Assembly: GCA_016193365.1 (NCBI GenBank)
Contig: JACPSI010000042.1
Location: 25,126 to 89,125 of the forward strand
From: Ignavibacteriales bacterium
GTDB lineage: Bacteria > Bacteroidota > Ignavibacteria > UBA10030
Reading direction: 5' to 3'
Length of the DNA stretch: 64,000 nt
Within the stretch, counting starts at the first letter, position 1. The number at the start of each line of letters is the position of its first letter. Below, piece after piece: positions 1-64,000 of the stretch. Both the position numbers and the translations under genes were made by a program. Under the pieces are notes generated by a model. That model had not been told where the DNA came from, ran no database searches, and saw nothing but the letters and a program-made list of their open reading frames with translations.

Positions 1-749
1 TTCACTTTTGCTCTGAGAGGCCCGGCCAGACCATAGTATTCCCGAAGCTCGGCGTCGATCGACCCTACCACAACTTTGGTACTCACCTTCACGGGGATCT
101 TTCGCTCATCGTTCGTCATCCAAATCAGTATCCGGCCCTCGCTTTTGAACAAGCCGCCTTCTTTGATCAAGGGCTCTACAATGATGCAGTCAAAAGTTCC
201 GGCACCGACTTCTATCTGTTGATGACCGAGGAATTTGATCGCCAGTTGGTAGGTGGAATCTTTGTAGAAGTTTTGCAAATAGACTTTATGGCCGGGGCGC
301 GCTTCGGAAAAGTCGAGAGCCCTCGCATAGTAAAAGGCCGAAACGACATCATGGACATACTGCGGGATGGGATGCTCACCCTCGGAAGTTTTCGCGACGA
401 GCCTGATGTGGTCGAACTCCGCGCTGAAATCCCTGCTGTATTTTCCTTCGCGAATCCGCTGAGTAAACCTCCACGGAAAAATCCCCTTCGTGTCCAGCAT
501 CGTCTCGTAACGGTCCTCGACCTTGTAAATCCATGAAAACGAGGGCGTTGAATTCACTGTGAAGAGAACCTGATAGCATTCACGGCCATTGAGGGTGTCG
601 AGCTTTGGTATGGCGAACACAGCCTCCCCCGCTGTAATAAAACTGTATCCCACGTCGAACACAAGCCTCTCGCCAACCGCAAAGGCTGATTGCGGCATGA
701 CGCGGAGCGTGTCCAGAGATGACGGTTCATTTGCAATAGTTGATTTCAT
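1..749 (-). CDS. DUF3108-like protein, partial (3' end lies beyond the window start)
   Basis: Manual minus-strand translation from ATG at 749 is open to position 1 (MKSTIANEPSSLDTLRVMPQSAFAVGERLVFDVGYSFITAGEAVFAIPKLD...VKVSTKVVVGSIDAELREY) and looks DUF3108-like. It is absent from the ORF track only because its stop lies outside the window. It sits 81 nt downstream of the heptosyltransferase on the same strand. Confidence 0.6.
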   Translation of the reverse strand, partial: MKSTIANEPSSLDTLRVMPQSAFAVGERLVFDVGYSFITAGEAVFAIPKLDTLNGRECYQVLFTVNSTPSFSWIYKVEDRYETMLDTKGIFPWRFTQRIREGKYSRDFSAEFDHIRLVAKTSEGEHPIPQYVHDVVSAFYYARALDFSEARPGHKVYLQNFYKDSTYQLAIKFLGHQQIEVGAGTFDCIIVEPLIKEGGLFKSEGRILIWMTNDERKIPVKVSTKVVVGSIDAELREYYGLAGPLRAKV

Positions 750-829
750 CCCGCGGACCCCGGCCGAATCCTGGGCTTTCACACTACTGCTCCACATGAA
801 AGCTATGACAAGATATGGGATGTATCCGC

Positions 830-1810
830 TCAAGTTTCAATACTCACTGATTTCGGGGTACTGATAAGTTCGCGCACAGCCTCTACCACATTGTCCACCG
901 CAATTTGTTCCATGCAGATGTTCGAGCGACAATCGCCCCCCTGACACAACGGACACTTTGACCTGTCCGGAACAAAGATTTTCTTTTGCTCGGAAAGCGG
1001 ACCCCAGCGTTTTACGCTGCATGCCGGAATATCAGGATAAAAACCGATAACAGGAGTTCCGACTGCTGCCGCAATGTGGAGCGGGCCTGTGGAATTAGCC
1101 ACGAAAAGCCCCGCAAAGCTGATAAATGCCGCAAGTTCTCTAAGTTGAAAACGGCCTACAACAGGAACGCCCTTACCTTCTGAATGGTTTACTACCTGCT
1201 GAACGATCTCATTTTCGCCCGGCCCGCCAGTAATGACAACTTTGTATCCGTCATCGTGTAAAGCTTTTGCCAGCCGTCCAAAGTTTTCCGGGCTCCAATC
1301 TCTTGCAGATCCGCCGCTTCCGGGATGGAGTATAACCCACGGCTCACCGCGCTGGATGCCACTCTCATGCATCACTGTCAAAGCGGCGAGCCGATCCTCC
1401 TCCAAAACCTTGAGGCGAGGATTGGCAGACCGTCCGTTTTCAAGCCCAAGACCACGGAGGAGTCCTACGTTGTATTCGCTCTCGTGGCGTTCACCGGTTT
1501 TACGATGTTCAAAGACTTTTCGGTTGAAAAGAAAAGAGTACCAACGGTAGCCCGTACCCACGCGGACCGGGATTCCGGCAATTAAGAGCAACAACGCAAT
1601 CCGAAATCTTGGAAATGCCACGATGGCGAGGTCGTAGCGGCCGCGTTTCAATTCATGCAACATTTCGAGAAACGATTTCGGCTTTCCCGCATGGTCGTAC
1701 GTAAGGACTTCCGAGAGACCTTCGTACCCTGACGCGATATCCTTCGTGTAATTCCGTAGAAGCATGGAGACGCTCGCCCGGGGAAACGCTGATCGTAAAA
1801 GAGGAACCAT
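830..1810 (-). CDS. ADP-heptose:LPS heptosyltransferase (glycosyltransferase family 9)
   Basis: 326 aa. GT9 hallmarks are the VILHPGSGGSARDWSPENF...GYKVVITGGPGE...NSTGPLHIAAAVGTPVIGFY nucleotide-sugar binding region. Confidence 0.85.
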   Translation of the reverse strand: MVPLLRSAFPRASVSMLLRNYTKDIASGYEGLSEVLTYDHAGKPKSFLEMLHELKRGRYDLAIVAFPRFRIALLLLIAGIPVRVGTGYRWYSFLFNRKVFEHRKTGERHESEYNVGLLRGLGLENGRSANPRLKVLEEDRLAALTVMHESGIQRGEPWVILHPGSGGSARDWSPENFGRLAKALHDDGYKVVITGGPGENEIVQQVVNHSEGKGVPVVGRFQLRELAAFISFAGLFVANSTGPLHIAAAVGTPVIGFYPDIPACSVKRWGPLSEQKKIFVPDRSKCPLCQGGDCRSNICMEQIAVDNVVEAVRELISTPKSVSIET

Positions 1811-1966
1811 CGGCAGGGAGAAAAGGACGTCACCGATGCGGTCGGTGCGGACGATAAGGATATTCTGAAATTGTTCCGTTCTTGCACCCTTAAGAAGACC
1901 AATTCGGGGAGAAATATAGTTGAAGATGGATTGACTTGCAAGGAAAGGAAAAAAGTGGCGAATTGT

Positions 1967-3136
1967 CTAGGAGACAAAAACTTTTGCCACATCCAGCAGC
2001 ATGGAGGGACGATTCCAGAGAGCCGCGCGAAAAATACCGCCGAGCGTTTGTTTATCCTCAGGAAGTTTTCGCGCGCTCTCAGCAATGCTGTTGTACGTCT
2101 CGTCGGAAAAACTGGTGATTGCATCCCTGATTTTGTAGAACACCTCATGCCTCCATCCAAGACGTTTGTGCCACCGCTTCTCGTATTCCGGGAGATACGA
2201 AAGGTCGTTCATCCTCACAGCCTCCGCCGCCACCTGGCCCGCGATCATTCCTCCAATCATCCCGCTGATGATGCCGGCCCCGGAGGTCGGGTTGACCTGG
2301 CGTGCAGCATCGCCCACAAGCATCACATTGTTTTTGACAACCGTGTCGGTCGTCTTTGCGCACGGTACGCCGCCGGCGATGCGAGTGAGTACGGCCGCAT
2401 CTGGAAATTTTTCCTGGATGAATTCTTCAAGATACCTGAGGGCGGATTTCTTTTTTGCGTCTTCGGCACAAATGCCAATGCCCACATTCGCAGTGTCCTT
2501 GCCCTTGGGAAACACCCACAAATAACCTCCCGGCGCCACATCGCCGCCGAAATAGAAATCGAGTGTATCGTCTTCGACCTCAATGCCGGAAAGCGTCATC
2601 TGCGCGCAGCTTTCCATATCCTTGATATGGCAGGTGGTGTCCATCCCGGCCCATTTTCCCACGCGGCTCTCCACACCATCGGCGGCAATAACGACTTTCG
2701 ACCGTATCTCCGTCTCCCGGTCTTTCAGAAGGGCTTTCACGCCCACCGCTTCGCCTTTTTCGTTCTTGAGAATGTCGTACACATAGGCTTTTGTGACAAC
2801 TTCCGCGCCTTCCTTTGCCGCGACTTTTGCAAGCTCGTAGTCAAAAATCCTTCGTTCAAGCACGTATCCTTTGCCGTCAAGCTGTGGAATGACGGATTTC
2901 CCATTCGGAGGCACAAGACGAAATCTCGTGATCGTAGAACCGATGAATTTTGAATCGGGCTCAATAAACTGGACGAGACCTTCGTGACTGACGGCTTCGC
3001 CGCACCGCACGGGATAACCGACATCACGATCCTTTTCGAGCATCAGGACGGATGCCCCCCCGGAGGAGGCATACCTTGCGGCCGTCGACCCAGCGGGCCC
3101 GGCGCCAACAATAATAATATCGTAAGATTCTTTCAC
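1967..3136 (-). CDS. Geranylgeranyl reductase family FAD-dependent oxidoreductase
   Basis: 389 aa. N-terminal DIIIVGAGPAGSTAARYAS FAD-binding motif, the VRCGEAV motif and overall ChlP/BchP-like architecture. Confidence 0.85.
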   Translation of the reverse strand: MKESYDIIIVGAGPAGSTAARYASSGGASVLMLEKDRDVGYPVRCGEAVSHEGLVQFIEPDSKFIGSTITRFRLVPPNGKSVIPQLDGKGYVLERRIFDYELAKVAAKEGAEVVTKAYVYDILKNEKGEAVGVKALLKDRETEIRSKVVIAADGVESRVGKWAGMDTTCHIKDMESCAQMTLSGIEVEDDTLDFYFGGDVAPGGYLWVFPKGKDTANVGIGICAEDAKKKSALRYLEEFIQEKFPDAAVLTRIAGGVPCAKTTDTVVKNNVMLVGDAARQVNPTSGAGIISGMIGGMIAGQVAAEAVRMNDLSYLPEYEKRWHKRLGWRHEVFYKIRDAITSFSDETYNSIAESARKLPEDKQTLGGIFRAALWNRPSMLLDVAKVFVS

Positions 3137-3187
3137 GGGCGGCGCTCGGTCTGGGGAGATGTTGCGCGGTTCACTTATGACAGGGTT

Positions 3188-3439
3188 TTATTCTGACCCG
3201 TTATTCAGGTATAACGGTTGCTCTTTGGGCAGTTCTGCCACACCCTCCCGATGGAATTCAATGACCTCCCAGGGGCACGCCCAGACGCATTTTTTGCAGT
3301 TTGTGCACCGTTCGTCGATGATGGCGATTCTTGATTCCATCAGTTCGATGGCATCTTCGGGACATACGCCAACGCAACAGCCGCAGAAGTCGCACTTCCC
3401 GGGAACGATGTGAATCATCAATGGAGTGCTGCGAGGCAT
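3188..3439 (-). CDS. 2x[4Fe-4S] ferredoxin
   Basis: 83 aa with two CxxCxxCxxxCP clusters (CDFCGCCVGVCP and CTNCKKCVWACP). It lies immediately upstream of, and co-oriented with, the GGR gene. Confidence 0.85.
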   Translation of the reverse strand: MPRSTPLMIHIVPGKCDFCGCCVGVCPEDAIELMESRIAIIDERCTNCKKCVWACPWEVIEFHREGVAELPKEQPLYLNNGSE

Positions 3440-3495
3440 GGTATGAAAATAAGGTAGAGAGAGAAGGGAAGAAAAGCAATCTCGTCGCAGCAGAC

Positions 3496-3610
3496 CTTCC
3501 GAAGGAATTCAGGTGAATTCGTGTCCTTCGGAAGGTTAACATTGCCAAAACTTCGAGTTGACGAGAGAACCTTCCGAGGGTCCTCTCATGGCGTTGAAAC
3601 CTTCGGAAGG
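3496..3610. repeat. Array of four 11-bp near-palindromes CCTTCSGAAGG between dnaG and the ferredoxin gene
   Basis: ccttccgaagg 3496-3506, ccttcggaagg 3525-3535, ccttccgaggg 3570-3580, ccttcggaagg 3600-3610. Orientation alternates, and the last unit abuts the dnaG stop codon. Confidence 0.5.
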
Positions 3611-3613
3611 TCT

Positions 3614-5461
3614 TTAGACCTTTTCCGTCTCTTTCATGAGTTTCATCAACTCCTGATGCCGGACGACGAACGGCATTTTGTCCGAGCCGCGTTGGGTCGC
3701 CTCTTTCAACATGCGCTGGTTTTCCTCAATTTGTTTTTGAATTGCACGCTTTTTTAGCAACGCAAGGGCATCCCTCGCGATCTGTTTGGGATCCGGTTCG
3801 TCGATTTCCTTGTTCACCCATCCTTTGCTCAACTCATACTTGCTCAATGATATGTCCGTAATGATTGCCTTTAATTCCTGATCGTCCATTTCATTCAAAA
3901 GAGAAACTGCATTGATTTCACCCAATTCACGCCAGTGGGAAAACAAATACTCCGTCAGCTTTCGAGCCCGTTCATCCGCAAACTGTTCGATCGTAACATT
4001 TTTCGAAATGAAATCGATTATTTCGCTTTGGCCCTCGAGCAACAGTTTCACGAGGTCACGTTCGGCTGAAGGCATATCGGATGTTTTGGGGACTGTGATG
4101 TCGGACAAGGTGACATCATAAACAGGAACTCGCTGAGACCCCGTTGCCTCTCTGCGTACAGGCTTGTCTTTCGAAATCCACCTCTCAAGCTCCCGGTACA
4201 GGATTGACTCGTAAATCTCGTATTTTTCGGCAACTTCTTTGATGTAGAAGTTGCGTTTGAGCTCGTCCCTCATTTTGGCAATCGATTGCACAATCGAGCG
4301 AACTGCTTCGGACTTTCGTTCCGGGGACAAAAACGCCCCCGTTTTCTGATACTGCCGTGCTTTGAAATCGATGAAGGACGTTGCCTGTTCAGCCAACTTC
4401 TGAAATTCCTTCCCGCCGTTTTTCCTAACAAACAAATCGGGGTCGTCGCCTTCGGGCAGTTCCACGACTCTCACGTCGAAATCCTGCTCAAGGGCAAGGT
4501 CCACTCCTCTCAACGTTGCACTCGACCCGGCTGAGTCGGCATCGTACACCAACGTCAACTTCCTGGAATATCGGGCGAGGAGCAGAAGTTGCTCTTCCGT
4601 TAATGCCGTTCCGCTAGATGCAACGACATTTTGAACTCCTGCCTGATACAACGAGATCAGGTCGGCATAGCCTTCGACCATCAATGCGTTGTCTTCTCCT
4701 CGGATCGCATCTTTGGAGTGGAAGAGTCCAAAGAGCACGCGGCTTTTGTTGTACATGGGCGTTTCCGGGGAATTGATGTATTTCCCGAGCGTATCATCCT
4801 CACGGATTTTGCGCGCGCCAAAAGCAATGACACGTCCCGTCGTGGCAAAAATGGGAAACATTGCCCGTCCGCGGAAGTAATCGTAATGGGTGCCATCTTC
4901 CCGGGTTCGCACAAGTCCTGCTTTCAAAAGATGTTCGAGCTTGAGGCCTTCCTCCAAAGCTTTTTTCAGAAAATTGTCCCACCGATGCAGCGAATACCCA
5001 AGGCCGAAAGCACGAATCGTGTCGTCCGTGAACCCTCTGGAATGAAAGTACTCCAGCGCCGACCTGCCCTCATCGGTTTTTGTGAGGTTGTTATGAAAAT
5101 GAAGGCCGGCGAACCTGCAGGCGTTGTAGAGCGCCTCGGTCTCCGTTTGTTGCTCAACCGAGATGTCTGCCGTCGGAAGCGCGATTCCCGCTCTCTCTGC
5201 CAGAGAACGGACAGCCTCAATGAACGAGACCTTTTCATATTCCATAACAAACGTAAACACGTTTCCGCCTTTGTGGCAGCCGAAACAATGATACATTTGC
5301 TTCTCCGGGCTTACGGTGAAGGAAGGTGTTTTTTCCTGGTGAAAAGGGCATAATCCAAGGAAATTCTTTCCCCTTTTCTTCAGGCGGACATGCGACGCAA
5401 TAATGTCAACAATATCCGAAGCCGAGCGCACTTCATCGATTTTGAAATCGGGAATTCTCAT
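3614..5461 (-). CDS. dnaG: DNA primase DnaG
   Basis: CHC2 zinc finger (LCPFHQEKTPSFTVSPEKQMYHCFGCHKGGNVFTF), then TOPRIM and C-terminal helical domains. I chose the internal ATG at 5461 (MRIPDFKIDEVRSASDIVDII...). The longest ORF start at 5680 adds a low-complexity, basic 73-aa extension that overlaps the upstream slt gene and a terminator hairpin. Confidence 0.88.
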   Translation of the reverse strand: MRIPDFKIDEVRSASDIVDIIASHVRLKKRGKNFLGLCPFHQEKTPSFTVSPEKQMYHCFGCHKGGNVFTFVMEYEKVSFIEAVRSLAERAGIALPTADISVEQQTETEALYNACRFAGLHFHNNLTKTDEGRSALEYFHSRGFTDDTIRAFGLGYSLHRWDNFLKKALEEGLKLEHLLKAGLVRTREDGTHYDYFRGRAMFPIFATTGRVIAFGARKIREDDTLGKYINSPETPMYNKSRVLFGLFHSKDAIRGEDNALMVEGYADLISLYQAGVQNVVASSGTALTEEQLLLLARYSRKLTLVYDADSAGSSATLRGVDLALEQDFDVRVVELPEGDDPDLFVRKNGGKEFQKLAEQATSFIDFKARQYQKTGAFLSPERKSEAVRSIVQSIAKMRDELKRNFYIKEVAEKYEIYESILYRELERWISKDKPVRREATGSQRVPVYDVTLSDITVPKTSDMPSAERDLVKLLLEGQSEIIDFISKNVTIEQFADERARKLTEYLFSHWRELGEINAVSLLNEMDDQELKAIITDISLSKYELSKGWVNKEIDEPDPKQIARDALALLKKRAIQKQIEENQRMLKEATQRGSDKMPFVVRHQELMKLMKETEKV

Positions 5462-5490
5462 TCGTGACCGAATGTAGCTAAAGAAAAGAC

Positions 5491-5525
5491 AACAAAAAAG
5501 CCCCTCCTGGGTTGGTCGGAGGGGC
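5491..5525 (-). terminator. Rho-independent terminator downstream of slt
   Basis: gcccctcc-N10-ggaggggc hairpin at 5500-5525, followed on the minus strand by a U-tract (plus-strand A6 at 5494-5499). It sits between the slt stop (5559) and the dnaG start (5461). Confidence 0.55.
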
Positions 5526-5558
5526 CGTGGCGTGTTTGGCGGTTGGGTATCGCGGGAT

Positions 5559-6395
5559 TTAATCGGAGACTTGTCCTCCCTGGCGTACGGCCGCGAGAAA
5601 TCCTCTCTTTGTTCTTTCCTGCTCTTTCGTTTCCGGAACAATCGCGTTTGTGTACGCCATGGTGCCGACGGAGTTTTCATAATATCTCATGATCCTGTCC
5701 ACATAACGAACGGTCTCCTTCCATCCCTCAAAGTAACCGTTCGGCGGCCGGTCTTGTTGCCAGAGGCCCTGGTGAAGCGTGTGGTATCTTCTGGAAAGCA
5801 ACGGCAGGGCATCGCGAACAGAATCCCAGCGACTCGGGTTGTGGCCAAGATACGCGGCAATCTGTCGAGCGTCGAGGACGCGGGAAATGCCGCCATTGTA
5901 TGCCGCGAGGGCCAGGCGAATACGGTTGTCCCTGTCGGTTTCCCTGAAAATGTGATAGAGCGATCTCAGATGGAATATTCCTGCCCTCACATTATTGTCG
6001 GGAGTCCTTGTTTCCTTCACACCGAGCTGCCATTTCAGTGTCGACTCTGTCGTTGGCATGATTTGCATTAATCCGTAGGCGCCTTTGTTGCTGACCGCGT
6101 CAGATTTGAATCCCGATTCCTGTCGAATGACCGACATGATGAGAACCCAGTCGAAGTGGTATTGTCCTGAATATCTTTGGACGAGAGGGAGATAGTCAAG
6201 TTCTGCGTCCACAAGACTCGGGGTCTCTTCGGGGAATGAGGCAGCGGTAAACCCTGCCACAGAAAAATCATTCTGCAAATGTTTCTTCCGAAAAACCGAA
6301 AGGCTTGTCACCGGCTCGAAACATCCAGCATGCAGGATGCACACCAGGAGCATCGCATTTCTAACGGTGATTCGGTAACGTTTTTGTTTCAACAT
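5559..6395 (-). CDS. Lytic transglycosylase (SLT domain)
   Basis: 278 aa. SLT catalytic motif ESGFKSDAVSNKGAYGLMQIMP, and AYNGG. Confidence 0.85.
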   Translation of the reverse strand: MLKQKRYRITVRNAMLLVCILHAGCFEPVTSLSVFRKKHLQNDFSVAGFTAASFPEETPSLVDAELDYLPLVQRYSGQYHFDWVLIMSVIRQESGFKSDAVSNKGAYGLMQIMPTTESTLKWQLGVKETRTPDNNVRAGIFHLRSLYHIFRETDRDNRIRLALAAYNGGISRVLDARQIAAYLGHNPSRWDSVRDALPLLSRRYHTLHQGLWQQDRPPNGYFEGWKETVRYVDRIMRYYENSVGTMAYTNAIVPETKEQERTKRGFLAAVRQGGQVSD

Positions 6396-6435
6396 ATTCC
6401 AGGACAGTATTCACGTCTGCAGAAAGTTCGCGGTG

Positions 6436-6561
6436 TCATGTGCTCATCGTCCCCGGCTCTTCTTTTTGGCGCCGCGACTTGTCCTCCCGCGAATGGGTAA
6501 TGGCCTCGAGAATGAGGATAAATGCCGCAATTCCACCAACGAACAAAATGATGTCAGTCAT
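6436..6561 (-). CDS. Possible small membrane peptide (41 aa)
   Basis: Manual translation gives MTDIILFVGGIAAFILILEAITHSREDKSRRQKEEPGTMST. It is one hydrophobic helix plus a basic tail, starts 12 nt after the upstream gene stop and ends 41 nt before the slt start. It is below the ORF-track length cutoff and rests on sequence only. Confidence 0.25.
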   Translation of the reverse strand: MTDIILFVGGIAAFILILEAITHSREDKSRRQKEEPGTMST

Positions 6562-6572
6562 AGAACCACTTT

Positions 6573-7607
6573 TCAGTTATTGAAGATTTCGCTCTGATCC
6601 GGTTTCCGGGCCGCTTGAGTTGCGACCGTGAAATCTTGCGATCCTTGTCCTGTCCTCGAGAAACCCGGCGTCAAATGTTGATAATGGTGCATACGAGCAA
6701 GGTCGATGCGGATGCGTGTTTCATCACCCCAATCGCTCCAATACACATCTTTCACGGGGAGAACGCCCAGACTGTGAGACGCACGTTCAAGAATAGCTCT
6801 GGAAAAATTGACCGACGGGAGCGACCTGAAGACTTCTTCGGCCGCCTCTTCCTCTCGCGTCGTTCCTATGGACTTCCATATTTTTTGAAAGGAAGAAAAC
6901 ATCTCCGGCGTGCATTCTCTGAACAAGCGGACAAACATTTCCGCGGTACCTACGAGTGTCATGGTATTCCATAGGCATCCTTTTTCAAACAGGAATTGCG
7001 TCAGCTCGTGTGCTGGTTTTTCCCAGAACTTCTTGACGTGAAAGATATTCTTCCCCTTCACCTGTCCAACGCAATCCCCTCTCTCAATCCAGCCATAGCC
7101 GGGTTGCAGGCTCGCGGGCCTGACTCCAAGGGTGACGATAAGTCCCGGAGTCCTTGCCACAAATGTAAACGCTCCCGCGACATACTCCATAAACCTTCGT
7201 TCTTCCAGAATAAAATGGTCTGCAGGAAAAATCGCGATAATGGCCTTCGGATCAACGGAATGGATGCGGGCAAGCGGAAGCAAGATCCCGGGCGCAGTTT
7301 CGCAGTTCAGCGGCTGCAAAACAACGCTTTGCGGTTCCCGGTCAAACAAATCATCCTTGGCGAACGACAGATGACGACGGCCTATGACTGTCACAAGGCG
7401 CGATCGGGGAATTAATGATGACGCGCGGTCAATCGTGTGCCTCAACATCGAACGCTTTCCAAGGAGCGCACAGAATTGTTTGGGCTTGTCCAATCCAAAA
7501 TGTGTCCTGAGAAAATCCTGAACCCGCTTCCCATCTCCCCCAGCCAGGATAATTCCCCAATAACGGTCCGATTCCGGTCTTCTGTTGGAAAGATTGAATT
7601 GTGTCAT
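6573..7607 (-). CDS. Mannose-1-phosphate guanylyltransferase / sugar nucleotidyltransferase
   Basis: 344 aa. N-terminal GIILAGGDGKR nucleotidyltransferase motif, and a length typical of GDP-mannose pyrophosphorylase. Confidence 0.78.
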   Translation of the reverse strand: MTQFNLSNRRPESDRYWGIILAGGDGKRVQDFLRTHFGLDKPKQFCALLGKRSMLRHTIDRASSLIPRSRLVTVIGRRHLSFAKDDLFDREPQSVVLQPLNCETAPGILLPLARIHSVDPKAIIAIFPADHFILEERRFMEYVAGAFTFVARTPGLIVTLGVRPASLQPGYGWIERGDCVGQVKGKNIFHVKKFWEKPAHELTQFLFEKGCLWNTMTLVGTAEMFVRLFRECTPEMFSSFQKIWKSIGTTREEEAAEEVFRSLPSVNFSRAILERASHSLGVLPVKDVYWSDWGDETRIRIDLARMHHYQHLTPGFSRTGQGSQDFTVATQAARKPDQSEIFNN

Positions 7608-7828
7608 GATTGGGTCTCTGGAGAATTGACTTGTTATGAAAATCGGTTCCGCAAAGGATAGAAAAGCGAAGTTTGGTTTGCAATCATGGAAGGGATGTAA
7701 TTTTGCGATTACAAATCCTGTACGATGATTCTTACATGATTCGATGTAGGAAACTACTCTCGGCTAGCATGTGTGTAGGAATTCCTCATTTGGCCGGCGG
7801 TGGGCTGATGGGCAGCTAAAGAAGGGGC

Positions 7829-7868
7829 GATAAAACAAAAGCCCCTTCACATTGCATCGTGAAGGGGC
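7829..7868 (-). terminator. Intrinsic terminator downstream of groEL
   Basis: Hairpin gccccttcac-N8-gtgaaggggc (7841-7868) followed on the minus strand by uuuuguuuua (RC of 7829-7840). A third segment, gaaggggc at 7821-7828, could pair alternatively. Confidence 0.55.
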
Positions 7869-7880
7869 TTGAACTTCTGT

Positions 7881-7928
7881 AGAAGTCAGTCTTTTGTCCC
7901 CGCGCCATCCTCAAAAAGACTGACTTCT
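7881..7928 (-). other. Long stem-loop immediately 3' of groEL
   Basis: 14-bp perfect stem agaagtcagtcttt / aaagactgacttct with a 20-nt loop, 11 nt after the groEL stop. Confidence 0.4.
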
Positions 7929-7938
7929 TACGTAAAGC

Positions 7939-9591
<1,653 letters not shown>

Positions 9592-9882
9592 TTACTTGGG
9601 CATGATTGCAAAAATGTCGCTTTCGCGCATGATCAGCAGCTCGTCGCCGTCAAGCGTCACTTCAGTTCCGGAATACTTTCCGTAAAGTACTCTGTCGCCG
9701 TTCTTAACCTCCATCGGGATGCTCTTCCCATCCTCGGTGACTCGACCGGGACCAACTGCCACAACCTCTCCCCATACCGGTTTTTCTTTTGCCGTATCCG
9801 GCACGATGATTCCGCCTTTCGTGCGTTCCTCAGCCTCAGCGGGCTTTACTACAACACGATCGGCCAAAGGCTTGATCTTCAT
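9592..9882 (-). CDS. groES: Co-chaperonin GroES (Hsp10)
   Basis: 96 aa. [35 protein letters not shown]...; 19 nt upstream of groEL. Confidence 0.95.
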
Positions 9883-9938
9883 AAGACTGACCTCCTTTTA
9901 AGGTGTTTATTTTGAATGACTTGTGGGATACTGCGAAA

Positions 9939-9965
9939 TTAGCACTCTTTAATTCTGAGTGCTAA
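9939..9965 (-). promoter_or_regulatory. CIRCE operator (HrcA binding site) upstream of groES
   Basis: Exact consensus TTAGCACTC-N9-GAGTGCTAA (ttagcactctttaattctgagtgctaa), 57 nt upstream of the groES start. Confidence 0.85.
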
Positions 9966-9992
9966 TATAATGCAGAAAGACCGATTTGTCAA
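9965..9992 (-). promoter_or_regulatory. Putative sigma-70-type promoter of groESL
   Basis: Minus-strand read cTTGACAaatcggtctttctgcatTATATTagcactc: -35 TTGACA, 17-nt spacer, -10 TATATT directly abutting CIRCE. Inferred from sequence only. Confidence 0.45.
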
Positions 9993-10684
9993 GAGGGATT
10001 ACCTTCTACAAGGATAACGTACTCACCTCGTGTGGGCTTTGAGGAGAGTTCTTTCAGGACTGTAGAGGCCCTACCCCGGACGATTTCTTCGAATTTCTTC
10101 GTCAGTTCTCTAGAAACGACCACCTTTCGCTCTCCCCAACCTTCAAGGATTTCCCTTAGGGTTTTCAAGATTCTATGAGGAGATTCATAGAGAACTACAG
10201 TCCTTGTTTCTGCTTTTAGTGCTTCCAGTCTGGTTTTTCGACCTTTCTTCTGAGGGAGAAAACCTTCGAACACAAAGCTCTTTGTGTCCAACCCGCTCGA
10301 GATGAGCGCGCTAAGAAAAGCCGATGGACCTGGAATTGGAACGATTGGAATTTCTTTTTCTATCGCTTGTGTAACAATATGATATGCGGGGTCTGAGATT
10401 CCGGGCGTTCCTGCATCAGAAACGAGCGCGATAGATTGGCCGCTTAAGAGTTTCTCAATGAGCTGTGGAGTCCTGGCTTTCTCATTGTAGCTGAAATAGC
10501 TCAGCATCGGTTTTGAAACCTGGTAATGGTCAAGGAGGATCTTTGTTTTGCGTGTGTCTTCAGCGGCGATGAGGTCAACTAAGGAAAGAACCTTGATTGC
10601 GCGATGACTGATGTCTTCAAGGTTACCGATTGGCGTTGCGACGATGAAAAGAGTGCCTCGGCTAGATTCCCCAGTCCCGGACAT
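9989..10684 (-). CDS. rsmI: 16S rRNA (cytidine1402-2'-O)-methyltransferase RsmI
   Basis: 231 aa. GTLFIVATPIGNLEDISHRAIKVL...LIAAEDTR tetrapyrrole-methylase-like fold typical of RsmI. Confidence 0.88.
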   Translation of the reverse strand: MSGTGESSRGTLFIVATPIGNLEDISHRAIKVLSLVDLIAAEDTRKTKILLDHYQVSKPMLSYFSYNEKARTPQLIEKLLSGQSIALVSDAGTPGISDPAYHIVTQAIEKEIPIVPIPGPSAFLSALISSGLDTKSFVFEGFLPQKKGRKTRLEALKAETRTVVLYESPHRILKTLREILEGWGERKVVVSRELTKKFEEIVRGRASTVLKELSSKPTRGEYVILVEGNPS

Positions 10685-11585
10685 AGCGGAAATCTACGTT
10701 GAGAGTTCGGTAGGAAACTTTGGCAATAAGCGGCGGGCGGCGCTTAAACTGGTTCTTTCGGACAAGCAGTCTTACTTTTTTCACAAACTCTTTCGAAAAC
10801 CCCATATTCAATAACTCGTCGTCGGAGCGGCGCTCATCAATCATTTGAAAAAGGAGCTGGTCAACCTCGCGATAGGAAAACCCCAGCTCGCCTTCATCCG
10901 TCTGTCCGGACCACAAGTCGGCGGTCGGCTTTTTGTCAACGATTCTTTTCGGCACACCGAGCGACTCTGAGATTTGCCATACTTGAGTTTTATAAAGATC
11001 GCCCAACGGGTTGATAGCACACGCCGTATCCCCGAAAAGCGTCCCGTAGCCAAGAAGTAATTCGGTCTTGTTACTCGTTCCAATAACAAGGGCTTTCTCT
11101 CGTGCAGAGATATCATAGAGCACGATCATCCGAACACGAGCCATGATGTTTCCCCGTCGGACCTTATCCGTCGCCTTGTGTTTGTCACAGTACGCATCCA
11201 CCATCGCTGATATATCAACGGTTTCCGATTTGATGCCCAGTTCACGCACAACGAGCTCAGCGTCCTGGACGCTTTGGGGCAAACCTGTTCTGTACGGAAG
11301 GATTACGGCGTGCGTGTTTGTTTTGCCCAGCGCTTTTGCCATCAGGTAAGCTGAAACGGCCGAGTCAACGCCTCCCGACAGGCCAATCACCCCCCTGGAA
11401 AAGCCGGCATTTCCTGTCTCGTCTTTGATGAATTGGACGAGAAGGTTCGTCACCGTTTCCGCATTGAGTTTCAGCGCTTCCTTGTGGTCGACTCGGGCAG
11501 TTTCCATATTCGTCATGTGTAGAAGCCTGCCTTCTACCCCGTCCAACGTGATAGAAGGCAGGCTTTCTGACAGGTCATTCTCCAT
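10662..11585 (-). CDS. nadE: NH3-dependent NAD+ synthetase
   Basis: 307 aa. PP-loop GLSGGVDSAVSAYLMAKALG. Confidence 0.9.
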   Translation of the reverse strand: MENDLSESLPSITLDGVEGRLLHMTNMETARVDHKEALKLNAETVTNLLVQFIKDETGNAGFSRGVIGLSGGVDSAVSAYLMAKALGKTNTHAVILPYRTGLPQSVQDAELVVRELGIKSETVDISAMVDAYCDKHKATDKVRRGNIMARVRMIVLYDISAREKALVIGTSNKTELLLGYGTLFGDTACAINPLGDLYKTQVWQISESLGVPKRIVDKKPTADLWSGQTDEGELGFSYREVDQLLFQMIDERRSDDELLNMGFSKEFVKKVRLLVRKNQFKRRPPLIAKVSYRTLNVDFRYVRDWGI

Positions 11586-12999
11586 TCATCATTTCTTTCA
11601 GAGCCTTGCGGATGATGCTGAACCCCTCATCCACTTCCTCCTTCTTAAGGTTGAGAGGTGGACGAAAGCGGATCGAATGATCTCCACAACCTATGAGGAT
11701 CAGCCCAGCCTCATACGCTTTTTGCTTCAAAAGGTCCCTGCTCTGGGAAGATTCAAGATCGATCGCGCAGAATAGTCCTCTTCCGCGCGCATTTGAGACC
11801 AGATCGGGAAAATCTTGTTCCAGCGCCTGCAACTGGCGCAACAGGTGTTCGCCTACGACTCTAGCATTTTCCACAAGCCCGTCTTCTTCGATAATCTCGA
11901 GAATCTTTGTAAAGCGAACCATGTCGACCAGGTTTCCGCCAAAGGTTGAATTGATCCGGCTTGGTTTGTGGAAGACGTTTTCGAGAACATCGTCGATTCT
12001 GGTACTGCACATGAACCCGCAAATTTGAGTCTTCTTCCCGAAGGTCAAGATGTCCGGCTTTACAAAGTGCTCATAGGCCCAGAACTTCCCGGTAATGCCG
12101 ACGCCCGTTTGGACTTCGTCAAAAATGAGGAGAATTTCATTTTCGTCACAGACAGTCCGCAGTTCAGCGAGAAATTCCTTGCGAAAATGGTTGTCGCCGC
12201 CTTCGCCCTGAATCGGTTCGATGATCAATGCGGCGATATCATCCGGGTTGTTGATGATGGCGCGCTTGATTTGCTCAATGGCAAGCGCTTCTTCCTTCTC
12301 CGCTTGCTCAAGGCGTGCGTCATTCAAAGGGAAGTGGATGGTCGGATTGTGGATGCGAGGCCAGCGGAATTTAGGATAGTAGTTGGTCTTCGTCGGGTCG
12401 GTATTCGTCATGGAGAGCGTATACCCGCTTCGGCCGTGGAACGACCTCCGGAAATGTATCACCTGACGCCCGCACTCTTCTGTGTATCCTTTGACGAAGT
12501 TTTTTCTCACTTTCCAGTCAAACGCAGTTTTGATGGCATTCTCGTTTGCCAACGCACCACCATCGACGAAAAACAAATACTGAAAGTGGTCAGGTTTCGC
12601 GATCCGGGCAAACGTTTCCACGAATTCTGCCATTTCCACTGTGTATGCGTCGGAGTTCGACGGCTTATTCACAGCCGTTCTACCAAGTTTTTCCAGAAAC
12701 TCCGGCGTCACCATTTTTGGATGATTCAGGCCGATGGATCCAGAGGCAAAAAAAGTGAAGAAATCGAGGTAGCGCTTGTTGTACCGTGAATCGTACAAAT
12801 ACGCGCCCTGGCTTCGTCGGAGGTCGACAACAAGGTCGAATCCGTCGACGAGCATGTGATCGGACAGTGTTGAATGGACTTCGGTTGGAAGAACCCTGAC
12901 GGAAGTTTTTGTCGTGGGTTTTTCGTTTACGGCTTTATTTCTGGAACCGTTGGATTTGGACTTGGAAATATCGGCAAAGTCTATTGTTTTCTGAGACAT
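11575..12999 (-). CDS. lat: Class-III aminotransferase, L-lysine 6-transaminase-like
   Basis: 474 aa. PLP class III fold (FFVDGGALANENAIKTAFDW...LLIFDEVQTGVGITGKFWAYEH...TFGKK), with the length and N-terminal region typical of lysine epsilon-aminotransferase. Confidence 0.78.
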   Translation of the reverse strand: MSQKTIDFADISKSKSNGSRNKAVNEKPTTKTSVRVLPTEVHSTLSDHMLVDGFDLVVDLRRSQGAYLYDSRYNKRYLDFFTFFASGSIGLNHPKMVTPEFLEKLGRTAVNKPSNSDAYTVEMAEFVETFARIAKPDHFQYLFFVDGGALANENAIKTAFDWKVRKNFVKGYTEECGRQVIHFRRSFHGRSGYTLSMTNTDPTKTNYYPKFRWPRIHNPTIHFPLNDARLEQAEKEEALAIEQIKRAIINNPDDIAALIIEPIQGEGGDNHFRKEFLAELRTVCDENEILLIFDEVQTGVGITGKFWAYEHFVKPDILTFGKKTQICGFMCSTRIDDVLENVFHKPSRINSTFGGNLVDMVRFTKILEIIEEDGLVENARVVGEHLLRQLQALEQDFPDLVSNARGRGLFCAIDLESSQSRDLLKQKAYEAGLILIGCGDHSIRFRPPLNLKKEEVDEGFSIIRKALKEMMNGE

Positions 13000-13118
13000 A
13001 AGGCACCATGGGAGTAGATGAGTTTTGAGTTCAGAGTAGTTGATTTCAGGTCAACACTCAGAAGAACTCCTGGTGCTCATAGAATGAAGTGATGTAGGGT
13101 CTGCCCTGCATTGCCGTC

Positions 13119-14606
13119 TCAGTAATTATCGATTTGGGCCCGTTGAAGTTTGCTGCTGTAGTCGACGTACACGGTTTTCCATTCGGTGAAGAAATCATAG
13201 ACAGTCCAGCCGCCCTCACGATGGCCGTTGCCGGTCTGTTTTACTCCGCCAAACGGAAGGTGGGCCTCTGCGCCTATCGTCGACGCATTAATGTACGTAA
13301 TTCCGGCCTGAATATCTCTCATAGCCATGAACGCCTTGTTGACGTCTCTTGTGTACACCGATGACGACAATCCATAAATTGTGTTGTTCAACGTTTGGAT
13401 TGCGTTTTCCAGCGATTTTGCGCGAAGAACGGAAAGAACGGGACCAAAGATTTCCTCTTTGGCAATCCGCATAGATGGCGACACATCGCCAAAAATTGTC
13501 GGTTCGTGGAACCAGCCCTTGCTCAATCCATCCCCTTTTGCCGCAGCCCCTCCAAAAACCAGCGTCGCTCCCTCTTTTTTCCCGACCTCCACATAACTCT
13601 CAACCGTCTTCCGCTGGCTTTCATTCACGCATGGTCCAACATCGGTGTCGGCTTTCAGGCCATCGCCGAGCCTGAGTTTTTTAGTCCTGTCGACAAGCAT
13701 CGATATGAACTTATCATAGATTTTGTCATGCAAAATCAGTCTGCTCGTCGCCGTGCAGCGTTGACCCGTGGTCCCGAATGCGCCCCACAAAACGCCGTCA
13801 AGCGCTAGGTCGAGGTCTGCATCATCCATAACGATTTGAGCGTTCTTTCCGCCGAGTTCAAGCGAAACCCGCTTCAATGTGTCGGCTGCGTCTTTCGAGA
13901 TTTGTTTTCCAACTGTTGTCGATCCAGTGAACGAGATCAAATCAACATCAGGATGGCCAACAATCGCAGTCCCTACCTCAGATCCTCCGCCGTGGACAAT
14001 ATTAACGACGCCTTCAGGGATGCCGGCTTTCATCATGATTTCAACCAGCGTCGTGGCGGTCTTTGGCGTATCCTGAGCCGGTTTGAAAACAACTGTATTG
14101 CCGGAAAGAACCGCGGGAAAGATTTTCCATGTCGGGATTGCCATCGGAAAATTCCACGGTGTGATAACGCCGGCGACTCCGATGGGAACACGCATGGACA
14201 TCGCAAACTTATTTGGCAACTCCGACGGAACTGTCTTCCCGAAGAGCCTTCGTCCTTCTCCGGCAGCGTAGTAAGCAGTGTCAATGCCTTCCTGGACATC
14301 CCCGCGGGTTTCGGCAAGTACTTTGCCCATCTCACGGGTCATTTCACGCGCCAACTCTTCCTTTTGCCGCGCCATAAGATCGCCAATTTTTCGCATGATG
14401 TCGGAACGGGCGGGCGCGGGAACGAGGCGCCATTTTTCAAAAGCTGCGCGCGCCGCTTTTACGGCCTCGTCGACATCTTCTTTTCCCGATTTCGGGAATG
14501 TGCCAACAACTTCTTCCCAATTCGCGGGATTCCGGTTTTCAAAAGTCCGCCCCGATTTTGCGTCAACCCATTTTCCGTTGATGAAATTCTGAAATTTCTG
14601 AGGCAT
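13119..14606 (-). CDS. NAD-dependent aldehyde dehydrogenase (aminoadipate-semialdehyde / piperideine-6-carboxylate dehydrogenase-like)
   Basis: 495 aa ALDH superfamily ([21 protein letters not shown], catalytic Cys region [10 protein letters not shown]). Being adjacent to lat suggests the lysine to aminoadipate pathway. Confidence 0.85.
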
Positions 14607-14610
14607 AACA

Positions 14611-14799
14611 CTACTCCCGTTTCTTTATTTCTAATTGCTTTCGAATCAAAGCACAGAGCGAGTCCGGTATTTCGGAGTGACGCGGAACGGGGGCACTCTT
14701 CTTTGAATTTGGATTAAAGTAAATATCAGGGTTCGAACCGTGACGTTTGAGAGGACAACCATTGCGTTCCAGTTCTCTGACAAAATCTCTTCTCTTCAA
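14611..14799 (-). CDS. hicA: Type II toxin-antitoxin system toxin HicA
   Basis: 62 aa. MKRRDFVRELERNGCPLKRHGSNPDIYFNP...PVPRHSEIPDSL is the classic HicA (YcfA-like) dsRBD pattern with the catalytic His in the KRHGS motif. Confidence 0.8.
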   Translation of the reverse strand: MKRRDFVRELERNGCPLKRHGSNPDIYFNPNSKKSAPVPRHSEIPDSLCALIRKQLEIKKRE

Positions 14800-15005
14800 A
14801 CAGCGATTCCCAATGCCTTCGTCTTGATCGAACTCCTTGGTGTATCGTTTTTTGCCTCATCCTTCATCAAGTTGTAAACCTCGCGCACATTTTTCTCCAA
14901 CTCCGTAAGGGTCCTACCCTGACTGAAAACGCCTGGAACCTCTCGGAGTTTACCGACATACCATTTTCCATCTTTCCAATACTCAAGTGTAAAATTGTGT
15001 TTCAT
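14796..15005 (-). CDS. hicB: Type II toxin-antitoxin system antitoxin HicB (short UPF0150 form)
   Basis: 69 aa. FTLEYWKDGKWYVGKLREVPGVFSQGRTLTELEKNVREVYNLM is the HicB RNase H-like partial fold. It overlaps hicA by 4 nt. Confidence 0.72.
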   Translation of the reverse strand: MKHNFTLEYWKDGKWYVGKLREVPGVFSQGRTLTELEKNVREVYNLMKDEAKNDTPRSSIKTKALGIAV

Positions 15006-15017
15006 GGTCTCTCCAGT

Positions 15018-16313
15018 TCAATTCAAGCCAACTTTTTCAAAAATGTAATCCAGTTGCTTCAGACTTCTTTTCGCGTCAAACAGTTCATCAACTTCCTTGT
15101 CGCTCAAAACTTTTTTGACTTCTTCCGCCGACATGATAAGGCTTTTGAAATCCTGACCGTTCTGCCATACCATCATTGCTTTTTCCTGGACAATTTTATA
15201 GGCGTCCTCGCGTTTCATCCCGTTTCTTGTCAGAGCCAACAGGACTTCCTGAGAAAAAATGAGGCCCTTCGTGGCGTCGAGATTTCGTCGCATGTTCTCG
15301 GGATAGACTGCGAGGTTTTCCATTACCTTTGTGAACTGGACCAACATGTAATCCAGAAGGATGCAGCTGTCCGGCATTATGACGCGCTCAACCGAAGAGT
15401 GGGTGATATCCCGTTCATGCCACAAGGAAACGTTTTCCATCCCCGCCATTGCGTTTCCACGAACGACGCGCGCTAATCCTGCAATTCTCTCACAGAGTAT
15501 CGGATTCCGCTTGTGGGGCATCGCTGAGGAGCCCTTCTGGCCCTTGGCGAATTGTTCTTCGACCTCCAGTACTTCGGTCTTCTGAAGGTGCCGGATTTCT
15601 GTGGCAAACTTTTCGAGCGAGGACGCACAAACGGCAAGAGCGTTAACAAATTCCGCATGGCGGTCCCGCTGGACGACTTGGGTGGAAATGGAATCAGCTT
15701 GAAGGCCTAATTTTTCGCACACATGCCGTTCTACGCTTGGGTCAAGATGCTGGTACGTCCCCACGGCGCCGGAAATCTTGCCGACCGAAATAGATTTTTT
15801 CGCCGCTTGAAGCCTTTCTGTATTGCGAATTGTTTCAGCGTACCACAGCGCCAGTTTCAGGCCAAACGTCGTCGGCTCTGCGTGGACTCCATGCGTCCTG
15901 CCAATCATCATCGTGTGCTTAAACTCTTTTGCCCGTTTCGCCAGAACCCATTTCAGCTCTTCGAGATCCCTGAGAATCAACTCAGCACTTTGCTTCAGCT
16001 GCACGGCTAACGATGTGTCAAGAACGTCGGACGAAGTCATTCCGAGATGAATGAAACGAGATTCAGGTCCAACGTATTCGCCGACATTCGTGAGGAAAGC
16101 GATGACATCGTGTTTCACTTCGTTTTCGATTTCCAGCACACGGATGACATCGAACTTCGCTTTTGACCTGATGACTTCCAACGCCTGTTGAGGGACGAGG
16201 CCGAGTTTCGACTGGGCTTCGCAAGCGAGAATTTCTATGTCCAGCCAGATGCGGAACCTGTTTTCATCTTCCCAAATCCTGCCCATTTCGGGCCGTGTAT
16301 ATCTTGCGATCAT
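15018..16313 (-). CDS. purB: Adenylosuccinate lyase
   Basis: 431 aa. MIARYTRPEMGRIWEDENRFRIWLDIEILACEA...HLGMTSSDVLDTS fumarate-lyase signature. Confidence 0.95.
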   Translation of the reverse strand: MIARYTRPEMGRIWEDENRFRIWLDIEILACEAQSKLGLVPQQALEVIRSKAKFDVIRVLEIENEVKHDVIAFLTNVGEYVGPESRFIHLGMTSSDVLDTSLAVQLKQSAELILRDLEELKWVLAKRAKEFKHTMMIGRTHGVHAEPTTFGLKLALWYAETIRNTERLQAAKKSISVGKISGAVGTYQHLDPSVERHVCEKLGLQADSISTQVVQRDRHAEFVNALAVCASSLEKFATEIRHLQKTEVLEVEEQFAKGQKGSSAMPHKRNPILCERIAGLARVVRGNAMAGMENVSLWHERDITHSSVERVIMPDSCILLDYMLVQFTKVMENLAVYPENMRRNLDATKGLIFSQEVLLALTRNGMKREDAYKIVQEKAMMVWQNGQDFKSLIMSAEEVKKVLSDKEVDELFDAKRSLKQLDYIFEKVGLN

Positions 16314-16388
16314 CCTTCACTACTATAAATTAGTTCCATGAACAGCTTGTATTTGTTCGCCACACACTTTTCAAGCCGACCCACCTCA

Positions 16389-16412
16389 CCTTCCCTCCAA
16401 GGGGAGGGAAGG
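16389..16412 (-). other. Perfect 10-bp stem hairpin between htrA and purB
   Basis: ccttccctcc-aagg-ggagggaagg. No U-tract on either strand, so it may be a regulatory or RNA-processing hairpin rather than a classical terminator. Confidence 0.4.
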
Positions 16413-16474
16413 AAGGGTCCGATATTTACGAGCAATGTGTTCGCAGACTGTTTCCCAATCGCGCCAGCGTTCCC

Positions 16475-17671
16475 TTATGATGGCTGACGTTCAACTTTCA
16501 ATTGTGCAGTCATCGTTTTTCGTTCGCGGTAAAACTTGATGTTCAAAACATCGCCGGCGCTGGCATCCAGGAGAATTGAGCTGAGGTCTTCAGAAGAATT
16601 AATCTTTTCTCCGTTGACCTCAACAATAATGTCTCCTACCTTCAACCCCGCTTTCTCCGCCGGGCTCTTCGTTTGAATTTCACTCAGGATAATTCCTTCG
16701 ACTTTCGTCAAACCAAAGTATCGGGCGATGCGAGTGTCCACCTGTTGAGCCTCAAACCCCACCCATACATCACGCACAATCTTGCCCTTGTTTTTCAGTT
16801 CAGTAACAATTTTCTTCACTTTGTTGATGGGAATCGCAAAACCGTAGCCGACGAAAGTTGAGCTCTGTCCGGCCGTATAAATCAGTGTGTTGACACCGAC
16901 AACTTCGCCAAGGCTGTTGACCAGGGGGCCGCCGCTATTTCCGCCATTAATCGCCGCATCCGTTTCAATCATATCCTTATAGAAATGCTCGCCGATGCGC
17001 CCAAGGTTCATACCAATGGAACTAATCACACCGACTGTAACGGTCGGTTTGTCGTTGATTTCAAAAAGGCCGAACGGGTTACCGAGTGCAATTGCCCATT
17101 CGCCCACAACGATGTCGTCTGAGTTGCCGAGCTTGACGAATGGGAGGTCTTTGCCGTCAACCTTGAGGAGTGTAATATCGGTTGCGGGGTCGGTTCCGAC
17201 AAGCTGAGCGCTCATCCGCTTGCCGCCCGTAAGAGTTACCGTAATCTCGGTGGCATTCCCGGCGACATGGTCGTTCGTCACGATGTAGCCGTCGGGTGAA
17301 ATAAAGAATCCGGAACCCAGCCCTTTGACTTCCTGCTTGTATGTCCGGTCGCCAAAGAACTGGCGGAAAAACGGGTCGTCACCGAAGAACCGTGAAAAGG
17401 GATCCCGGAATTGACGAACCTCAGTAACATTGATTCCGACAATCGCCGGGCTGACAGACGCCACTGCCTCAGTAATCGCGTTCCGACGGGAAGAAGTTAT
17501 TTGGTCCTGAAGAGAGGTCTGTTGAACTGACGGGAAAGATCTCTGGAACTCGTTCAAAGCCTGCGAGGAGTCCGATGTCCCAAGTGAAAATCCAATCCAA
17601 ACGCCAATAAGGGCCGGGATCATGAGAATGAGAGCAAATTTTACATATGTGCGCGCCATCTTCTTCCTCAC
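16475..17671 (-). CDS. HtrA/DegP-family periplasmic serine protease with PDZ domain
   Basis: 398 aa. Signal/TM N-terminus, catalytic triad context (TNDHV..., D, GNSGGPLVN) and a C-terminal PDZ domain. Confidence 0.9.
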   Translation of the reverse strand: MRKKMARTYVKFALILMIPALIGVWIGFSLGTSDSSQALNEFQRSFPSVQQTSLQDQITSSRRNAITEAVASVSPAIVGINVTEVRQFRDPFSRFFGDDPFFRQFFGDRTYKQEVKGLGSGFFISPDGYIVTNDHVAGNATEITVTLTGGKRMSAQLVGTDPATDITLLKVDGKDLPFVKLGNSDDIVVGEWAIALGNPFGLFEINDKPTVTVGVISSIGMNLGRIGEHFYKDMIETDAAINGGNSGGPLVNSLGEVVGVNTLIYTAGQSSTFVGYGFAIPINKVKKIVTELKNKGKIVRDVWVGFEAQQVDTRIARYFGLTKVEGIILSEIQTKSPAEKAGLKVGDIIVEVNGEKINSSEDLSSILLDASAGDVLNIKFYRERKTMTAQLKVERQPS

Positions 17672-18282
17672 ACAGTTTTTTGTTTGAAAAAAGACTTCAG
17701 TGTGTCAACGTGGCTCAAAATCAACATGAAACTCAAAGCACCTGAGAACTGGATGTATGCCACACTTTCGGCTGAAGCCACCATGAATACATTTATTGCC
17801 CTGTCCGGTATCACGGCAAGAATGAAAGGCGTTGCCAGGATGCAAAACACGTTCGCAAAGAGGATGTCTTTTTTGAGCCGATACACGAGCACCCACATCG
17901 AGCACCAAACAACCGTGTAGCTGACGCCGATAAGAAAAAGCCCTCCGCAGGCGGTTGCCAATCCCCTGCCACCTTTGAATCGAAGCCACATCGGATAGTT
18001 ATGTCCAAGAACAGATCCGAACAATCCAAAAGTCTTCAGCCAGAAATCTTCCCCGAAGAAAAGTCCCACGAACAAAACCGCCACAAGCCCTTTGAGCCCG
18101 TCGAGCACGCCGACGAGGTAGCCAATCAGCTTCGAGTTCGTGACACGAAAAGCATTGAACCCGCCGACATTGCCGCTGCCTGCTTCACGGATGTCGGCTC
18201 CCGTTTTTTGCTTTACGACAAGGTATGCCGTGGGGAGAGAACCGATGACATAGCCGCCGACAAGGCAAATGAAGTAAAGCAA
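17668..18282 (-). CDS. plsY: Glycerol-3-phosphate acyltransferase PlsY (copy 1)
   Basis: 204 aa polytopic membrane protein with the GSGNVGGFNAFR motif. Confidence 0.85.
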   Translation of the reverse strand: MLYFICLVGGYVIGSLPTAYLVVKQKTGADIREAGSGNVGGFNAFRVTNSKLIGYLVGVLDGLKGLVAVLFVGLFFGEDFWLKTFGLFGSVLGHNYPMWLRFKGGRGLATACGGLFLIGVSYTVVWCSMWVLVYRLKKDILFANVFCILATPFILAVIPDRAINVFMVASAESVAYIQFSGALSFMLILSHVDTLKSFFKQKTV

Positions 18283-18353
18283 ACTGATGTTCTTGGGAAT
18301 TTTCTAAGGAAAATTACGGAAAAGGCGCAGGGAAAGCAAGATGTCCCGATGAC

Positions 18354-18395
18354 CTTCCGAAGGTTCGCCAAGCCGTCTTATCGATCTTCGGAAGG
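18354..18395. repeat. Pair of 11-bp CCTTCSGAAGG palindromes
   Basis: ccttccgaagg at 18354-18364 and cttcggaagg at 18386-18395, in the plsY-gpsA intergenic region. They belong to the same family as the 3496-3610 array. Confidence 0.45.
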
Positions 18396-18398
18396 ACT

Positions 18399-19397
18399 TT
18401 ATGTTTCGCCTCTCGCGTCTCGTGTCATCAAGTCCTCCGTGGCTTTGTGAGGATCCTTGCCTTCGTAGAGTACTCGATAGACTTCGCTCACGATGGGCAC
18501 TTCCACATTGTGTTTCTGGGAAAGTTCATGGGCAGATTGAGACGTGGCAACTCCTTCAGCGACCATGACCATTTCTTTCAGAACATCCTGCAACTTTCGC
18601 CCTTTTCCAACTTCCTGACCAACGTGACGGTTGCGGCTGTGACGGCTCATGCAGGTGACAATCAAATCCCCTATTCCCGATAACCCTGCGAAAGTCCGCG
18701 GCTGTGCTCCCATTTTAACACCGAGACGTGTAATCTCGTAGATTCCGCGTGTCATGATCGCCGCTTTGGTATTATCGCCGAACCCGGCCCCGTCGCTTAT
18801 CCCAGCTCCGATTGCAATGATGTTCTTAATGGCGCCGCCAAGTTCAACTCCGCGAATATCTTCGTTGACATACACTCTGAAATAGCGCGTCATAAACGCG
18901 TCCTGCACGAGTTTTGCTGTCTTATCTTTGTATGCAGCCGAAACGACGGCCGTGGGGATTCTGCGACACACCTCCTCCGCGTGGCTCGGCCCGGAAAGAA
19001 TGGCGAGGTTCTCCTTTCGTTCATGCTTCAACACGTCTTCCAGCACTTCGGACATTGTCATGAGCGATTTATTCTCGATCCCTTTGGCCACGTTGCAGAT
19101 AATCGTTTTTTCGAGGTGAAGGTGGGCAATTTTTTCAATAACTGACCTCAAGAACTGCGAGGGTACTGCCGCAACAATCATATCTCTTTTACGACATGCC
19201 TCCTCAATGTCTGTCATGATATTCAGTTGCGGGGGGATCGGAATGCCGGGCAGGAATGAGGTGTTCTCTCCTTTTTTCCTCATCTGGTCGGCCTGTGCCG
19301 GTTTGTATGTCCACAGGTTGACGTCGTGCTTGTTCTCAAACAGCACGAGAGCGAGGGTCGTCCCCCAACTGCCAGCGCCAAGGACTGTGACTTTCAT
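18399..19397 (-). CDS. gpsA: NAD(P)H-dependent glycerol-3-phosphate dehydrogenase
   Basis: 332 aa. MKVTVLGAGSWGTTLALVL Rossmann start and the GpsA C-terminal domain. Confidence 0.95.
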   Translation of the reverse strand: MKVTVLGAGSWGTTLALVLFENKHDVNLWTYKPAQADQMRKKGENTSFLPGIPIPPQLNIMTDIEEACRKRDMIVAAVPSQFLRSVIEKIAHLHLEKTIICNVAKGIENKSLMTMSEVLEDVLKHERKENLAILSGPSHAEEVCRRIPTAVVSAAYKDKTAKLVQDAFMTRYFRVYVNEDIRGVELGGAIKNIIAIGAGISDGAGFGDNTKAAIMTRGIYEITRLGVKMGAQPRTFAGLSGIGDLIVTCMSRHSRNRHVGQEVGKGRKLQDVLKEMVMVAEGVATSQSAHELSQKHNVEVPIVSEVYRVLYEGKDPHKATEDLMTRDARGET

Positions 19398-19457
19398 ACG
19401 GCAGAGACTATCGGTGGTAACGAGAAGCCCGTTTGAAGAGCTAGAGGCTGAAGGAGT

Positions 19458-20147
19458 TTACCCTTTGACCGACTCCATGTTTTTTCGCGGCGGGAAAACC
19501 GAGATCCTGTTTTCGGTTCCTTCAAGAAGCCGCTTGATGTTTTTCCTGTGGGAATACACCAGGACGACAGCAACACCGAGACTGAAGAAGACGAGAGTGT
19601 GGTAGCTATGGATCTCATCCGAGAGGATGTTATGACGTATAATGATGGACAAAGGAAAAGCGATGGCGGCTGCCAGAGAACCCAAGGAGACGTACTTCCA
19701 TGCGAAAAACACGATGAAGAAAACAAGTGCAGAGACAGCGAATTCCGTCGGCGCTATGCCTATAAGCATTCCTGCCGCCGTGGCTATCCCCTTGCCGCCT
19801 TTGAATCCGGCAAACACGGTCCAGATATGACCAACGATCGCTGCGGCTCCGCAAATCATCTGTATGATCGTGAAATCGTCGAAAGGCGTCCGGTTATAAA
19901 AGGGCAACGTCGGATCCCAGAAGAGCCTCGCAACAACCGTCGTCGCGAGAACACCTTTCATGACGTCGACAACCATCACGAAAACGCCAGATTTCCATCC
20001 AAGCACGCGGAACACATTTGTACCGCCCGCGTTGCCGCTGCCTTTCGTGCGGATATCGAAGCCGTGCCTCCACTTCGATAGCATCACGCTTGTGGGAATG
20101 GAACCTACGATGTAACTGAGTATGACAACGATGGTCATGTTGACCAT
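19458..20147 (-). CDS. plsY: Glycerol-3-phosphate acyltransferase PlsY (copy 2, divergent paralog)
   Basis: 229 aa with the GSGNAGGTNVFR motif and similar topology. It sits on the other side of gpsA. Confidence 0.85.
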   Translation of the reverse strand: MVNMTIVVILSYIVGSIPTSVMLSKWRHGFDIRTKGSGNAGGTNVFRVLGWKSGVFVMVVDVMKGVLATTVVARLFWDPTLPFYNRTPFDDFTIIQMICGAAAIVGHIWTVFAGFKGGKGIATAAGMLIGIAPTEFAVSALVFFIVFFAWKYVSLGSLAAAIAFPLSIIIRHNILSDEIHSYHTLVFFSLGVAVVLVYSHRKNIKRLLEGTENRISVFPPRKNMESVKG

Positions 20148-20226
20148 GTTACTTTGCCTTTCGAGTCAGAATGAACGTTTGCCAAAATAGGAACTTCGAC
20201 GAACAAAAGCAAGGAATGAACGTACT

Positions 20227-20949
20227 TTAGTGGGAAGTCGATTGCTTCCAGCGCTCTAAAATCAGCACACCGAGGTCCAGGTCTTCCTGCGTCGTGATTT
20301 TGATGTTGTCGTAGCTCCCTTCCACAATCTTTACCTTCACACCACAACGCTCGACCAACGCGGCTTCATCCGTCGAATAAAATTTTTCTTTGCGCGCTTT
20401 ATCGAATGCTTTCTTCAACAGCGACGCTTTGAATGCTTGAGGCGTTTGCACGAGCCAGAGAGCTGTGCGGTCAAGTGTCTGGTCGAAAAAACCGCCGCCG
20501 TTCGAACGCCGGATCGTATCCTTCGGCTGAACTGCAAGAACCGCTGCGTCATGCGTCCTGCACGCTTTGATCACCTGACTGATTTTTTTCGGGCTGACAA
20601 ACGGCCTCACGCCGTCATGCACCACGACGACATCCGAGTCCTTCAGGACAAGACGGCTGAGGACGCGGGCTACGGAGTCCTGGCGCCTTTCACCTCCTGC
20701 CAGTACTTTGCTCACTTTGTGAAGCCGATATTCAGATACAAATGCTTCCATTTGCACGATAGAAGATTCCGGGACGGCAACGGCAACCTCGTCGATATCA
20801 GGACAGAATTCGAATTGCCTCAAGGTGTGAATGATAACCGGTTTTCCCTGGAGTGGAAGGAACTGCTTTTTCACTTTCGCACCGAGGCGCGAACCAGAAC
20901 CGGCGGCGGGTATGATAGCAAAGACCTTTGTACGGGAACGGGGCATCAC
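20227..20949 (-). CDS. ispD: 2-C-methyl-D-erythritol 4-phosphate cytidylyltransferase
   Basis: 240 aa. AIIPAAGSGSRLG...KQF motif and the VHDGVRPF motif. Confidence 0.9.
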   Translation of the reverse strand: MMPRSRTKVFAIIPAAGSGSRLGAKVKKQFLPLQGKPVIIHTLRQFEFCPDIDEVAVAVPESSIVQMEAFVSEYRLHKVSKVLAGGERRQDSVARVLSRLVLKDSDVVVVHDGVRPFVSPKKISQVIKACRTHDAAVLAVQPKDTIRRSNGGGFFDQTLDRTALWLVQTPQAFKASLLKKAFDKARKEKFYSTDEAALVERCGVKVKIVEGSYDNIKITTQEDLDLGVLILERWKQSTSH

Positions 20950-20953
20950 CAGC

Positions 20954-21991
20954 CTAGACTATCAACATCGAATCGCCATAACTGTAAAAGCGATAGCCCT
21001 CTTTGATCCCGCGCTTGTATGCCCTCATCAGGAAATCATGCCCCGCAAAAGCGCTGACGAGCATCAACAGGGTGGATTCGGGAAGATGGAAATTCGTCAC
21101 GAGCCTGTCAGTCACCTTGAAATCGTACGGAGGGAAGATGAACTTGTCCGTCCAGCCTTTTGCGGGTTTCACGTGGCCGTCTGCAGTAACGCTGGATTCC
21201 ACTGCGCGACAACTGCTCGTCCCGATGACAATCACGTTATGCCGGTTGTCGATCGTTCTGTTGATGATATGGGCTGATTCCTCGGGGATTTCGAAATACT
21301 CCGAATCCATCTTATGCTTGGTCAGATCTTCCACTTCCACGGCACGGAAGGAACCGAGCCCGACGTGCAGAATGACCGGAGCGAGTTTTACTCCTTTCGA
21401 CTGCATTTTCCTCAAGAGTTGCTTTGTAAAATGGAGGCCTGCAGTCGGCGCCGCCACCGCACCGAGGACGCGAGCATAGACCGTCTGGTATTGCTCCTTA
21501 TCCCTTTTCGTGGGCTCGCGCTTGATGTAGTACGGCAGGGGCGTGAGGCCTATACGCTCGATGATTTTGAAAAAATCGCCTTTGTGGTTGAAGCGAACGG
21601 TACGCCCGCGGGAAGTGGTGTTGTCGATAACCTCGCACCACAGCTTTCCGTCGTCGAAAAAAATCTTGTTGCCGATGCGGACTTTCCGTGCGGGGTCCAC
21701 AATGACATCCCAGATGTTCTCCTCGGCATTCAGCTCTCGCAGAAGAAAGACTTCAATCCTCGCGTTTGTTTTTTCCTTTTTCCCGAACAGCCGCGCCTGG
21801 AAGACTTTCGTTTCGTTAATGACAAGGCAGTCTCCCTTGCCCACATAGTCGATCAATTCACGGAATTCCCTGTCGACCATGGATTCGTCCGCGCGGTTCA
21901 ACACCATCATCTGCGCCTGGTCCCGTGGGTGCACAGGTTTCTTTGCAATGAGGTTCCGGGGGAGCGGATAGCGAAAATCGGAAAGTTTCAT
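20954..21991 (-). CDS. queA: S-adenosylmethionine:tRNA ribosyltransferase-isomerase
   Basis: 345 aa. MKLSDFRYPLPRNLIAKKPVHPRDQAQMMVL..., VAAPTAGLHFT, and TVGLGSFR-like motifs. Confidence 0.95.
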   Translation of the reverse strand: MKLSDFRYPLPRNLIAKKPVHPRDQAQMMVLNRADESMVDREFRELIDYVGKGDCLVINETKVFQARLFGKKEKTNARIEVFLLRELNAEENIWDVIVDPARKVRIGNKIFFDDGKLWCEVIDNTTSRGRTVRFNHKGDFFKIIERIGLTPLPYYIKREPTKRDKEQYQTVYARVLGAVAAPTAGLHFTKQLLRKMQSKGVKLAPVILHVGLGSFRAVEVEDLTKHKMDSEYFEIPEESAHIINRTIDNRHNVIVIGTSSCRAVESSVTADGHVKPAKGWTDKFIFPPYDFKVTDRLVTNFHLPESTLLMLVSAFAGHDFLMRAYKRGIKEGYRFYSYGDSMLIV

Positions 21992-22028
21992 ATGATCAGT
22001 GCCTCACTGTGTTTGACTGACATGGAAT

Positions 22029-24800
22029 TTACTTTTTTCGCCCCGACCGTCTTCGGCCGCCGCCTTTTTGTGTTTTTTTTGAGCCGTTGGAAGAGAGCGC
22101 CGCGCGGGCTGCCGCGAGCCGCGCAATCGGCACACGGAAAGGAGAGCAGCTGACGTAATTCAACCCTATCTGATGACAGAACTCAACACTGTTCGGGTCG
22201 CCGCCATGCTCGCCGCAAATCCCGATTTTCAATGCCGGACGTGTTGCTCTTCCCCTCTCCACCGCAATACTCATCAATGTGCCAACGCCGGTTCTGTCGA
22301 TCACTTCAAACGGGTCTTTGGCATAAATTTCCTTATCGACGTACGGAATCAAAAACCTGGCGGCATCGTCCCTGCTGACGCCGAGCGTTGTCTGCGTCAG
22401 GTCGTTCGTACCAAAACGGAAGAACTCAGCAACACGCGCAATTTCGTCTGCGGTGACGGCGCCGCGTGGAACCTCTATCATGGTTCCGACCAGATACGGG
22501 AATTTCACACCCTGCTCCTTCATGACATCCGCAGCAACTTGTCTCACGATCTTGTCCTGATGTTCCAGCTCCTTCACGTTGCCGACAAGCGGGATCATCA
22601 CTTCCGGCTCGACTGGTATCCCTTTTTTTTTCACTTCTGCGGCAGCCTCAAAGATGGCTCGGGATTGCATCTCCGAGATTTCTGGATAAATAACGCCCAG
22701 CCGGCAGCCGCGAAAACCAAGCATGGGGTTGAATTCATGGAGAGATTCAACTCTTTGTTTTACCTTTTCATAGGTAATGCCCATCTGTTGTGCGAGTTCA
22801 CGTTGAGCATTCTCTTCGTGCGGCAAGAATTCGTGAAGCGGCGGGTCGATTGTTCGGATCGTTACCGGCCTTCCGTTCATGACTTCGAAAATCCCGACGA
22901 AATCCTGTCTTTGAAGGGGAAGGAGTTTCGCCAGAGCCTTTCGCCGCTCTTCTGTGGTGTCGGCAAGAATCATTTCACGCATCGGCCCGATTTTTCCTTC
23001 ACCGAAGAACATATGCTCTGTCCGACAGAGGCCGATTCCCTCAGCGCCAAATTCCACAGCGTTTGCGGACTGGTCGGGCTGGTCGGCATTCGTCCGGATC
23101 TTCAGCGTCCGGTGCTTGTCCGCCCACTGCATGATTCTTGCAAACTGTCTGTACACGGGAGCATCTTTGGGGTCCAGCGTTTTATCGATAAGAACCTGAA
23201 GAACTTCCGATGGTTTGGTCTTGAGCTTGCCAAGAATGACCTGCCCGCTCGTGCCGTCTATGGAAAGCCAATCGCCCTCTTTGACGACCTGGGCATTTAC
23301 CTTCATCACACGGCTCGAATAATCGATGTCAAGATCTCCGCAGCCTGCTACACAAACTTTGCCCATTTGTCGGGCAACAAGAGCCGCATGCGAGGTCATG
23401 CCTCCGCGCGCCGTGAGAATTCCGTCCGCGGCATCCATTCCTTTGATGTCTTCCGGCGACGTTTCAATACGCGTCAGTATGACATGTTCACCCCTCTTTG
23501 CCCACTCTTCGGCATCATGAGCGTTGAAAACGGCTTTTCCTGTGGCGGCTCCCGGGCCGGCATTCAAACCTTTTGCAAGTAGCTTCCCGCCCTTTACCGC
23601 TGCATCTTTTTCCAGGACGTCAAAGATCGGACGCAGCAACTGGTTGAGCTGGTCTGGCTCAATGCGCATGAGTGCTTCTTTTTCGGATATCAGTTTTTCG
23701 CCGACCATGTCCACCGCGATCTTGATCGCCGCGAATGCCGTCCTCTTGCCAACGCGGCATTGCAGCATGAACAGCCTGCCCTGCTGAATAGTAAACTCGA
23801 TGTCCATCATGTCCCGATAATGTTTTTCGAGAACTTTTCTGATGCCATCGAGCTGTTTGTAAATTTTCGAGTCGGAAGCGGCCAGTTGAGCAATGGGTAG
23901 CGGCGTGCGGATGCCCGCAACGACGTCTTCGCCTTGCGCGTTCATCAAAAACTCCCCGTAAAACACGTTTTCTCCTGTCGCGGCATCCCGTGTGAACGCA
24001 ACACCGGTTCCCGAGTCTTCGCCCATATTGCCGAACACCATCGTCTGAACGTTGACAGCCGTCCCCCAGGACTCAGGGATATCATAGAGCTTTCGATATG
24101 CGATAGCGCGATCGTTCATCCATGAGCCAAACACTGCCCCGATGGCGCCCCAAAGCTGCCTCAGAGGATCTTCTGGAAAATCATGCCCGGTTTTTTGCTT
24201 TATCGCCGCCTTGAACTTCGCCACGAGGTCTTTGAGGTCATCCGCCGTCAGTTCAGTATCGAGCTTGACACCTTTTTCCTTTTTCTTGTGCTCGATAATT
24301 TCTTCAAACGGGTCGATGGCGTCCTTTCCTTCCGGTTTCAGTCCAAGAACCACGTCGCCGTACATTTGGACAAAGCGGCGGTACGAATCGTACGCAAACC
24401 GCTCGTTCTTTGTCTTTTTGATGATGCCGACAATCGTCTTATCGTTGAGGCCAAGGTTCAGGATCGTGTCCATCATCCCGGGCATGGAGGCTCGTGCACC
24501 GGACCTGACCGACACAAGAAGCGGGTTTGCCTCGTCTCCAAATTTCGCATCCATTGCCTTCTCTACTTTTGCCAACCCCGCAATGCCTTCTTTCTCCAGG
24601 GTTTTTGGGTACTGCCTGCCATGGGCATAGTAATACGTACACACTTCTGTTGTGATCGTGAAGCCAGGCGGAACCGGGAGGCCGATATTCGTCATTTCAT
24701 GAAGGTTGGCTCCTTTGCCGCCGAGGAGGTTTTTCATCTCAGCCTTGCCTTCAGCTCTTCCGCTGCCGAAGAAATAAACATACTTCGCTTTCGTTGCCAT
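22029..24800 (-). CDS. ppdK: Pyruvate, phosphate dikinase
   Basis: 923 aa. N-terminal YVYFFGSG...[10 protein letters not shown], the phosphohistidine domain ([15 protein letters not shown]) and the PEP-utilising TIM barrel. Confidence 0.97.
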
Positions 24801-24821
24801 GACTCAGTTACTTCCTTTCTC

Positions 24822-25529
24822 TCAGAGAGTTGTTGCTTTCATTCGCTTGGAATGTTGAACTTCCCGCAAGAACATGCTTGCGAGGTTTTTTGATACACTG
24901 TCGTCGATCATGCGCTCGGGATGCCATTGCACGAGCGTCAGGAACGGCATGCCCTCCTTCAGAGTCCACTCTGCAGCTTCGGTGACACCGTCCGGTGAGA
25001 GTGCTGTCGCCATGAGTCCACGACCGAGCTTTTTTACCGATTGATGGTGGGAAGAATTCACCATAATCTCCGCGGAACTGGTAATCTCCCTCAGCAAAGA
25101 ATGTGGATGAATGGTGAGGGAATGCACGTTTTCTGCATCCTTGACGCTTCTGTGTTTTTCAAACCCCTCGCTTTCAAGATCCAGAATAAGTTCACCGCCG
25201 AGGTACACGTTCATGAGCTGCATCCCGCGACAAATACCGAAAACTGGAATATCGTTATCAAGCGCTTTGTCAATAATCTCGAGTTCAAAAGCATCCCGCG
25301 CCTCATCGACGCCTTCAGTTTTGGAAAGATGTTTCTCCATTCCATAGAAACGTGGATGAACATCGCCTCCGCCGGTCAGGAGCAAACCATCCAGCTCAGA
25401 AACGTCAACGACATTCTTCTCTCGCTGCGAAAGTTTGGCGATTTCAACTTCCGGCTCGATGTTCGTTATCCAGCGAACGTAGAGGTTGTATTTGTCTTCC
25501 TTCAGGCAGTCAGTTATGCCGATACGCAT
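24822..25529 (-). CDS. Class-I glutamine amidotransferase-like gamma-glutamyl hydrolase (peptidase C26 family)
   Basis: 235 aa. GICRGMQLMNV nucleophile elbow and the HH..V motif. Confidence 0.78.
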   Translation of the reverse strand: MRIGITDCLKEDKYNLYVRWITNIEPEVEIAKLSQREKNVVDVSELDGLLLTGGGDVHPRFYGMEKHLSKTEGVDEARDAFELEIIDKALDNDIPVFGICRGMQLMNVYLGGELILDLESEGFEKHRSVKDAENVHSLTIHPHSLLREITSSAEIMVNSSHHQSVKKLGRGLMATALSPDGVTEAAEWTLKEGMPFLTLVQWHPERMIDDSVSKNLASMFLREVQHSKRMKATTL

Positions 25530-26562
25530 GCACGACGCTCTTCAGTTTTTCCTCAAGCACCTCGTTGCCCGAAATTATTTCAGGCTCGATTTCGACGTAG
25601 TAAACAGGGTATTCTTCCAGGAACTTCTGCCCAAAAGTGTTATCGCCGCTGAGGCGCGAGATATCTTTTTCCGTCGTTAGTATTGCGTCAGATTGGTGGC
25701 TGCGGAACAAGTTTTGAATACGGTCAATGTCTGAAGCTGAGTACCAATGATGGTCACGAAACACTACATGATCGACAACCCGTATTCCAATTGATTTCAA
25801 CGTTTCGCTGAATGCTGACGGCTCACCGATTCCCGAAAACGCAATCGGCTTTCTCCGCTCAACCTTGACTTCTTTTTTCGTCACTCCCGACCTTATTGCT
25901 TTGACCCTAGTCCGGAAGGCAAACATCGGTTTGTCGATTATCCTGAGGAGGATTGTGCGCGCTTTCTCATAGCCTTCTTTATTTTCACATCGTGAAATAC
26001 CGATCACGTCGGCTCTTTGTAAAGCAGACAACGTTTCGCGCCGGTTGCCTGCAGGCAGAGGAAAATCTCTCTTTACAAGATCTTCAAGACCCAGGACAAC
26101 AATGTTCAGGTCACGGTGCAAGTATCGATGCTGAAACCCGTCGTCCAGAAGTAACACTGATGCCTGAAAATCACGAACTGCGTGATCTGCTGCCCTCGTT
26201 CGTTTCTCATCGACAAGTACCACTGTCCCGTCCAGTTTCTCCGCAAGCTGACTTGCCTCGTCACCAGCCTTCCATGCCTCAGCGCAACGCTGCCGTCCGT
26301 TGCTGGCGACGAGATAGCCTTTGCTCTTTCGGCCGTACCCTCGGCTGATGACTGCCACTTTGTTGTTTGTACCGAGTTTCCGCGCCAAGAATTCAACGAG
26401 CGGCGTTTTTCCTACACCGCCGGCTGAAATGTTGCCGACAGAGATCACAGGAACCAAAGCCTTCCGAATGGGCAACAATCCGATGTCAAAGAACCAGTTT
26501 CTTAAGATGACTCCCGAATTATAGAGCAATGAGAACGGGAGCAACAAAAGACGCAGCGACAC
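25510..26562 (-). CDS. lpxK: Tetraacyldisaccharide 4'-kinase
   Basis: 350 aa. P-loop VISVGNISAGGVGKTP. Confidence 0.9.
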   Translation of the reverse strand: MSLRLLLLPFSLLYNSGVILRNWFFDIGLLPIRKALVPVISVGNISAGGVGKTPLVEFLARKLGTNNKVAVISRGYGRKSKGYLVASNGRQRCAEAWKAGDEASQLAEKLDGTVVLVDEKRTRAADHAVRDFQASVLLLDDGFQHRYLHRDLNIVVLGLEDLVKRDFPLPAGNRRETLSALQRADVIGISRCENKEGYEKARTILLRIIDKPMFAFRTRVKAIRSGVTKKEVKVERRKPIAFSGIGEPSAFSETLKSIGIRVVDHVVFRDHHWYSASDIDRIQNLFRSHQSDAILTTEKDISRLSGDNTFGQKFLEEYPVYYVEIEPEIISGNEVLEEKLKSVVHAYRHN

Positions 26563-26566
26563 GGCC

Positions 26567-27688
26567 TCAGGCCATCTGGAGAATACGGTTCGCTACTTTC
26601 CTCGAAGCCCCAACTTCACCAAGCATGTTCTTTACTTTCGAAAGCTCTTCTTTCATTTGAGAAAGCCGTGCTTCATCGCCGAGCAATGTGACAGCTGCCT
26701 GGACAAGTCGCTTTACTGATGCGCCGTACTGCACAAATTCCGGGACAATTTCCCTTCCGGCAACGATGTTGACCATGCCAATATTCCTCACCCGCACGAG
26801 CAGCCTGCCGATCAGATACGTCAGCCAGGAAGTCTTGTAGACAACGAACATCGGCGTCGCGAAGCATGCCGTTTCAATCGTCGCCGTCCCCGAAGTCACA
26901 ATCGCAAAATCGGCGTGGTCCATAAGGTCGTACGTCGCTCCAGAAATGAGATGAACCCCGTTCAGGGAAAAAAATGTTTTGAAGTATTTCTCTTCCAGCG
27001 TGGGTGCAACACCGACGGCAACTTCCATGTCCGATTCGTAGGCAATGTGCTTTGCCGCCGCAAGCATGACAGGAAAAATGTTCTCGATTTCCTGACGCCT
27101 GCTTCCGGGAAGCAAACCGAGGATTTTCTTTGTCCCGTCGATACCGTAACGCTTACAGAAGTTCTTTCGGGTCATGTGCGAATCGAGCACTTCCAGGAGC
27201 GGGTGACCGACGAATTCCACATCCACATGTTCTTTTTTGTAGAAATCAACTTCGAACGGGAAGATGACGAGCATCTTGTCCACCAGCTCACGGATATGCC
27301 TCACTCTCGACTTGTGCCATGCCCACACCTGAGGACTGATGTAATAGATGATCTTGATGCCATACTGTTTCGCGATCCTGGCAAATCGAAGGTTAAACCC
27401 GGGGTAGTCGATGAGCACAAGAACATCGGGTTTTTTGAATTTCAGGATTTGTTCCAGCGTCTTTTCCATGAGTTTGATAAACGGAAGATGCTTGAGCACC
27501 TCAACGAATCCCATAAACCCAAGTTCATTGATATGAAAAATCAGATGCATTCCCTCCCGGCGCATGTTCTCGCCACCCACGCCATACACATCCAGGTTTT
27601 TGTGAATTCTTTTCAGCTCCCGCACAACGCCCGAGCCGTGCAGATCTCCCGATGCTTCTCCTGCAATCATCATCACGCGCTTGACCAT
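26567..27688 (-). CDS. lpxB: Lipid-A-disaccharide synthase
   Basis: GT19 fold. MVKRVMMIAGEASGDLHGSGVVRELK is the typical LpxB start. The longest ORF (start 27964) adds a non-conserved 92-aa extension that overlaps the upstream gene, so I chose ATG at 27688. Confidence 0.88.
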   Translation of the reverse strand: MVKRVMMIAGEASGDLHGSGVVRELKRIHKNLDVYGVGGENMRREGMHLIFHINELGFMGFVEVLKHLPFIKLMEKTLEQILKFKKPDVLVLIDYPGFNLRFARIAKQYGIKIIYYISPQVWAWHKSRVRHIRELVDKMLVIFPFEVDFYKKEHVDVEFVGHPLLEVLDSHMTRKNFCKRYGIDGTKKILGLLPGSRRQEIENIFPVMLAAAKHIAYESDMEVAVGVAPTLEEKYFKTFFSLNGVHLISGATYDLMDHADFAIVTSGTATIETACFATPMFVVYKTSWLTYLIGRLLVRVRNIGMVNIVAGREIVPEFVQYGASVKRLVQAAVTLLGDEARLSQMKEELSKVKNMLGEVGASRKVANRILQMA

Positions 27689-28275
27689 GCTTGCCCTCTC
27701 TGCCAAAGCACGAGCAGGATCGCAATGACCAACCCCAGGGCCTGCAACGTCCGCCGTTCGGACCGAAGCGCCTCGCGCCAGTTGGGTTTCTGATGTTCCT
27801 GCGCCTGGCTGACATACGGAAGAAAACGGGGAAGAAAACGGGGAACGTTTTTCTTGAACTCGAGAAATGCCGCCCCAAACTCCCTTTCGAGAAACTCCTC
27901 CTCGAGAGACACGATCATCCAGTATTGGAAAGCAAAATACACGACGGCAATCATTGGCAACCATGGCACAAGAGCATCGGACATGATGCCGATGCCGAGA
28001 TACATCAACATGTTGCCGATATACAACGGGTTTCGTACAAAAGCGTACGGACCGGCCACCACAACCTCCGGTGCACCGACAGTCGTTACACGCGTCAAGC
28101 CCCCCGCGTACGCAACTCCCCAGAACCGAAGCAACTCCCCGGCGAGCATGACACCGCCGCCGACAAAGAGCGTTTGGATCGTCGGATGTGCGTACCAGAC
28201 CATGACACCAAGAAACGGGAACGGCGTGTAACTTCTATAATGAAATAGGCGTTCGCGCAGTTTCGACAAGCACAA
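27673..28275 (-). CDS. Isoprenylcysteine carboxyl methyltransferase (ICMT)/phospholipid methyltransferase family membrane protein
   Basis: 200 aa, multi-TM, with the conserved RNPLY...G motif region (FVRNPLYIGNMLMYLG) and EE.FL.E.FG C-terminal motif. Confidence 0.72.
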   Translation of the reverse strand: MCLSKLRERLFHYRSYTPFPFLGVMVWYAHPTIQTLFVGGGVMLAGELLRFWGVAYAGGLTRVTTVGAPEVVVAGPYAFVRNPLYIGNMLMYLGIGIMSDALVPWLPMIAVVYFAFQYWMIVSLEEEFLEREFGAAFLEFKKNVPRFLPRFLPYVSQAQEHQKPNWREALRSERRTLQALGLVIAILLVLWQRGQAWSSA

Positions 28276-28289
28276 CCCTCATGAGGTAG

Positions 28290-29006
28290 CTACCCTTGCA
28301 TGAAAACTTCTTTGCGGGCCAACTCCGCTTCACGACGTTTGCAAATTCGTTTCTGCTCGAGAATCTTCTCCAGCCGGAGTTGCACGTCGAGAAACGTCGA
28401 AAACTCGTGATACGTGATATTCTCCGCCTGACAGTATTTGATGAGGCCCCCCTTTGCAAAAACGACGTCGGCATAGCGGACAGGACAACGGTCCGAAATT
28501 CCATCGCCCGCATATACAATAATGTCGTCGTCGCCACTCATCGTAAGCAGATGGTTTCGTTTGCAGTTCCCGCATTGGCCGCATTCGGAATCCGTGTAAG
28601 GGAATTCTGGAGCGAGGCGCACATATTCTCCGTCCGCCTCAAGCTTCAGACGGTTGGCAAACCACGGTATGTGACTCAAACCGTGTTTTCGCAGGAGCCG
28701 CTCGACATAAAAATCGAGTCCGTCACTCAGGATTGTCATGGGGATTTCACGTTGTGAACAAAACAGCACAAAAGCGGTGAAATGCGGGTCGAGCGAACAG
28801 CCGTCGATGAACGTTTCCAATGATTCGAGAGTGACTTTTTCGACAGCAGCACATTCCTGCGTCAGACATTCAACCGCAGTCTTCGTTCCGTCAAGATACC
28901 CTTTGACGATCTCTTCGGCTTTCGATCCGGCAAAGTGGCGGAAGAGCTTGTTTCCCACATCCTCGGAGGCGACGGTGCCGTCAAAATCACAGAACATGCG
29001 AACCAT
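28290..29006 (-). CDS. HAD-superfamily phosphatase (MtnX/phosphoserine-phosphatase-like subfamily IB)
   Basis: 238 aa. Motif I FCDFDGTV, a cap domain, and motif IV GDGISD. Confidence 0.65.
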   Translation of the reverse strand: MVRMFCDFDGTVASEDVGNKLFRHFAGSKAEEIVKGYLDGTKTAVECLTQECAAVEKVTLESLETFIDGCSLDPHFTAFVLFCSQREIPMTILSDGLDFYVERLLRKHGLSHIPWFANRLKLEADGEYVRLAPEFPYTDSECGQCGNCKRNHLLTMSGDDDIIVYAGDGISDRCPVRYADVVFAKGGLIKYCQAENITYHEFSTFLDVQLRLEKILEQKRICKRREAELARKEVFMQG

Positions 29007-29008
29007 CG

Positions 29009-32000
29009 CTATCCCTTTGTCACCGATTCCGTCAGCCGGACGGAAACGAGTTTTGAAACGCCTTCTTCTTCCATTGTGACGCCATAGAGAGCATTGGCAG
29101 ATTCCATCGTTCTTTTGTTGTGGGTCACGACGACGAACTGCGTGTTGTCGGAAAACTTTTTCAGAATTTTCGTAAACCTGTCGATGTTGGAATCGTCCAG
29201 GGGAGCGTCAACCTCGTCAAGAATACAAAACGGACTCGGTTTAACGAGGTAAATCGCAAACAGGAGCGCGATGGCTGTAAGCGTTTTCTCGCCTCCGGAG
29301 AGGAGGTCGATGGATGTCGGGCGTTTTCCGCGGGGCTTGGCGGTTATCTCGATTCTCGCCTCCAGCGGGTCGACGTCTTTTTCCAGCGTCAGGTCGCAAT
29401 CGTCGCCCTCATCGAATAATTCCTTGAAAATCATGACGAAATTATCCCGGATCTTTTCAAACGTTGACAGGAACAGCTGTTGAGCTGTTGTGTTGATTTC
29501 TTCAATGGTTGCAAGCAAGGTCTTTTCGGACTCTTCCAAATCGTCCCTCTGTGCGACGACGAAATCCAGTCTTTCCTTCTCGCTCTTGTACTCTTCGAAC
29601 GCCGCAAAATTGATATTCCCCAGGTTCCGGATTTTTTCCTTTTTCTCGCGGATTTCTTCCCGGGCTTCGTTGAAATCGAACTGATCCTGGTCGGCGAATT
29701 CCTTCAACTCAAGCTCGATTTCAAACTCGTCTTTCGCCCGCGCTTTCAGGTTCTCCGACTTCATCGTGAGTTCCTGGATTTTGAACTCCAGGTCATGAGC
29801 CGCCTTCAGCGAACCTTGCTGCTTCAATCGTTCATCTTTGAGTTTCAGTTCAATCTCGTGGATATTGGCACGTTTGGCAACGAACTCGATGTCGACAGAT
29901 TTCTTTCGCTCAAGGAGGGCCTCGAACTCCTTCCTGCCTTCCGAAAGCGAACTCTCGAATTCTTTTATCCCGTCGGCAATAGTCCCAATTTCTATTTTTG
30001 CTGAGGCAATCTCCTGCGTGCGCTGGTCGAGGGTTGTTGCGATTGAGTGGAGCGTGGACTGAGTATGTTCGATCGACTGCAGAATACTCCGTTCTTCGGA
30101 TTTCAATGCGAGGACTTGCAGATGTGCCTCGTTTGCCGCTTTGGAATGCTCGTTCCACAGTGTTTCCATCGCTGCGAGCGCACTCGATGAAATACCTACC
30201 AGATGCTCTGTCTCAGTTTTCTGACGTTCACAGTGATCAATCGCCGGCGTCAACTTCTCCAATTCCCCGATGAGTGAGACAACTTCCTGCTGCTGTTTTT
30301 CGGCTTCTGTTTTATTGCGCTCAATGCTCTCGTGCGCCCGTTTCTTTTCGAACTCCAGCTGGGCAATGCGCACTTCAATCGATGTCTTGGCCTGTTCGAT
30401 CTCCCGTGCCTCTTCAGCCAGGGATTTGAGGTTTACGCGTCCCAGTTCCTCCATTTTTTCCTGAATCTCTCTGAGCACTTTCTCTTTTTGTATGGCAAGT
30501 TTCTTCAGGTCCTCCGCCAATTCGTCCAGCTGAGATTTCTTCCCGATGTGCCCACCCTCATCCTGGCGCAAACTACCCCCGCGCACAACTCCTTTGCCTG
30601 TGACAATTTCGCCTTCAATGGTTACGCAGCGAAGGTTCGGCTCTTGTTCAACGAGCTCGCTGGCAACGCGGACATCCTGTACCACAAGCGTTTCGTCAAA
30701 GAGAAAACCGAACAGTTTACCGTAACGTCCATCGAATCGCACAAGGTCCAACGCCCACCCGACAACTCCCGTCCCCGGTACCTGCGGCCGATGATTGTGA
30801 ATTGCCGGCAGTCTGTCAAGGCAAATGAACGTCGCTTTTCCTTTCTGATTCTTTTTGAGAAAGTCCATTGCGGCGTAAGCCTGGTCGACGCTCTCAACGA
30901 CTATGTATCCGGCGGCATCTCCAAGAGCAGTCTCGACAGCCACGCGGTGCTGAGGCTCGGTCGTCAACGCGTCACCGACGGGAGTCTGTATTCGGGATCC
31001 CCATTCGCTGCTGGTTATCAGATACCGTGCGCCTTCTGAATACCCGTCAAAGCTTTCAACGAGGCTCTTGAGAAAATCAATGCGGGATTGTTTGCGCTCG
31101 ATTTCACCCCGCAAATCCATGTCCTGATGACGCATGCGCTCAATGTCTTGCTGGATTTCGAGCTTGTAGTCTTCCCTTTGATGGACGCGCACTTCGGCCT
31201 CTGCAAATTTTCGGCGTAGTTCGCGGTCCTCTACTGTCAGTTTCGATATCAATTCCTCGTTGGCGGTAATATCCCGGCGATACTGCTCGTTTTCTTCGGA
31301 CGTGTAGCCTATGCGTCCACGAATGTTTTCGATACGGGCTTTTGCCTGTGATTCATGATGGCGCAGGTCGGAGATTTCATGAAGCAGAGAAATAACATGA
31401 TCCTGATGTGTTTTCAATTCCGCTTTTTTAGCGCTCAGCTGTTTGTCAAACTCGTCCAGCTCGCCCTTTTTGACATTGTAGATGTTCTCCGCTTCCGCAA
31501 CCTGGATTTTCACTTTCTCCAATTCATCCGCGAAGTTGCCCTGCTTCTGTCTGAGCTCTTTCTGCTGCTTCTGGAGGTCGATATTCTCATTCTCAAATCT
31601 TTCGACGTTGGCCGTCAGAGATCTCCGGCGTTCGATGGAGGTTGCAAGGTCTTGTTCGATTTCATGAATTCGCGACTGTTGGGAGGACAGATCCGTCTGC
31701 GCCGCTGTTAACCCGTCTTCGAGTTCCTCCATCTCAGCGCGCAGCACCTCCAGCAATGCCTCCTCCTGTCTCACTTCGATATCGACCCTGTTTTTTTCCG
31801 TTACTGCCTGCGAGAGCTGGTCTTTCAGCGGCGAGATTTTCGTCGCAATGCTTGCATATTCTCTGGAGAGAAGGTCGATTTCCTTTTCCGACAATGTTCT
31901 CACAAGCTCATTGTATTTCTGAGCCTTTTGAGCCTGTCGTTCGAGCGAGTTGACGGCTTTCTGGACCTCTCGTACAATGTCGTTGACGCGCGTCAGATCA

Positions 32001-32557
32001 AGTCTGACACTTTCAAGCCGGCGATATGCCTCCCTCCGACGATGTTTGTACTTCGTCACTCCGGCAGATTCTTCAAAGAGCCGTCGACGCTCATCCGAGC
32101 TATCGCTCAGGATGCTTTCGACCATTTTGAGTTCAATCACTGAATACGCATCAGACCCCATTCCGGTGTCCATGAAGAGGTCGCGGATATCTTTCAACCG
32201 GCAGAGCGTCTTATTAAGGAAATATTCGCCCTCGCCCGAACGATAGACACGGCGTGTAATTGTTACTTCAGAGTATTCCGTCGGGAGAATGCCTTTCGTA
32301 TTCTCGATGGTGATGGAGACTTCGGCCATACTCAGTGGTTTGCGGGATTTGGTCCCATTGAAGATGACGTCTTCCATCTTATCGCTGCGCAAGGTGGTGG
32401 GACGTTGTTCTCCCAAAGCCCATCGAATCGCGTCCACGACGTTGGTCTTGCCGCATCCGTTGGGCCCGACAATGGACGTCATCCCTGCGTCAAACGTGAG
32501 GTTCACTTTTTGGGCGAAGGATTTGAACCCGAAGATGTCCAGTTTGGCAAGATACAT
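29009..32557 (-). CDS. smc: Chromosome segregation protein SMC
   Basis: 1182 aa. Walker A GPNGCGKTN, long coiled coils, hinge, and C-terminal LSGGEKTLTAIALLFAIY signature plus Walker B ILDEVDAPLD. Confidence 0.97.
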   Translation of the reverse strand: MYLAKLDIFGFKSFAQKVNLTFDAGMTSIVGPNGCGKTNVVDAIRWALGEQRPTTLRSDKMEDVIFNGTKSRKPLSMAEVSITIENTKGILPTEYSEVTITRRVYRSGEGEYFLNKTLCRLKDIRDLFMDTGMGSDAYSVIELKMVESILSDSSDERRRLFEESAGVTKYKHRRREAYRRLESVRLDLTRVNDIVREVQKAVNSLERQAQKAQKYNELVRTLSEKEIDLLSREYASIATKISPLKDQLSQAVTEKNRVDIEVRQEEALLEVLRAEMEELEDGLTAAQTDLSSQQSRIHEIEQDLATSIERRRSLTANVERFENENIDLQKQQKELRQKQGNFADELEKVKIQVAEAENIYNVKKGELDEFDKQLSAKKAELKTHQDHVISLLHEISDLRHHESQAKARIENIRGRIGYTSEENEQYRRDITANEELISKLTVEDRELRRKFAEAEVRVHQREDYKLEIQQDIERMRHQDMDLRGEIERKQSRIDFLKSLVESFDGYSEGARYLITSSEWGSRIQTPVGDALTTEPQHRVAVETALGDAAGYIVVESVDQAYAAMDFLKKNQKGKATFICLDRLPAIHNHRPQVPGTGVVGWALDLVRFDGRYGKLFGFLFDETLVVQDVRVASELVEQEPNLRCVTIEGEIVTGKGVVRGGSLRQDEGGHIGKKSQLDELAEDLKKLAIQKEKVLREIQEKMEELGRVNLKSLAEEAREIEQAKTSIEVRIAQLEFEKKRAHESIERNKTEAEKQQQEVVSLIGELEKLTPAIDHCERQKTETEHLVGISSSALAAMETLWNEHSKAANEAHLQVLALKSEERSILQSIEHTQSTLHSIATTLDQRTQEIASAKIEIGTIADGIKEFESSLSEGRKEFEALLERKKSVDIEFVAKRANIHEIELKLKDERLKQQGSLKAAHDLEFKIQELTMKSENLKARAKDEFEIELELKEFADQDQFDFNEAREEIREKKEKIRNLGNINFAAFEEYKSEKERLDFVVAQRDDLEESEKTLLATIEEINTTAQQLFLSTFEKIRDNFVMIFKELFDEGDDCDLTLEKDVDPLEARIEITAKPRGKRPTSIDLLSGGEKTLTAIALLFAIYLVKPSPFCILDEVDAPLDDSNIDRFTKILKKFSDNTQFVVVTHNKRTMESANALYGVTMEEEGVSKLVSVRLTESVTKG

Positions 32558-35190
32558 TATCCAAGGCTCCTTGCGACGTTGAGGGCAAACTTCACGTACG
32601 AACCGATTGCAAATGCAGAGTCATAGTAGAGATACAGGGCACCGGCGAGAATTGCGCAGACAAAGATTCCGCCAGCATAGGATTTCGCAGGGCTGATATC
32701 GTAGATGACTGAAATCCCGGCGAAAACCCGAAGAGACGACCACAAAAGAAAAACACCGATGACCACCAATGAAGGGACAACGTAGATGGGGTTCTCCATG
32801 ACTTTGAACAGGCTCATCGCAACGGGACTGAGGAAAATTATCGGTAAGCCACCCCAAACGGGAACAGAGTATGCATGAAACCATCGAACTTTGGCTTTAA
32901 CGAAAAGAGAACAGGCCTTGACAAAAACGGCAAGAACCCAGAAGAGCACAAAGAAAATCACCGAGAGTCCGATGATCCCCGAAAAAGGATTCCACGTGGC
33001 ATAAATGAGCCATTCCTTCACGGCGTCCGAAACGATAACATACGTCAACGCGTAGTCGAAGAACTTGTCGGTGCGGTAATGATAGAAGATACTCGAAATC
33101 ATAACGGCAAACGTCACGGAGATCAGAGAGCCGAGAGTGAGCGTGTGCAGGACCGAGGCTGCGCGCATATCGCGGAGGTCCGCGTAAAAATTGTACGAAC
33201 GAAGGAAGGCACGACGTACCGACTCCCCGAATCGACGGTTGTATGCGTACTGATATCCGCCGAGGATCATCACGAACAGACCGGAGACAACATGCGCAAC
33301 AGGAAACGACGAACGATGTTGACCCACCGGTATCGCGGACGTCTTTTCTTCGTTGTAAAGAACCTTCACCATTTCATACGACAACCTTCGTTCCCTTCCA
33401 TAACTCATCAACCCAACGGGATGAACATAGGGGTCGGGCGAGTTCACCGTCAGGATGGGACGGTCGCCTCTCCAATCCGCAAAAGAGGAGATAAAACTCC
33501 CTGCAACGCCAACCTCCTTCATAGCTCCGTAATACTGCAGAAAGAAACGGGCCTGATATTCCTGGGACATCGGGTCGCTCCATCCATTCCTGTTGTTGTG
33601 CTCAACCTCTCTCCCGTAACTCAGGACAAGAACCGGTTTGCCGGGATGCTTTGCTTTCCATTCCTGCAGCGTTCGTTTGAAAGTCTTCAGCTCCTGAGAC
33701 GGCATGCCGACGGCTGCAAAATCCACCGACCCTGTGCAAAGGTCGTTCTCGATCATCCGAGAACCGAAGTAGACGGGGCGACTATCCAGGCTTTTCAAAA
33801 ATTTTGTGGTTCGATTGACATACAAAATGGATCGCGGGTCAGCCGAATCAAAATCGCTGCCGATCCCCCACGCAATCAGCGCCGGGCTGTCATGGAATTC
33901 GAGCACCATTTCACCAAGGGCGCTTTCCGCCAACATCTGAAATGCTTCATCTGACAGGACGTCGGCTGCGACGCTCCATACTGGCGCCTCAACGAATGCA
34001 AACAGGCCGTATCTGGCGCAAAGGTTGAGCAAATACGGATGGGGCGGATGGAACGCAAACCTGACCGCATTCACTCCGAGTGTCTTGATGAGAGCAATGT
34101 CTTTTTCCATTTGCTCGTATGTAAGCGACCCGCCGTACTCCGGTGAATCTTCGTGCCAGACAACGCCCCTCAGAACTCGGTGCGTGCCGTTAAGAGTAAT
34201 CCCGGCCGCGGTTAATTCGAGCTGTCGGAACCCTGTGTTTCTTGAGAACTGGTCAATGACAGTTCTTTGCTTGCCGTCCGTCATCGTGATATAAGCCCGG
34301 AGGATGTACATTTCCGGAGCCTCGGGGCTCCACAGCCTGGGGTTGCTTATCACGACGGAAGTTTGAACCTCGAGGTCCCGATTTGGTTCGAGCGAAAGCA
34401 GCACCGGCACGGATTGCGCAACCACAGCTTCTGAGAGCTTCTCCTGGACTTCAAGGTTTAGCACAAATGAAACCCGTGTCGACTTCGTGTCCACGGTGTC
34501 ACGAATCAGCAAGGGAAAATCGCGATTACTGACGGTTGCCGTGACATTAAACGTTCCCTGTTTGAATTCATTTTCCAGGCTTGCACCAACGGCCAATGCG
34601 TCAATCCAGAGTTTTGGGACGGCGAGCAAATACACGTCTCTGAGAATCCCGGCGTAGTTTTTCCACCCCCAGATTTGTTTTCTGACGGGCAGTGTTGTGC
34701 TGGCAGAAAGCTGGTTCGATACGATGATCCTGATAACATTCTCAGAACCCAGCTGGAGAGCATTGTCCGGAACATCGAGCTCGAAAGCGCTGTAGCCCCC
34801 GGTATGTTTTCCGACGAAGATATCGTTGACATACATTTCGGCGTCGTTGTTTATCCCAAGAGCAACAAATTTGATTGTGCAATTGCTCAAAAGAGAATCA
34901 TTGAGAGAGAACTTGCGTTGAAAAACGAGCCGGCCTTCGTAATCAATGGAGCTAGGTATTCTGATGGAGTTCCAATTCTCCTCGTCAAGCGTATAGAACC
35001 ATTCTCCCGCAAGGTCGATTTTCGTCCTTTTTTGACTATCCAGATAAATACCGACATCCGTGCCACGCAGAGTCGGCTGGCCGTTTTCGAAAACTCTAGG
35101 TTGTGAGAGACAGAAAGATCCTAAGAAAAAGGTCAGAAGTGAGAAAAGGAGGGTATCGAAAAGCCCAAGATTATTGGATCTTTTGGTCAA
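32557..35190 (-). CDS. Glycoside hydrolase family 2-like domain protein fused to a C-terminal polytopic membrane domain
   Basis: 877 aa. Signal peptide, GH2 sugar-binding jelly-roll and TIM-barrel-like region (NAVRFAFHPPHPY), then about 8 predicted TM helices. The position expected for the GH2 acid/base WxxGNE reads WGIGSD. Confidence 0.65.
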   Translation of the reverse strand: MTKRSNNLGLFDTLLFSLLTFFLGSFCLSQPRVFENGQPTLRGTDVGIYLDSQKRTKIDLAGEWFYTLDEENWNSIRIPSSIDYEGRLVFQRKFSLNDSLLSNCTIKFVALGINNDAEMYVNDIFVGKHTGGYSAFELDVPDNALQLGSENVIRIIVSNQLSASTTLPVRKQIWGWKNYAGILRDVYLLAVPKLWIDALAVGASLENEFKQGTFNVTATVSNRDFPLLIRDTVDTKSTRVSFVLNLEVQEKLSEAVVAQSVPVLLSLEPNRDLEVQTSVVISNPRLWSPEAPEMYILRAYITMTDGKQRTVIDQFSRNTGFRQLELTAAGITLNGTHRVLRGVVWHEDSPEYGGSLTYEQMEKDIALIKTLGVNAVRFAFHPPHPYLLNLCARYGLFAFVEAPVWSVAADVLSDEAFQMLAESALGEMVLEFHDSPALIAWGIGSDFDSADPRSILYVNRTTKFLKSLDSRPVYFGSRMIENDLCTGSVDFAAVGMPSQELKTFKRTLQEWKAKHPGKPVLVLSYGREVEHNNRNGWSDPMSQEYQARFFLQYYGAMKEVGVAGSFISSFADWRGDRPILTVNSPDPYVHPVGLMSYGRERRLSYEMVKVLYNEEKTSAIPVGQHRSSFPVAHVVSGLFVMILGGYQYAYNRRFGESVRRAFLRSYNFYADLRDMRAASVLHTLTLGSLISVTFAVMISSIFYHYRTDKFFDYALTYVIVSDAVKEWLIYATWNPFSGIIGLSVIFFVLFWVLAVFVKACSLFVKAKVRWFHAYSVPVWGGLPIIFLSPVAMSLFKVMENPIYVVPSLVVIGVFLLWSSLRVFAGISVIYDISPAKSYAGGIFVCAILAGALYLYYDSAFAIGSYVKFALNVARSLG

Positions 35191-35373
35191 TTCTTTGACA
35201 GAAAATGCTGAAGAGGGGCTGGGTTACGGCCCAGCTAAAGTGGACAAATATAACACAAAAACGAGGCGAATGCAACGAATAACTTAAGGAAAATCAATGA
35301 AATACGGCGTTTGCCCTCATAATTTACAATAGCTTATAAACGCTGTGTCGGAGAGTGGAGTTGACAAAGAAAA

Positions 35374-36147
35374 CTACTTTTTCGTAGATAGGGCCGCGGC
35401 CTGAATGATGGCGGAAAACGAATCTGGCTTGAGACATGCTCCGCCAACAAGCGCCCCGTCGATATCGGGCTGGTGGAGAAGGTCGGCCGCATTGTCAGCC
35501 TTTACACTCCCGCCATACTGGATCGTGACTCGCTCTGCCACTGTCCACGAATAGAGTTGAGAGATGAGCTTTCGAATCAGACGGTGAACGTCCTGCGCCT
35601 GTTGAGGCGTCGCGTTTTTTCCGGTCCCGATAGCCCACACGGGTTCGTAGGCAATGATCACCTTCTCCATGTCGGCAGCCGAAATTTCGGACAAACATCC
35701 TTTAACCTGAACGGACACAATCTGGTCGGTGATGTTCTTTTCCCGTTCATCGAGGCTCTCGCCAACACAGATAATCGGAATTAAACCTGAAGCTAGCGCT
35801 TTCCTCGCCTTCTTGTTAATAAACTCATTTGTTTCACTGAAGTATTGACGCCGTTCCGAGTGCCCGACGATAACGTACCTGCATCCCGCGGCTTTGAGCA
35901 TTTTCGGCGAGACTTCACCGGTGAACGCTCCCTCGTCTTCCGTGTGCATGTTTTGCGCTCCAAGCTCGAGGGGACTTCCTTCGATAAGCTTCGCCGCAAG
36001 GGCTAGAGAAGGAAACGGCGGACAAATGATAACTTTCGAACCGATGAGGTTGAAGTTCAGGGCTGTTTTCAAGTCGTTGATGAGCTTTTCCGTCTCACCA
36101 AGATCTTTGTTCATTTTCCAGTTGCCGGCGATTACTTTATTGCGCAT
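35374..36147 (-). CDS. tpiA: Triose-phosphate isomerase
   Basis: 257 aa. AGNWKMN, VGHSERR, and IAYEPVWAIGTGK motifs. Confidence 0.97.
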   Translation of the reverse strand: MRNKVIAGNWKMNKDLGETEKLINDLKTALNFNLIGSKVIICPPFPSLALAAKLIEGSPLELGAQNMHTEDEGAFTGEVSPKMLKAAGCRYVIVGHSERRQYFSETNEFINKKARKALASGLIPIICVGESLDEREKNITDQIVSVQVKGCLSEISAADMEKVIIAYEPVWAIGTGKNATPQQAQDVHRLIRKLISQLYSWTVAERVTIQYGGSVKADNAADLLHQPDIDGALVGGACLKPDSFSAIIQAAALSTKK

Positions 36148-36150
36148 GGG

Positions 36151-36195
36151 TTTGGATTAATGGATTATTGGAATGATGGAATGATGGATTAATGA
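36151..36195. repeat. Short degenerate tandem repeat (GGAWTRATGG units)
   Basis: ggattaatggattattggaatgatggaatgatggattaatgag, in the tpiA/gatB intergenic region. Confidence 0.3.
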
Positions 36196-36217
36196 GTTGA
36201 TTCGGTACTGGCTTCTT

Positions 36218-37675
36218 TCAAGAGGAGAGCTTCTTTTTCAAGATTTCATTCACCATCTTCGGATTCGCCTTGCCCTTCATCGCTTTCATCGTCTCTCCGA
36301 CAAAGAAACCGAAGACTTGATTTTTACCGCTTCGATATTTATCGACCTGTTCCTTGTTCTTTGAAAGAATCTCGTCAACTACTTTTTCAATTGCTCCCTC
36401 TTCGCTCACTTGCACGAGCCCTCTCTTCTCAACAATGGTTCTTGGGGAGTCCTTTGACTTCAGCATTTCCTCAAAGACATCTTTGGCAATCTTTCCGCTG
36501 ATGGTTCCGTCGACAATGAGGTTAATCATCTCGGAAAGGTTTTTTGGGGGAACGGGAAAATCTGAGATCTCAATGTGCTGCACTTTCAGCACACGCAAAA
36601 CGTCTGTCATTGTCCAGTTGCTTGCAAGCTTATACGTTTCGTCGCTCTTCTTGTCCAGGTTTTCGACGACTCCTTCAAAGTAATCGGCAAGCCCTTTTTC
36701 TGTTGTCAGAACATCGGCGTCGTATTTTGGAAGCTTGTATTCCTTGAGATACCTGTCCCTTCGTTCCGAGGGAAACTCGGGCAACGTCGCTTTCACTTTG
36801 TTGACCCAATTCTGATTCACCGCGACAGGAACAAGGTCGGGTTCAGGAAAGTACCGGTAATCGTGAGCTTCTTCTTTGGAACGCATCGGCACAGCGATGC
36901 CTTGATTCGAATCCCAGAGCAATGTCTCCTGGAGTACTTTCTGACCGTCTTCGAGGAGGGCAATTTGTCGCCCGATCTCATACTCCAGCGCTCTCTCGAC
37001 AAAACGAAATGAATTCATGTTCTTTACTTCCGTTTTTGTGCCGAATTTCGTTTCTCCTTTCTTTCTCACAGAAACGTTTGCGTCGCAACGCAGGCTGCCC
37101 TCTTCCATGTTTCCGTCACAGATGCCCAGGTAGGTTACGATTTGCCGAATTTTGTACAGATAAAGATAGGCCTCGTGCGGAGACCGAAGGTCCGGCTCGC
37201 TGACGATTTCAATCAACGGCACGCCGCAGCGGTTGACATCGACAACAGTGTCAATATCGATGTCGTGAATGGATTTCCCGGCGTCCTCTTCCATATGAAT
37301 GCGCGTGATCCCGATTTTCTTTTTTTTGCCATCTTCGAATTCGATGTCCACGAAGCCGTCTGTGCATAAGGGTTCCTCGTATTGCGAGATCTGAAAACCT
37401 TTGGGGAGGTCGGGATAGAAATAGTTTTTTCGTGCGAAAATTGATTTCGGCGCTATCGTACAGTGCGTTGCAAGTCCCATTTTGATGGTGAACTCGACAA
37501 CTTGTTTATTCAAAACAGGAAGAACGCCCGGCATGCCGAGACAAATCGGACAGACGTTCGAGTTGGGCTCGTTGCCGAATTGAGTGGAACACGAACAGAA
37601 TGCTTTGGATTTTGTCAGGAGCTGGCAGTGGACTTCAAGTCCGATGACGGGCTCGTAGTGTTCGTTCGACGGCAT
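36218..37675 (-). CDS. gatB: Asp-tRNA(Asn)/Glu-tRNA(Gln) amidotransferase subunit B
   Basis: 485 aa. Begins [22 protein letters not shown]...; C-terminal GatB/YqeY domain. Confidence 0.97.
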
Positions 37676-37745
37676 GAGCGAATGAAGAATAAATTAGGAA
37701 AGAAAAAAAGTGAAAAATGAAAAGTAAAATGTGGAAACTAAATCG

Positions 37746-38909
37746 TCAGGCGGCGATTGCTTTCGTCACCTTGTCCGCAGCGTCCTTCAAGTTTGCAGCC
37801 ACGAGAAAGCTGAGGCCGGAATTCTTGAGAATGTCTGCGGCGAGGTCGGCGTTCGTTCCAGCAAGTCGAATCACGATCGGGACTTTAACGTCGATGTTCT
37901 TTGCCGCCTCAACAACACCAGTGGCAACACGGTCGCAGCGGACGATCCCACCGAAAATGTTTATAAGGATTGTTTTGACGTGCGGGTCTTTCAGGATAAT
38001 GCGAAACCCGGCCTCTACAGTTTTCGCACTTGCTCCGCCGCCGACGTCAAGAAAATTCGCTGGCATCCCTCCCGCCAGCTTGATGATGTCCATCGTCGCC
38101 ATTGCCAACCCCGCGCCGTTCACCATGCATCCGACGTTGCCGTCCAGTTTGATATAATTCAGGTTTGAAGATGATGCTTCGACCTCAAGCGGGTCTTCCT
38201 CATCAAGATCACGAAGTTCGGCAAACTCAGGATGGCGGTAGAGCGCGTTATCGTCAAAGTTGATCTTCGCGTCGAGGGCAAGAACCTTGCCTTCCTGCGT
38301 GATCACCAACGGATTAATCTCCGCCAGTGAGGCATCACTCGATTCGTAGGCTTTATAAAGAGCAAGCAGGAATTTCACGCCGTTTTTGAATGCATCACCA
38401 GTTAAACCGAGTCCAAAACATAGCTTGCGTGCCTGGAACTTCTGCATGCCGACGCCTGGAGCGACATATTCCTTCAGTATTTTTTCCGGAGATTCTGCGG
38501 CAACTTTTTCGATTTCGACTCCGCCCTCCGTCGACGCCATGACGACATTTTGTGAGCGCGCGCGGTCAAGAGTTATGCCGACGTATAATTCGCGTGCGAT
38601 ATTCATTCCTTCTTCAATCAGCAGTCTTTTTACAATTCTGCCTTCGTGGCCTGTCTGATGGGTGACAAGCCGCATGCCCAGAATCTCCGATGACCTCTGA
38701 CGCACTTCGTCGATATTGCGGGCAAGTTTCACGCCGCCGCCTTTTCCCCTGCCCCCTGCATGAATCTGCGCTTTTACGACCCACACACTTCCTCCAACCG
38801 CTTCTGCCGCTCTCACGGCTTCATCAACATTGAACGCGACTTTCCCCAGTGGAACCGGTACACCGTATTTTTTCAGAATTTCTTTGCCCTGATATTCATG
38901 GATTTTCAT
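37746..38909 (-). CDS. sucC: Succinate--CoA ligase [ADP-forming] subunit beta
   Basis: 387 aa. [20 protein letters not shown]..., ATP-grasp, then CoA-ligase domain. Confidence 0.97.
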
Positions 38910-38923
38910 TTGAACCTCTGTTC

Positions 38924-39430
38924 CTATTGTTCGGCTTCTTCAGCTGTCTGGGATGAATTCCAGTCTTCAATCACGCCAACCGCCTCGATATACTCTGGAA
39001 TCGGCACAAAAACTTTTGCCGGCTTGCTGATATTGCTGCGGGAAATCGGCGAGTCTCCTCCGCCATCCCACACAAATCCTACGGAATTGAAATTCTGCAC
39101 TTGAATTTGAAAACCTTCGGATTCAAGAACGGCTTTCACAAGCTCTGAATCGCCGATCTCTGTCGACTGGAATGCCAGTGCCCAATCCTGTCGAATTTCA
39201 ACCTTCTCGTGGTCATGACAGAGGGTTCTTCCCTTCACGACCTTCGAACATTCGATGCAGACAACCTTCCGACAAATGACGCACACGCCGGAGGAAATTC
39301 TCTGGGGATGTGTATCACAACGTAATGTTCCGACGCCGCGAAGAAGTACTCCGCAATGAGGACAAAAATCGCTGTCTTCGGTTATCTCACCCTCACAGTT
39401 TTTGCAGTTGATATAGTCCATTGATTTCAC
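38924..39430 (-). CDS. Zinc-ribbon + DUF2007-like (putative signal-transducing) domain protein
   Basis: 168 aa. N-terminal CxxC...CxxC zinc ribbons (CKNCEGEI...CPHCG; CVICRK...CIEC), and a C-terminal beta-alpha-beta region resembling DUF2007. Confidence 0.55.
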
Positions 39431-39442
39431 ATGTTATCCATT

Positions 39443-39512
39443 AACCACGACCTGAAGGTCGTGGTTAGGTTTGATATTTGACAAGTAGCCACGACTTTAA
39501 AGTCGTGGCTAC
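39443..39512 (-). terminator. Twin hairpins sharing a CCACGAC core between the P5C dehydrogenase and the zinc-ribbon gene
   Basis: aaccacgacc-tgaa-ggtcgtggtt (39443-39466) and the 28-nt perfect palindrome gtagccacgactttaaagtcgtggctac (39485-39512). On the minus strand the second is followed by a U-rich run, ttgtcaaatat. Confidence 0.45.
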
Positions 39513-39515
39513 TGT

Positions 39516-41069
39516 TCATTTTACTTTCTCTGCAATGGATTTTGCCTGCATGAAGAGAAGAAGATAATCCCTCCCGCCGGCTTTTGAATCTGTGCCAGAC
39601 ATATTAAAGCCTCCGAAGGGATGGACTCCGACAAGAGCCCCCGTGATCTTTCTGTTGATATAAAAATTACCCACGTGGAAAAACTTTTTGGCCTTTTCGA
39701 TTTTCTTCCTATTCTTGGTCCAGACGCCGCCCGTCAGCCCGAATTCCGTGTTGTTCGCGACTTCGAGTGCATCGTCAAAATTTTTCGCTTTGATGATAGC
39801 CAGAACAGGGCCAAAGATTTCCTCCTGGGCAATCGTTGCGTTCGGAGCAACATCGGCGATCACGGTTGGACGAACAAAATAGCCGTCGCCGGAGTTTTCC
39901 TTTTTTCCTCCGGTAATGAGCCGCCCGCCTTCTTTCAAACCCGCTTCAATGTATTTCAGCGTTTTTTCTTCAGAGCCTTTGTTGACCACCGGCCCCATGT
40001 AATTGTTCGGGTCCGACGAATCACCAACTTTAATTTTTCCAACTTTTTCCTTCACGAGGTCAACAAACTTGTCGTACACTTTTTCTACCACAATTGCACG
40101 CGAGGCAGCTGAACATTTTTGACCCTGAAACCCAAATGCCGACGCGACCGTCGCTTGTGCTGCCGCTTCAAGATTCGTCTCGTCGTCGATCATGATGGAA
40201 TCTTTGCCCCCCATTTCAGCAATCACTCTCTTGAGCCATCGCTGACCGGGTTGAACTTTTGCCGCAAGCTCGTTGATGTGTATTCCAACTTCCTTGGATC
40301 CAGTGAAAGCAACAAACCTTGTTTTCGGATGTGAGACCATTGTGTCACCAACTGCACCGCCGGGACCTGTGACGAAATTCAAAACTCCTGCCGGAAGTCC
40401 GACCTCGCGCATGAGGTCGAAGAGAACCCACCCTGTCAACGGCGAATCGCTGGACGGCTTGAGCACCACCGTATTGCCGGTAACGATTGCCGCGGTAGCC
40501 ATGCCCGTCAGAATCGCGAGCGGGAAATTCCACGGCGGCACAACAACGCCAACGCCCAACGGGATATAGACCAGCTCGTTTCTTTCTGTCGGAATTTTTG
40601 TGACAGGTTGCTTACCGGCGTACCTCAACATTTCGCGTCCGTAGAATTCCATAAAATCGATCGCTTCGGCGGTGTCAGCATCTGCTTCCGGCCAGGTTTT
40701 GCCGACTTCATAGACCATCACGGCGCTGAATTCATGCTTGCGCTTTCGCATGATTTTTGCGGCCTTGAACAAATAGTCGGCTCGCTTCTTCGGGTCGACA
40801 TGCTGCCAGCGCTGAAAGGCATCAGCTGCGGTTTCGACCGCCTTTGTTGCCAAGGAGGCATCCGCTTTCTGAAATGTGCCGACAACCTCGCTCGGTTTTG
40901 ACGGGTTGTAGGATTTCAACTTGTCAGCGGTGCGAATTTCCTCGCCGCCGATGACGATGGGATATTCTTTCGAAAACAGAGATTTCACTTTAGCCAACGC
41001 AACTTCCATGGCTTTGCGATTGGCGGGCTTGGAGAAATCAGTGAGGGGTTCGTTTTTAAAGGGCTTCAT
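39516..41069 (-). CDS. L-glutamate gamma-semialdehyde (1-pyrroline-5-carboxylate) dehydrogenase
   Basis: 517 aa ALDH-family. Catalytic residues in EMGGKDS...QGQKCSAASR; P5CDH-type N-terminus. Confidence 0.82.
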   Translation of the reverse strand: MKPFKNEPLTDFSKPANRKAMEVALAKVKSLFSKEYPIVIGGEEIRTADKLKSYNPSKPSEVVGTFQKADASLATKAVETAADAFQRWQHVDPKKRADYLFKAAKIMRKRKHEFSAVMVYEVGKTWPEADADTAEAIDFMEFYGREMLRYAGKQPVTKIPTERNELVYIPLGVGVVVPPWNFPLAILTGMATAAIVTGNTVVLKPSSDSPLTGWVLFDLMREVGLPAGVLNFVTGPGGAVGDTMVSHPKTRFVAFTGSKEVGIHINELAAKVQPGQRWLKRVIAEMGGKDSIMIDDETNLEAAAQATVASAFGFQGQKCSAASRAIVVEKVYDKFVDLVKEKVGKIKVGDSSDPNNYMGPVVNKGSEEKTLKYIEAGLKEGGRLITGGKKENSGDGYFVRPTVIADVAPNATIAQEEIFGPVLAIIKAKNFDDALEVANNTEFGLTGGVWTKNRKKIEKAKKFFHVGNFYINRKITGALVGVHPFGGFNMSGTDSKAGGRDYLLLFMQAKSIAEKVK

Positions 41070-41114
41070 AGGCTTGATAGTTAATACGATAAGAAAACGG
41101 ATGCTCGATGAAGT

Positions 41115-41600
41115 TTATTTCTTTTTTTCTTGCATTTCTTTCATTGCTTCCAACTGCAAAATCATTTCCTCGTCCTTTTTCCTTCCGGCAAATTTCTTTG
41201 ACTTGATCAGCGCATTAATGCTCATAACACGGACCTTCAGTCCGAACATGCTCACCTCGGATGAGGCTTCTTCGGCCTCTTTGTAGAATCCCACGCCACC
41301 CACTTCTCCAAGAATGTCGATGTCGCCCAGCCGGGTTTCAAACGTAAAATTGAGCCCGGCTTTTAAAGTAGCTTCGTCAGCGCGAAACGGAAGGTCCTTT
41401 GGCGCTCCACGAAGAGTTGGATTCAGGGGGTGCAGGGCGCGTGCAAGGCGTTGAAGATTTTCCGGGGAACGATTATAGCAAATATGAATATCATACGTTG
41501 GAACGGTGACACCGTGAATGTTGGCCGCAAGCCCCCCTATAACAACAAACTCCACTCCCTCATTGAGGAGAGCCTTCAGCAACTCTTCGAATTGAGTCAT
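41115..41600 (-). CDS. Nucleotidyltransferase-fold protein (DUF6036-like), putative toxin-like component
   Basis: 161 aa. VEFVVIGGLAANIHGVTVPTYDIHICY resembles minimal NTase-fold proteins found in two-gene modules, and the C-terminus is K/E-rich. No exact family assignment was possible. Confidence 0.5.
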   Translation of the reverse strand: MTQFEELLKALLNEGVEFVVIGGLAANIHGVTVPTYDIHICYNRSPENLQRLARALHPLNPTLRGAPKDLPFRADEATLKAGLNFTFETRLGDIDILGEVGGVGFYKEAEEASSEVSMFGLKVRVMSINALIKSKKFAGRKKDEEMILQLEAMKEMQEKKK

Positions 41601-41793
41601 TCTCGGATAAGTCGGGATATAGTTGATTTCTGGCTTTTTTCACTTCTTCTGCAAACTTGACCCAATCCTGGAGTCGACGGAGACGCTGTTCAACGGTCAT
41701 CCTCAACGATGATTCAAGCAGAGAAATATCAATGCCGTACTCGCGCGCGCGTTCAATGGCTGATGATTGTTTGTCTTTTGGCATACGATACAA
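41560..41793 (-). CDS. Small helical protein, putative antitoxin-like partner of the downstream NTase-fold gene
   Basis: 77 aa. Predicted helical (TVEQRLRRLQDWVKFAEEVKKARNQL). It overlaps the start of the downstream ORF by 41 nt in a different frame. Confidence 0.4.
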   Translation of the reverse strand: MYRMPKDKQSSAIERAREYGIDISLLESSLRMTVEQRLRRLQDWVKFAEEVKKARNQLYPDLSENDSIRRVAEGSPQ

Positions 41794-41817
41794 ATTTAGT
41801 CAATCCCTCGCGGACAA

Positions 41818-44688
41818 TCAATGTGGAGAAGCGGCTCTCGTATTCTCACGTACGAGCGCATTCAACACCGCATCATGCACTCTCGGCCTCACGTCGAAAA
41901 TCTTGGTGCTTGCCCGGGACGGATGTACGCGATTCGTCAGAAAAACGATGATGACCTTTTTTTCCGGATCCACGACAACGGACGTCCCCGTAAAACCTGT
42001 GTGTAAGAATGTTTTCGTTGAGGTCAGCGTTCCGGAAAACGAGCGGTCTGAACTCTTCGTGTCCCATCCGATAGCTCGGCTGCTTTTGTCTGACTGGCGT
42101 GTTGTGAATTGTTTCACGGTTTCTTCTTTGATAAAACGCCTTCCTCCGTACGTACCGCCATTGAGAAGCATTTGAAGCATGATGGAAAGATCGGAGGTTG
42201 TCGAAAATAACCCCGCATGACCCGACACTCCTCCAAGTACTGCTGCATTTTCGTCGTGCACACGGCCGCGCACGGCAATACCGGTACGTTGCCAGAACGT
42301 GTCAACTTCCGTCGGAACGATGCGATCCCAGAGATCCGACGCAGGGTTGTACATGGTGTTTCGCATGCCGAGTGGCTTGAAGAACACCGAGTCGACATAT
42401 TTGTCCAGCCCGACTCCAGTGATTTTCTCTATGAGCTTTCCAATCGTGATCAAACCAAGGTCGCTGTAAATCGTGGAATCTCCCGTTTTGTAAACAAGCG
42501 GAGAAGCGAAGACGGAATCGAGGACGCATTGAGGAGTTGTGCAGAAATCGTAAAATCTCCGCCAGGCCGGAAGCCCGCTGTTATGAACCATGAGATTGTA
42601 CACAGTGAGTTTTTCTTTTCCCCGTTGTCCGAATTGTGGAAGGTGATTTACAATCGGGTCGTTTAAACTCAATTTGCCGTCATCAACCAGTCGCATGATT
42701 GCACTCGTTGTCGAGATGACTTTTGTCACCGAAGCGAGGTCGTAGATCGTATTTTCATGGACGGATTTCGAGTAAACGGCGTAGTCGAAAAACCCGTACC
42801 CTTTGTTGTACACGACGATACCATCTTTCGCAACGAGCAAGACGGCTCCGGGAAAGGCAGAATCCTTTGCGGCGGAATTTATCACGTCATCAACCAGTTT
42901 TAGTTTCTGCGAATTAAACCCCGCCTCTTCCGGAAGACCATCCCGTAACGTGAGCTTTGGATATTCTATGCCTTCACCAAATTTGTAAAGTTCCGGAATC
43001 GTAATCGGCAGTTTTCCTTTTGCCGGTTCTTCAGCAAAAATCACTTCGGCTGCCGCTTGCTGCATGCATTCAGCATCGGAGTAGGTGCAGATGTATGCGT
43101 CGAACGGCGGGAGGTCCATCGCCACGTAGGGATTCCCCCACGCAATGCCGACCATCGGCTTGCCAAGCGTTGAAAGATTCTTTACCAGCGCAACCTGATT
43201 GCTGTCGACAAAACCCGTCAACTCTCCCGAGCGCGTGTAGAGGTGAAGCTGAACCAGCAACATGTCTGCGCGCCTTGCTTTTGCCATTGTCGAATCATGG
43301 TCGAGCTGGTTGCTGTTGGGGCCTATTCTGGACCATCCCATTCTCCCGCGTCTCTGCTGCATCATGAAATGGAACGACCGGCCGTCAGAAAGATCTTCCG
43401 AGTCGGAGATAACGACGTCGAGGATTTTTGACGAATCGACCTTAGATAACGGGAGGATGTTCTTCTGATTACCCAACACCGTGACAGCATTACGGGCGAT
43501 TTCGAGTGCAAGTCGTTGATGTTCAGGAGCGCCAACAGCCTCCGCAACTTTGTCGACGTCGACAAAACGGTTAACGTTGAGGCTCATTCGCTCTTTGACA
43601 GTCAGGAGCTTTCGGACAGAATGGTCTATGCGTTCCACAGAAATCTCGCCTCTCTTGACTGCCGCAACGATCGCGTCAATGGCGATATCCACATCGACCG
43701 GCATCAGGACGATATCTGCGCCCGCTTTTACAGAAAGAACGGCGGCTTCGCCCGGAAGATATTTCTCTGAAACTCCTCTCATTTGAAGTGCGTCGGTGAC
43801 GATAAGGTCCGCAAATTGCAATTCACCTTGAAGAAGCGTTGTCGAGACGTTATGCGAGACTGTTGCAGGAATTCCGACAACGGTGTCATACGCCGGAACC
43901 GACGGATGGCCGACCATGACAGAAAGTGCTCCAGCTTGAATTGCTTCTTTGAACGGAGGAAGCTCGACCGACTGTAATCGTTCTTTGGTTAGGTTCAGGA
44001 CAGAGAGGCCAACGTGCGTGTCAATATCCGTATCGCCATGGCCGGGAAAATGCTTGATCGTTGCTATCATGCCGCCGTCTTGCGTGCCTTTGACGAAGGC
44101 GATGCCCATGTCTGTCACGAGTTTCACGTCGTCACCAAACGCGCGGGTATTAATGACAGGGTTTCTTGCGTTGTTGTTGACGTCTAAAACTGGAGCATAG
44201 TTTTGATGTATGCCAAGTGCCCGGCCTTCAAGCGCCGTTATTCTTCCCAGTTCGTATGCGTATTTTGGATTGTGCGTAGCTCCGATCGCCATTGCGCGAG
44301 GGAACATTGTGGAGTGTCGCACTCTCATGGCCACGCCGTATTCGAAGTCTCCCGCGATCAGAAGAGGAACGTCTGCCAGCTTTTGGAGTTTATTGATCTG
44401 CACTGCGTATTCGTAAACATCGCCGATGGAGAACACAAAATTGCCGATTTTGCGTTTGACTGCGAGGCGCTCCAATTCCTGCCAATGGTCGGAGTTTGCT
44501 GGATAATAGCGTCCCAGAGTCCAGAAGCAGATCAGCTGAGAGACTTTTTCTTCAAGTGTCAGGCGCTTCAGCGTCGATTCCACCCAGGCAGACGACGTTT
44601 GTCGGGTTTGGGAAGACTTGGGAACCGAACCGGCGCAACCGAGCAGAAGGAGTCCGATGGCTGCACAGAGGGTGACGAATTTTTTCAT
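41818..44688 (-). CDS. Bifunctional lipoprotein: glycoside hydrolase family 3 (NagZ-like) N-terminal domain fused to a class-C beta-lactamase/serine-hydrolase domain
   Basis: 956 aa. Lipoprotein signal (LLLGCAGS), GH3 region (AGDFEYGVAMRV..., KHFPGHGDTDIDTH), then S-x-x-K (ASVTK) and a YSD-like motif for the beta-lactamase fold. Confidence 0.85.
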   Translation of the reverse strand: MKKFVTLCAAIGLLLLGCAGSVPKSSQTRQTSSAWVESTLKRLTLEEKVSQLICFWTLGRYYPANSDHWQELERLAVKRKIGNFVFSIGDVYEYAVQINKLQKLADVPLLIAGDFEYGVAMRVRHSTMFPRAMAIGATHNPKYAYELGRITALEGRALGIHQNYAPVLDVNNNARNPVINTRAFGDDVKLVTDMGIAFVKGTQDGGMIATIKHFPGHGDTDIDTHVGLSVLNLTKERLQSVELPPFKEAIQAGALSVMVGHPSVPAYDTVVGIPATVSHNVSTTLLQGELQFADLIVTDALQMRGVSEKYLPGEAAVLSVKAGADIVLMPVDVDIAIDAIVAAVKRGEISVERIDHSVRKLLTVKERMSLNVNRFVDVDKVAEAVGAPEHQRLALEIARNAVTVLGNQKNILPLSKVDSSKILDVVISDSEDLSDGRSFHFMMQQRRGRMGWSRIGPNSNQLDHDSTMAKARRADMLLVQLHLYTRSGELTGFVDSNQVALVKNLSTLGKPMVGIAWGNPYVAMDLPPFDAYICTYSDAECMQQAAAEVIFAEEPAKGKLPITIPELYKFGEGIEYPKLTLRDGLPEEAGFNSQKLKLVDDVINSAAKDSAFPGAVLLVAKDGIVVYNKGYGFFDYAVYSKSVHENTIYDLASVTKVISTTSAIMRLVDDGKLSLNDPIVNHLPQFGQRGKEKLTVYNLMVHNSGLPAWRRFYDFCTTPQCVLDSVFASPLVYKTGDSTIYSDLGLITIGKLIEKITGVGLDKYVDSVFFKPLGMRNTMYNPASDLWDRIVPTEVDTFWQRTGIAVRGRVHDENAAVLGGVSGHAGLFSTTSDLSIMLQMLLNGGTYGGRRFIKEETVKQFTTRQSDKSSRAIGWDTKSSDRSFSGTLTSTKTFLHTGFTGTSVVVDPEKKVIIVFLTNRVHPSRASTKIFDVRPRVHDAVLNALVRENTRAASPH

Positions 44689-44807
44689 GGAGTTGAGGTC
44701 GGAAGAATGAGAAAAACCAAGTCTAAGACAAGAAAAACCTACGAAAGTATGTGGGGAGAAACAACGGAAAAGAGTTATGCGAACGTTTCAAGGCCGCATA
44801 GACAAAA

Positions 44808-44839
44808 GCCGGTCCAGATGTTTGGACGGGCTTTTTTTT
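44808..44839. terminator. Hairpin + T8, terminator-like, downstream of the DUF4153 gene
   Basis: gccggtcc-agatgttt-ggacgggc followed by tttttttt on the plus strand. It reads hairpin + uuuug on the minus strand. Confidence 0.45.
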
Positions 44840-44845
44840 GAGCTT

Positions 44846-44912
44846 GTCATTGCGAGCGTTGTACAGCGAAGCAATCTCACCAGGACGACTCCGCGTCGAG
44901 CCTGTCAGATGT
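44846..44912. repeat. Copy A of a ~70-100 nt inverted-repeat element (homolog of 47832-47928)
   Basis: gtcattgcgagcg...agcgaagcaatctcaccagg...cgcgtcgagcctgtcagatg aligns segment-by-segment with gtcattctgag...agcgaagaatctgattccagg...cgctcgactcagaatgac at 47832. It overlaps the last codons of the DUF4153 gene. Confidence 0.45.
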
Positions 44913-46275
44913 ATCCGAACACAGGCGGAAAGACGATAACGACGATGGCAGCCCACACGGCGTAGACGGGCAAGTAGTTCGTCTGCCATCGCTCAAGGTC
45001 CGTGAACGATCCACGTTCCCTCAAAAAGCGGATGTACAGAACGGCCGACCATGCGAGATTGACGAGGAGGATCACGTTAACCCCCAGAGCGGCCACTCGG
45101 TTAGGGGTGAAGCCGAACTCAGTAATGCGCGCGGAAATCGCCCACAGCGCTACCGCGTCGACCAACAACGCACTGACCACCAGCACCACCTGCATGACAT
45201 CGAAGGGGCCGGCAGGCATTCGGGCATCCCGCGCGGAAACGGAATAGAGCAGCAGGCCCAGGACGACAACCAGGAGAAGGTCAAAGGCGATGAGGACCTC
45301 GCGTTCGATGTCCAGGCCGCGCCCGGTCCAGATCAAAGTCGCTAAGAATGTGACCAGCAGCGCGGCGAAGAAGGGGGTGAAGAGTCGCGTCAACACGGGA
45401 GCCATGTTTTCGATCACGCTCTGCTTTGCCTCCACCAGCCAGGAAGCGACGAGGACGGCCCCGGCAGCCCCGCACGGGATCAGCCACGATTGGATGAACC
45501 ACTCGGCGTCGATGCCGATGGTTTTGAACATCATCATGAGGAACGCGGTGAGCACACCGCCCCCGAGCGCGATCAGGACGTAGTAGATGAACAGCTCGCC
45601 GGAGAATCGAATGAAGTCCATGCGGCCGGCGACCTCATTCCATCGGCTTCCTGCGTATGCAACACCGACTGCGACCCAGAGGGCGATCGGCAAGTGCAGT
45701 GCTGTCAGTGACTCAGTGGAGCCGGGCGACGCGAAGGGATAAACGTTGGCGAACACACCCGCGGCGACGATCGGCGCCGCCAACCACGGAACCGTCTTGG
45801 CGCCGAGCCGGCGCTTCCAGATGAAATAACCGGTCAGGAGCGGCAGTACGAAGAGACTCAGGTTGCGTGCATAGAAGCTCTCATTCTCCTTAAGGTCCAT
45901 CCCGAAAAGTTCGGGCAGCTTGATAAGCATGGCCGCAGCGACCGCAAGAAAAAAGGCGACGAATGCATCCGACCGCACTCCTGCTCCCTGCTCCCTCGAA
46001 TCCGACGGAAGAACGACGAGCTGTTTCCAGAGGCGGTCTGAGTGCTCGCGCGCGAACTCGCGTGAGAGGGCATCGAGCGCCCCCATGCGTTTCACCGCCA
46101 CAAGAAACGCCTCATCAGGGACGAGTCCCGCGTTCATGAGTCCCGCGATCTGTTCGCGCAGATGGTCTTCCAGCTCCGCCACATCAACAGAATGGATCGC
46201 CTGCCGGCGAAGGAGATAGCTCCGCCACTGGTCGATCTGCTCCTCGAGCGTTACTGTATTCGCTGGTGTCGTCAT
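44905..46275 (-). CDS. DUF4153 domain polytopic membrane protein
   Basis: 456 aa with about 10 TM helices and a cytoplasmic N-terminal region. It is markedly GC-richer than its neighbours and immediately downstream of a PadR regulator. Confidence 0.68.
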   Translation of the reverse strand: MTTPANTVTLEEQIDQWRSYLLRRQAIHSVDVAELEDHLREQIAGLMNAGLVPDEAFLVAVKRMGALDALSREFAREHSDRLWKQLVVLPSDSREQGAGVRSDAFVAFFLAVAAAMLIKLPELFGMDLKENESFYARNLSLFVLPLLTGYFIWKRRLGAKTVPWLAAPIVAAGVFANVYPFASPGSTESLTALHLPIALWVAVGVAYAGSRWNEVAGRMDFIRFSGELFIYYVLIALGGGVLTAFLMMMFKTIGIDAEWFIQSWLIPCGAAGAVLVASWLVEAKQSVIENMAPVLTRLFTPFFAALLVTFLATLIWTGRGLDIEREVLIAFDLLLVVVLGLLLYSVSARDARMPAGPFDVMQVVLVVSALLVDAVALWAISARITEFGFTPNRVAALGVNVILLVNLAWSAVLYIRFLRERGSFTDLERWQTNYLPVYAVWAAIVVIVFPPVFGYI

Positions 46276-46278
46276 AGC

Positions 46279-46674
46279 TCAGGCTCCTTGTGGAAGTGGT
46301 GTTGCAAACGCCGCGGTGCCAACCGGAATGAAAATGGAGAGCGCTTTCCAGATGCCGCGCAGCGTCGCGTCAACGGCCTGCCACTGCCGCCGTTCATCGG
46401 TGAGATGCGCCTTGCCCCTGGACGTGATGCGGTAGTACTTGCGACGGCGGCCGCTCCCCGCGACCTCCCATCGCGCCTCGACGTAGCCGAGTCGCTCGAG
46501 CCGATGGAGAACGGGATAGAGCATCCCGTCCGTCCACTCCATACGACCTCCGGACAGTTCTTGAACTCGCTTGATAATGGCGTAGCCGTAGCTGTCCTTT
46601 TTGGCCAGGATTGCCAAAACGATAGGGGTTGAGGAAGCGGCTATCAGGTCCTTGTTGAAGTCCATGGTTTCCAT
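46279..46674 (-). CDS. PadR-family transcriptional regulator
   Basis: Winged helix (ILAILAKKDSYGYAIIKRVQELSGGRMEWTDGMLYPVLHRLERLGYVEARWE). The start was chosen at METMDF..., because the longer ORF to 46755 adds a hydrophobic non-PadR leader. Candidate operator ACATA-N11-TATGT at 46721-46743 upstream. Confidence 0.8.
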   Translation of the reverse strand: METMDFNKDLIAASSTPIVLAILAKKDSYGYAIIKRVQELSGGRMEWTDGMLYPVLHRLERLGYVEARWEVAGSGRRRKYYRITSRGKAHLTDERRQWQAVDATLRGIWKALSIFIPVGTAAFATPLPQGA

Positions 46675-46929
46675 GCGTCGCGCTGGGTTAGTGAATTCGT
46701 GCGATTCTGCATGAGGCAATATACATAGAAGTGTTAGGTATGTCAAGCCTTGCATGTTTTTTTCTTGAGAACTCCGAAGTGACAGTTAGAGACGATGAGC
46801 TCGACAGGTATTTCGAGGCGGTACTAGGAGAGAGATTGGGAGATTGCCGAAGCCTACGTTCAGTATTGTTGCATCGGGATCCATTGGCACGTTGTTATGA
46901 AAGAAGGTGTGGAGAAGCCTTGTCGGGGT

Positions 46930-47634
46930 TCATTTACTTGACATCCACTGGTGTGTCATTCGAGCTAGATCACTCAGGACATCCCCATCCGTTTTTCCCG
47001 AGCTTTTCAGCACATGAAACGAATGGTCCGCGCCGTCGATAACATGTAGCGTTGCGAATTTTCCCAGTTTGTCCACTACAGGCTTCAACAGCGACATCTC
47101 CGCAAAATCGTCTCTCGTGCCCTGCAGAAACAACATCGGCACCGTAACTCTTGAGAGATGTTCTGCCCGCTCAATCGAAGGCTTGCCAGGCGGGTGCAGA
47201 GGGAATCCGAGGAAAACGATTCCACGCACATGAGGCAGCGGCTCCTCAGCTGCGGCGCTTGAGGTCATCCTTCCGCCAAAAGATTTCCCTCCTGCAAACA
47301 ACGGAAGTCCCGGTGCCAGCTTTGCCGCTGTTTCAACAGCTGAGCGAACTGTCGCATAAATAACCGGTTTTGGATCGGGACGTTTGCCTCCCTGCTCCAT
47401 GTAAGGAAACTGGTAACGGAATGTGCCGATTCCATGTTCTGCCAGTTTATGTGATATGGCCTCGAGGAATTTCTGCCGCATACCGGCTCCCGCGCCGTGC
47501 GCGAGGACGAGAAGGGCCTTGGCGTTGTCGGGGAGCATGAGGATTGCGCTGACGGTGCCAACAGATTTGGAGGCAATAAAAGACGTGTTGGTGATTTCAG
47601 TTGAAAGCATGTCGGAAAGTAAGAAGAAATCCAA
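46930..47634 (-). CDS. Alpha/beta-hydrolase-fold protein (COG3571/KANL3-like predicted hydrolase)
   Basis: 234 aa. LLVLAHGAGAGM, nucleophile-elbow-like GGKSFGG, and a C-terminal DH motif. Confidence 0.72.
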   Translation of the reverse strand: MDFFLLSDMLSTEITNTSFIASKSVGTVSAILMLPDNAKALLVLAHGAGAGMRQKFLEAISHKLAEHGIGTFRYQFPYMEQGGKRPDPKPVIYATVRSAVETAAKLAPGLPLFAGGKSFGGRMTSSAAAEEPLPHVRGIVFLGFPLHPPGKPSIERAEHLSRVTVPMLFLQGTRDDFAEMSLLKPVVDKLGKFATLHVIDGADHSFHVLKSSGKTDGDVLSDLARMTHQWMSSK

Positions 47635-47669
47635 CGAAGTCGAAGATGAGTAATTGACACACCCCTACA

Positions 47670-47779
47670 CCCCTCTCTCAACGCTCATTCCCACACACGA
47701 GAGGGGACTTTTTAGAGCTAAGGAAAAACGAGCGTAGGAATTCCCCTCTGTGTGATGGAATGTGTACAGGAGAGAGGGG
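47670..47779. repeat. Pair of ~37-bp hairpin-forming units in mutually inverted orientation
   Basis: cccctctctcaacgctcattcccacacacgagagggg (47670-47706) and cccctctgtgtgatggaatgtgtacaggagagagggg (47743-47779). The reverse complement of the second aligns with the first. Each has 7-8 bp terminal stems, cccctctc/gagagggg. Confidence 0.45.
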
Positions 47780-47831
47780 ATAAAGGGGTGTGTGCTTTGT
47801 CTTCACCCCGAAATCTCGGTGCAACTAGATT

Positions 47832-47928
47832 GTCATTCTGAGAGAAGCCCCGAAGGGGCGGAGCGAAGAATCTGATTCCAGGTATTAATCAGATTCTTCG
47901 TCTCGCATAAGCGCTCGACTCAGAATGA
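47832..47928. repeat. Copy B: ~97-nt element with 11-bp terminal inverted repeats enclosing two internal hairpins (candidate MITE/REP-like element or structured RNA)
   Basis: gtcattctgag ... ctcagaatgac terminal inverted repeats. Internal hairpins are gccccgaaggggc and cgaagaatctgatt-N-aatcagattcttcg. It is homologous to 44846-44912. Confidence 0.5.
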
Positions 47929-48017
47929 CATACTATTTGTGCACCTCGATTAAAGTCCCGCGGAATATGCTCCACGCACAAACCCGTCGATTTCGACCCC
48001 GCCCCACATCCGCGATC

Positions 48018-48212
48018 TTACTTGCCTTTGCTCAACCAAAGCGAAAGAAAAAGACGATTCATCCCGAGCGGAGACGAGGGATGGTTTTCGTTAAACTCGT
48101 TTAGCCGCATCAGCATTGCGCTGACGTTTCCGGAGGATTTGGAGGCGAGGAAGGTCGTGTTTGTTATTTTGGGTGATGACATGGTTGTTCTCTGTCCGTA
48201 GGGACACGGCAT
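48018..48212 (-). pseudogene. Decayed N-terminal fragment of an alpha/beta-hydrolase paralog
   Basis: The 64-aa ORF MPCPYGQRTTMSSPKITNTTFLASKSSGNVSAMLMRLNEFNENHPSSPLGMNRLFL aligns with the N-terminus of the 46930-47634 hydrolase (MLSTEITNTSFIASKSVGTVSAILMLPDNAKALLVLAHGAGAGMRQKFL), then stops. Confidence 0.5.
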
Positions 48213-48225
48213 GCCGTGTCCCTAC
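48198..48225. promoter_or_regulatory. 28-bp perfect palindrome upstream of ligD (candidate operator)
   Basis: gtagggacacggcatgccgtgtccctac is a perfect two-fold symmetric site 74 nt upstream of the chosen ligD start. No U-tract follows on either strand. Confidence 0.45.
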
Positions 48226-48298
48226 AAAGCGTAACCCCACAATAACAAACAATTCCAACAAAGCAAATCGGCGCCATTCTCATTATATTTGCAATCCA

Positions 48299-50623
48299 AT
48301 GGCGCGCACATCCCAATACGTCAAGGTTGGCAAACGAACTGTCGAACTCTCGAATCTCAAAAAAATCCTCTTTGCGGATGACGAGATCCTGAAGGCTGAG
48401 TTAATCCAGTTTTACCTCAAACTGGCTCCTACCATCCTCGCACATATCAAAGGCCGTCCCCTTTCCGTAGTCCGCTATCCGGATGGTGTCGGCGGGGATT
48501 CGTTTTTCCAAAAAAACCGTCCCGACTGGGCTCCTGCCTGGATGGACCATGCCGAGTTGGGCGACAAGGAAAAAGGCAAAACCATCGACTACATGATTGC
48601 CACCGAGGAGGCCTCGCTAGTCTTTCTGGCAAACCTTGCATGCATTGAACTGCACCAGATGCATTCGCGATCGCCGAATTTCGACAAGCCGGATTATTTT
48701 GTTGTCGATCTCGACCCGCCGGAGAGTTTTCCGTTTTCCAAAATCGTCGGCATCGCGTTCGAATTCAAGGAACACCTCGAATCGTTCGGCTATCATCCAT
48801 TTGTGAAAACGACGGGTAAGAAGGGGCTGCATATCGTCTCGCCGCTCGAACCTAAGTGGAGTTTCGACGAGGTCTTTGAAGCAGCAAAAGCCATCGCCCA
48901 GCCGTTCGTCGACAGCCACAAATCGACAACGACGCTGCACATCAAAAAAGAGTACCGCAAGGACAAGATGCTGATCGACATCTACCGCAACCGCACGTTT
49001 CAAACAATCATTTCTCCGTATAGTGTACGCGGAAGCAGAGGAGCTCCGGTTTCGACTCCATTGAATTGGGAAGAACTCGAACATTTGAAATCGCCAGCCG
49101 AGTTGAATCTGGAAACCGTTCCCGAACGAGTCATTGCAAATGGGGACCCGTGGGAAGCTATCGGCGCTTATGCAACCAGTTTGCACACCGACCGCAAATC
49201 CAAACGGCCAAAACCTCTTGAAAAAGAGAAAGCTGTCGAGTCTCTCAAAACATATGACAAGAAAAGGAGCTTTAACAAGACGCCCGAACCCGGCCCAAAA
49301 GTTCCCGCGGGAAAGGGCAACTCTTTTGTTGTGCATCGTCACCACGCATCGCGACTTCATTACGATTTGCGGCTGGAAAAAGGAGGCACACTGAAATCGT
49401 GGGCTGTCCCCAAAGGACTCCCGCCGCGTCCGGGCATTAAACGGCTTGCCGTCAACGTGGAAGACCATCCTATGGATTATCTCACCTTCGAAGGAAAGAT
49501 TCCGAAAGGCGAATACGGCGGAGGTGACGTGTGGGTGTTTGCGCTGGGCAAATATGTCATTACAAAAGAAAAGAAAGACGGATTCTATTTTCGACTTCAG
49601 AGCAAAGAGATCAACGCGGAGTATCGCACATTCCCGACGGACGGCAAGAACTGGCTGCTGGAACGACTCGACAACCCGCAAATCGATTTTCTGAGAGACA
49701 ATGTTGAGTATATGCTTTCAGAAAGCCGCGAAAAGGTGCCTACTTCAGGCGATTATCTTTATGAAGTGAAGTGGGACGGAATTCGCGCAATGATCTCGCT
49801 GGATGAAGGAGTCGTGAAAATCCGCAGCCGCAATAACAAAGACATCACCAAGAGTTTTCCCGAATTGCTCATCCCCGACAAAGCATTCCGTGCGACCAAT
49901 GCGCTTATCGATTGCGAAATAGTTTGCCTGGATAAGTCGGGAAAACCCGTGTTTAAAGATGTCATCAACCGCATGCACCAAACGACTGAAGGAGCGATTG
50001 CCCGCGCGAGAGCAAAATTCCCCGCAGTCTGTTATGTTTTCGACTGCCTCTATCTCGACGGCCGCGCTATTGTGAACGAACCGCTCACACGGCGGCGTGT
50101 CTGGCTTAAGGATGTCGTTCGCCCGGATACGCCGTATCGAGTCAGCGAGGTCGTTGAAGAAGGCGAGGATCTTTTTGAGGCTGCAAAGCAAATGGGGCTT
50201 GAAGGGATCATGGCAAAAGAGAGGAACAGTCAGTACGTCGTCGGCAAGCGCAGCTCTTACTGGCTGAAAGTCAAAACCAGGCAAACGGCGGATTGCGTGA
50301 TCATCGGCTACACGAAAGGGAAAGGAAGCCGCGACTCTGCTTTTGGTGCGCTCCACCTTGCTCAGAAGAAGGACGGCGACCTTGTGTACGTCGGCAAGGT
50401 CGGTACCGGCTTCGATGACCGGATGTTGAAATCGATTTACCTGGAGCTCAAAAAGTTTCGGAAAATCAAAAAACCCATCAAGCAAAAAACCCTCGACGAT
50501 GTTGCGACCATCTGGATCGAACCAAAGCTGTTTTGTGAAGTCCAATACGCCTCCCTGACCAAAGACAAGATGCTTCGCGAGCCTGTGTTTTTGAGGTTGC
50601 GGCCGGATTTGTCCAACGAGTGA
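48299..50623 (+). CDS. ligD: ATP-dependent DNA ligase LigD, three-domain (polymerase/primase - phosphoesterase - ligase)
   Basis: Pol domain (FFQKNRPDW, VVDLDPPE, KTTGKKGLHIV), PE domain (FVVHRHHASRLHYDLRLE), and ligase domain (EVKWDGIR KxDG motif, then OB fold). The start was chosen at MARTSQYVKV (ATG 48299). The longest ORF from 48161 uses an alternative start and overlaps the palindrome. Confidence 0.9.
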   Translation: MARTSQYVKVGKRTVELSNLKKILFADDEILKAELIQFYLKLAPTILAHIKGRPLSVVRYPDGVGGDSFFQKNRPDWAPAWMDHAELGDKEKGKTIDYMIATEEASLVFLANLACIELHQMHSRSPNFDKPDYFVVDLDPPESFPFSKIVGIAFEFKEHLESFGYHPFVKTTGKKGLHIVSPLEPKWSFDEVFEAAKAIAQPFVDSHKSTTTLHIKKEYRKDKMLIDIYRNRTFQTIISPYSVRGSRGAPVSTPLNWEELEHLKSPAELNLETVPERVIANGDPWEAIGAYATSLHTDRKSKRPKPLEKEKAVESLKTYDKKRSFNKTPEPGPKVPAGKGNSFVVHRHHASRLHYDLRLEKGGTLKSWAVPKGLPPRPGIKRLAVNVEDHPMDYLTFEGKIPKGEYGGGDVWVFALGKYVITKEKKDGFYFRLQSKEINAEYRTFPTDGKNWLLERLDNPQIDFLRDNVEYMLSESREKVPTSGDYLYEVKWDGIRAMISLDEGVVKIRSRNNKDITKSFPELLIPDKAFRATNALIDCEIVCLDKSGKPVFKDVINRMHQTTEGAIARARAKFPAVCYVFDCLYLDGRAIVNEPLTRRRVWLKDVVRPDTPYRVSEVVEEGEDLFEAAKQMGLEGIMAKERNSQYVVGKRSSYWLKVKTRQTADCVIIGYTKGKGSRDSAFGALHLAQKKDGDLVYVGKVGTGFDDRMLKSIYLELKKFRKIKKPIKQKTLDDVATIWIEPKLFCEVQYASLTKDKMLREPVFLRLRPDLSNE

Positions 50624-50820
50624 ATAACGGACACAGAACTCGGTGTGAGGGCGATGGTAATTCCTAGTAGAACTCACCCCTCGAGTAAAAAGCAAGTAAA
50701 TGAACCCTCTCCTAAAGCTCTGAAAAAACTTGGTGAGGAGAAGGGAGTCGCAGTAACTTTTGACCAGTTGTGCAATTTCAAAAGTTGTTGAATTCAAATC
50801 ATTTTCACAACCCCAGCGGT

Positions 50821-50849
50821 GGCGGGAATACTTCCCGCCCTACATTTTG
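50821..50849 (+). terminator. Possible terminator after ligD
   Basis: ggcgggaa-tac-ttcccgcc hairpin followed by a weak T run, ctacatttt. It lies in a 330-nt ligD-permease spacer. Confidence 0.35.
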
Positions 50850-50954
50850 GACAGCCTCTTCCTGAATCCACATGAGGGTGAGGTCTGAATTACCGTAGCC
50901 CTTAGCTTCTCCAACACGCCAGCCATTGGTAGAGCGATTTGAAAAAAGAAGATA

Positions 50955-52271
50955 ATGGAAACTGAACAACGAAAAAAAGTAGGCCTCATCACAGCCACCT
51001 CACTCGTCGTGGGGAACATGATTGGCTCCGGGCTCTTCATGCTTCCCGCTGCGTTGGCAGCATACGGAGGCATCAGTTTGGTGGGATGGGTTGTTTCCGG
51101 TCTCGGAGCGATGTCGCTTGCAATTGTCTATGGCTGGCTTGCAAAGCTCCATCCAAAAACCACCGGCGGGCCGTACGCATACACCTACATCGGGATGGGC
51201 GACTTTGCGGCTTTTCTCGTTGCGTGGGGATACTGGATTTCTGTGTGGTGCGCGAATGCCGCGATCACCGTTGCGTTTGTCAGCTACTTGAGCGCATTCG
51301 TTCCTGCTCTTGCCACCGACCCGTCGTTTGCAATTGGGACCGGCCTCGCTGCAATTTGGCTTCTCACGTGGGTCAACACGCTGGGAATCCGCGAAGCGGG
51401 CGCTGTTCAAGTTCTCACAACGATACTCAAACTTGTTCCACTTCTGCTCATCGCCGTTGCGGGCCTTTTCTATATTCGCTTTGAGCATTTTACACCGTTT
51501 AACCTGAGCACCGAATCCTCCCTCGGTGCCGTCACCAGCACAACAACGCTGACGCTGTTTGCGTATCTCGGACTTGAGTGCGCGACGATTCCGTCGGAAA
51601 ACATCGCGAACGCGCAAAAAACTGTCGCGAGAGCAACTCTTCTTGGTACTTATCTTACAACGGCGGTTTATATCCTGAGCACGATTGCGGTCATGGGACT
51701 GATTCCGCCGGATCTGCTGCGTACTTCGCAAGCACCCTTCGCTGATGCCGCCGCGTCGATCTGGGGAGAACCGGCAAGATACCTGGTTGCCGCAGCAGCT
51801 GTCATTGCAACTTTTGGAGCGCTCAACGGTTGGATTCTTGTACAGGGGCAGGTCCCTTTTGCGGCCGCCCGCGACAGGCTGTTCCCGGCTGTGTTCAGCA
51901 AAGAAAACAAAAAAGGCGTTCCCGGCATCGGGATCGTCATTTCCAGCGTACTGGTCTCCCTCCTTATGGGCATGAACTTCACCAATACTCTTGCCGACAC
52001 ATACAAGTACATGATCTTGCTGTCGACACTCACCGTGCTCGTACCTTATGTTCTTTCGATGGCCTCTTATGCCATCATCATTACAAAGGACAAAGCGCCG
52101 AACAGAAGCGTGTGGCCAAGGCTCTTCGTTGCTTTTCTTGGTTTTCTTTTTTCCCTCTGGGCAATCGTCGGGTCGGGCCGGGAAATTGTCTATTGGGGTT
52201 TCATCATGCTCATTGCAGGTATCCCTTTTTATGTCGTCATGAAATTCAAAAAAGAAAAAAATTCTTTGTGA
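50955..52271 (+). CDS. APC-superfamily amino acid permease (basic amino acid/polyamine antiporter-like)
   Basis: 438 aa, 12 TM. N-terminal GLITATSLVVGNMIGSGLFMLPA consensus of APC transporters. Confidence 0.85.
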   Translation: METEQRKKVGLITATSLVVGNMIGSGLFMLPAALAAYGGISLVGWVVSGLGAMSLAIVYGWLAKLHPKTTGGPYAYTYIGMGDFAAFLVAWGYWISVWCANAAITVAFVSYLSAFVPALATDPSFAIGTGLAAIWLLTWVNTLGIREAGAVQVLTTILKLVPLLLIAVAGLFYIRFEHFTPFNLSTESSLGAVTSTTTLTLFAYLGLECATIPSENIANAQKTVARATLLGTYLTTAVYILSTIAVMGLIPPDLLRTSQAPFADAAASIWGEPARYLVAAAAVIATFGALNGWILVQGQVPFAAARDRLFPAVFSKENKKGVPGIGIVISSVLVSLLMGMNFTNTLADTYKYMILLSTLTVLVPYVLSMASYAIIITKDKAPNRSVWPRLFVAFLGFLFSLWAIVGSGREIVYWGFIMLIAGIPFYVVMKFKKEKNSL

Positions 52272-53152
52272 AAACGACCTGCCATTCCGAATTTGGCAAA
52301 ATCAAAACGGTCGTTATCAAAAGAGCGACGAACGCATTTGTCAGTGAACGACTTCTTGAGGCTCAGTGGCGCGACCTTCATTTTCTGGAAAAACCTGATT
52401 TGGCTCAATCAGCAAAGGAATTCGACAGCTTCGAAACGATCCTGAAGACAAACGAAGCAACATTACTTTATCTCCCGCGTGACGAGAGTGTGACCATCGA
52501 TTCCATTTATTGCCGCGATGCTGTCATCACCACCGACCATGGAATGATCCTTTGCAATATGGGAAAGGCCTCCAGAATTCATGAGCCGGAAGCTTTGCAA
52601 CGGTTCCTTGAAGAACATCAATTTGAAGTGTTGGGACGCATTCAGGCTCCGGGAACCCTCGAGGGGGGAGATTGTGCCTGGATTAATGAGAACACGCTGG
52701 CGGTCGGTTTATCATCAAGAACAAATGCAGAGGGGATAAGACAATTGAAACGAATGCTGACTCCGTTTAATATTGATGTTCTTCTCGTTTCCCTGCCGCA
52801 TTACAAAGGCCTGCAGGATGTGTTTCACCTCATGTCGGTGTTCAGCCCGGTCGACACCGACCTTGCCGTTGTCTACCCGCCATTGATGCCCTTGGATTTT
52901 CGCAACGAGTTGCTTCGGAGGGATTTTCGGCTTATCGAAGTGCCTGAACGCGAGTTCGAATCCATGGGATGCAATGTTCTGGCAATCGCGCCGCGCAGAT
53001 GCGTAATGATCAATGAAAATCCGGCAACAAAAGCAGCGCTTGAGAAGGCAGGGTGTGAAGTGTTTGAATACGCAGGCCGTGAAATAAGCCTCAAAGGTGG
53101 CGGCGGGCCGACATGCCTGACGAGACCCATTGACAGATACGTGCATGAGTAG
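52268..53152 (+). CDS. Amidinotransferase-superfamily hydrolase (dimethylarginine dimethylaminohydrolase / arginine-deiminase / citrulline-hydrolase-like)
   Basis: About 294 aa. C-terminal nucleophile context GGGGPTCLTRPI is typical of the guanidino-group-modifying fold. The likely start is GTG at 52268, overlapping the permease stop (gtgA/tGA). The ORF-track N-terminal extension from 51830 overlaps the permease out of frame. Confidence 0.68.
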   Translation: MKTTCHSEFGKIKTVVIKRATNAFVSERLLEAQWRDLHFLEKPDLAQSAKEFDSFETILKTNEATLLYLPRDESVTIDSIYCRDAVITTDHGMILCNMGKASRIHEPEALQRFLEEHQFEVLGRIQAPGTLEGGDCAWINENTLAVGLSSRTNAEGIRQLKRMLTPFNIDVLLVSLPHYKGLQDVFHLMSVFSPVDTDLAVVYPPLMPLDFRNELLRRDFRLIEVPEREFESMGCNVLAIAPRRCVMINENPATKAALEKAGCEVFEYAGREISLKGGGGPTCLTRPIDRYVHE

Positions 53153-53200
53153 AAATAAACAAGAAAAGTAACGATATTAAGCAAAACCATCGGAGGAATC

Positions 53201-54055
53201 ATGAGAGCAATTTGGAAAGGCTATATTCGTTTTTCACTCGTCACCATCCCTGTGCGCGTGTACAACGCCGTCGACACGGAGCAGAAGATCAGCTTCAACC
53301 AGCTCCATAAAGAAGACAACGGCCCGATCGGGTACGAGAAGAAATGCAAAAAGTGCGGAAAGGCGGTACCCAACGAAGAGATCGTAAAGGGATACCAGTA
53401 CGAACCGGACCAGTATGCCATCGTTGAAAAAGATGACCTCGAAAAAGTGAAACTGAAAAGCACAAAAGTCATCGAAATCGAGGGCTTTGTAAACGCAAAG
53501 GAAGTCAGTCCGATGCTGTATGAATCTCCTTACTTCGCCGGCCCGGATGGAGCTGTCGCGGGAAAGGCGTTTGGCTTGTTGAGTCAGACGTTGAAGGATT
53601 CCGGAAAACTCGGCATAGGAAAAGTCGTTTTGCGCGATCGCGAAGATGTTGTCCTCATAGCTCCGATGGAAGGCGGGATCGTTCTCTACAAGCTGCGTTA
53701 TCCAAGCGAAGTTCGCAATATGAAGGAAGTGCCTCAACTTGACGGACAGGTTGTTGATAAGAATCAGCTGAAACTTGCACGGAGTCTTGTCGATTCGATG
53801 GCGACAACGATGAAAAAGCTGGACATGAAGGACAAATACCATGATGCTCTCAAAGAAATGATCGAAGCCAAGATCGAAGGCAAGGAAGTCGTGACCGTCG
53901 AGGAGGAAGTGAAGCCGGTTGTCGATATCATGTCCGCTCTGAAGCAAAGCATCGACCAGGCAAAATCACACCGCAAGCCGATGGAAAAAGCGAAAGGCAC
54001 GAAGAAAAAAGAAGCGATGAAACCCACAAAGGTGCGAAAGGCAAAAGCGGTTTAA
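53201..54055 (+). CDS. ku: Ku protein (NHEJ DNA end-binding)
   Basis: 284 aa. MRAIWKGYIRFSLVTIPVRVYNAV Ku core start, with a lysine-rich basic C-terminal tail. Confidence 0.9.
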   Translation: MRAIWKGYIRFSLVTIPVRVYNAVDTEQKISFNQLHKEDNGPIGYEKKCKKCGKAVPNEEIVKGYQYEPDQYAIVEKDDLEKVKLKSTKVIEIEGFVNAKEVSPMLYESPYFAGPDGAVAGKAFGLLSQTLKDSGKLGIGKVVLRDREDVVLIAPMEGGIVLYKLRYPSEVRNMKEVPQLDGQVVDKNQLKLARSLVDSMATTMKKLDMKDKYHDALKEMIEAKIEGKEVVTVEEEVKPVVDIMSALKQSIDQAKSHRKPMEKAKGTKKKEAMKPTKVRKAKAV

Positions 54056-54077
54056 GGGACGAATACTCTTTTCAATC

Positions 54078-55304
54078 TTGTTTGCCCCCTTGTCCAGATT
54101 CCTCAGATTCTCGCTGGTTCTCGCCGTCGCGGCTTTCTGTGCGATTGCGCAGCAGTCGGACCTCAAGCCAACCGTCATCCTCATCTCCTTCGACGGTTTT
54201 CGACCGGACTACATTGACAGAACGTCTTCTCCGAATTTTCATCGTTTCGTTACCGAGGGAGTTCGCGCAAAAGCAATGTACTCGTGTTTCCCGTCCAAGA
54301 CTTTTCCTAATCACTACTCGATTGTCACCGGACTTTACCCTGAGCATCACGGTATTGTGTCCAACAATTTTTTTGACCCCGAACTCAATGAAACATACAA
54401 CGCGTTTCGTGACATTGCGAAGGAAACGCGCTGGTACGGAGGAGAGCCAATCTGGGTGACGGCAGAGTCGCAAGGACAGATCGCCGCATCTTTCTTTTGG
54501 GTCGGCTCAGAAGTTTCTATCAAAGGGCGGCAGCCTTCGCGATGGAAAAAATACGACCATAACTTTCCCAATGCTCAGCGTGTGGACACGGTACTCTCCT
54601 GGCTTGACCTTCCGGCTTCGATCCGGCCGTCTTGCATAACCCTGTATTTCGCTCTCCTCGACGACGCCGGACACCGTTCCGGCCCTGATTCACCCAACAC
54701 GATGTTTGTCGTTGAACAAGCGGATTCCGTTGTCGGCCGCTTGATTGCCGGGCTCGAGAATCGAAAGCTGCTTGACAAGGTAAACATCGTCATTGTTTCC
54801 GACCACGGGATGTCTCAGCTGAGTCCTGACCGCGTTGTGTACCTCGAGGATTACATCGACTCCACCGACTCACGCGTTGTGGATTGGTCCCCGGTTGCGG
54901 CGCTCATTCCGGCAAGCGGAAGGGAAGAAAAGGTCTATGACGCATTGAAGAATGCCCATCCAAATCTCAAGTTGTACCGGAAAAATGAGATTCCAGAACT
55001 ATGGCATTACCGTGACAATCCCCGGATCAGTCAGCTTCTCGCAGTAGCCGATGACGGCTGGACAATTGCACGAAGACGCAGTCAGAGGGGCGAGCGGAGG
55101 TTATCGGGTGGAAACCACGGCTACGATCCGCGTCTGCCTTCAATGCACGCGTTGTTTCTTGCCAGAGGGCCCGTTTTTAAACAAAGATTTGTCGCGGAGC
55201 CGTTCGAGAACATACACGTTTACAGCCTTCTCTGCAAGATTCTCTCACTTACAACGGCTCCCAACGACGGGGATCTGAGACACATTATGAATATCTTACG
55301 ATAG
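54078..55304 (+). CDS. Ectonucleotide pyrophosphatase/phosphodiesterase (alkaline-phosphatase superfamily)
   Basis: 408 aa. Signal peptide; ISFDGFRPDY, TFPNHYSIVTGLYPEHHGIV, and DDAGH, SDHGM metal-ligand motifs. Confidence 0.8.
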   Translation: MFAPLSRFLRFSLVLAVAAFCAIAQQSDLKPTVILISFDGFRPDYIDRTSSPNFHRFVTEGVRAKAMYSCFPSKTFPNHYSIVTGLYPEHHGIVSNNFFDPELNETYNAFRDIAKETRWYGGEPIWVTAESQGQIAASFFWVGSEVSIKGRQPSRWKKYDHNFPNAQRVDTVLSWLDLPASIRPSCITLYFALLDDAGHRSGPDSPNTMFVVEQADSVVGRLIAGLENRKLLDKVNIVIVSDHGMSQLSPDRVVYLEDYIDSTDSRVVDWSPVAALIPASGREEKVYDALKNAHPNLKLYRKNEIPELWHYRDNPRISQLLAVADDGWTIARRRSQRGERRLSGGNHGYDPRLPSMHALFLARGPVFKQRFVAEPFENIHVYSLLCKILSLTTAPNDGDLRHIMNILR

Positions 55305-55305
55305 A

Positions 55306-55917
55306 ATGGCAAAGATACTTCCTTTTACGCAACAGGTTTCTGCCAAGCTCGGATTCGAGCGCGTCAAGAAAAGAAAAAAACCTGAGAAGGATCAGCTCAA
55401 TCTTTTTTCGCCGGGGTCACGCCGCATTCTGAATTTGCCAAGCAATCTGAGTCCCTTCGAAGAAGCGCTTCTTTTAGATGAGCGCGGAGACCCGAAGGCT
55501 GCAGACGCGTACGGAAAGGCAATTGCGGAAGAGGATTCGGTTGCCGACGCGTACTGTAACCTCGGAATTCTGGAATCACAAGCCGGCAGGACAACAAAAG
55601 CGTTTGACAGCTTTACCAAAGCATTGAAGCATGACCCGCGACATTTTGAGTCGCATTACAACCTGGGGAATCTCTATCTGGAGGTTGGAGATTTCAGACT
55701 CTCTCGAACACATTATCAAATAGCCGCCGAAATCGAACCCGCGTTTCCTAATGTGTATTTCAATCTTGGCCTTGTCCACGCTATTAACGAGGATTTTGGA
55801 GCCGCGGTCGAGGCACTGGACAAGTTCAAAGAACTCGTACCCAAGGACGAAGGAAACAAAGCCGACGGCCTTCTGTTGAGCCTGAAGCAGTCGCTCGTGC
55901 ACAAAGGAAAAAACTAA
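55306..55917 (+). CDS. Tetratricopeptide-repeat protein
   Basis: 203 aa with 3-4 TPR units (AYCNLGILESQAG..., HYNLGNLYLEVGD..., VYFNLGLVHA...). Confidence 0.7.
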   Translation: MAKILPFTQQVSAKLGFERVKKRKKPEKDQLNLFSPGSRRILNLPSNLSPFEEALLLDERGDPKAADAYGKAIAEEDSVADAYCNLGILESQAGRTTKAFDSFTKALKHDPRHFESHYNLGNLYLEVGDFRLSRTHYQIAAEIEPAFPNVYFNLGLVHAINEDFGAAVEALDKFKELVPKDEGNKADGLLLSLKQSLVHKGKN

Positions 55918-56163
55918 CCGGTAAACCCGACAGGTCTCAATCGAATTTCCGAAGGGCCATCAAAGGAGTTGTCGGTGTAGGAATTGGTGAGCTTGATGGA
56001 AAACCTTGCGTGAAAGTGCTTGTGGATAGGCGTACACGCCGGTTAGTCAAGCAAATACCAAAATCCATCGACGGATATCTTGTCCTCATCGAAGAAACGG
56101 GTGAGTTCAAAACGCGTAAAAGAATTCTTCCCTATTAAGAAGCCCACGCAGTCCACAAAAAAA

Positions 56164-56190
56164 GGCGTCGCTGAGACGCCTTTTTTATTT
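56164..56190. terminator. Bidirectional rho-independent terminator
   Basis: aaaaaaa-ggcgtc-gctga-gacgcc-ttttttattt is a GC stem flanked by an A7 and a T6 run. It abuts the stop of the minus-strand 56199-58871 gene and lies downstream of the plus-strand TPR gene. Confidence 0.75.
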
Positions 56191-56198
56191 CAGCCCTT

Positions 56199-58871
56199 TC
56201 AGCGACCCAGCCAGTATGACAGTTTGACGAGGAAGATATTGTCCGATGGCTCGCGGAGAAGTTCACCCGAATCGCGGCCAAATTCGAAATCCGATACATA
56301 TCCCACATGACTTCGCAAATGTTGCCAAACGACGAAGATTGTCGACCCCGGAAGGTATTCCCATCGCAGGACAAGGTTAGCCCGCACTGAACGGAAATTG
56401 AAGTCATCCTGTCCGAAGTTGTTCCCAAAGAAGAACGCGTTCGCCGGTCCGCCTCCGTCGGGATCGACCGTATACACCCGTGTCGCTGCATCATAGGTCA
56501 CCGTACCCTTATCCCGGCCGTACGCCGCGAAGTCATACGTCCCCGGTTGCAAAAATTCTTTGAAGAAATAGAAATCGCGCGCCTGAATGAACGGCTGGAT
56601 GACAAACTGCAGCGAGAGGTCCGGCGTGAAAGCCCAGTTCACTCGCGTGTTGAGCGACAAATTAGTGAGCGTTACGTCGGCGAACACGTATCGACGCCCA
56701 TATGTCGCGGCCGCCAATGAATCTGCCACACTCATAATATATTGGTCGGTGTCGCGTTCAAAGCCGAGTTGCGGTGTGAACTGGATTTGGATTGCCGGCG
56801 TCGGACGGAGGTTCAAGTTAAACGACACATACTTGTCGTATTCTCCAGAATAGTCCTCCCGGTACGAAACGCTCATGCCAACGACGACTTTATCGCGGCT
56901 GTCCGATTGAACGCTGAAACCGGTTCCGTATTGACCGACCACGGTCATGAGCGGACCGCCGCGTGTAAGTTTGTCGCTGAGGACATCGGGCCCCCAATAC
57001 GCATAACCGCTGAAGTTCCAGAAGCTCAAGCTGTTTGCATACCCCCCCACATTGTAGATTTCAAACATCCGGTCGCCGCCAAACGTCCACGCGTGGTTAG
57101 AGTAGCCGTAGATGCCGTAGTTACGGAAAGCTTGCCCGGGAGTGCGATCCTGATACTCTGCATATGTTGAGAATGCGCGGCGGTCTGCGAGGCTTGCAAA
57201 ACCCATGTCGTTGAGCTCGAGACCCGGAGAGCGTTCCTGATACGTCAGCGAGCCAATCCAGTTGCCCCCTCCGACTTTCATGAGAGTCGCCTCGCCTGCA
57301 AAGCCGCTGAGAGATGTTCTGTTCGCGTCAACTCCCAGATAATCGGCGTCGGGGCGTTGATAGTATCGTGCAGACGACCTCTGCGTTCGTTCAATGACGG
57401 CCTTATCACCGGCAACGCGGGACCCGGCGACAAATCCTCCGAAGAGCCAGTTTCGTTCGCCCCACCGATGTTCAAAATCGATGCCGCCCGTCGTCGCCGA
57501 CGAATGGAGGAGAGAATTGAACGCGGGATCGCTGAGGTTGCGATTCACAGATGTGATCAGACCGCCGACAAACGATTGTCCGTCGAAATCTTTCTTCACT
57601 CTGGTGACAAGATAATTTGTCAGAGGCTCCACCTCGACTGTTTGCTCGAGTCCTGAGCCGTCGATGTAGCGCGCAGATTCGCGTTGCGTCACCGCATTGA
57701 GTACTCCGACCGACAACCCCGACGATGTTTTCCCGCTGAGTTTTGCCGCGCCGAGGATCGTTGTCTGGTCTGGCACATCGACGTACGCTGCGCCGATTCC
57801 GCGCTGAGGCTGGCGGCCAATCCTCCTCGAATAAAAGTACTGACCTCCTCCGTAGCTGTTGTAGTTTCGCGTTCGCCCGAATGAAAAAATCTCCGACCCT
57901 TCAACAAAAAACGGGCGACGTTCGGGAAAAAATATTTCAAATGCTGACAGGTTCACCACAGCCGGGTCGACCTCGACCTGGCCAAAATCCGGGTTGACGG
58001 TGCCGCTGAGCGTAAAATCCGAAGTGACACCGTATTTGAAATCTGCACCGGTGTTGCCGAAGAAATCATTGGCCCGATAATACGGACTACCCGCAACGCG
58101 CTCCGGGGAACGTTTCACACGCGAAACAACGTATGGCTGAATTTCGAACCTCGCCGGCGCGCTTAAGCCCCTGATTCCCGTCAACGTTCCAAACCGTCCC
58201 ACGTAACTTCCGACGTCACCGGGCACGGGGCTCCAGAAGGAAAACTCTCCGTTGCGTGCGATGCGCCGTTGAAAATTAACACCCCATGTAAGGTCGTCTG
58301 TCGACTCGCTAAACCGTAATTGTGAAAACGGAATCCGAAACTCCGCCGTCCATCCGATTTCGTCCCTTGAGACCGAGGACTCCCACACGGCATCCCAACT
58401 GACGTCTTCCTGCGTGTCATTCGAAATCAAGATGTCTTTTTTCACTCCGGCCGGGTTCACGGCAAAGGAAAATGCGGTGCGACGGTCGAAGTAACTGTCG
58501 ATTTGCACGTAGAACCAGTCGCTCAATACATCGCCGTCGCGGCGAAACAACTCGCCGACGATGGAGTCCGGATGGTCGTATATGCGGGCGGCGACATAGA
58601 GTGCATCGTTGTCATAGAGAACGCGCACATCTGTAGCCTGAGATGCCGGTGCCCCCTCGTTGGGCCTCATTTGGACAAAATTGTTCGCAGCTGAGGTGTT
58701 CTTCCAGGCTTCTTCGTCGATCATGCCGTCAATGGTTACCGCGGTTCCCTCCAATCGGGAAGCCTGGTGAGACTTCGCAGAGTTTAAAGAAACAGAGACT
58801 TCGCCATTTTGACCGAAGGCTTGAATCGAACAAATACCTAGAAACAACAGTACTTCCTGGGCTCTTTGCAC
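56199..58871 (-). CDS. DUF5916/CBM9-like domain secreted or outer-membrane protein
   Basis: 890 aa. Signal peptide, N-terminal CBM9-like region (TIDGMIDEEAWKNTSAANNFVQMRPNEGAPASQATDVRVLYDNDALYVA), and a long beta-rich remainder. Confidence 0.68.
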   Translation of the reverse strand: MQRAQEVLLFLGICSIQAFGQNGEVSVSLNSAKSHQASRLEGTAVTIDGMIDEEAWKNTSAANNFVQMRPNEGAPASQATDVRVLYDNDALYVAARIYDHPDSIVGELFRRDGDVLSDWFYVQIDSYFDRRTAFSFAVNPAGVKKDILISNDTQEDVSWDAVWESSVSRDEIGWTAEFRIPFSQLRFSESTDDLTWGVNFQRRIARNGEFSFWSPVPGDVGSYVGRFGTLTGIRGLSAPARFEIQPYVVSRVKRSPERVAGSPYYRANDFFGNTGADFKYGVTSDFTLSGTVNPDFGQVEVDPAVVNLSAFEIFFPERRPFFVEGSEIFSFGRTRNYNSYGGGQYFYSRRIGRQPQRGIGAAYVDVPDQTTILGAAKLSGKTSSGLSVGVLNAVTQRESARYIDGSGLEQTVEVEPLTNYLVTRVKKDFDGQSFVGGLITSVNRNLSDPAFNSLLHSSATTGGIDFEHRWGERNWLFGGFVAGSRVAGDKAVIERTQRSSARYYQRPDADYLGVDANRTSLSGFAGEATLMKVGGGNWIGSLTYQERSPGLELNDMGFASLADRRAFSTYAEYQDRTPGQAFRNYGIYGYSNHAWTFGGDRMFEIYNVGGYANSLSFWNFSGYAYWGPDVLSDKLTRGGPLMTVVGQYGTGFSVQSDSRDKVVVGMSVSYREDYSGEYDKYVSFNLNLRPTPAIQIQFTPQLGFERDTDQYIMSVADSLAAATYGRRYVFADVTLTNLSLNTRVNWAFTPDLSLQFVIQPFIQARDFYFFKEFLQPGTYDFAAYGRDKGTVTYDAATRVYTVDPDGGGPANAFFFGNNFGQDDFNFRSVRANLVLRWEYLPGSTIFVVWQHLRSHVGYVSDFEFGRDSGELLREPSDNIFLVKLSYWLGR

Positions 58872-58966
58872 GAGAGTCTCCTTGTAGTTACTGGTAGGTT
58901 TGGCGTATATACTATAGACTACGCTTGACCCATTTTGGTTGTCAAACCGGAGAGGAAATCGAATGG

Positions 58967-60016
58967 CTAGTGTTTCTTGTGGTGGGGACTGATTTCGTAG
59001 TGTCTTTTTAAATAGTCAATGCCAAAATCGTTTTTGAAATCCCTCCAGACCGTATGAACATGGTTGGCATCATCCTGTGTGTTGTCGTACTCAAGGACAA
59101 ACCTCGGTCCATGAATCCTGTAATAATTGCCTTCTCCCTCCGTTGTTCCCCCCGCCCATGCAAAATGGATTTTTTCTATCCCGTCTTTGCCGATGGCCGC
59201 AAGGTATTCATCTGCGATCTCCGTTCGGAAGTTGTTGATGTACTCCTCGACCAAACGCATGAGAAGTGCCCGCTGGTCGTGACTCATGTCTGAGGCGGCG
59301 ATGCCACTCGGCTTTCCTATATCTGCTTCCCGGTCTGACCCTGTGATAATATCCGAAGGCGCACGTGCTGAAATAATCGCCTTTGCCCGCTGACGATCGT
59401 CCAGGCTCAACACAAGTTCCTTCGCAAGATCTTCTTCGAACTTGAGGACTCTCAGTCCTTTATGAGGGCCGCCCCTCACGTTAGCCGGGTTGGCCCCAAA
59501 GAACGTCGGCGTTGTTGCGACAAGTTTATTCGTCACTGATGAATAGTTGACCGACAAATGGTGTCCTTCGATTCGCCAACCCCATGGCTGAATCCTTGAT
59601 GGCGCTCCAAAGATCGTAAGATAATAGAGATCGGGGTCGCGATGCCGACCCTCAATTTCGCGCAGAACGCTTTCCAGTACGATCACCGCCGTCGCCTTGG
59701 AATATCCTCTTTCGCTGAGAGTACTTTTGAGCAACGCGTGGGCGGCACGCCTTTGGCGGTCGTTCATTTCCTTGAGACTGACTCCCTTTCGCCTGCGCGG
59801 TATGAAATGCCAATTCAAACGTTCGTCATCCTCAAAAGCAATACGCGCTCTCGTTCCTAGTTCTGAATCGAGTTCATTCACGAATTGAATTGCCGCTTCG
59901 ACAACTTCAACCGTGGACCCCTCGCCTTTCTGCTGCCCGTTGGATTCGGCGAGAAATAAATATGCCGCCACAATAAGTCCCCTGTAAAAGTTACTCATAC
60001 AAATTTGGCCTTCCAT
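58967..60016 (-). CDS. DUF3500 domain protein
   Basis: 349 aa. Signal peptide, and DUF3500-like conserved blocks (WHFIPRRRKGVSLKEM..., GWRIEGHHLSVNY). Confidence 0.7.
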   Translation of the reverse strand: MEGQICMSNFYRGLIVAAYLFLAESNGQQKGEGSTVEVVEAAIQFVNELDSELGTRARIAFEDDERLNWHFIPRRRKGVSLKEMNDRQRRAAHALLKSTLSERGYSKATAVIVLESVLREIEGRHRDPDLYYLTIFGAPSRIQPWGWRIEGHHLSVNYSSVTNKLVATTPTFFGANPANVRGGPHKGLRVLKFEEDLAKELVLSLDDRQRAKAIISARAPSDIITGSDREADIGKPSGIAASDMSHDQRALLMRLVEEYINNFRTEIADEYLAAIGKDGIEKIHFAWAGGTTEGEGNYYRIHGPRFVLEYDNTQDDANHVHTVWRDFKNDFGIDYLKRHYEISPHHKKH

Positions 60017-60133
60017 CTGGCACAGGAAGTGATGGAATCATATGAGAATGTTCGATGGTTCGATGTTTTTTCGCAAATTTTGCACAGGAAAGCATATTTC
60101 TTAAATATTGAATTACTAAAAAAGGAAATTCTC

Positions 60134-60475
60134 ATGGACAAATTGAAGAAAATACAATCCAGTTCTCTAAAAAAGGATATCGATTGGGCTGTAGAGCTTC
60201 TTCTCGATGCTCAGTCAAGGGGATTCATGAAACTCCTTATGAAACGGCTGGAGAAAGAACCCCGCTACATTTTCTTCCACAAAATGAGTCTTGGTTTGGA
60301 AGTATCCTTCTGGCTTTCGCAATTGGGGTTTACGTGGTCAAACCGCAATGAAGAGGTCGAATTGAGCATCGAAGCGTTGGTGAGAGTGCTTTCCCAACTC
60401 ATTAACGAAAAAGAACAGAGAAGGACAGCATTCGCATCCGCCCGCGGCCACCTTCTTGATAAGTTCCATTCCTGA
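60134..60475 (+). CDS. Hypothetical protein (113 aa from the internal ATG; the ORF runs from 60005)
   Basis: An ORF on the opposite strand between the DUF3500 and DUF3124 genes, with no recognisable domain. The coding call is weak. Confidence 0.3.
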   Translation: MDKLKKIQSSSLKKDIDWAVELLLDAQSRGFMKLLMKRLEKEPRYIFFHKMSLGLEVSFWLSQLGFTWSNRNEEVELSIEALVRVLSQLINEKEQRRTAFASARGHLLDKFHS

Positions 60476-60486
60476 GTGTGTGACTG

Positions 60487-60864
60487 TCATTTCGCACTCT
60501 CCTGGATCACCTTTCCTGAACTTATGAACGATATCCCCTGGCCGGAGATCGTCCCAATCATCAGACATTCAACGATGGGAGCGTTGATTTCTTTTGCGGA
60601 GTTCCAGCGCACAATGAAATTCGACCCAACGCCACCCTCTGCCTTGCTTCTCGGGATGAAGATGTGCGTTGTTTCGAGAGGTTTGAGAACAACTTCTTTC
60701 TCCAAATACTTTTTTAAAAGCTTTCCCTCCGTGTCATAGAAATCTGCCAACGTCACAGTCAGGGAATTCGCGGGATCTGTATTGCGAATAATGAGCGTGG
60801 CTTCCAGGGGAAAAGCAATGGCCTTAGGAGCTGTGAAGATGTTTGAATACACCGAAACGTACAC
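60487..60864 (-). CDS. DUF3124 domain protein
   Basis: 125 aa with a GTG start. Beta-rich, with DUF3124-like TVYVSVYSNIF...LEATLIIRNTD...ETTHIFIP blocks. Confidence 0.55.
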   Translation of the reverse strand: MYVSVYSNIFTAPKAIAFPLEATLIIRNTDPANSLTVTLADFYDTEGKLLKKYLEKEVVLKPLETTHIFIPRSKAEGGVGSNFIVRWNSAKEINAPIVECLMIGTISGQGISFISSGKVIQESAK

Positions 60865-61064
60865 GGTTTGCCCTTGGGATAAGCTCAGGTCGCCGAAACT
60901 CAGGCCCTCAACAGGAAAAAATGCAAGACAGAAAAAGCAAGAACAACCCTCCGCGTGAAAGTTTATTATATGGCATGTTTGTCATGATGACTCGCCCTCC
61001 ATTTGATCTTCGAGAATTGTTAGAATGGCCTCTTAGGTTGCCGATTGAGTACCGCCGCTCCTGT

Positions 61065-61505
61065 TCACGCGGTTCCACCGGTTGCGTTCATTTCGTCAAC
61101 TAAACGCGGAATCGCCCTATTCAGGTTCCTGTTGTAGATCGCTGCAAATAGCCTTCCCAAAAGAGATACATTGAACCCGTCTGCTTCAACAATCCAAACC
61201 AACTTCGTTTGTCTCGCATTCACGGCTTCAAAAATATGGTTGTAATGAATCGTCAACCATAGAAACGTACCCACCCATTTCCAATTGACGTAAGGATTGA
61301 ATTCGGACATTGTGAAGGCAGATTTCATTCCGTTTCGAAGATGGATGATCCCTGTTGACATCGGCCCAAATGTCCCAGCGGGGGTTACCTCGATACTTCT
61401 GATATGTCCTGCCCAACTCGGCCATTGATCCACCCTCGCAAGATGGTTCCACGCCTTTTCTTGCCCGACTTCAACAATGAATTCACGTCGAACCAGCGTC
61501 AGCAT
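61065..61505 (-). CDS. SRPBCC-superfamily (polyketide cyclase/START-like) protein
   Basis: 146 aa. FIVEVGQEKAWNHLARVDQWPSWAGHIRSIEV is the typical SRPBCC N-terminus. Confidence 0.68.
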   Translation of the reverse strand: MLTLVRREFIVEVGQEKAWNHLARVDQWPSWAGHIRSIEVTPAGTFGPMSTGIIHLRNGMKSAFTMSEFNPYVNWKWVGTFLWLTIHYNHIFEAVNARQTKLVWIVEADGFNVSLLGRLFAAIYNRNLNRAIPRLVDEMNATGGTA

Positions 61506-61508
61506 TTT

Positions 61509-62234
61509 TCAGGTCTTCGTGCACCACGCAACCATGTTCTCCGTCAACAGACGCGATGAGTTCTTTGCTTCAATTTGCCGAACAAGTCTAATCATTGCGC
61601 GGACGCTTTTCCACAATGCGAGGTTGAATTTGCCGTCAAGTGTGTCCGGAATCGGTGCAGTCTCTTTGAATTGGATATTCGTGAAACCGTTCATTTGCAG
61701 GATTTGTCGAAGCGAATCTTCCGCAAAAATAGTCAGGTGAGTCAAATCGCCGTAAATGACCTGTCCCGGGAAAAGGCCCTGGCCATTTGGCGTCTGGAGA
61801 ATGAACAGGCTATCCTGCCTGAGCGACTTATGGATGAGCGGAAATAATGCAAAAAGCTCTTCCTTTGAGAAATGCTCGATGAAGTCGATTGCCACAATCG
61901 CCGCGTATGTATTGCGTTTTCGGGCCAAGAACTTGTGAGCGTCTTGTACGGATGCATTGAGCTTCTGGGAAGTTGCAATTCGAATTTGTTCTGTCGAAAT
62001 GTCGATTCCTTCTGCATCCGTGAATCCTTTGGCGCGGAGGAATTCGAGAAAATAGCCGGGGCCGCATCCGAGTTCCAGAATAGGATCCCGGGAAGAGCAA
62101 CTTGCCAGGAGCGGGTAGAATCTGTGTTGATAGATACGAAAAAACTCCGTCACGTGCTGTTCATTCCGATGGAGCTGGTCGCGCTTGAGAGTGGATACGT
62201 AACGCTTGTAGAGCGTTTTTCGAAAATCTTTCAT
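61509..62234 (-). CDS. Class I SAM-dependent methyltransferase
   Basis: 241 aa. Motif I ILELGCGPGYF; post-I acidic DAEGIDIS; motif II IVAIDFIEH. Confidence 0.8.
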   Translation of the reverse strand: MKDFRKTLYKRYVSTLKRDQLHRNEQHVTEFFRIYQHRFYPLLASCSSRDPILELGCGPGYFLEFLRAKGFTDAEGIDISTEQIRIATSQKLNASVQDAHKFLARKRNTYAAIVAIDFIEHFSKEELFALFPLIHKSLRQDSLFILQTPNGQGLFPGQVIYGDLTHLTIFAEDSLRQILQMNGFTNIQFKETAPIPDTLDGKFNLALWKSVRAMIRLVRQIEAKNSSRLLTENMVAWCTKT

Positions 62235-62246
62235 CGCGTCCCGAGT

Positions 62247-62678
62247 CTACACATCGAGCCTTTTTTCGTACGGCACAACCTCGCCAAACTCCACGTAGCG
62301 TTTTAAGAGCCTGAGATACATCGCCCAGCAGAAGCAGGAAGTCCGATAATGGTCGTTGGATTCAGGCCAGCCGAGATGATGAAAGCGTACTTGAGTGACG
62401 CCGTTGCTTTCTTCCAGGTCAAAGCCTACCCGCGTTGGTTCCCAATCTCTGTCCGCTTTTGCGATTTTCAGCTCAAATTCCTTCGCACGCTTGCACTGAG
62501 ACACGATTGCGCGCCAATCGTATTCAGGGCCGAACCAGAGAGAGTATTCTGCCCCCACTTTTGGCTCTCCGGAACTTTTTTTCGTCCACCACGCATCCAG
62601 GCCGCGCGGAGAGGAAACCGCGTCGAAAACTCGTTCCGCTGAAGCATTAATGGGGAAATCGTGGAGAATATCGGGCAA
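62247..62678 (-). CDS. SRPBCC-superfamily protein (AHSA1/Aha1-like)
   Basis: 143 aa. INASAERVFDAVSSPRGLDAWWTK is the AHSA1-like start. Confidence 0.68.
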   Translation of the reverse strand: MPDILHDFPINASAERVFDAVSSPRGLDAWWTKKSSGEPKVGAEYSLWFGPEYDWRAIVSQCKRAKEFELKIAKADRDWEPTRVGFDLEESNGVTQVRFHHLGWPESNDHYRTSCFCWAMYLRLLKRYVEFGEVVPYEKRLDV

Positions 62679-62696
62679 GGTTGTCTGCTTTCGGAA

Positions 62697-63332
62697 TTAT
62701 TCAAACCCTAAAATTGACCAAGCGATTCCAAAGTTCATTCTCACAGCAGTCACCGCCTCAGCGTCTTCATAACTCATTCGCGTTCCGAGAATCTGAATCT
62801 CATAGATCTCAGCTATGACAAGGCTGCCTCCGAAAGAAAGGTGGCTGCCTTCAATCTCGTTTATCCCGCTGCTGTATCCTCCCCCGCCGGGTCCTGTATA
62901 GATCGTCGGTTCACCGGTTTTCATGGAAATGTTTGCATAACCATAGCTTCCCTGCACATACAATTGGGCCTTGGCAAATTCGAAAAGTGATCTCCTGATG
63001 CCGAGGTCAAAAATAAAAGTGTTGGCGGGAACATCTTTCAGGGTTTCGAAATCACCGCTCCCGAAGGTCCAATCAAGATTCATCATGAATATCAGTTTTG
63101 GGGAGAGTCCAAAACCCCAACCCAATCCTCCGCCTAGGTGTGTTCGCGTCACATAGTTTTCGCGTATCGATCCTATAATTCCTTCAGATTGGTATTCACG
63201 AAGAACGCTCGACCCTGATTGTGCAGCAACATGCCCCGCAACAAAAAAAGTAAGTTGCGAGTGGGCGTGAGAAAACATACCAAGAAATAAAACCGTTGAC
63301 AAGACTAAGCGCGATCTCAATGAAGCCTCCAT
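62697..63332 (-). CDS. Outer-membrane beta-barrel protein
   Basis: 211 aa. Signal peptide (LVLSTVLFLGMFSHAHSQ), alternating-hydrophobic beta strands, glycine-rich loops and an aromatic C-terminal strand. Confidence 0.55.
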   Translation of the reverse strand: MEASLRSRLVLSTVLFLGMFSHAHSQLTFFVAGHVAAQSGSSVLREYQSEGIIGSIRENYVTRTHLGGGLGWGFGLSPKLIFMMNLDWTFGSGDFETLKDVPANTFIFDLGIRRSLFEFAKAQLYVQGSYGYANISMKTGEPTIYTGPGGGGYSSGINEIEGSHLSFGGSLVIAEIYEIQILGTRMSYEDAEAVTAVRMNFGIAWSILGFE

Positions 63333-63365
63333 TAGATTTCGTTACAAGATGAACTTTGAAATGCT

Positions 63366-64000
63366 CTAGGCCGCTTTTTTCCCAAATTCCGGATCGACCT
63401 TTGCCAGCTTTGCCACCACGAAGCCCGGTATTGTGGCTATGCAAACCCAGATAAAGAAATTTTGATAACCAAGCCACTTCTGGATGTCGCCGCTGAACAT
63501 TCCCGGAATCATCATTCCGAGCGCCATGAAACCGGTGCATAAAGCAAAATGGGCTGTCGAGTGTTTACCCTGAGCTACGTACAGCATGAAAAGCGAATAC
63601 GCCGTGAATCCGAACCCGTAGCCGAATTGTTCGAATGCCACACACAGATTAATGATAAAATAGTTGTCCGGCTGGACGTACGCAAGGTAGACATACACGA
63701 GGTCGGGAATATTAATTGCTAAAACCATGGGCCACAACCAGAATTTGAAGCCCTTCCTTGCGGCTGCGATGCCGCCCAGAAGCCCCCCGATCGTAAGAGC
63801 AGAAATGCCAACGGTACCGTAGATAAATCCGACATCAGTTGTTGTAAGAGCAAGCCCACCCGCTTCCCGCGCATCCAGCATGAACGGCGAAGCCAACTTG
63901 ACGAGCTGAGCCTCGCCGAGTCTGTACAAAAGTAAGAAGGCCAATATAGGGCCTATATTTTCCTTTTTGAAGAACGCAACGAACGTCATGAGGAATTCTT
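63366..64000 (-). CDS. MFS-type transporter, C-terminal part (5' portion lies beyond the window end)
   Basis: At least 211 aa of hydrophobic helices (about 6 TM). The frame stays open past 64000, so the gene is truncated by the window. Confidence 0.6.
   Translation of the reverse strand, partial: EFLMTFVAFFKKENIGPILAFLLLYRLGEAQLVKLASPFMLDAREAGGLALTTTDVGFIYGTVGISALTIGGLLGGIAAARKGFKFWLWPMVLAINIPDLVYVYLAYVQPDNYFIINLCVAFEQFGYGFGFTAYSLFMLYVAQGKHSTAHFALCTGFMALGMMIPGMFSGDIQKWLGYQNFFIWVCIATIPGFVVAKLAKVDPEFGKKAA

Follow-up and report, generated by a model that had tools for sequence, protein, structure and literature searches.

Organization of the ligD/hydrolase intergenic region

The window, by which we mean the whole 64-kb stretch of Ignavibacteriales DNA analysed in this work, contains a divergent gene pair consisting of a hydrolase gene (minus strand, ATG at 47610) and ligD (plus strand, ATG at 48300), with a hairpin-dense stretch located between them. 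The two genes are divergent in the relatives too, with intergenic regions of 75 bp (L124-126), 164 bp (L127/128) and about 530 bp (L129), and the region of about 690 bp found here is longer than in any of these loci. The following features were distinguished in it:

47657..47793, minus strand (cassette orientation): element A, an imperfect hairpin of 137 nt, assigned as a gene-less inverted doublet of DUF559-cassette arms
47657..47708, minus strand: right cassette arm of A, reading GT-CCCCTCTCGTGTGTGGGAATG-AGCGTT-GAGAGAGGGG-TGT-AGGGGTGTGT on that strand
47742..47793, minus strand: left cassette arm of A, reading ACACACCCCT-TTAT-CCCCTCTCTC...CATTCC..CACACAGAGGGGA on that strand
47783..47832, no strand: spacer with GGGGTG..CACCCC and AATCT..AGATT hairpins (dG -13.6, z -1.5)
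47831..47930, no strand: element B, assigned as an inverted doublet of Ssn-type (NTS/SRM-like) hairpin motifs lacking a gene, with terminal inverted repeats (TIRs) TGTCATTCTGAG / CTCAGAATGACA
47832..47872, plus strand: left arm of B, GTC-ATTCT-[GAG AGAA GCCCC-GAA-GGGGC GGAG CGA]-AGAAT-C
47892..47929, minus strand: right arm of B, on the minus strand GTC-ATTCT-[GAG TCGAGCGCTTATGCGAGA CGA]-AGAAT-C
48107..48182, minus strand: 5′-end relic of the ancestral hydrolase gene (MSSPKITNTTFLASKSSGNVSAMLMR...), truncated at about 48107
48198..48225, no strand: element C, a perfect palindrome of 28 nt, GTAGGGACACGGCATGCCGTGTCCCTAC, representing a REP-like hairpin of the GTAG type (dG -23.8, z -5.0)
48245..48299, plus strand: conserved core of the putative ancestral ligD/hydrolase divergent promoter region, near-identical in L124, L127 and L129

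Elements A and B are missing from the orthologous intergenic region of the relatives (L124-L129, 75-530 bp), one of which, L129, has a B variant distinct from the present one (GTCATTGCGAG...GCAATC), placed elsewhere in that region. The spacers 47936-48110 and 47600-47660 have no relatives among the loci compared. The intergenic region also bears a gene-replacement scar, namely the hydrolase relic, which shares 73% identity (48107-48182 versus 47535-47611) with the 5′ end of the live hydrolase gene and stands where the hydrolase starts in the relatives, beside the conserved core. The latter contains TATATTTG 8 nt ahead of the ligD ATG and, judging by its sequence, may function as a promoter. 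Element C has a counterpart in L127, a palindrome of the same format and at the same place with a different sequence, and is likened here to the GTAG-tagged REP class of PMC3733652; a GTAG start is found only in this element, outside the hairpin stretch. Both element C and the hydrolase relic are located just beyond the region covered by the sequence-only reading that preceded this analysis.

That reading placed at this point a flip of gene orientation for the whole window. The divergent pair is indeed present, but the block of plus-strand genes is 8 kb long and ends at about 55.9 kb, beyond which the genes are on the minus strand again. A replication origin or terminus at the orientation switch was considered and rejected, as the plus-strand block is only 8 kb long, no V shape is seen in the GC skew and the frequency of DnaA boxes is at chance level.

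Structure of the hairpin elements

Two stem-loops of about 37 nt, described earlier as reverse-complement copies of each other, are located at 47670-47706 and 47743-47779, each being a CCCCTCTC...GAGAGGGG hairpin. They are mutually inverted copies, with an ungapped identity of only 21 out of 37 positions, and represent two arms of a single long imperfect hairpin, element A (47657-47793). Its predicted fold has a dG of -79 kcal/mol and a z of -9.5 on either strand, with none of 200 shuffles being as stable. The CCCCTCTC/GAGAGGGG motif occurs four times with alternating orientation. The end of the right arm and the hydrolase ATG downstream of it are 46 nt apart.

Element B, initially given as a 97-nt element with 11-bp TIRs and two internal hairpins, possesses all of these parts and is 98 nt long (47832-47929). 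The TIRs GTCATTCTGAG/CTCAGAATGAC are exact at 11 bp, or 12 bp with the flanking T and A, and enclose a GCCCC-GAA-GGGGC hairpin and a perfect 14-bp CGAAGAATCTGATT/AATCAGATTCTTCG hairpin (fold z of -8.0 on the plus and -7.3 on the minus strand). The three-way-junction-like appearance noticed previously is explained by the differing tip hairpins on the two arms. The remaining two hairpins of that description, ggggtg...cacccc and aatct...agatt, proved to be not above chance, with 15 of 200 shuffles of the spacer folding equally well (z -1.5); the former borrows the 3′ end of element A.

Both A and B are present in one copy within the window according to BLAST and the covariance model; the model R1 gives B 24.8 bits (E about 9e-4), which is the sole significant match in 64 kb.

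Element B family and its relation to Ssn nucleases

The exact-TIR scan revealed at least 120 loci of the B family in different phyla, the matches listed including Acidobacteriota, Chloroflexota, Bacteroidota, Verrucomicrobiota, Firmicutes, Proteobacteria, Planctomycetes, CPR and others. Nearly all copies also have the inner CGAAGAATC/GATTCTTCG stem, although the search pattern did not include it. The arms keep the rule GTC-X5...rc(X5)-C with X5 being ATTCT (261/297) or one of five compensatory variants, namely ATGCT (11/13), ATTGC (10/12), ACCCT (8/9), ATCCT (3/5) and ATTCC (3/4), the controls giving 3 at most. Between the arms, position N of GAGCGNAGCG is paired in 28 of 32 copies, with all four Watson-Crick pairs represented. 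The base preceding GTC is T in 111, C in nine, A in five and G in none of 125 cases, in agreement with the H of the published Ssn-related motif. Complementarity of the flanks past the T/A is only slightly above the control, so larger palindromes enclosing B are not the rule.

The copies are found in every kind of intergenic context, and among 985 ORFs of 120 loci there is neither a recurrent neighbour gene nor a transposase or RAYT. No target-site duplication was detected for lengths of 2-9 at three boundary offsets, the counts not exceeding the permuted control. A plasmid collection searched with the DNA of A and B gave no match. The literature search with the 11-mer strings returned primers only, and the lead into the literature came via the related string GTCATTCCCGCG.

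In full-length relatives of B, a gene coding for a GIY-YIG protein of about 94 aa is located between the arms. The protein is 49% identical to gonococcal SsnA (E 3e-18) and has Y17 and E64 at the same positions, the gonococcal homolog being a 94-aa protein with Y6, Y17 and E64 whose gene has at least nine NTS copies around it. The gene order in L022 is left arm, GIY-YIG ORF (PF01541, E 5e-15) and right arm, which overlaps the stop codon. Arms or doublets of the B type also flank GIY-YIG homologs in L140-149, L150/151, L152, L153-155, L157 and L158. The closest homologs examined represent mostly one orthologous bioA-bioD locus, and the cassettes are known from about five independent contexts. 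The peptide ..DSSLRSE, which is the translated right arm of B, forms the C-terminal end of 16 of the 120 best homologs listed. Since the same two arms bracket the Ssn-family gene in the full-length relatives, element B may be regarded as an empty version consisting of the ends only. Of 120 B loci sampled at random, a single one adjoins a GIY-YIG gene, and no such gene is present in the 64-kb window; weak TBLASTN matches near 60.6 kb are situated in an unrelated 125-aa ORF and were rejected as a GIY-YIG remnant. No solved SsnA structure was found in the PDB, the nearest entry being the UPF0213 protein 1ZG2 (E 3e-4).

SsnA is a single-domain GIY-YIG nuclease which binds and cuts the NTS/Ssn-related motif as single-stranded DNA (PMC11893778). 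In this motif, GTC is reported to govern cleavage and the C after the palindrome to be most important for binding (Chenal et al. 2025, PMC11893778). The dRS3 repeats of Neisseria are included here with NTS/SRM. A B arm resembles it in consisting of GTC, a hairpin of about 9 bp starting with ATTC and ending with GAAT, and C. Both window arms have a non-G base before GTC (HGTC; T-GTC-ATTCT) and a C right after the palindrome (AGAAT-C). Further points of likeness are the intergenic location, the multi-copy occurrence in many genomes and the flanking of Ssn-family genes, assigned by homology to SsnA, in the manner of NTS-ssnA-NTS. There are differences as well: the B stem ATTCT-GA-GC/GC-GA-AGAAT has a GNA loop, whereas the NTS stem is G+C-rich, and, unlike NTS, B mostly forms tight inverted doublets with a self-complementary spacer and is present in such phyla as Acidobacteriota, Chloroflexota and CPR. 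The search expression published for SRM, HGTCWYN(0-2)YYVSBRHN(0-5)WNVSBRGN(0-2)RNCYNB, matches the NTS control but neither the window B arms nor the canonical B arm; its single match in the window (60751) is inside an ORF and looks like a chance one. The GTCATTCTGAG...CGAAGAATC hairpin can be read as the type of motif recognised by Ssn single-strand DNA nucleases of one large clade. As the B motif falls outside the published definition, Ssn-related motifs have probably been undercounted in genomes. The motif would also offer new specificities for single-strand DNA tools.

Element A family and DUF559 cassettes

The conserved unit of A, GT-CCCCTCTCGTGCGNNGGAATG-N6-GAGAGAGGGG-N3-5-AGGGGTGTGTG, occurs in L131-L135 as singletons and doublets adjoining unrelated genes. 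In three independent loci (L133/L138, L160 and L161) a DUF559 gene (PF04480, E 2e-27) is located between the arms, L160 being from an Ignavibacteriales MAG. The layout of the left arm in the window matches CACACACCCCT-N5-CCCCTCTC..AGAGGGGA found upstream of DUF559 in L160 and L161, and units of the right-arm type lie directly 3′ of DUF559 genes, with the reading frame running through into the right arm in six DUF559 homologs; these three DNA loci and six protein tails are the basis of the link between A and DUF559. Distant cyanobacterial DUF559 genes are likewise bracketed by hairpin arms. Element A of the window carries CACACACCCCT-N4-5-CCCCTCTC..AGAGGGGA and GT-CCCCTCTCGTG..GAGAGGGG-N3-5-AGRGGTGTGTG in inverted arrangement, both arms being in cassette order on the minus strand and 33 nt apart at the place where cassettes hold the gene. 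No DUF559 gene was found within the 64-kb window.

Vsr is a T/G mismatch nicking enzyme and is not known to have a repeat partner. The product of the gene between A-type arms, 113-135 aa long, is a typical DUF559 protein with a single domain, similar to the DUF559/Vsr-like PD-(D/E)XK endonucleases (PF04480; Steczkiewicz et al. 2012, PMC3424549). Published papers mentioning DUF559 in the searchable literature contain no link to flanking hairpin repeats or gene-less derivatives. It is conceivable, and suggested here tentatively, that A-type repeats and DUF559 form an undescribed third nuclease-plus-hairpin-repeat partnership beside RAYT-REP and Ssn-NTS, in which a small Vsr-like PD-(D/E)XK gene would reside between inverted CCCCTCTC...GAGAGGGG arms, with gene-less doublets and single arms dispersed in the same lineages. 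DUF559 proteins would in that case be sequence- or structure-specific nucleases recognising their own flanking hairpins, and the three repeat classes together with the gene-replacement scar near ligD would indicate a site that is prone to recombination and has been shaped by nucleases of this kind. DUF559 being a widespread domain of unknown function, the repeated bracketing by hairpin arms provides a concrete and testable hypothesis about its substrate.

Nature of the hairpin stretch

A cluster of REP/MITE-like elements and a structured non-coding RNA were the two explanations offered for the stretch by the sequence-only reading. An RNA of this kind, either a small RNA or a long 5′ leader controlling expression of the hydrolase mRNA, would agree with the very stable predicted folds (z -12.5 across the whole stretch) and with the position upstream of the hydrolase ATG; moreover, the stretch may well be transcribed, since there is no clear sigma-70-type promoter between it and the hydrolase. 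We nevertheless consider it extremely unlikely. No meaningful match to Rfam was obtained: the whole window has no covariance-model match, the region 47500-48300 gives only generic hairpin (miRNA-like) matches at E up to 10, and the 17 loci with canonical A, B and NTS copies give none. Both strands fold equally well, the stretch is missing in syntenic relatives keeping both genes, and members of the families adjoin unrelated genes in all orientation classes, with no association with any gene family. The stems keep their sequence from phylum to phylum, although a constraint on RNA structure only would permit it to drift. Two narrower candidates were rejected: a known RNA family, as the weak Acido-Lenti-1 match covers only the GCCCC/GGGGC hairpin, and a riboswitch-like gene association of A, as its downstream genes differ (DinB-like protein, MFS transporter, M24 peptidase, hydrolase).

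The REP/MITE-like explanation is supported, both large units belonging to families dispersed near unrelated genes elsewhere and missing at the orthologous site of the relatives, and our verdict is that the stretch is a cluster of DNA-level repeats in an intergenic region. Correia/NEMIS in Neisseria and Nezha in cyanobacteria are examples of bacterial MITEs, and elements A and B share with MITEs a length of about 100-150 bp, TIRs, the lack of genes and insertion polymorphism between related genomes. On the other hand, they have neither a target-site duplication nor a transposase-bearing parent, and nearly the whole element is self-complementary rather than the ends alone. With REP/REPIN-RAYT systems (Bertels & Rainey 2011, PMC3116915; Di Nocera et al. 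2013, PMC3733652) they share inverted hairpin doublets foldable into one long hairpin, occurrence as singletons and dimers, intergenic location, a single-copy nuclease-type gene flanked by repeats and absence of a target-site duplication. They differ from these in having no unpaired GTAG/CGTC tag, the A arms starting with ACACACCCC or GTCCCC and the B arms with TGTC, in the flanked gene being a GIY-YIG or DUF559 nuclease and not an HUH tyrosine transposase, and in the B sequence being cross-phylum and not lineage-specific.

It could accordingly be proposed that A and B are DDE-moved MITEs or RAYT/IS200-type REPINs and that the nuclease genes between the arms are mere cargo. Such small intergenic elements with terminal inverted repeats would fit this proposal, B ends with TG...CA when the flanking T and A are counted, the inverted doublet is the REPIN layout (PMC3116915, PMC3337134), the missing target-site duplication fits HUH single-strand transposition, and Acidobacteria encode TIR-associated tyrosine transposases (PMC3733652). 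The proposal is unlikely all the same: a DDE transposase is disfavoured by the lack of a target-site duplication in the B family, no transposase or RAYT was found among the 985 ORFs neighbouring 120 B loci, the unpaired GTAG tag of RAYT-type REPs is absent from A and B, and the B sequence is common to several phyla, in contrast to the lineage-specific REPIN-RAYT systems. An autonomous transposase-bearing parent was not found either, the same-ended elements encoding GIY-YIG and DUF559 nucleases, which are repeatedly the only genes precisely between the arms. Structures serving the host, such as a bidirectional terminator or insulator, sites for nucleoid proteins or operators of the downstream PadR regulator, appear very unlikely. 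Hairpins between divergent genes and four copies of the CCCCTCTC/GAGAGGGG motif in alternating orientation would be in line with them, and REP elements are known to be co-opted for such roles (PMC3733652); however, there are no T-runs behind the stems, the conserved putative ligD promoter core is intact and outside the stretch, the relatives function without A and B, an upstream region of its own precedes PadR and these repeats adjoin unrelated genes as well.

It is therefore probable that the expanded intergenic region contains two unrelated gene-less palindromic DNA repeats, B of the Ssn type and A of the DUF559 type, and no RNA gene. B would be an empty cassette reduced to its ends, two inverted arms of about 40 nt that each consist of GTC, a hairpin (ATTCT...AGAAT) and C. 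A would likewise be made up of two inverted arms, here of about 52 nt (CACACACCCCT..CCCCTCTC-loop-GAGAGGGG), which elsewhere surround a small DUF559 gene. If they act at all, A and B might do so as single-stranded DNA hairpins for a cognate nuclease encoded elsewhere in the genome, and their spread and loss might proceed via nuclease- or recombination-linked events and not via DDE transposition, the mechanism of mobility being hypothetical even for NTS in Neisseria. Most likely, the two copies described here are passive passengers which add at most some extra secondary structure upstream of the hydrolase.

The significance at this locus is small, the stretch being repeat debris for which neither an RNA gene nor its short spurious ORFs should be called by annotators. 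The GTCATTCTGAG...CGAAGAATC hairpin itself is common in environmental genomes, where it is often translated into spurious peptides (..DSSLRSE).

Folding and setting of the hairpin stretch

Positions 47655-47940 fold at -138.9 kcal/mol, far better than shuffled sequences (z -12.5 on the plus and -9.1 on the minus strand), and the fold splits into two large units, Element A and Element B. They lie in an intergenic region of about 690 bp from which a hydrolase gene and ligD diverge.

Features of the hydrolase-ligD region
46930-47610, minus: Abhydrolase_11/dienelactone-hydrolase gene (ATG 47610, stop 46930)
47657-47793: Element A, a single 137-nt imperfect hairpin
47832-47929: Element B, 98 nt with exact 11-bp terminal inverted repeats
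48107-48182, minus: 76-nt relic of the ancestral hydrolase 5' end (MSSPKITNTTFLASKSSGNVSAMLMR...)
48198-48225: perfect 28-nt palindrome GTAGGGACACGGCATGCCGTGTCCCTAC, a GTAG-type REP-like hairpin (z -5)
48245-48299: core of about 55 nt beside the ligD start
48300, plus: probable ATG of ligD (Prim-Pol, phosphoesterase and ligase domains)

The hydrolase is 100% identical to a protein annotated in an 'Ignavibacteriales bacterium' MAG, and three Logan metagenome contigs match the region with 99.6-100% identity. The sequence-only reading had gene orientation flip here for the whole window, which is overstated, as minus-strand genes appear again after about 56 kb; nothing in the window points to a replication origin at the flip.

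Element A has a dG of -79 kcal/mol and a z of about -9.5 on either strand. The two 37-nt stem-loops noticed earlier (47670-47706 and 47743-47779) are real and constitute the two arms of this hairpin, each able to fold on itself via CCCCTCTC/GAGAGGGG, although as inverted copies of each other they are identical at just 21 of 37 positions without gaps. Element B had been given as 97 nt, one less than its actual length, while its terminal repeats and both internal hairpins, GCCCC-GAA-GGGGC and a perfect 14-bp hairpin, were correctly recognized; the two small hairpins reported between A and B are no better than chance (z -1.5). The stretch had been interpreted as either a cluster of REP/MITE-like elements or a structured non-coding RNA. 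With gathering thresholds Rfam had no match in the window, and relaxing E to 10 brought up nothing but generic hairpin noise; 17 loci with canonical family members gave no match either. A and B each belong to a family of palindromic repeats dispersed among genomes, and in the full-length members of these families a small nuclease gene lies between the same arms.

Element B family

A scan with the pattern GTCATTCTGAG-N60-90-CTCAGAATGAC, one genome per species, gave at least 120 loci, and the matches listed come from many phyla; the family counts given here are minimum figures. The 126 copies extracted are built alike: the outer stem is followed by a short variable junction or side hairpin, the inner stem CGAAGAATC/GATTCTTCG, which lay outside the search pattern, and a variable self-complementary apex. 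The junction base N of GAGCGNAGCG is paired with its partner in 28 of 32 canonical copies, with all four Watson-Crick pairs seen. With a covariance model based on 30 canonical copies, the window copy reaches 24.8 bits (E about 9e-4), and the 64-kb window contains no second significant match. The copies occupy tandem, divergent and convergent intergenic settings, and no recurrent neighbor gene was found among 985 ORFs of the loci listed. The preceding base is T in 111 of 125 copies and G in none, the following base is A in 114 of 125, and no target-site duplications were found around the copies.

Each arm reads GTC-ATTCT-...-AGAAT-C, and throughout the loci retrieved, the five bases that follow GTC (X5) co-vary with the five bases before C; controls for this covariation gave 3 at most.

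Arms with the reverse complement of X5 plus C downstream, by X5
ATTCT: 261/297
ATGCT: 11/13
ATTGC: 10/12
ACCCT: 8/9
ATCCT: 3/5
ATTCC: 3/4

Element B and Ssn-type nucleases

The related string GTCATTCCCGCG connects Element B with the work of Chenal et al. (2025, PMC11893778) on SsnA, a 94-aa single-domain GIY-YIG nuclease which binds and cuts the Neisseria repeat NTS, CGTCATTCCCGCGMAVGCGGGAATCYRG, only as single-stranded DNA. Cleavage is governed by GTC upstream of the palindrome, the C right after it is the most important base for binding, and Ssn genes typically have their own motif on both sides (PMC11893778). For the Neisseria member, others have established that the nuclease recognizes the arm, a hairpin of single-stranded DNA, and that cutting near it reduces integration of transforming DNA.

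The arms of B share this format, namely GTC, a palindrome and then C, but fail the degenerate expression of the Ssn-related motif (SRM) in PMC11893778, so B, which would work like an NTS/SRM and is tied to the same protein family, is filed as a variant that falls outside the definition given there. In locus L022, fetched for comparison, positions 2983-3373 contain the left B arm, a GIY-YIG ORF (PF01541, E 5e-15) and the right B arm overlapping the stop codon. GIY-YIG homologs are likewise flanked by B arms or full B doublets in L140-149, L150/151, L152 (Anabaena), L153-155, L157 (a Planktothrix plasmid) and L158 (a Spirosoma plasmid, arm variant ATCCC/GGGAT). Among the best 120 homologs, 16 end in ..DSSLRSE, which is the translated right arm. 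The family is very large, with at least 7,983 members at E values at or below 1e-10 (8,000 candidates scored), and includes a gene of N. gonorrhoeae whose product shares 49% identity with the L022 protein (E 3e-18); with 94 aa, Y6, Y17, E64 and at least nine NTS copies around it, this gene is identified as the ssnA of PMC11893778. Given the arm format, the gene-bearing cassettes and the SsnA homology, B is best read as a gene-less inverted doublet of a variant SRM. No GIY-YIG gene was found in the 64-kb window.

In L022, L140-149 and L153-155 the Ssn-type gene and its B arms have bioA (Aminotran_3) on one side and bioD (AAA_26/CbiA) on the other, a placement seen in many metagenomic lineages, and this gap may be an insertion site that is conserved or has been used repeatedly. 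Since this context is common to many of the close homologs examined, the independent contexts of the cassette number about five. In L150/L151, tandem GTAGCGAAGCATCTGCG-like units and ATGCT/AGCAT arms surround the GIY-YIG gene, that is, arm fragments are locally amplified. L156 (NZ_CP119142.1), an N. gonorrhoeae 'plasmid' of 2.17 Mb in PLSDB, is evidently the chromosome, and its ssnA region carries no annotation in the PLSDB table.

Element A and DUF559 genes

The metagenome scan for A with CCCCTCTCTC-N4-10-CATTCC-N5-12-AGAGGGG resulted in ten stretches, five of which are true relatives (L131-L135; L138 is the L133 locus). Read in the direction of the hydrolase gene, all five contain the unit GT-CCCCTCTCGTGCGNNGGAATG-N6-GAGAGAGGGG-N3-5-AGGGGTGTGTG, conserved well past the bases fixed in the pattern and present singly or as an inverted doublet beside unrelated genes (a DinB-like protein, an MFS transporter, an M24 peptidase). 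In L133/L138 a gene for the Vsr-like endonuclease domain DUF559 (PF04480, E 2e-27) lies between two inverted A arms, as it does in L160, another Ignavibacteriales MAG, and L161, and in 6 of the 120 DUF559 homologs listed the C-terminal tail (..SPLV, ..SPLS.., ..ERGEQRGVCF) is the translated right arm. In the window copy the two arms follow the cassette order on the minus strand, and just 33 nt take the place of the gene.

Two distant cyanobacterial plasmid DUF559 genes, with just 36-38% identity to those of Ignavibacteria, have hairpin arms of their own on both sides, those of Pseudanabaena being 40 nt long and 100% complementary.

Inverted C5/G5-type arms around plasmid DUF559 genes
L165 (Picosynechococcus PCC 7002 pAQ6): 452-468/851-867
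L166 (Pseudanabaena plasmid): 298-337/884-923 and 352-386/833-867

This suggests that the association of DUF559 with hairpin arms is general, the candidate link to A arms having a small number of loci behind it. No such association is described in 25 open-access papers mentioning DUF559.

Relation to known repeat systems

Element A follows a logic similar to that of REPIN-RAYT and NTS-Ssn with a different nuclease family. Unlike DDE MITEs, A and B have neither a duplication nor a transposase parent, and they lack the GTAG tag of RAYT-type REPs. At the window locus both would be passive empty copies, which could be cut when single-stranded if the genome encodes cognate nucleases, and their gain and loss would be due to events linked to nucleases or recombination, not to DDE transposition. 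As structured parts of a long leader they may also influence hydrolase expression as a side effect. Taken alone, the locus is ordinary; the links seen at the level of the families (B with Ssn, A with DUF559) are of moderate interest.

The locus in relatives

The divergent ligD/hydrolase order is kept in relatives whose hydrolase is 74-79% identical, with intergenic lengths of 75 bp (L124-126), 164 bp (L127/128) and about 530 bp (L129). All share the core beside the ligD start, and A and B are absent from the intergenic regions of L124-129; L129 has a different B-type variant, GTCATTGCGAG...CGAAGCAATC...GATTGCTTCG...CTCGCAATGAC, elsewhere in this region. In the window the core is directly followed by the relic, which is 73% identical to the 5' end of the live gene (47535-47611), occupies the position of the hydrolase start in relatives and has about 495 bp of unrelated sequence, B and A included, between it and the live ATG. 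The region has therefore been rebuilt, the hairpins being additions. The relic looks like a scar of gene replacement or rearrangement, and the location of A and B beside it fits a recombination-prone site without proving one.

The 28-nt palindrome has the conserved promoter core on one side and the start codon of the relic on the other, and L127 has at the equivalent place GTAAGGGCGTTCAATTGAACGCCCTTAC, of the same format with a different stem sequence. A 16-nt inverted repeat, TGTTTGTTATTTTGGG (48158-48173) and CCCACAATAACAAACA (48236-48251), 94% complementary and possibly due to chance, links the promoter core with the relic coding start, enclosing the palindrome. L129 also contains two small hairpins at 2500-2620, CTCCCCT-AAG-AGGGGAG and CCCTCTCC-TTTTA-GGAGAGGG, with stems resembling those of the A arms. 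In another intergenic region of the window, two hairpins (3491-3537 and 3568-3613) whose stems, ACCTTCCGAAGG(A)/(T)CCTTCGGAAGGT, measure 13-14 bp represent a palindromic repeat of a different type.

Follow-up and report, generated by a model that had tools for sequence, protein, structure and literature searches.

The literature describes bacterial NHEJ as a minimal system of two proteins, Ku and LigD. To our knowledge, the NHEJ model organisms have no TPR partner for these proteins. Among the bacteria with conventional NHEJ in a published survey, only 75% had ku and ligD within 10 kb of each other, and genes on the same strand within that distance were defined as "operonic" (PMC7719229). Arginine deiminase (ADI) pathway clusters combine the arcA deiminase gene with an ArcD/ArcE arginine/ornithine exchanger (PMC5300872). 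Binding to the β sliding clamp follows the consensus QL[S/D]LF, and UmuC carries the sequence 357-QLNLF-361 (PMC3716654). The window analyzed here is a stretch of 64,000 nucleotides from an Ignavibacteriales bacterium (assembly GCA_016193365.1, contig JACPSI010000042.1). Its ligD and ku genes are on the same strand, within 10 kb, and are operonic by the published definition. As in the conventional NHEJ systems of M. tuberculosis, P. aeruginosa and B. subtilis, Ku scored above its family cutoff and LigD has three domains, in the mycobacterial Pol-PE-Lig order. Unlike the conventional locus, the window has two unrelated genes between ligD and ku and one after ku. The features of the locus are the following.

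48299..50623, + strand: ligD, encoding DNA ligase D (Pol-PE-Lig, 774 aa; Pfam and NCBIfam)
50624..50954, + strand: ligD-permease spacer, 331 nt, with a terminator-like hairpin at 50821-50839
50955..52271, + strand: APC-superfamily permease gene, 438 aa (AA_permease_2)
52268..53152, + strand: gene for a guanidino-group-modifying (pentein-fold) hydrolase, 294 aa (Pfam ADI, DDAH_eukar)
53153..53200, + strand: ku leader, 48 nt, conserved, with promoter-like hexamers and GGAGG
53201..54055, + strand: ku, encoding bacterial Ku, 284 aa (TIGR02772)
54078..55304, + strand: ENPP/NPP-type phosphodiesterase gene, 408 aa (Pfam Phosphodiest)
55306..55917, + strand: Ku-linked TPR gene, 203 aa, starting 1 nt past the ENPP stop
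56010-56138, + strand: ORF of 42 aa from the ORF list, between the TPR gene and the terminator
56157..56190, no strand assigned: strong bidirectional intrinsic terminator (A-run, GGCGTC-GCTGA-GACGCC, TTTTTTATTT)

The ORFs and the Pfam and NCBIfam matches agreed with the first-pass annotation in placing ligD, the permease, the hydrolase, ku and the ENPP gene on the + strand. Its junctions were reproduced as well: the hydrolase GTG at 52268 overlaps the permease TGA at 52269-52271 (GTGA), the hydrolase stop is 48 nt from ku, and ku is 22 nt from the ENPP gene. The hairpin at 50821-50839 and the TPR gene at 55306-55917 were absent from that annotation. Downstream of the TPR gene and the 42-aa ORF, the + strand unit is ended by the terminator at 56157..56190. 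Compared with related loci, the arrangement is a lineage-specific gene order.

The maximal ORF of ligD runs from a TTG at 48161; the start was taken as the ATG at 48299 because alignments with homologues (tblastn, relatives) begin at residue 1 of this shorter frame. LigD carries polymerase (AEP), phosphoesterase and ligase domains in one protein, in the order LigD_Prim-Pol, LigD_N (phosphoesterase) and ligase, with Pfam scores of 271.5 bits for LigD_Prim-Pol, 106.1 for LigD_N, 129.8 for DNA_ligase_A_M and 86.2 for DNA_ligase_A_C. The full-length model TIGR02776 scored 477.7 (cutoff 373.2), and the domain models TIGR02778, TIGR02777 and TIGR02779 were likewise over their cutoffs (227.1 against 214.7, 154.3 against 144 and 264.7 against 227.75, respectively). 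Ku reached 158 bits with Pfam Ku and 282.7 with TIGR02772 (Ku_bact), for which the cutoff is 150.

The permease belongs to the APC superfamily (AA_permease_2, 180.9 bits against a threshold of 27), and its nearest family is that of the basic amino acid/polyamine antiporters (APA). It was under every curated APA cutoff, with scores of 340 against 409.05 for TIGR00905, 332.8 against 574 for AdiC, 249.7 against 409 for PotE and 229.8 against 591 for ArcD. The start of the hydrolase was backed by 292-aa homologues covering 99-100% of the query. Its Pfam scores, 101.1 bits for ADI and 66.5 bits for DDAH_eukar, were both above the gathering scores. However, the protein was below every NCBIfam ADI equivalog (TIGR01078, 96.6 vs 489.1; PRK01388, 106.7 vs 414) and below the dimethylargininase equivalogs NF045660 (81.6 vs 340), NF045658 (75.1 vs 450) and NF045659 (19.6 vs 300). 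Residues H187 and C283 correspond in the alignment to His162 and Cys249 of the P. aeruginosa DDAH (PaDDAH), and D78, E132, D135, H187 and C283 were invariant in 28 homologues. The AF2 model (mean pLDDT 83.5) had PaDDAH (1h70 and 3rhy, TM 0.85-0.87) as its top Foldseek matches and matched DDAH, ADI, NnhA and AGAT structures at probability 1.00. The pentein fold, the Cys-His pair and the acidic residues were thus found by Pfam, alignment and the AF2 model. The product is a Cys-His pentein-fold enzyme of the ADI/DDAH superfamily that is translationally coupled to the permease. Its first-pass description as a DDAH/arginine-deiminase-like hydrolase is correct, as are the other gene identifications. 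In the HMM searches with 52268-53152, the Pfam ADI and DDAH_eukar models were matched; a CtlX or amidinotransferase identity was rejected, with no NCBIfam match at E up to 0.001. AGAT and SxtG were rejected as identities as well, both being distant fold matches only (Foldseek).

Among solved structures, PaDDAH (PDB 1h70, 3rhy, 3bpb) was the best match of the hydrolase in both sequence (E 2e-19) and fold. However, identity to PaDDAH was only about 25%, and the dimethylargininase cutoffs were not reached. The hydrolase family is 292 aa long, widespread in Bacteroidota and paired with a permease; we know of no such pairing for PaDDAH. The window resembles ADI pathway clusters in that a guanidino hydrolase of pentein fold is partnered by an APC permease similar to basic amino acid antiporters. 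It differs from them in that the hydrolase has the size of a DDAH (294 aa), whereas the ADI profile has about 408 positions, and the Pfam ADI model was matched in part only (best stretch 125-261 of 377). No ornithine carbamoyltransferase (OTC) or carbamate kinase gene was found among the neighbors. The cassette was rejected as an ADI pathway because the ArcA equivalog scores were far too low, arcB and arcC neighbors were absent and the ArcD cutoff was not reached. The permease and hydrolase would together take up arginine or a related guanidino compound and then deiminate or hydrolyze it, releasing ammonia or an amine and leaving a ureido product. When 47500-56300 was scanned against Rfam (E up to 1), all matches were below threshold and attributable to chance; no guanidine-type or other riboswitch precedes the permease gene.

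Gene order was compared over 80 Ku-relative loci from species-level genomes of many phyla, the relatives all being on MAG contigs and their Ku proteins 57-97% identical to that of the window. This Ku subfamily occurs in Ignavibacteria, Bacteroidota, Verrucomicrobiota, Acidobacteriota and other phyla, and the closest relatives (96-97% identity) were Ignavibacteriales MAGs. The recurrent order was ligD-ku-TPR. At 41 of the 80 loci ligD was directly upstream of ku; these included the sister MAG L010 and the nearest outgroups, L011-L014 and L018, in which the ligD-ku gaps were 34-140 nt. The permease and hydrolase genes were beside ku only in the window and in the Ignavibacteriales MAGs L008, L007 and L001. 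They were missing from the ku locus in the other 76, including all outgroups and the sister MAGs L009 and L010 (these two were scored at the ku locus). The first-pass annotation regarded an interrupted ligD-ku pair as unusual. The case for this is weak, as 10 of 51 linked ligD-ku loci had intervening or rearranged genes and the two genes are within 10 kb in only 75% of bacteria with conventional NHEJ (PMC7719229). Unrelated cargo between ligD and ku elsewhere comprised patatin/Omp85, SWIB, DinB, DUF5615/PIN, VIT1/rubrerythrin and acyl-CoA enzymes.

A second sample was centered on the hydrolase (80 metagenome loci, 57-63% identity). The permease gene was directly upstream in 44 of 50 informative homologue loci, and Ku, LigD, TPR and ENPP genes were found in none of the 80. 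In L002-L006, the cassette was situated among peptidase genes and without NHEJ genes. Judged by these neighborhoods, the permease and hydrolase genes are a self-standing, tightly coupled cassette. The first-pass annotation had offered a chance insertion as one of two explanations, and this is what the two sets of 80 loci support. We consider it quite probable that a ligD-ku-TPR module was split by two insertions of unrelated genes, and that the adjacency of the cassette and ku is an accident kept by inertia and not a functional coupling.

Between the window and L008, dS was 0.9-2.2 for all six genes. The dN/dS was 0.02 for LigD, Ku and the TPR protein and 0.06-0.19 for the inserted genes, i.e., 3-9 times that of the NHEJ genes. 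The hydrolases of the two genomes were 70% identical, compared with 96% for Ku. This lower identity reflects weaker constraint on the hydrolase. Replacement of the hydrolase allele by horizontal transfer was ruled out because dS was similar across the genes and the hydrolases at ku loci were monophyletic.

The other explanation was that the permease, hydrolase and ku genes are one regulated operon, in which Ku, ENPP and the TPR protein respond to arginine or guanidino compounds, nitrogen or stationary phase. All genes indeed share one strand, the reading frames of the permease and hydrolase overlap at GTGA, the spacer before ku is short (48 nt) and showed no terminator-like site in the terminator scan, and four related genomes have kept the arrangement at a dS of about 1 or more. 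However, the spacer has the features of a leader. It contains the hexamers TAGAAA (53150-53155) and GATATT (53173-53178), separated by 17 nt and promoter-like, and a GGAGG Shine-Dalgarno sequence precedes ku. The hexamers match the sigma-70 consensus at only 8 of 12 positions, although that consensus may not be the one used in Ignavibacteria. When the four cassette-bearing loci were aligned, 35-41 of the 48 leader nucleotides were identical to the window, compared with 13-24 of 33 in the adjoining 3' end of the hydrolase gene, and the leader was partly shared with L009, which has no cassette. In L008, the hydrolase-ku spacer was 230 nt long with strong hairpins, including one of roughly 20 bp after the hydrolase gene. 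Of a promoter and a terminator that would separate ku from the hydrolase gene, the window has promoter-like hexamers and no terminator, and the hairpins are seen in L008. The cassette was also missing at ku in both sister genomes (L009 and L010) and at 76 of 80 Ku loci, NHEJ genes were at 0 of 80 other hydrolase loci, and the inserted genes had the higher dN/dS given above. A single regulated operon is therefore unlikely. Nothing supports the proposed link of NHEJ to nitrogen or stationary-phase status, and the cassette-ku adjacency is confined to one small clade.

Under the preferred reading of an accidental insertion, ligD is probably its own transcription unit, because it is followed by a 331-nt spacer with a hairpin. 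The ku gene probably has its own promoter, given the conserved 48-nt leader with promoter-like hexamers. Read-through from the cassette into ku may occur in the window genome, as no terminator separates the hydrolase gene from ku. The ENPP and TPR genes are almost certainly co-transcribed with ku, judging from gaps of only 22 nt and 1 nt. The sigma-70/terminator scan as a whole was no better than shuffled sequence, with 7 promoter-like sites vs 6.0 and 12 terminator-like sites vs 12.1; only the hairpin at 50821-50839 was noteworthy. This hairpin (GGCGGGAATACTTCCCGCC with a T-rich tail) is terminator-like.

The ligD-permease spacer forms the junction on the upstream side of the cassette. In its alignment with L008, both ends were conserved and the middle was indel-rich, and the hairpin was missing from L008. 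The insertion is common to a small Ignavibacteriales clade (window, L008, L007 and L001) and, with dS at about 1 or more, is still present in 4 of the clade's 6 known members. This persistence is compatible with inertia and also with some selective benefit. A neighbor-joining tree of Ku and TPR sequences placed (window, L008, L007) as sister to (L001, L009, L010). The cassette was probably inserted once, in the ancestor of the clade, and then lost or absent in L009 and L010. It is highly improbable that the cassette was instead ancestral to the wider Ignavibacteria group here and that ligD-ku adjacency in the relatives arose by repeated deletions: the grouping of L001 with the cassette-less L009 and L010 implies a minimum of one loss, or else a second gain, but all outgroups examined (L011-L014, L018 and over 60 other loci from many phyla) had ligD-ku adjacency or unrelated cargo and lacked the cassette, and one basal insertion in the six-genome clade with one loss is most parsimonious. 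The functional conclusion is the same whether the cassette was ancestral or inserted. There was no sign of a mobile element (IS, transposon or MITE) as the carrier of the cassette. No transposase or integrase gene was found among the cassette neighbors, and neither the cassette (50955-53152) nor the ENPP gene was flanked by a target-site duplication or by terminal inverted repeats in the repeat search.

The ENPP protein matched PF01663 (Phosphodiest) with 333.2 bits over profile positions 1-342 of 342, placing it among the ENPP/NPP type I phosphodiesterases, and reached no NCBIfam equivalog. Its N-terminus, MFAPLSRFLRFSLVLAVAAFCAIA/QQ, combines a basic n-region with a hydrophobic core and an AIA/QQ site. 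Residues 1 to about 24 are a predicted Sec-type signal peptide, which would place the enzyme outside the cytoplasm. Of the 80 Ku loci, only those of the window and L008 have an ENPP gene separating ku from the TPR gene; in L007 (97% Ku identity) it is missing, and these two genes are 9 nt apart. The ENPP gene is thus the later of the two insertions. ENPP-family enzymes hydrolyze nucleotide phosphodiester and pyrophosphate bonds, and an ENPP recruited to NHEJ as an end-processing enzyme that cleans blocked DNA ends would account for how closely its gene is fitted in between ku and TPR (22 nt past ku, and a stop 1 nt before the TPR start in the window that abuts the TPR ATG in L008). Such a role is very unlikely for a protein with a putative Sec signal peptide that was found at only 2 of 80 Ku loci and is absent in L007, and that has a dN/dS of 0.059 unlike the NHEJ genes at about 0.02; LigD, moreover, already has its own phosphoesterase domain.

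In 76 of 77 informative loci, spanning many phyla, ku was directly followed by the TPR gene, with a median gap of 101 nt. Starting from the TPR gene, all 3 loci looked up had ku immediately before it, overlapping by 4 nt in one. Constraint on the TPR protein is on a par with that on Ku and LigD, its dN/dS being 0.019 compared with 0.022 and 0.024, respectively. It has a disordered N-terminus with a basic patch, followed by a TPR solenoid of about 4 repeats; in the AF2 model, pLDDT was below 50 for residues 1-40 and exceeded 90 for residues 45-203. The pentapeptide QLNLF (residues 30-34, nt 55393-55407) is in the predicted disordered tail. It is identical to the UmuC clamp motif and is of the QL[S/D]LF type of β-clamp-binding peptides. 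Unlike in known clamp binders, the motif is N-terminal on a TPR scaffold and not on a polymerase, ligase or mismatch-repair enzyme. Across 56 homologues, Q30 and F34 did not vary, and conservation of L31 and L33 was 90% or higher. A regular expression restricted to the first 70 residues found a QLxLF-type motif in 70 of 78 Ku-linked TPR proteins, and at least 4 more Acidobacteria variants had it further along the protein. The Acidobacteria variants carry a MerR_1 HTH insertion.

Foldseek with the TPR model retrieved nothing beyond OGT and generic or designed TPRs, which gave no hint of function. In a search of representative sequences, roughly 30 of the best 150 matches were full-length family members of ~200-280 aa; giant multi-TPR proteins dominated this search. 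The literature search returned no paper describing the Ku-linked TPR protein or linking a TPR protein with Ku or LigD, and none linking the sliding clamp with bacterial NHEJ (Ku/LigD). We tentatively propose, with somewhat less than even confidence, that the TPR protein, and not the permease and hydrolase or ENPP, is the conserved partner of Ku and an undescribed, clamp-tethered third component of NHEJ in FCB, PVC, Acidobacteriota and related lineages. The TPR scaffold would bind a peptide of Ku or LigD, and the disordered QLNLF motif would tether the TPR-Ku/LigD complex to the β sliding clamp through putative binding. In the Acidobacteria variants, the added MerR-type HTH could also bind DNA. 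By analogy, the protein may have a role like that of eukaryotic Ku-binding adaptors, accessory to "two-component" bacterial NHEJ.

There was no sign in these loci of DNA repair wired to nitrogen metabolism. The two insertions represent ordinary genome shuffling and caution against over-reading gene adjacency. A potentially important by-product of the analysis is that a broad Ku subfamily is almost invariably trailed by a small, constrained TPR protein with a clamp-type motif. If this protein works with Ku and LigD, an accessory factor would be added to bacterial NHEJ, and a connection with the sliding clamp would be suggested.

Six co-directional genes were identified on the + strand of the locus by ORF mapping and by profile searches against Pfam and NCBIfam, followed by a terminator:

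48299-50623, + strand: ligD (774 aa; Prim-Pol, phosphoesterase and ligase; TIGR02776 477.7 against a cutoff of 373.2)
50955-52271, + strand: APC permease (AA_permease_2, 180.9 bits)
52268-53152, + strand: ADI/DDAH-fold hydrolase (Pfam ADI 101 bits, DDAH_eukar 66.5 bits)
53201-54055, + strand: ku (TIGR02772 282.7 against a cutoff of 150)
54078-55304, + strand: ENPP phosphodiesterase (Phosphodiest, 333 bits)
55306-55917, + strand: gene for a TPR protein of about 203 aa, beyond the range of the first-pass annotation
56157-56190: strong bidirectional intrinsic terminator, common to the + strand genes and a convergent DUF5916 gene

The ORF map, the Pfam and NCBIfam matches and the junctions agreed with the gene arrangement of the first-pass annotation. 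The permease TGA (52269-52271) was overlapped by the hydrolase GTG at 52268, and spacers of 48 nt between hydrolase and ku and of 22 nt between ku and the ENPP gene were recovered as described; the former carries a GGAGG Shine-Dalgarno sequence. Homologues of 292 aa spanned 99-100% of the query, supporting the hydrolase start. The proposed ligD start at 48161 had to be moved, being that of the longest possible TTG ORF; alignments of relatives begin at the ATG at 48299. Newly recorded were the 331-nt spacer between ligD and the permease gene, with a terminator-like hairpin at 50821-50839, and the start of the TPR gene 1 nt from the ENPP stop. A 42-aa ORF with a GTG start (56010-56138) lies 3' of the TPR gene and before the terminator; its DNA was 70-72% conserved in L008 and L001, two of the related loci.

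An exact match to the window's Ku was not found on record. When a single genome of each GTDB species was scanned for Ku, 460 relatives were obtained, and the six window proteins were aligned by tblastn to the best 80 of these 460 loci (L001-L080). The closest Ku proteins in this set were from Ignavibacteriales/Ignavibacteriaceae MAGs (97% identity in L007 and 96% in L008). The TPR gene was directly 3' of ku, with a median gap of 101 nt, at 76 of the 77 informative loci among the 80, which span many phyla; the sole exception was a Syntrophales contig (L077). By comparison with the ku-TPR junction, which was almost never interrupted, the ligD-ku junction was variable: ligD was directly 5' of ku on the same strand within 600 nt at 41/80 loci, lay no more than 10 kb away and was separated or inverted at 10/80, and was not found at 23/80 despite at least 3 kb available 5' of ku (6/80 were uninformative). 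A published survey of bacteria with conventional NHEJ placed ku no more than 10 kb from ligD in 75% of them, and the two genes shared a strand in 60% (PMC7719229).

Among the best 80 of 460 Ku loci, the permease-hydrolase cassette was located between ligD and ku in L008 only, and 5' of ku also in L007 and L001, both of which are truncated contigs. The ENPP gene was between ku and the TPR gene in L008 only; in L007, 9 nt separate these two genes. In a neighbor-joining tree of Ku and TPR proteins, the window, L008 and L007 were sister to L001, L009 and L010. The cassette was absent from the ku locus in L009, where a 468-nt ligD-ku gap holds a small membrane ORF, and in L010, where ligD is about 105 nt from ku; in the next outgroups (L011-L014 and L018) the gaps were 34-140 nt. 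An interrupted ligD-ku pair, initially regarded as unusual, was not rare, and other lineages carried unrelated cargo at this junction: a patatin/Omp85 protein with a SWIB-domain basic protein (L044), DinB (L015), DUF5615/PIN-like (L060), VIT1/rubrerythrin (L061), acyl-CoA enzymes (L066; acyl-CoA dehydrogenase/thiolase/enoyl-CoA hydratase-like ORFs) and unrelated genes in L059.

When the hydrolase was followed outside the ku locus, it proved to belong to a large family of about 292-aa proteins (at least 8000 clusters scored), whose named members are mostly from Bacteroidota, e.g., Cyclobacteriaceae. In homologues of 62-64% identity the permease gene was directly 5' of the hydrolase gene, with a 4-nt overlap in L004; their neighbours were M20, S9 and S10 peptidases and similar genes, and no NHEJ gene was found among them. 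At 80 metagenome loci with hydrolases of 57-63% identity, the permease was directly 5' in 44 of the 50 with enough upstream sequence, and Ku, LigD, TPR and ENPP were found within 6 kb at none (0/80). The two genes thus form a tightly coupled cassette that stands on its own. The sole other homologue seen adjoining ku was the closest one (P0003, the L001 hydrolase; 71% identity).

The permease was closest to basic amino acid/polyamine antiporters (TIGR00905, 340 bits; AdiC, 332.8 bits), though under all curated cutoffs in the NCBIfam search. The hydrolase has a pentein fold (AF2 model, pLDDT 83.5). Its top solved match was P. aeruginosa DDAH (TM 0.85-0.87), followed by arginine deiminases, NnhA, DDAH-1 and AGAT. 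H187 and C283 aligned with the catalytic residues of that DDAH (His162 and Cys249, respectively), and D78, E132, D135, H187 and C283 were invariant across the family. The protein scored far under the ADI and DDAH equivalog cutoffs of NCBIfam, and neither arcB nor arcC was near it at the window locus. The cassette most likely imports and hydrolyses arginine or another guanidino compound related to it, giving a ureido product together with ammonia or an amine. It would then be a module for scavenging nutrients, which fits the peptidase-rich surroundings of its other loci.

The hydrolases at ku loci (window, L008 = P0002, L007, L001 and the short contig P0004) formed one clade. Between the window and L008, dS was 0.9-2.2 for all six genes (Nei-Gojobori), indicating that in this pair of genomes the inserted genes and their neighbours are of the same age. 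The dN/dS of the TPR gene (0.019) was on par with that of ku (0.022) and ligD (0.024), and the values for the permease, ENPP and hydrolase genes were 0.059, 0.059 and 0.185, respectively, showing that the inserted genes are still under purifying selection, with constraint much weaker than in the NHEJ genes. Recent transfer of the inserted genes need not be invoked for their protein identity of 70-81%, against 95-96% for the NHEJ-module genes, because dS and their weaker constraint account for it. In the simplest history, the cassette would have been inserted once in the ancestor of the six-genome clade and lost once in the L009/L010 lineage, and the ENPP gene would have been inserted later in the window/L008 lineage. 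A repeat search and the neighbouring genes revealed no transposase, inverted repeats or target duplication marking the insertions. The ENPP N-terminus reads as a Sec signal peptide, so the enzyme is most likely extracytoplasmic; it is also most likely unrelated to DNA repair.

Among the four cassette-bearing genomes, the window being one, 35-41 of the 48 nt immediately 5' of ku were identical to the window, and only 13-24 of 33 nt were identical in the adjoining 3' end of the hydrolase gene. This leader contains TAGAAA-17 nt-GATATT and then GGAGG, and the GATATT element could be made out in L009 as well, which lacks the cassette. The spacer between hydrolase and ku measures 230 nt in L008; it opens with a hairpin of about 20 bp, followed by a second hairpin and then the conserved leader. 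At many more distant loci, we read a Bacteroidetes-type TAnnTTTG element 40-50 nt 5' of ku even when ligD was adjacent. These patterns suggest that ku, together with the TPR gene, usually has a dedicated promoter and does not have to be driven from the cassette. No terminator was found between the hydrolase gene and ku in the window, and read-through into ku is thus possible; no Rfam element was found at the locus. Separately, ku genes of many Ignavibacteria/Bacteroidota (L017, L020, L024, L025, L027, L043 and others) shared a pattern 40-90 nt upstream, TGGAATAAGTCTGAGATT..TTGATA.ATTT (TAnnTTTG-like) and then GTTCTTTAACA just 5' of the Shine-Dalgarno sequence, suggesting conservation of a ku promoter or operator that the window's clade lacks.

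Other elements were observed 5' of ligD. A perfect 28-bp palindrome (48198-48225; GTAGGGACACGGCA|TGCCGTGTCCCTAC), 74 nt from the ATG and nested within a second inverted repeat (48158-48173/48236-48251), could be an operator or structured leader. Two MITE- or REP-like palindromic intergenic elements were located at 47822-47939 and 47657-47793. The former is bounded by terminal inverted repeats of 21 nt and has a perfect 14-nt stem inside; it had no second copy within the window, and a 74%-identical copy was present in L010 (1036-1129) between ku and the TPR gene. An Abhydrolase_11 alpha/beta hydrolase gene (183.8 bits; 46930-47634, - strand) is divergent from ligD. Homologues of 42-65% identity were near the NHEJ module, 5' of ligD or just 3' of the TPR gene, at 19 of the best 80 Ku loci in several phyla, making this a possible fourth gene with recurrent linkage.

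The Ku-linked TPR protein was strongly conserved over its whole length, with the consensus M..IL.F....K.GF.RV.KR....GQLNLF....LP...SPFEEALLLDERGD followed by about four TPRs; QLNLF is encoded at 55393-55407 in the window. Its database annotation goes no further than generic TPR or TadD protein. When three independent look-ups were made from the TPR side, ku was immediately 5' in all three; a complete genome of 5.7 Mb carrying ligD-ku-TPR was among them, and a 4-nt ku/TPR overlap occurred once. In the AF2 prediction, residues 1-40 were disordered and residues 45-203 formed a confident TPR solenoid, whose fold matches were generic TPRs. A QLxLF-type motif was present within the first 70 residues of 70/78 Ku-linked TPR proteins and further along in at least four of the other eight; these four are from Acidobacteria, and a MerR-type HTH is inserted ahead of their motif (MerR_1, 50.3 and 43.5 bits; cutoff 21.6). 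These Acidobacteriota variants (L047, L053, L066 and L080; 263-272 aa; about 11200-11760 in locus coordinates, 3' of ku) carry the HTH between the conserved N-terminal segment and GQLNLF, which adds a predicted DNA-binding domain to the TPR scaffold. Gene order, constraint and the motif suggest a possible functional link with Ku, with putative sliding-clamp binding; our literature search found no paper tying a TPR protein or the clamp to Ku/LigD.

The proposal that NHEJ is linked to nitrogen status found no comparative support among the Ku and hydrolase loci. The ligD-ku-TPR module was split, in this lineage specifically, by two insertions: that of a widespread metabolic cassette and that of a gene for a probably secreted phosphodiesterase. 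The interruption itself is of low interest, and the conserved Ku-TPR pairing is the part worth pursuing.

Follow-up and report, generated by a model that had tools for sequence, protein, structure and literature searches.

A 64-codon open reading frame (ORF) on the minus strand at coordinates 48018 to 48212 of the 64,000-nucleotide stretch of DNA analyzed here (the window), which comes from an Ignavibacteriales metagenome-assembled genome, contains a genuine, non-functional N-terminal fragment of a hydrolase gene that ends at a sharp junction, and is a scar of rearrangement, as a preliminary description of the region had proposed. The fragment, hereafter the stub, consists of the ATG of an Abhydrolase_11 gene and the 25 codons after it (MSSPKITNTTFLASKSSGNVSAMLMR; coordinates 48105 to 48182, minus strand), and matches both the complete hydrolase gene that lies beside it and the hydrolases of eight related lineages. 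The feature is real but ordinary, a recombination scar and not a working gene. The explanation that we favor, to which we give an even chance of being correct, is that the stub is the orphaned 5′ end of a second, diverged hydrolase allele that was joined to the first by recombination with one illegitimate end. It would then illustrate, cleanly and on a small scale, the dated scar that a locus can retain after its diverged versions have recombined.

The hydrolase stub and its breakpoint

The intact hydrolase gene is located at coordinates 46930 to 47610 on the minus strand, with its ATG at 47610, and has an annotated product of 226 aa that matches PF20408 (Abhydrolase_11; Pfam E 4e-54), is 100% identical to the NCBI MAG protein P0001, and has homologues in the thousands. 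The alignable N-terminus that the preliminary description had noted in the 64-codon ORF begins at Met11 (the ATG at 48182), which matches the true N-terminus of the hydrolase, and BLASTP comparison of the pair gives 17 identical residues over 25–27 (E 2e-8). In a tblastn search with the hydrolase against the whole 64-kb window the stub (E 1e-4) is the sole match besides the gene itself. At the DNA level the two segments form a 77-nt direct repeat (47535–47611 and 48107–48183) with 73% identity and a spacing of 572 nt, and their local alignment scores 51, compared with 17.7 ± 2.2 (maximum 26) for shuffled sequences, so that the similarity is significant in pairwise alignment. A further block of resemblance that had been put forward, GMNRLFL in one translation and GMRQKFL in the other, aligns no better than shuffled sequence (P 0.13–0.59) and is a chance match.

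The stub is also related to the N-termini of the hydrolases of seven relatives (58–69% amino acid identity by tblastn, E 1e-5 to 3e-7), and in every comparison with the relatives' hydrolases the homology breaks off abruptly at 48106, immediately past codon 26, without first fading out. Further frameshifted remnants were sought as the preliminary description had suggested, using tblastn of the full hydrolase against coordinates 47600 to 48400 (word size 2), blastn (word size 7) against all of the relatives, and tblastx, but nothing was recovered beyond the 26 codons, and there is no additional hydrolase remnant in any frame between 47612 and 48105. The rest of the second gene copy is gone and, as had been described, unrelated hairpin-rich DNA is present in its place. 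The 64-codon ORF has no Pfam match, and the Pfam domain of the family begins at about residue 31; because the homology stops at codon 26, before the HGAGAG motif, the stub is a fragment and not a member protein of the family. The same structure is present in three independent Logan assemblies (L002–L004) built from other sequencing runs of the SRR121133xx series, with a single-base difference (at 48215) across the stub and the insert, and the arrangement is not an assembly artefact.

Beyond the breakpoint the ORF runs on through a tail (LNEFNENHPSSPLGMNRLFLSLWLSKGK, then stop; coordinates 48018 to 48104, minus strand) that has no similarity above that of shuffled sequences and is not hydrolase-derived. 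The ORF of 64 codons, which is present as originally described, is thus chimeric, with 26 codons from a hydrolase and 28 that read through into unrelated DNA, and is not a gene. The exact 64-aa sequence is absent from a collection of 15 billion proteins, and the ORF is lacking from the orthologous loci of all eight related lineages and also from 80 loci of the GTDB. The possibility that it encodes a conserved small protein was considered, and with the ORF absent in relatives and no credible homologue found, its identification as a gene fragment stands. A word search with the 64-aa sequence returned no candidate, although this negative result is weak because the index is non-exhaustive and also missed hydrolases sharing 4–6 words with the ORF. 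An exhaustive HMMER search gave four matches (E 2e-6 to 2e-4). The proteins concerned, some of TPR_12 type and two others, all have internal repeats, align with different, overlapping parts of the query, and have scores summed over 4–7 repeats; we judge these to be chance matches. Derivation of the tail from a TPR gene was also rejected, as Pfam gives no TPR match at a threshold as permissive as E 10, even when translation is continued past the stop. The gene caller in L002 reported the stub ORF as a hypothetical protein; the 64-codon ORF should not be annotated as protein-coding.

The ligD–hydrolase intergenic region

The stub sits at a strand switch, as the preliminary description had indicated, within the intergenic region between the hydrolase and a divergently transcribed ligD gene (coordinates 48299 to 50623, plus strand) that encodes primase-polymerase, 3′-phosphoesterase, and ATP-ligase domains by Pfam. 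The ATGs of ligD and the intact hydrolase are 688 nt apart, and the stub ATG is 116 nt from that of ligD. The orthologous loci were compared in eight related lineages (L001, L005–7, L008/9, L010, L011, L012/L092, and L093) whose hydrolase proteins are 74–83% identical to the intact one; among hydrolases from outside this species, the nearest is 82% identical. In all loci that include the flank, ligD is the divergent neighbor of the hydrolase, and each of the eight lineages has one hydrolase copy, none having two and none having the stub. No comparable extra N-terminal fragment was found in any of these relatives or in 80 further GTDB loci. The hydrolase ATG of the relatives is 75–330 nt from the ligD ATG and follows a conserved core; the stub therefore occupies the position at which the complete hydrolase of the relatives begins, and the intact gene of the window starts 572 nt further on.

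The conserved core of about 57 nt (48242–48298) is 88–95% identical to the corresponding DNA of L001, L005, L008, L010, and L011, and is collinear with that of L092. Presumably it is the promoter region, and a promoter and terminator scan gave nothing above chance. The sequence TATATTTG at 48284–48291, 7 nt before the ligD ATG, is kept in all of the relatives and fits the Bacteroidetes −7 promoter motif, TAnnTTTG; if it acts as a −7 motif, then the ligD mRNA would be nearly leaderless. Collinearity with L092 is more extensive, and includes the start of ligD (its first ~8 codons), the core, a GTAGGG palindrome, and the ATG.

The 494-nt interval between the stub and the intact gene contains no gene, and is composed of 165 nt and two hairpin repeat elements. 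The 165-nt segment (47940–48104), which runs from the breakpoint to the first of these elements, matches nothing else in the window and nothing in 94 loci, and tblastx gave only a weak match to L001, which was discounted as chance because it is out of frame with the gene there. Next to it is a nested hairpin repeat element with the ends TGTCATTCTGAG ... CTCAGAATGACA (47822–47939), recognized by its inverted repeats (I1 and I5) and its predicted fold, and an element of the same family is present in the same intergenic region of L010, sharing both its ends and its GACGAAG-AATCT motifs. The second long hairpin element (ACACACCCCTACACCCCTCTCTC ... GAGAGAGGGGATAAAGGGGTGTGT; 47657–47793) was identified likewise from its fold and inverted repeats (I2 and I4), and at the equivalent place both L010 and L011 have CCCTCTCC...GGAGAGGG hairpins.

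On the other side of the stub, 15 nt upstream of its ATG, is a perfect 28-bp palindrome, GTAGGGACACGGCATGCCGTGTCCCTAC (48198–48225), which is evident in both the fold and the repeats and which forms one long hairpin of ~94 nt together with outer arms at 48158–48173 and 48236–48251. In these arms codons 4–9 of the stub pair at 15 of 16 positions with the 3′ part of the conserved core. The core-to-codon pairing is weaker in some relatives, is broken in L001 and L010, and lacks its core arm in L011, so that a pairing of the core with hydrolase codons 6–9 is not conserved across the relatives. Palindromes ending in GTAGGG..CCCTAC are also found upstream of the hydrolase in L092 (98–125) and L093 (1–28), with a variant in L008 (~990–1020), and across the four lineages, including that of the window, their ends are conserved and their centers are different yet palindromic. 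In L003 a G>T substitution at 48215 breaks the perfect palindrome. Each of the hairpin elements, like the GTAGGG palindrome, occurs only once in the 64-kb window. RNA from the intergenic region is predicted to be far more structured than shuffled sequences (z −9.5), and the best Rfam matches between 47400 and 48500 are eukaryotic miRNA models far below threshold.

Relatives have further members of these palindrome families at the equivalent site, which makes the ligD–hydrolase interval of these Ignavibacteriales a hot spot for palindromic elements and, with the scar described here, for rearrangement. REPs have a conserved 5′ GTAG and are recognized by RAYT transposases, and the GTAGGG/CCCTAC palindromes, with their 5′ GTAG, are REP-like. 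The palindromes around the stub resemble REP and MITE-like repeats in their conserved ends (GTAGGG..CCCTAC and TGTCATT..AATGACA) and in having family members in relatives, but differ in that each occurs once per 64-kb window. REP-like elements explain the filler DNA but not the duplicated coding segment.

Divergence and origin of the stub

In a 78-nt comparison the stub is 70.5% identical to the adjacent gene at the nucleotide level and 69–84% identical to the hydrolases of relatives, and the adjacent gene is 69–78% identical to those same relatives. Nearest to the stub is the hydrolase of L092 (84%), and the MS start and the FLASKSSG block are common to both. In 5000 bootstraps L092 was the nearest sequence to the stub in 88% and the adjacent gene was nearest in 0.3%, with L092 nearer than the adjacent gene in 99.5%; because only 78 nt are informative, this affinity comes down to 12 differences as against 23 and may in part reflect shared ancestral states.

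The 23 differences between the stub and its neighbor are distributed 6/4/13 by codon position, and by the Nei-Gojobori method pS is 0.62 and pN is 0.20, with a dN/dS of 0.18. The differences between the stub and other family members are likewise mostly at third positions, and the stub has six unique bases, none of them at codon position 2 and no more than are seen in functional orthologues. When a partial duplicate decaying neutrally from the start was simulated, no more than 3% of runs gave a pN/pS as low as that observed, and no more than 0.3% reproduced pS and pN jointly, whereas a simulation of two selected copies fits the observed pS and pN well. The coding-type divergence, the few unique bases, and the simulations indicate that most of the divergence of the stub arose while it belonged to a working gene, and that its truncation is comparatively recent. 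The preliminary description had called it the decayed remnant of a paralog, and neither term fits well. The 26 codons are intact, with six lineage-unique bases, changes at third positions, and a sharp breakpoint, and are not those of a decayed sequence. As for a copy of the adjacent gene, the neighbor is as distant from the stub as are orthologues from other genera, L092 is closer, and the relatives are single-copy, so that "paralog" is probably wrong.

In the explanation that we favor, two versions of the locus in which ligD and the hydrolase are head to head, with approximately genus-level divergence, would have been brought together in one chromosome by a join with one homologous and one illegitimate end, through homology-facilitated illegitimate recombination (HFIR) or an equivalent mechanism. 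The allele at 46930–47610 would have stayed complete and kept its own hairpin-rich upstream DNA, and of the other allele only the part beyond the illegitimate junction at 48105/48106 would survive. The junction at 48105/48106 would be the illegitimate end, and the conserved core at 48242–48298 is a possible anchor. Sliding identity comparisons along ligD and the intact hydrolase show no switch of the nearest relative, the relatives being 70–89% identical, and a mosaic boundary is not visible in these genes because none of the sampled relatives is close enough.

Both directions of transfer can be considered. The stub and the GTAGGG palindrome may have been imported from an L092-like lineage, with the conserved core and ligD as the homologous anchor, and we lean slightly towards the stub rather than the intact gene as the incomer. 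This is because the ligD and intact hydrolase phylogenies agree, both placing the window as sister to a tight clade with L005 outside, the stub resembles L092, and the stretch from the start of ligD to the ATG is collinear with L092. However, the reverse case, in which the stub is native and the intact gene arrived together with its upstream DNA, is equally compatible with the syntenic position of the stub. Neither a donor lineage nor a close relative with an "empty site" was found in the protein and genome searches, the nearest sequence to the stub being that of L092 at 84%. A search of metagenome contigs with the degenerate pattern ITNT[ST]FLASKSSG[NK]VSA[IM] returned only L092's own contig, and a GTDB scan for a donor or empty site gave one Ignavibacteriaceae locus in which the intergenic region is N-masked. 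A protein search with the LigD N-terminus gave only matches of 75% identity or less, and is uninformative because it missed the known relatives. The stub is most likely inert today.

HFIR is rare where it has been measured. It is defined by a homologous "anchor" at one end and an illegitimate other end (PMC3240628), and has been invoked for displaced gene pieces such as the T6SS effector/immunity orphans of Vibrio cholerae and orphan arrays of Rhs and CDI systems (PMC5361080). As with those orphans, the piece described here would derive from a diverged version of the locus with a conserved flank as its anchor and an illegitimate other end, and it lies beside the complete version in the same orientation. 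Unlike the T6SS, Rhs, and CDI orphans, which are 3′ toxin and immunity modules, it is a 5′ stub of a housekeeping-type hydrolase, has no sign of diversity selection or of repeated events, and is assigned to a mechanism that we infer. It shares with ordinary pseudogene fragments and truncated duplicates a short promoter-proximal piece, the lack of homology beyond the breakpoint, and the call as a hypothetical protein, but differs from them in being undegraded within its 26 codons and in not being a copy of the adjacent gene.

Of the other explanations the one that survives best, although we consider it unlikely, is an old tandem paralog, in which the whole gene was duplicated, both copies were under selection, and the ligD-proximal copy was later deleted or overwritten by hairpin elements to leave 26 codons. 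The coding-type divergence between the stub and the intact gene, their adjacency in the same orientation, and the behavior of the intergenic region as a hot spot for hairpin insertion in relatives are all consistent with this. However, all eight related lineages are single-copy, and because the dS of ~1.3 amounts to synonymous saturation the duplication would have to precede the split of these lineages and be followed by repeated losses. An old paralog also does not predict the affinity for L092, since the stub groups with the L092 orthologue and not outside all of the relatives, and there is no second remnant of the deleted gene body.

Phages and islands that integrate into the ends of genes restore the gene, as do e14 and phage 21 at icd and islands at tRNA genes, and the arrangement here resembles such attachment-site duplications in that two diverged gene ends flank an insert, one fused to the functional gene and the other orphaned. 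The stub could thus be the displaced native end (attL), with the intact gene made up of element-borne codons 1–26 and the native body (attR), and the 494 nt would be what is left of the element. In accord with this, the duplicated segment begins exactly at the ATG, the insert is made of hairpin elements, and an identical 12-nt block (CGTCAGCGCAAT) a few codons before the end of the homology is a possible crossover core. We nonetheless regard this as improbable. In contrast to e14, phage 21, and the tRNA islands there is no integrase or other gene in the interval, which is only 494 nt long, and no second copy of the unit is present in the window or the 94 loci; no shift in phylogenetic affinity is seen between codons 1–26 of the intact gene and its remaining codons, and the CGTCAGCGCAAT block is also the most conserved stretch of the segment across the relatives compared. 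We give a similarly small, if anything slightly smaller, chance to the broader idea that the 572-nt unit, made up of the hairpin elements and a surrogate set of 26 initial codons, is a miniature non-autonomous integrating element that inserts at the 5′ end of this hydrolase gene and restores it with a diverged N-terminus of its own, or that the stub and its long hairpin form a regulatory leader between the divergent promoters of ligD and the hydrolase.

The remaining two explanations we consider very improbable. In one the stub is kept because it is useful, either as an upstream ORF or structured leader for the hydrolase, or with the hairpin at 48158–48251 insulating the divergent promoters; its ATG and 26 codons are intact, the 16-nt arms pair at 15 of 16 positions around a perfect 28-bp palindrome, the predicted RNA structure exceeds that of shuffled sequences, and there is one base difference, within the palindrome at 48215, across four assemblies. 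However, this invariance says little because the four assemblies are of one species and 99.6–100% identical, the stub is absent from all relatives, the core-codon pairing is disrupted in L001, L010, and L011 as described above, and there is neither an Rfam match nor a homologue of the ORF. In the other, which we put at an equally low level, slippage or repair duplicated only the 5′ part of the resident gene and the upstream copy then decayed neutrally, which would give a same-orientation direct repeat beginning at the ATG, but this is opposed by the simulations (P at most 0.03 for the pN/pS ratio and at most 0.003 jointly), by the lack of any excess of stub-specific changes or of any at second codon positions, and by the adjacent gene being so rarely the nearest in bootstraps, and it cannot have been a simple tandem duplication because the DNA between the copies is not hydrolase-derived.

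Neighboring genes and hydrolase–LigD linkage

Downstream of the hydrolase the relatives have restriction-modification genes, a kinase, or PadR or GH3 genes, with the content varying among them, and the site looks like a variable cassette site. In the window this position is occupied by a PadR regulator and an adjacent 456-aa membrane protein (44905–46755), which together form a block with a GC content of 0.60 against a background of 0.50. The different content downstream of the hydrolase among relatives and the high-GC block of the PadR and membrane protein genes mark the locus as recombination-active. Apart from position 48215, all of the differences between the window and L002 and L003 cluster at 46687–46772, just upstream of the PadR core, and include three inserted bases; the long N-terminal extension of PadR in the ORF list is probably not real.

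On the other side of the intergenic region, amino-acid permease and arginine-deiminase-like genes (50955–53152) lie between ligD and Ku (53201–54055), and in L005 ligD is directly beside Ku. In L010 (GCA_964572245.1) the ligD gene is interrupted at codon 60 by an in-frame stop (L010 coordinates 2153–2332) and is called as two genes, and is either a pseudogene or the product of a sequencing error.

An Abhydrolase_11 hydrolase is also found beside LigD or LigD-domain genes outside of the Ignavibacteria, in 14 of the 80 GTDB loci, which were fetched with the hydrolase (L014, L024, L028, L029, L034, L035, L038, L056, L058, L071, L074, L075, L087, and L090). This recurrent linkage suggests that the hydrolase family is functionally connected to end-joining repair, and may be a more useful lead than the stub. 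In two Verrucomicrobiota loci (L056 and L087) the hydrolase is likewise divergent from a full LigD, and in L090 LigD is ~2 kb from the hydrolase. In the Gemmatimonadota and Eisenbacteria loci a primase-polymerase gene is located directly upstream of the hydrolase on the same strand.

Follow-up and report, generated by a model that had tools for sequence, protein, structure and literature searches.

A probable mosaic of accessory genes behind an AmpG-family permease in an Ignavibacteriales bacterium

Do five consecutive, closely spaced genes, for a transporter, an outer-membrane barrel, a methyltransferase and two SRPBCC proteins, form a dedicated system to import, export or modify a small hydrophobic molecule? 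This question is raised by positions 58,967 to 64,000 of the window (the whole stretch of 64,000 nucleotides analysed here), where a first-pass annotation had proposed one such system and listed the DUF3124 and DUF3500 proteins downstream in the same cluster. We think it likely that an envelope and peptidoglycan-recycling gene run of this uncultured Ignavibacteriales bacterium instead has a mosaic 3′ end here. The finding is largely an ordinary one, because the genes behind the cell-wall-recycling permease gene ampG appear to be ordinary accessory content that varies between close relatives.

The ORFs and family calls of that annotation were all reproduced by ORF and profile analysis. Along the minus strand, the run begins with an MFS permease gene of the AmpG family, of which the window holds the last 211 codons (63366..64000) and which codes for 419 aa in two independent contigs, L001 and L002, where it is complete. 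It is followed by a small outer-membrane β-barrel protein of 211 aa with a signal peptide (62697..63332), an AHSA1/YndB-type SRPBCC protein of 143 aa (62247..62678; PF08327, 53.5 bits), a class I SAM-dependent methyltransferase of 241 aa (61509..62234; Methyltransf_23, PF13489, 72.7 bits) and a second SRPBCC protein of 146 aa (61065..61505; Polyketide_cyc2, PF10604, 31.0 bits, cut-off 27.4). The close spacing described before holds, with successive gaps of 33, 18, 12 and 3 nt, and it did not arise through misassembly, since four independent read assemblies (L001–L004) give the same gene junctions. Co-orientation is uninformative at this locus, as the window has 49 ORFs that reach 100 aa and 41 of them lie on the minus strand; gaps of 35 nt or less separate 41% of the co-oriented neighbour pairs in the window. 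With so little sequence between them, the five genes could plausibly be co-transcribed.

The MFS protein resembles AmpG. The AmpG-family profile of NCBIfam (TIGR00901) matches the window fragment at E 5e-26 and the full-length protein at 178 bits (E 2.4e-52; profile positions 14–414 of 417), a score under the curated cut-off of 350 bits, and its sequence matches in the PDB were only AmpG structures (8zgz and others, E 5.5e-17). Moreover, a SpoIID/LytB gene lies directly upstream, and genes for a NagK-like kinase, GT2, GNAT and DUF4922 proteins make up the run to which both belong. From its sequence, we read the protein as an AmpG-family muropeptide permease with a likely role in the import of peptidoglycan fragments. 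In the FCB group, a comparable arrangement is the peptidoglycan-scavenging operon of Tannerella forsythia (Tanf_08345-08385, gtf-gtf-lytB-ampG-ybbC-murTKQ), whose genes are co-transcribed (PMC5388701). Both loci have an AmpG-type MFS gene directly 3′ of a SpoIID/LytB-domain gene, with glycosyltransferase genes and a BadF/BadG-type sugar kinase in the same co-oriented run, but they differ after ampG, where T. forsythia has ybbC and murTKQ and the window has the outer-membrane barrel, the two SRPBCC genes and the methyltransferase. The flanks examined showed no homologue of MurQ or MurT. Past the window end, where the first-pass annotation had suggested looking for a regulator, no gene within about 7.5 kb upstream of ampG is annotated as one.

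The 211-aa protein is predicted to be a rare, divergent small outer-membrane β-barrel. A word-indexed search of 5.8e9 clusters recovered the protein alone, and an exhaustive phmmer search of 1.84e9 representatives yielded five relatives at 36–40% identity, for a family of six clusters. PF13505 (OMP_b-brl) matches four of the six members (best E 9.4e-10); the window protein itself has no Pfam match even at E ≤ 1. Its AF2 model (pLDDT 82) is nearly all β-strand past the signal helix, with about 10 long strands counted, and Foldseek searches of the PDB with this model returned Ail, OmpA, OmpW, OmpX and NspA (E down to 5e-7), with a probability of 1.0 for Ail, OmpA, OmpW and OmpX, which are 8- to 10-stranded barrels. 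The matches of its relatives and the resemblance of the model thus bear out the earlier guess of an outer-membrane barrel. The protein shares a signal peptide, richness in Gly and aromatic residues and a predicted all-β structure with OMP_b-brl, OmpA N-domain, OmpX, Ail, OmpW and NspA proteins, whereas its family carries a conserved PTIYxGPGG-YSSG loop motif of its own and the window protein ends in GFE and not in an aromatic residue. The gene has a GC3 of 0.46, tied lowest among the minus-strand genes of the locus, it is missing between ampG and AHSA1 in L005, L011 and L006, and its relatives neighbour DUF1611 or TPR genes. On our preferred reading, the outer membrane would have gained this barrel opportunistically.

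The remaining members of the run belong to broad families. The AHSA1 protein, a single-domain member of the AHSA1/YndB-type SRPBCC proteins (PF08327, COG3832) above the Pfam cut-off, matches the solved Aha1-domain protein 2m89 at E 5e-14. It has more than 1100 relatives, the best 120 of which are 64–77% identical and named from several phyla, so that the subfamily is unusually conserved. Three sampled orthologues, about 70% identical and from several phyla, lie in unrelated contexts: one inside a ribosomal-protein operon, another amid small proteins of mostly unknown function and the third adjoining a GH3/β-lactamase fusion gene. The methyltransferase keeps a GCGPG motif and D78, D98 and D117 invariant in 22 relatives, reaches no equivalog cut-off in NCBIfam and has its best PDB match in 3dli (E 4e-16), deposited simply as 'methyltransferase'. 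The second SRPBCC is retained in the nearest relative only (74% identity), and none of its three sampled metagenome relatives (51–57% identity) adjoins a methyltransferase or AHSA1 gene.

Comparison of gene neighbourhoods indicates how little of the run is kept together. Synteny with the nearest relative (L005/L011; methyltransferase 80% identical) extends from the NagK-like gene as far as Ku, except that the relative lacks the barrel and DUF3124 and has AmpG and AHSA1 separated by 2 nt. Among 50 species-level loci with a methyltransferase relative, a neighbour from the five-gene run occurred within 8 kb in L011 only, as judged by single-query tblastn, which very divergent SRPBCC neighbours escape; the sole other neighbour matches were a relative of DUF5916 in L026 and, at a distance of 6 kb, one of SpoIID in L032. 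No SRPBCC appeared among the 25 most frequent Pfam families of the 79 ORFs immediately flanking the methyltransferase relatives. The set as a whole is therefore not co-conserved, an outcome that the first-pass annotation had itself named as evidence against its proposal. Only the AHSA1–methyltransferase pair persists, the presence of the barrel, the second SRPBCC and DUF3124 varying among relatives. The two genes adjoin each other in L005/L006, L088 and L089, the pair recurring in two further metagenome contig types with methyltransferases 72% and 62% identical; in L088 the order is AHSA1–methyltransferase–DUF3500, with gaps of 10 and 52 nt, and in L089/L090 the pair is found in reversed order.

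Downstream, the spacing widens to 200 nt between the second SRPBCC and DUF3124 and to 470 nt between DUF3124 and DUF3500. The DUF3124 domain (PF11322, 151.9 bits) is encoded on the minus strand by an ORF of 125 aa with a GTG start and without a signal peptide (60487..60864), and an orphan minus-strand ORF of 25 codons (60908..60985; translation MTNMPYNKLSRGGLFLLFLSCIFSC*) encodes a lipoprotein-like signal peptide out of frame with it. A frameshift of 1 nt lies at a T6 run (60916-60921), where deletion of one T restores a 165-aa DUF3124 precursor, and the same frameshifted sequence occurs in the independent assembly L003; the gene is thus probably disrupted, with its lipoprotein signal peptide cut off. 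On the opposite strand, an ORF of about 113 aa with a coding pattern (60134..60475, plus strand; maximal ORF 60005-60475) has DUF3500 as its divergent and DUF3124 as its convergent neighbour. L011 and L006 carry an ORF in the corresponding place and direction that is 56% identical to it over 126 aa, with differences by codon position of 40/25/67 and a conserved core, a pattern by which the window ORF is a real conserved small gene, and it had no match in Pfam or PDB searches. This divergent gene sets DUF3500 and DUF5916 apart from the upstream run as a separate unit, a pair kept in L005/L011. The family calls for the two downstream DUF proteins were correct, but neither protein speaks for a single system, one being frameshifted and the other part of this separate unit. 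The DUF3500 protein (58967..60016, minus strand; PF12006, 313 bits) gives a full-length match (E 5.6e-62) to the PDB entry 9x86_A 'Amc20' in which the His-rich motifs GHH and NHxH are conserved. It thus resembles the DUF3500 family (Amc20, Aspergillus AN10530) and differs in having an N-terminal signal-like extension. Directly 3′ of it, outside the interval first annotated, there is a minus-strand gene for a CBM9-like and DUF5916 protein of 890 aa (56199..58871; PF19313, 225 bits; PF06452).

Against this background, it is very unlikely that the AmpG-like MFS protein, the barrel, both SRPBCC proteins and the methyltransferase constitute one operon-encoded system for methylating a small hydrophobic molecule and carrying it through both membranes. 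SRPBCC domains have hydrophobic ligand pockets in general, the five genes share one strand with gaps of 3–33 nt, the barrel looks like a genuine OMP-type barrel and the AHSA1–methyltransferase pair is found repeatedly. However, AmpG abuts AHSA1 in the closest relative, where the barrel is lacking, AmpG and the second SRPBCC are both absent from L088 and L089, and the whole set is not co-conserved in 50 genomes. The family calls behind the single-system proposal stand, but with this lack of co-conservation and an AmpG-like protein tied to SpoIID/LytB, the single functional module does not.

A narrower and still distinctly improbable reading is of a clade-specific module that handles plant-derived phenolics and consists of AHSA1, the methyltransferase, DUF3500 and perhaps also CBM9/DUF5916. 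The SRPBCC protein would bind an aromatic compound for O-methylation by the methyltransferase, and DUF3500, acting outside the cytoplasm, would cleave polyhydroxybenzene rings. The B. subtilis AHSA1 protein YndB reportedly binds flavonoid-type ligands. The three genes lie within 2.5 kb in the window and in L011 and are consecutive in L088, in L026 and L089 a methyltransferase relative has DUF5916 beside it or nearby, and DUF3500 shares its His motifs with the solved Amc20 structure. Moreover, a fungal DUF3500 protein has been genetically implicated in ring cleavage of 1,2,3,5-tetrahydroxybenzene (PMC10832562). On the other hand, the supporting loci are all close relatives whose synteny may be inherited, L012 (methyltransferase 67% identical) has no such neighbours, and in the window the opposite-strand gene separates DUF3500 from the methyltransferase. 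In addition, DUF3500 looks like an exported protein, unlike AHSA1 and the methyltransferase, which have no signal peptide, and aromatic-catabolism genes, such as the FAH-like and monooxygenase neighbours in the fungal gallate clusters (PMC10832562), are lacking around the window gene.

Modification of an envelope glycan, or of an imported amino sugar or muropeptide, by the methyltransferase and AHSA1, as a functional extension of the GT2–GNAT–DUF4922–SpoIID–AmpG cell-envelope operon, also seems unlikely, if less so. The pair stands behind AmpG in the window and immediately behind it in L005, in L089 it follows an HGSNAT-type membrane acetyltransferase, and the GH3/β-lactamase fusion beside one AHSA1 orthologue is presumably NagZ-like. 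Families frequent beside methyltransferase relatives include MurJ/MatE flippases, GNAT, Wzz/GNVR, GT1/GT4, FkbM and GT9; the neighbours of such relatives in other phyla are genes for Wzx/MurJ-type flippases, Wzz, GT4, GT9 and FkbM, and one Acidobacteria locus is an O-antigen-type cluster. However, relatives at 36–50% identity may differ in substrate, those at 55–58% are flanked by unrelated housekeeping genes (UDG, VIT1, YceI, aminotransferase, RmuC), and upstream of the pair in L088 there is no envelope gene but a TPR gene on the other strand. We also know of no methylated muropeptide pathway, which counts against this reading.

Returning to the favoured mosaic, the five tightly spaced genes would probably be read through on one transcript from ampG or from further upstream, and AHSA1 and the methyltransferase might act on one common ligand, our preferred guess being that an envelope glycan or an amino-sugar-derived compound is methylated, with a phenolic compound as the alternative. 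As a counterpoint, five genes with gaps of 3–33 nt look like a typical operon, and they may therefore be co-expressed and have some common role. A small functional AHSA1–methyltransferase module may also exist inside the mosaic, since the pair survives rearrangement and adjoins DUF3500 in L088.

All the ORFs that the first-pass annotation had named in this minus-strand run were recovered, and their family calls were reproduced with Pfam and NCBIfam. The run opens with an AmpG-like MFS transporter gene (63366 to beyond 64000, where it runs off the window), followed by a 211-aa protein without a Pfam match, hereafter the barrel (62697-63332), an AHSA1-type SRPBCC protein (62247-62678; PF08327), a class I methyltransferase of the Methyltransf_23 family (61509-62234; PF13489), a second SRPBCC protein of the Polyketide_cyc2 family (61065-61505; PF10604) and a DUF3124 protein (60487-60864; PF11322). 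A plus-strand ORF without any family match (60005-60475) separates the latter from a minus-strand DUF3500 gene (58967-60016; PF12006), after which a CBM9/DUF5916 protein identified with Pfam is encoded on the same strand (56199-58871). The tight spacing described for the first five genes is also real, with gaps of 33, 18, 12 and 3 nt on one strand, and the next two gaps past the second SRPBCC gene measure 200 and 470 nt. Identical junctions in four independent read assemblies speak against a chimeric assembly, which was rejected; the DNA comes from an uncultured Ignavibacteriales bacterium, the name attached to proteins that match those of the window exactly. Co-orientation as such is uninformative, because the minus strand holds 41 of the 49 window ORFs of at least 100 aa. 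Moreover, gaps of 35 nt or less occur in 41% of the co-oriented neighbour pairs in the window, and given this double background a shared strand and short gaps argue weakly for an operon here. Scans for sigma-70 promoters and terminators did no better than the shuffle background, the Bacteroidetes-type -7 motif TAnnTTTG was not enriched (25 matches vs. 22.7 expected), and Rfam scans of the region and its upstream loci revealed no riboswitch and no other RNA family.

The idea that these genes constitute one functional module did not survive comparison with their relatives, where co-conservation beyond inherited synteny was not found, with the exception of the pair formed by the AHSA1 and methyltransferase genes. 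The nearest relative (GCA_016207415.1, loci L005 and L011) is syntenic from a NagK-like kinase gene to Ku, showing after the NagK-like run the order AmpG, AHSA1, methyltransferase, second SRPBCC, a small ORF on the opposite strand, DUF3500, DUF5916 and Ku. It keeps the set without the barrel and DUF3124 genes, AmpG and AHSA1 being 2 nt apart, and two of the seven genes initially grouped together therefore vary in presence between close relatives. A further contig without the barrel gene (L006) and a contig arranged like the window were recovered from one and the same sample. In a wider survey anchored on the methyltransferase, with one genome per species, 50 loci contained a real relative of this protein. 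When all the window and upstream proteins were searched by tblastn within 8 kb of it, relatives were found in L011 alone (methyltransferase 80% identical), apart from two isolated exceptions, L026 having a DUF5916 relative and L032 a SpoIID relative lying 6 kb off; the other 49 species-level loci contained no AmpG, barrel, AHSA1, second SRPBCC, DUF3124 or DUF3500 relative within that distance. The AHSA1-methyltransferase pair recurs in two further metagenome contig types (L088 and L089). When the 79 ORFs directly flanking the methyltransferase in 40 loci were scanned with Pfam, no SRPBCC ranked among the 25 commonest families, the most frequent being MurJ and MatE flippases (8 and 7), GNAT (8), Wzz/GNVR (5) and MeaB (5), together with GT1/GT4 (4), FkbM (4) and GT9 (3). 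One locus from Acidobacteria corresponds to a typical O-antigen/Wzy cluster, and relatives with 55-58% identity are flanked by UDG, VIT1, YceI, aminotransferase and RmuC genes.

The full-length transporter (419 aa, as read in the independent assembly L001) matches the profile of the AmpG family of muropeptide MFS transporters (TIGR00901; TC 2.A.1.25) with 178 bits (E 2.4e-52) over profile positions 14-414 of 417, a score below the curated cut-off of 350. The second-best family, RhtX/FptX, reached only 81.7 bits, and all four PDB sequence matches are AmpG structures (E 5.5e-17). The genes upstream, read from L001, L002 and L005, all lie on the same strand and comprise a NagK-like kinase of the BadF/BadG type (121 bits), then GT2, GNAT and DUF4922/GDPGP1_C genes in that order, and, directly upstream of the transporter in the three loci, a gene for a SpoIID/LytB-domain protein (TIGR02669, 169 bits vs. 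a cut-off of 83). The transporter gene is, in this regard, associated with genes of peptidoglycan turnover. Genes for AhpC and DsbD are found further upstream on the opposite strand, and the genes within ~7.5 kb upstream of the transporter include none annotated as a regulator, which the first-pass annotation had proposed to look for just beyond the window end. In Tannerella forsythia, another case from the FCB group, gtf-gtf-lytB-ampG-ybbC-murTKQ form a single transcript, and its AmpG is functional though only 24% identical to that of E. coli (PMC5388701). The lytB-ampG arrangement would be common to both bacteria. Given the AmpG profile, the AmpG-only PDB matches and the Tannerella parallel, the preferred reading of the transporter gene is that it closes a run concerned with cell-wall recycling and the envelope, and the transporter does not look like an importer of a hydrophobic small molecule.

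The outer-membrane barrel proposed for the 211-aa protein holds. A word-indexed homology search returned only the protein itself, whereas an exhaustive phmmer search among 1.84e9 representatives detected five relatives (36-40% identical; 205-225 aa). All the members of this family show a hydrophobic, signal-like N-terminal segment and share a PTIYxGPGG-YSSG motif. The OMP_b-brl family (PF13505) is matched by four of the six members (four of the five relatives), with a best E of 9.4e-10, and the window protein gave no match at E<=1; because the relatives match and the window protein does not, Pfam support for the latter is transitive only. An AF2 model from the single sequence was unusable (pLDDT 33), whereas the six-sequence alignment from the exhaustive search gave a usable one (pLDDT 82.3, pTM 0.71), with an N-terminal hydrophobic signal helix at residues 2-21 followed by ~10 long strands by count. 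Foldseek searches against the PDB with this model retrieved Ail, the OmpA transmembrane domain, OmpW, OmpX, NspA and Pla with probability 1.0 (E 5e-7 to 1e-4 and TM ~0.5 for the first five). The protein is thereby predicted to combine a signal peptide with a closed antiparallel beta-barrel fold, and would represent a rare small subfamily of outer-membrane proteins with its own conserved loop motif. Its relatives adjoin DUF1611 or TPR genes, not AmpG or AHSA1, and its GC3 (0.46) is the joint lowest among the minus-strand genes of this region.

At the other end of the cluster, the ORF on the opposite strand is a real gene, kept in L011 and L006 at the same place and orientation with 56% identity over 126 aa. 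Differences by codon position (40/25/67) fall mostly at the third position, around a strongly conserved core. Conservation sets in near an ATG at 60134, which leaves a small protein of ~105-113 aa (60134-60475, plus strand, ~113 aa; minus strand of L011, 9235-9555) with the core KKDxDWAVELLLDAQSRGF...PRYxFFHK...WLSQLGFxWSN, for which Pfam, NCBIfam and PDB sequence searches came back empty. Because this gene points away from DUF3500 and towards DUF3124, the DUF3500-DUF5916 genes cannot belong to the upstream transcript. Lying divergently upstream of them in both genomes, the small gene could encode their regulator. The DUF3124 match (151.9 bits) spans the complete domain, at profile positions 4-123 of 123, and the lipoprotein-like signal peptide of the protein (MTNMPYNKLSRGGLFLLFLSC...) is found in another frame, in a minus-strand ORF of 25 codons that ends in TGA (60908-60985). 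A 1-nt frameshift at a T6 run (60916-60921) accounts for the split, and removing one T restores an intact precursor of 165 aa. As the independent assembly L003 carries the same T6 run, the gene either has become a real pseudogene or contains a site of slippage or phase variation. A PDB search with DUF3124 was empty. The DUF3500 protein matches PF12006 with 313 bits over profile positions 5-296 of 297, as well as the solved structure 'Amc20' (9x86; E 5.6e-62), and conserves GHH and NHxH motifs. Literature searches on 'Amc20', DUF5916 and DUF3124 gave no functional information.

The methyltransferase (PF13489, 72.7 bits) belongs to a family spread over many phyla at 36-80% identity, and is predicted to adopt the Rossmann fold of class I SAM-dependent enzymes, with the GxGxG SAM motif and acidic residues (G56-C57-G58-P59-G60, D78, D98 and D117) invariant in 22 relatives. 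Some sources name its relatives UbiG or cyclopropane-fatty-acid synthase. Both readings were rejected, with 29.6 bits vs. an NCBIfam equivalog cut-off of 103 for UbiG and 38 bits vs. 400 for the CFA synthase, and so was that of a polyketide cyclase within a biosynthetic cluster; PKS and quinone-biosynthesis genes are absent from the vicinity. The AHSA1 protein passes its gathering score clearly (53.5 vs. 22.1 bits), and the second SRPBCC does so marginally (31.0 vs. 27.4); a metagenome scan with the latter found three relatives only, on short contigs and 51-57% identical, none of them next to a methyltransferase or AHSA1 gene. AHSA1 has more than 1100 relatives, the best 120 of which are 64-77% identical and mostly of exactly 143 aa, and those listed are named by their sources as coming from Ignavibacteriales, Bacteroidota, Acidobacteriota and KSB1. 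Three sampled orthologues, ~70% identical, occur in three differing contexts: between the genes for ribosomal proteins S10 and L3 in a JGI metagenome contig (L083 6001-6432; 70% identical by tblastn), in an Acidobacteriota MAG amid genes for small proteins that are mostly DUFs, and directly upstream of a gene for a 959-aa fusion of both GH3 domains with a beta-lactamase domain (L085 747-3626), which we take to be NagZ-like. Such conservation in unrelated contexts suggests strong constraint, frequent transfer, or both. The S10 operon is an unusual site for an accessory gene, and the fusion is another peptidoglycan-turnover neighbour of this subfamily, besides AmpG in the window.

Within the cluster, functional linkage finds some support for the AHSA1-methyltransferase pair alone. 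In L088 (methyltransferase 72% identical), an opposite-strand TPR gene comes before AHSA1, which lies 10 nt from the methyltransferase, and DUF3500 follows the latter after 52 nt. In L089/L090 (62% identical) the order of the pair is reversed: DUF5916 lies ~4 kb upstream, the methyltransferase comes after HGSNAT, and 13 nt separate it from AHSA1 (59% identical), behind which an SDR gene is found; a further relative, L012 (67% identical), is without the pair. All these loci are close relatives, and inherited synteny may lie behind the recurrence. CBM9/DUF5916 relatives with 33-34% identity occur in L026 (1229-4731; named Ignavibacteriales) and L089 (1-1929, with the methyltransferase relative at 6001-6726), adjoining the methyltransferase relatives or within 4 kb of them in these two further lineages, which hints at a loose association.

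The best-supported reading of the stretch, and one that we regard as probable, is a mosaic. An AmpG permease would close a peptidoglycan-recycling and envelope run, after which a rare outer-membrane barrel, the AHSA1-methyltransferase pair and the second SRPBCC would follow, probably co-transcribed by read-through; we infer this read-through of the five genes, as we do any substrate of the pair. A frameshifted lipoprotein gene (DUF3124) would come next, and then a separate divergent unit, in which the small gene and DUF3500-DUF5916 occupy opposite strands. The single system for a small hydrophobic molecule initially proposed has the compact spacing of the five genes in its favour and the variable genes and muropeptide-type transporter against it, and is improbable. 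For the pair itself, set behind AmpG in the window and seen in other contigs away from it, we lean tentatively towards an envelope glycan or amino-sugar-derived substrate. A phenolic-handling module made of the pair and DUF3500 is a rather doubtful alternative: the three genes adjoin in L088, and the plus-strand gene intervenes in the window.

Inside the mosaic there is a slim chance of a real and so far undescribed module restricted to one Ignavibacteriales clade, in which a highly conserved AHSA1 binding protein and a dedicated methyltransferase, kept in either order and repeatedly beside DUF3500 and CBM9/DUF5916, would act on a polyhydroxylated aromatic (plant-phenolic) or amino-sugar-derived metabolite. 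If true, an AHSA1-methyltransferase(-DUF3500) module would offer the first functional context for bacterial DUF3500 and this AHSA1 subfamily. As it stands, the consequence is small: the run looks coherent in its transporter, barrel, binding proteins and methyltransferase, but would be an accretion, behind a permease of peptidoglycan recycling, of genes variable between close relatives, which warns that deducing function from composition and spacing is unsafe in a strongly strand-biased region. Nothing here departs from known kinds, the run being a new FCB-type lytB-ampG instance to which accessory genes, not the same ones in each close relative, have been added. As by-products, the Tannerella arrangement would extend to Ignavibacteriales, the recurring pair could be tested, and a bacterial DUF3500 now has a relative of solved structure as well as a lead from fungal genetics.

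Two further observations concern the upstream region. The 127-nt spacer between the SpoIID and AmpG genes, beyond the window end (L001 3517-3643), contains a perfect inverted repeat of 11 bp, GTAGGGACACG-(6 nt)-CGTGTCCCTAC, followed by a TTGACA hexamer and with no U-tract behind the hairpin, which could be a transcription punctuation or processing site. The tightly packed genes for the NagK-like BadF/BadG kinase, GT2, GNAT and DUF4922/GDPGP1_C, the latter with a HIT-like nucleotide-sugar phosphorylase fold, lie upstream of SpoIID-AmpG (L005 800-4752; L001 588-2114) and could allow Ignavibacteriales to salvage or activate amino sugars, in a way comparable to the MurK and AmgK/MurU routes.
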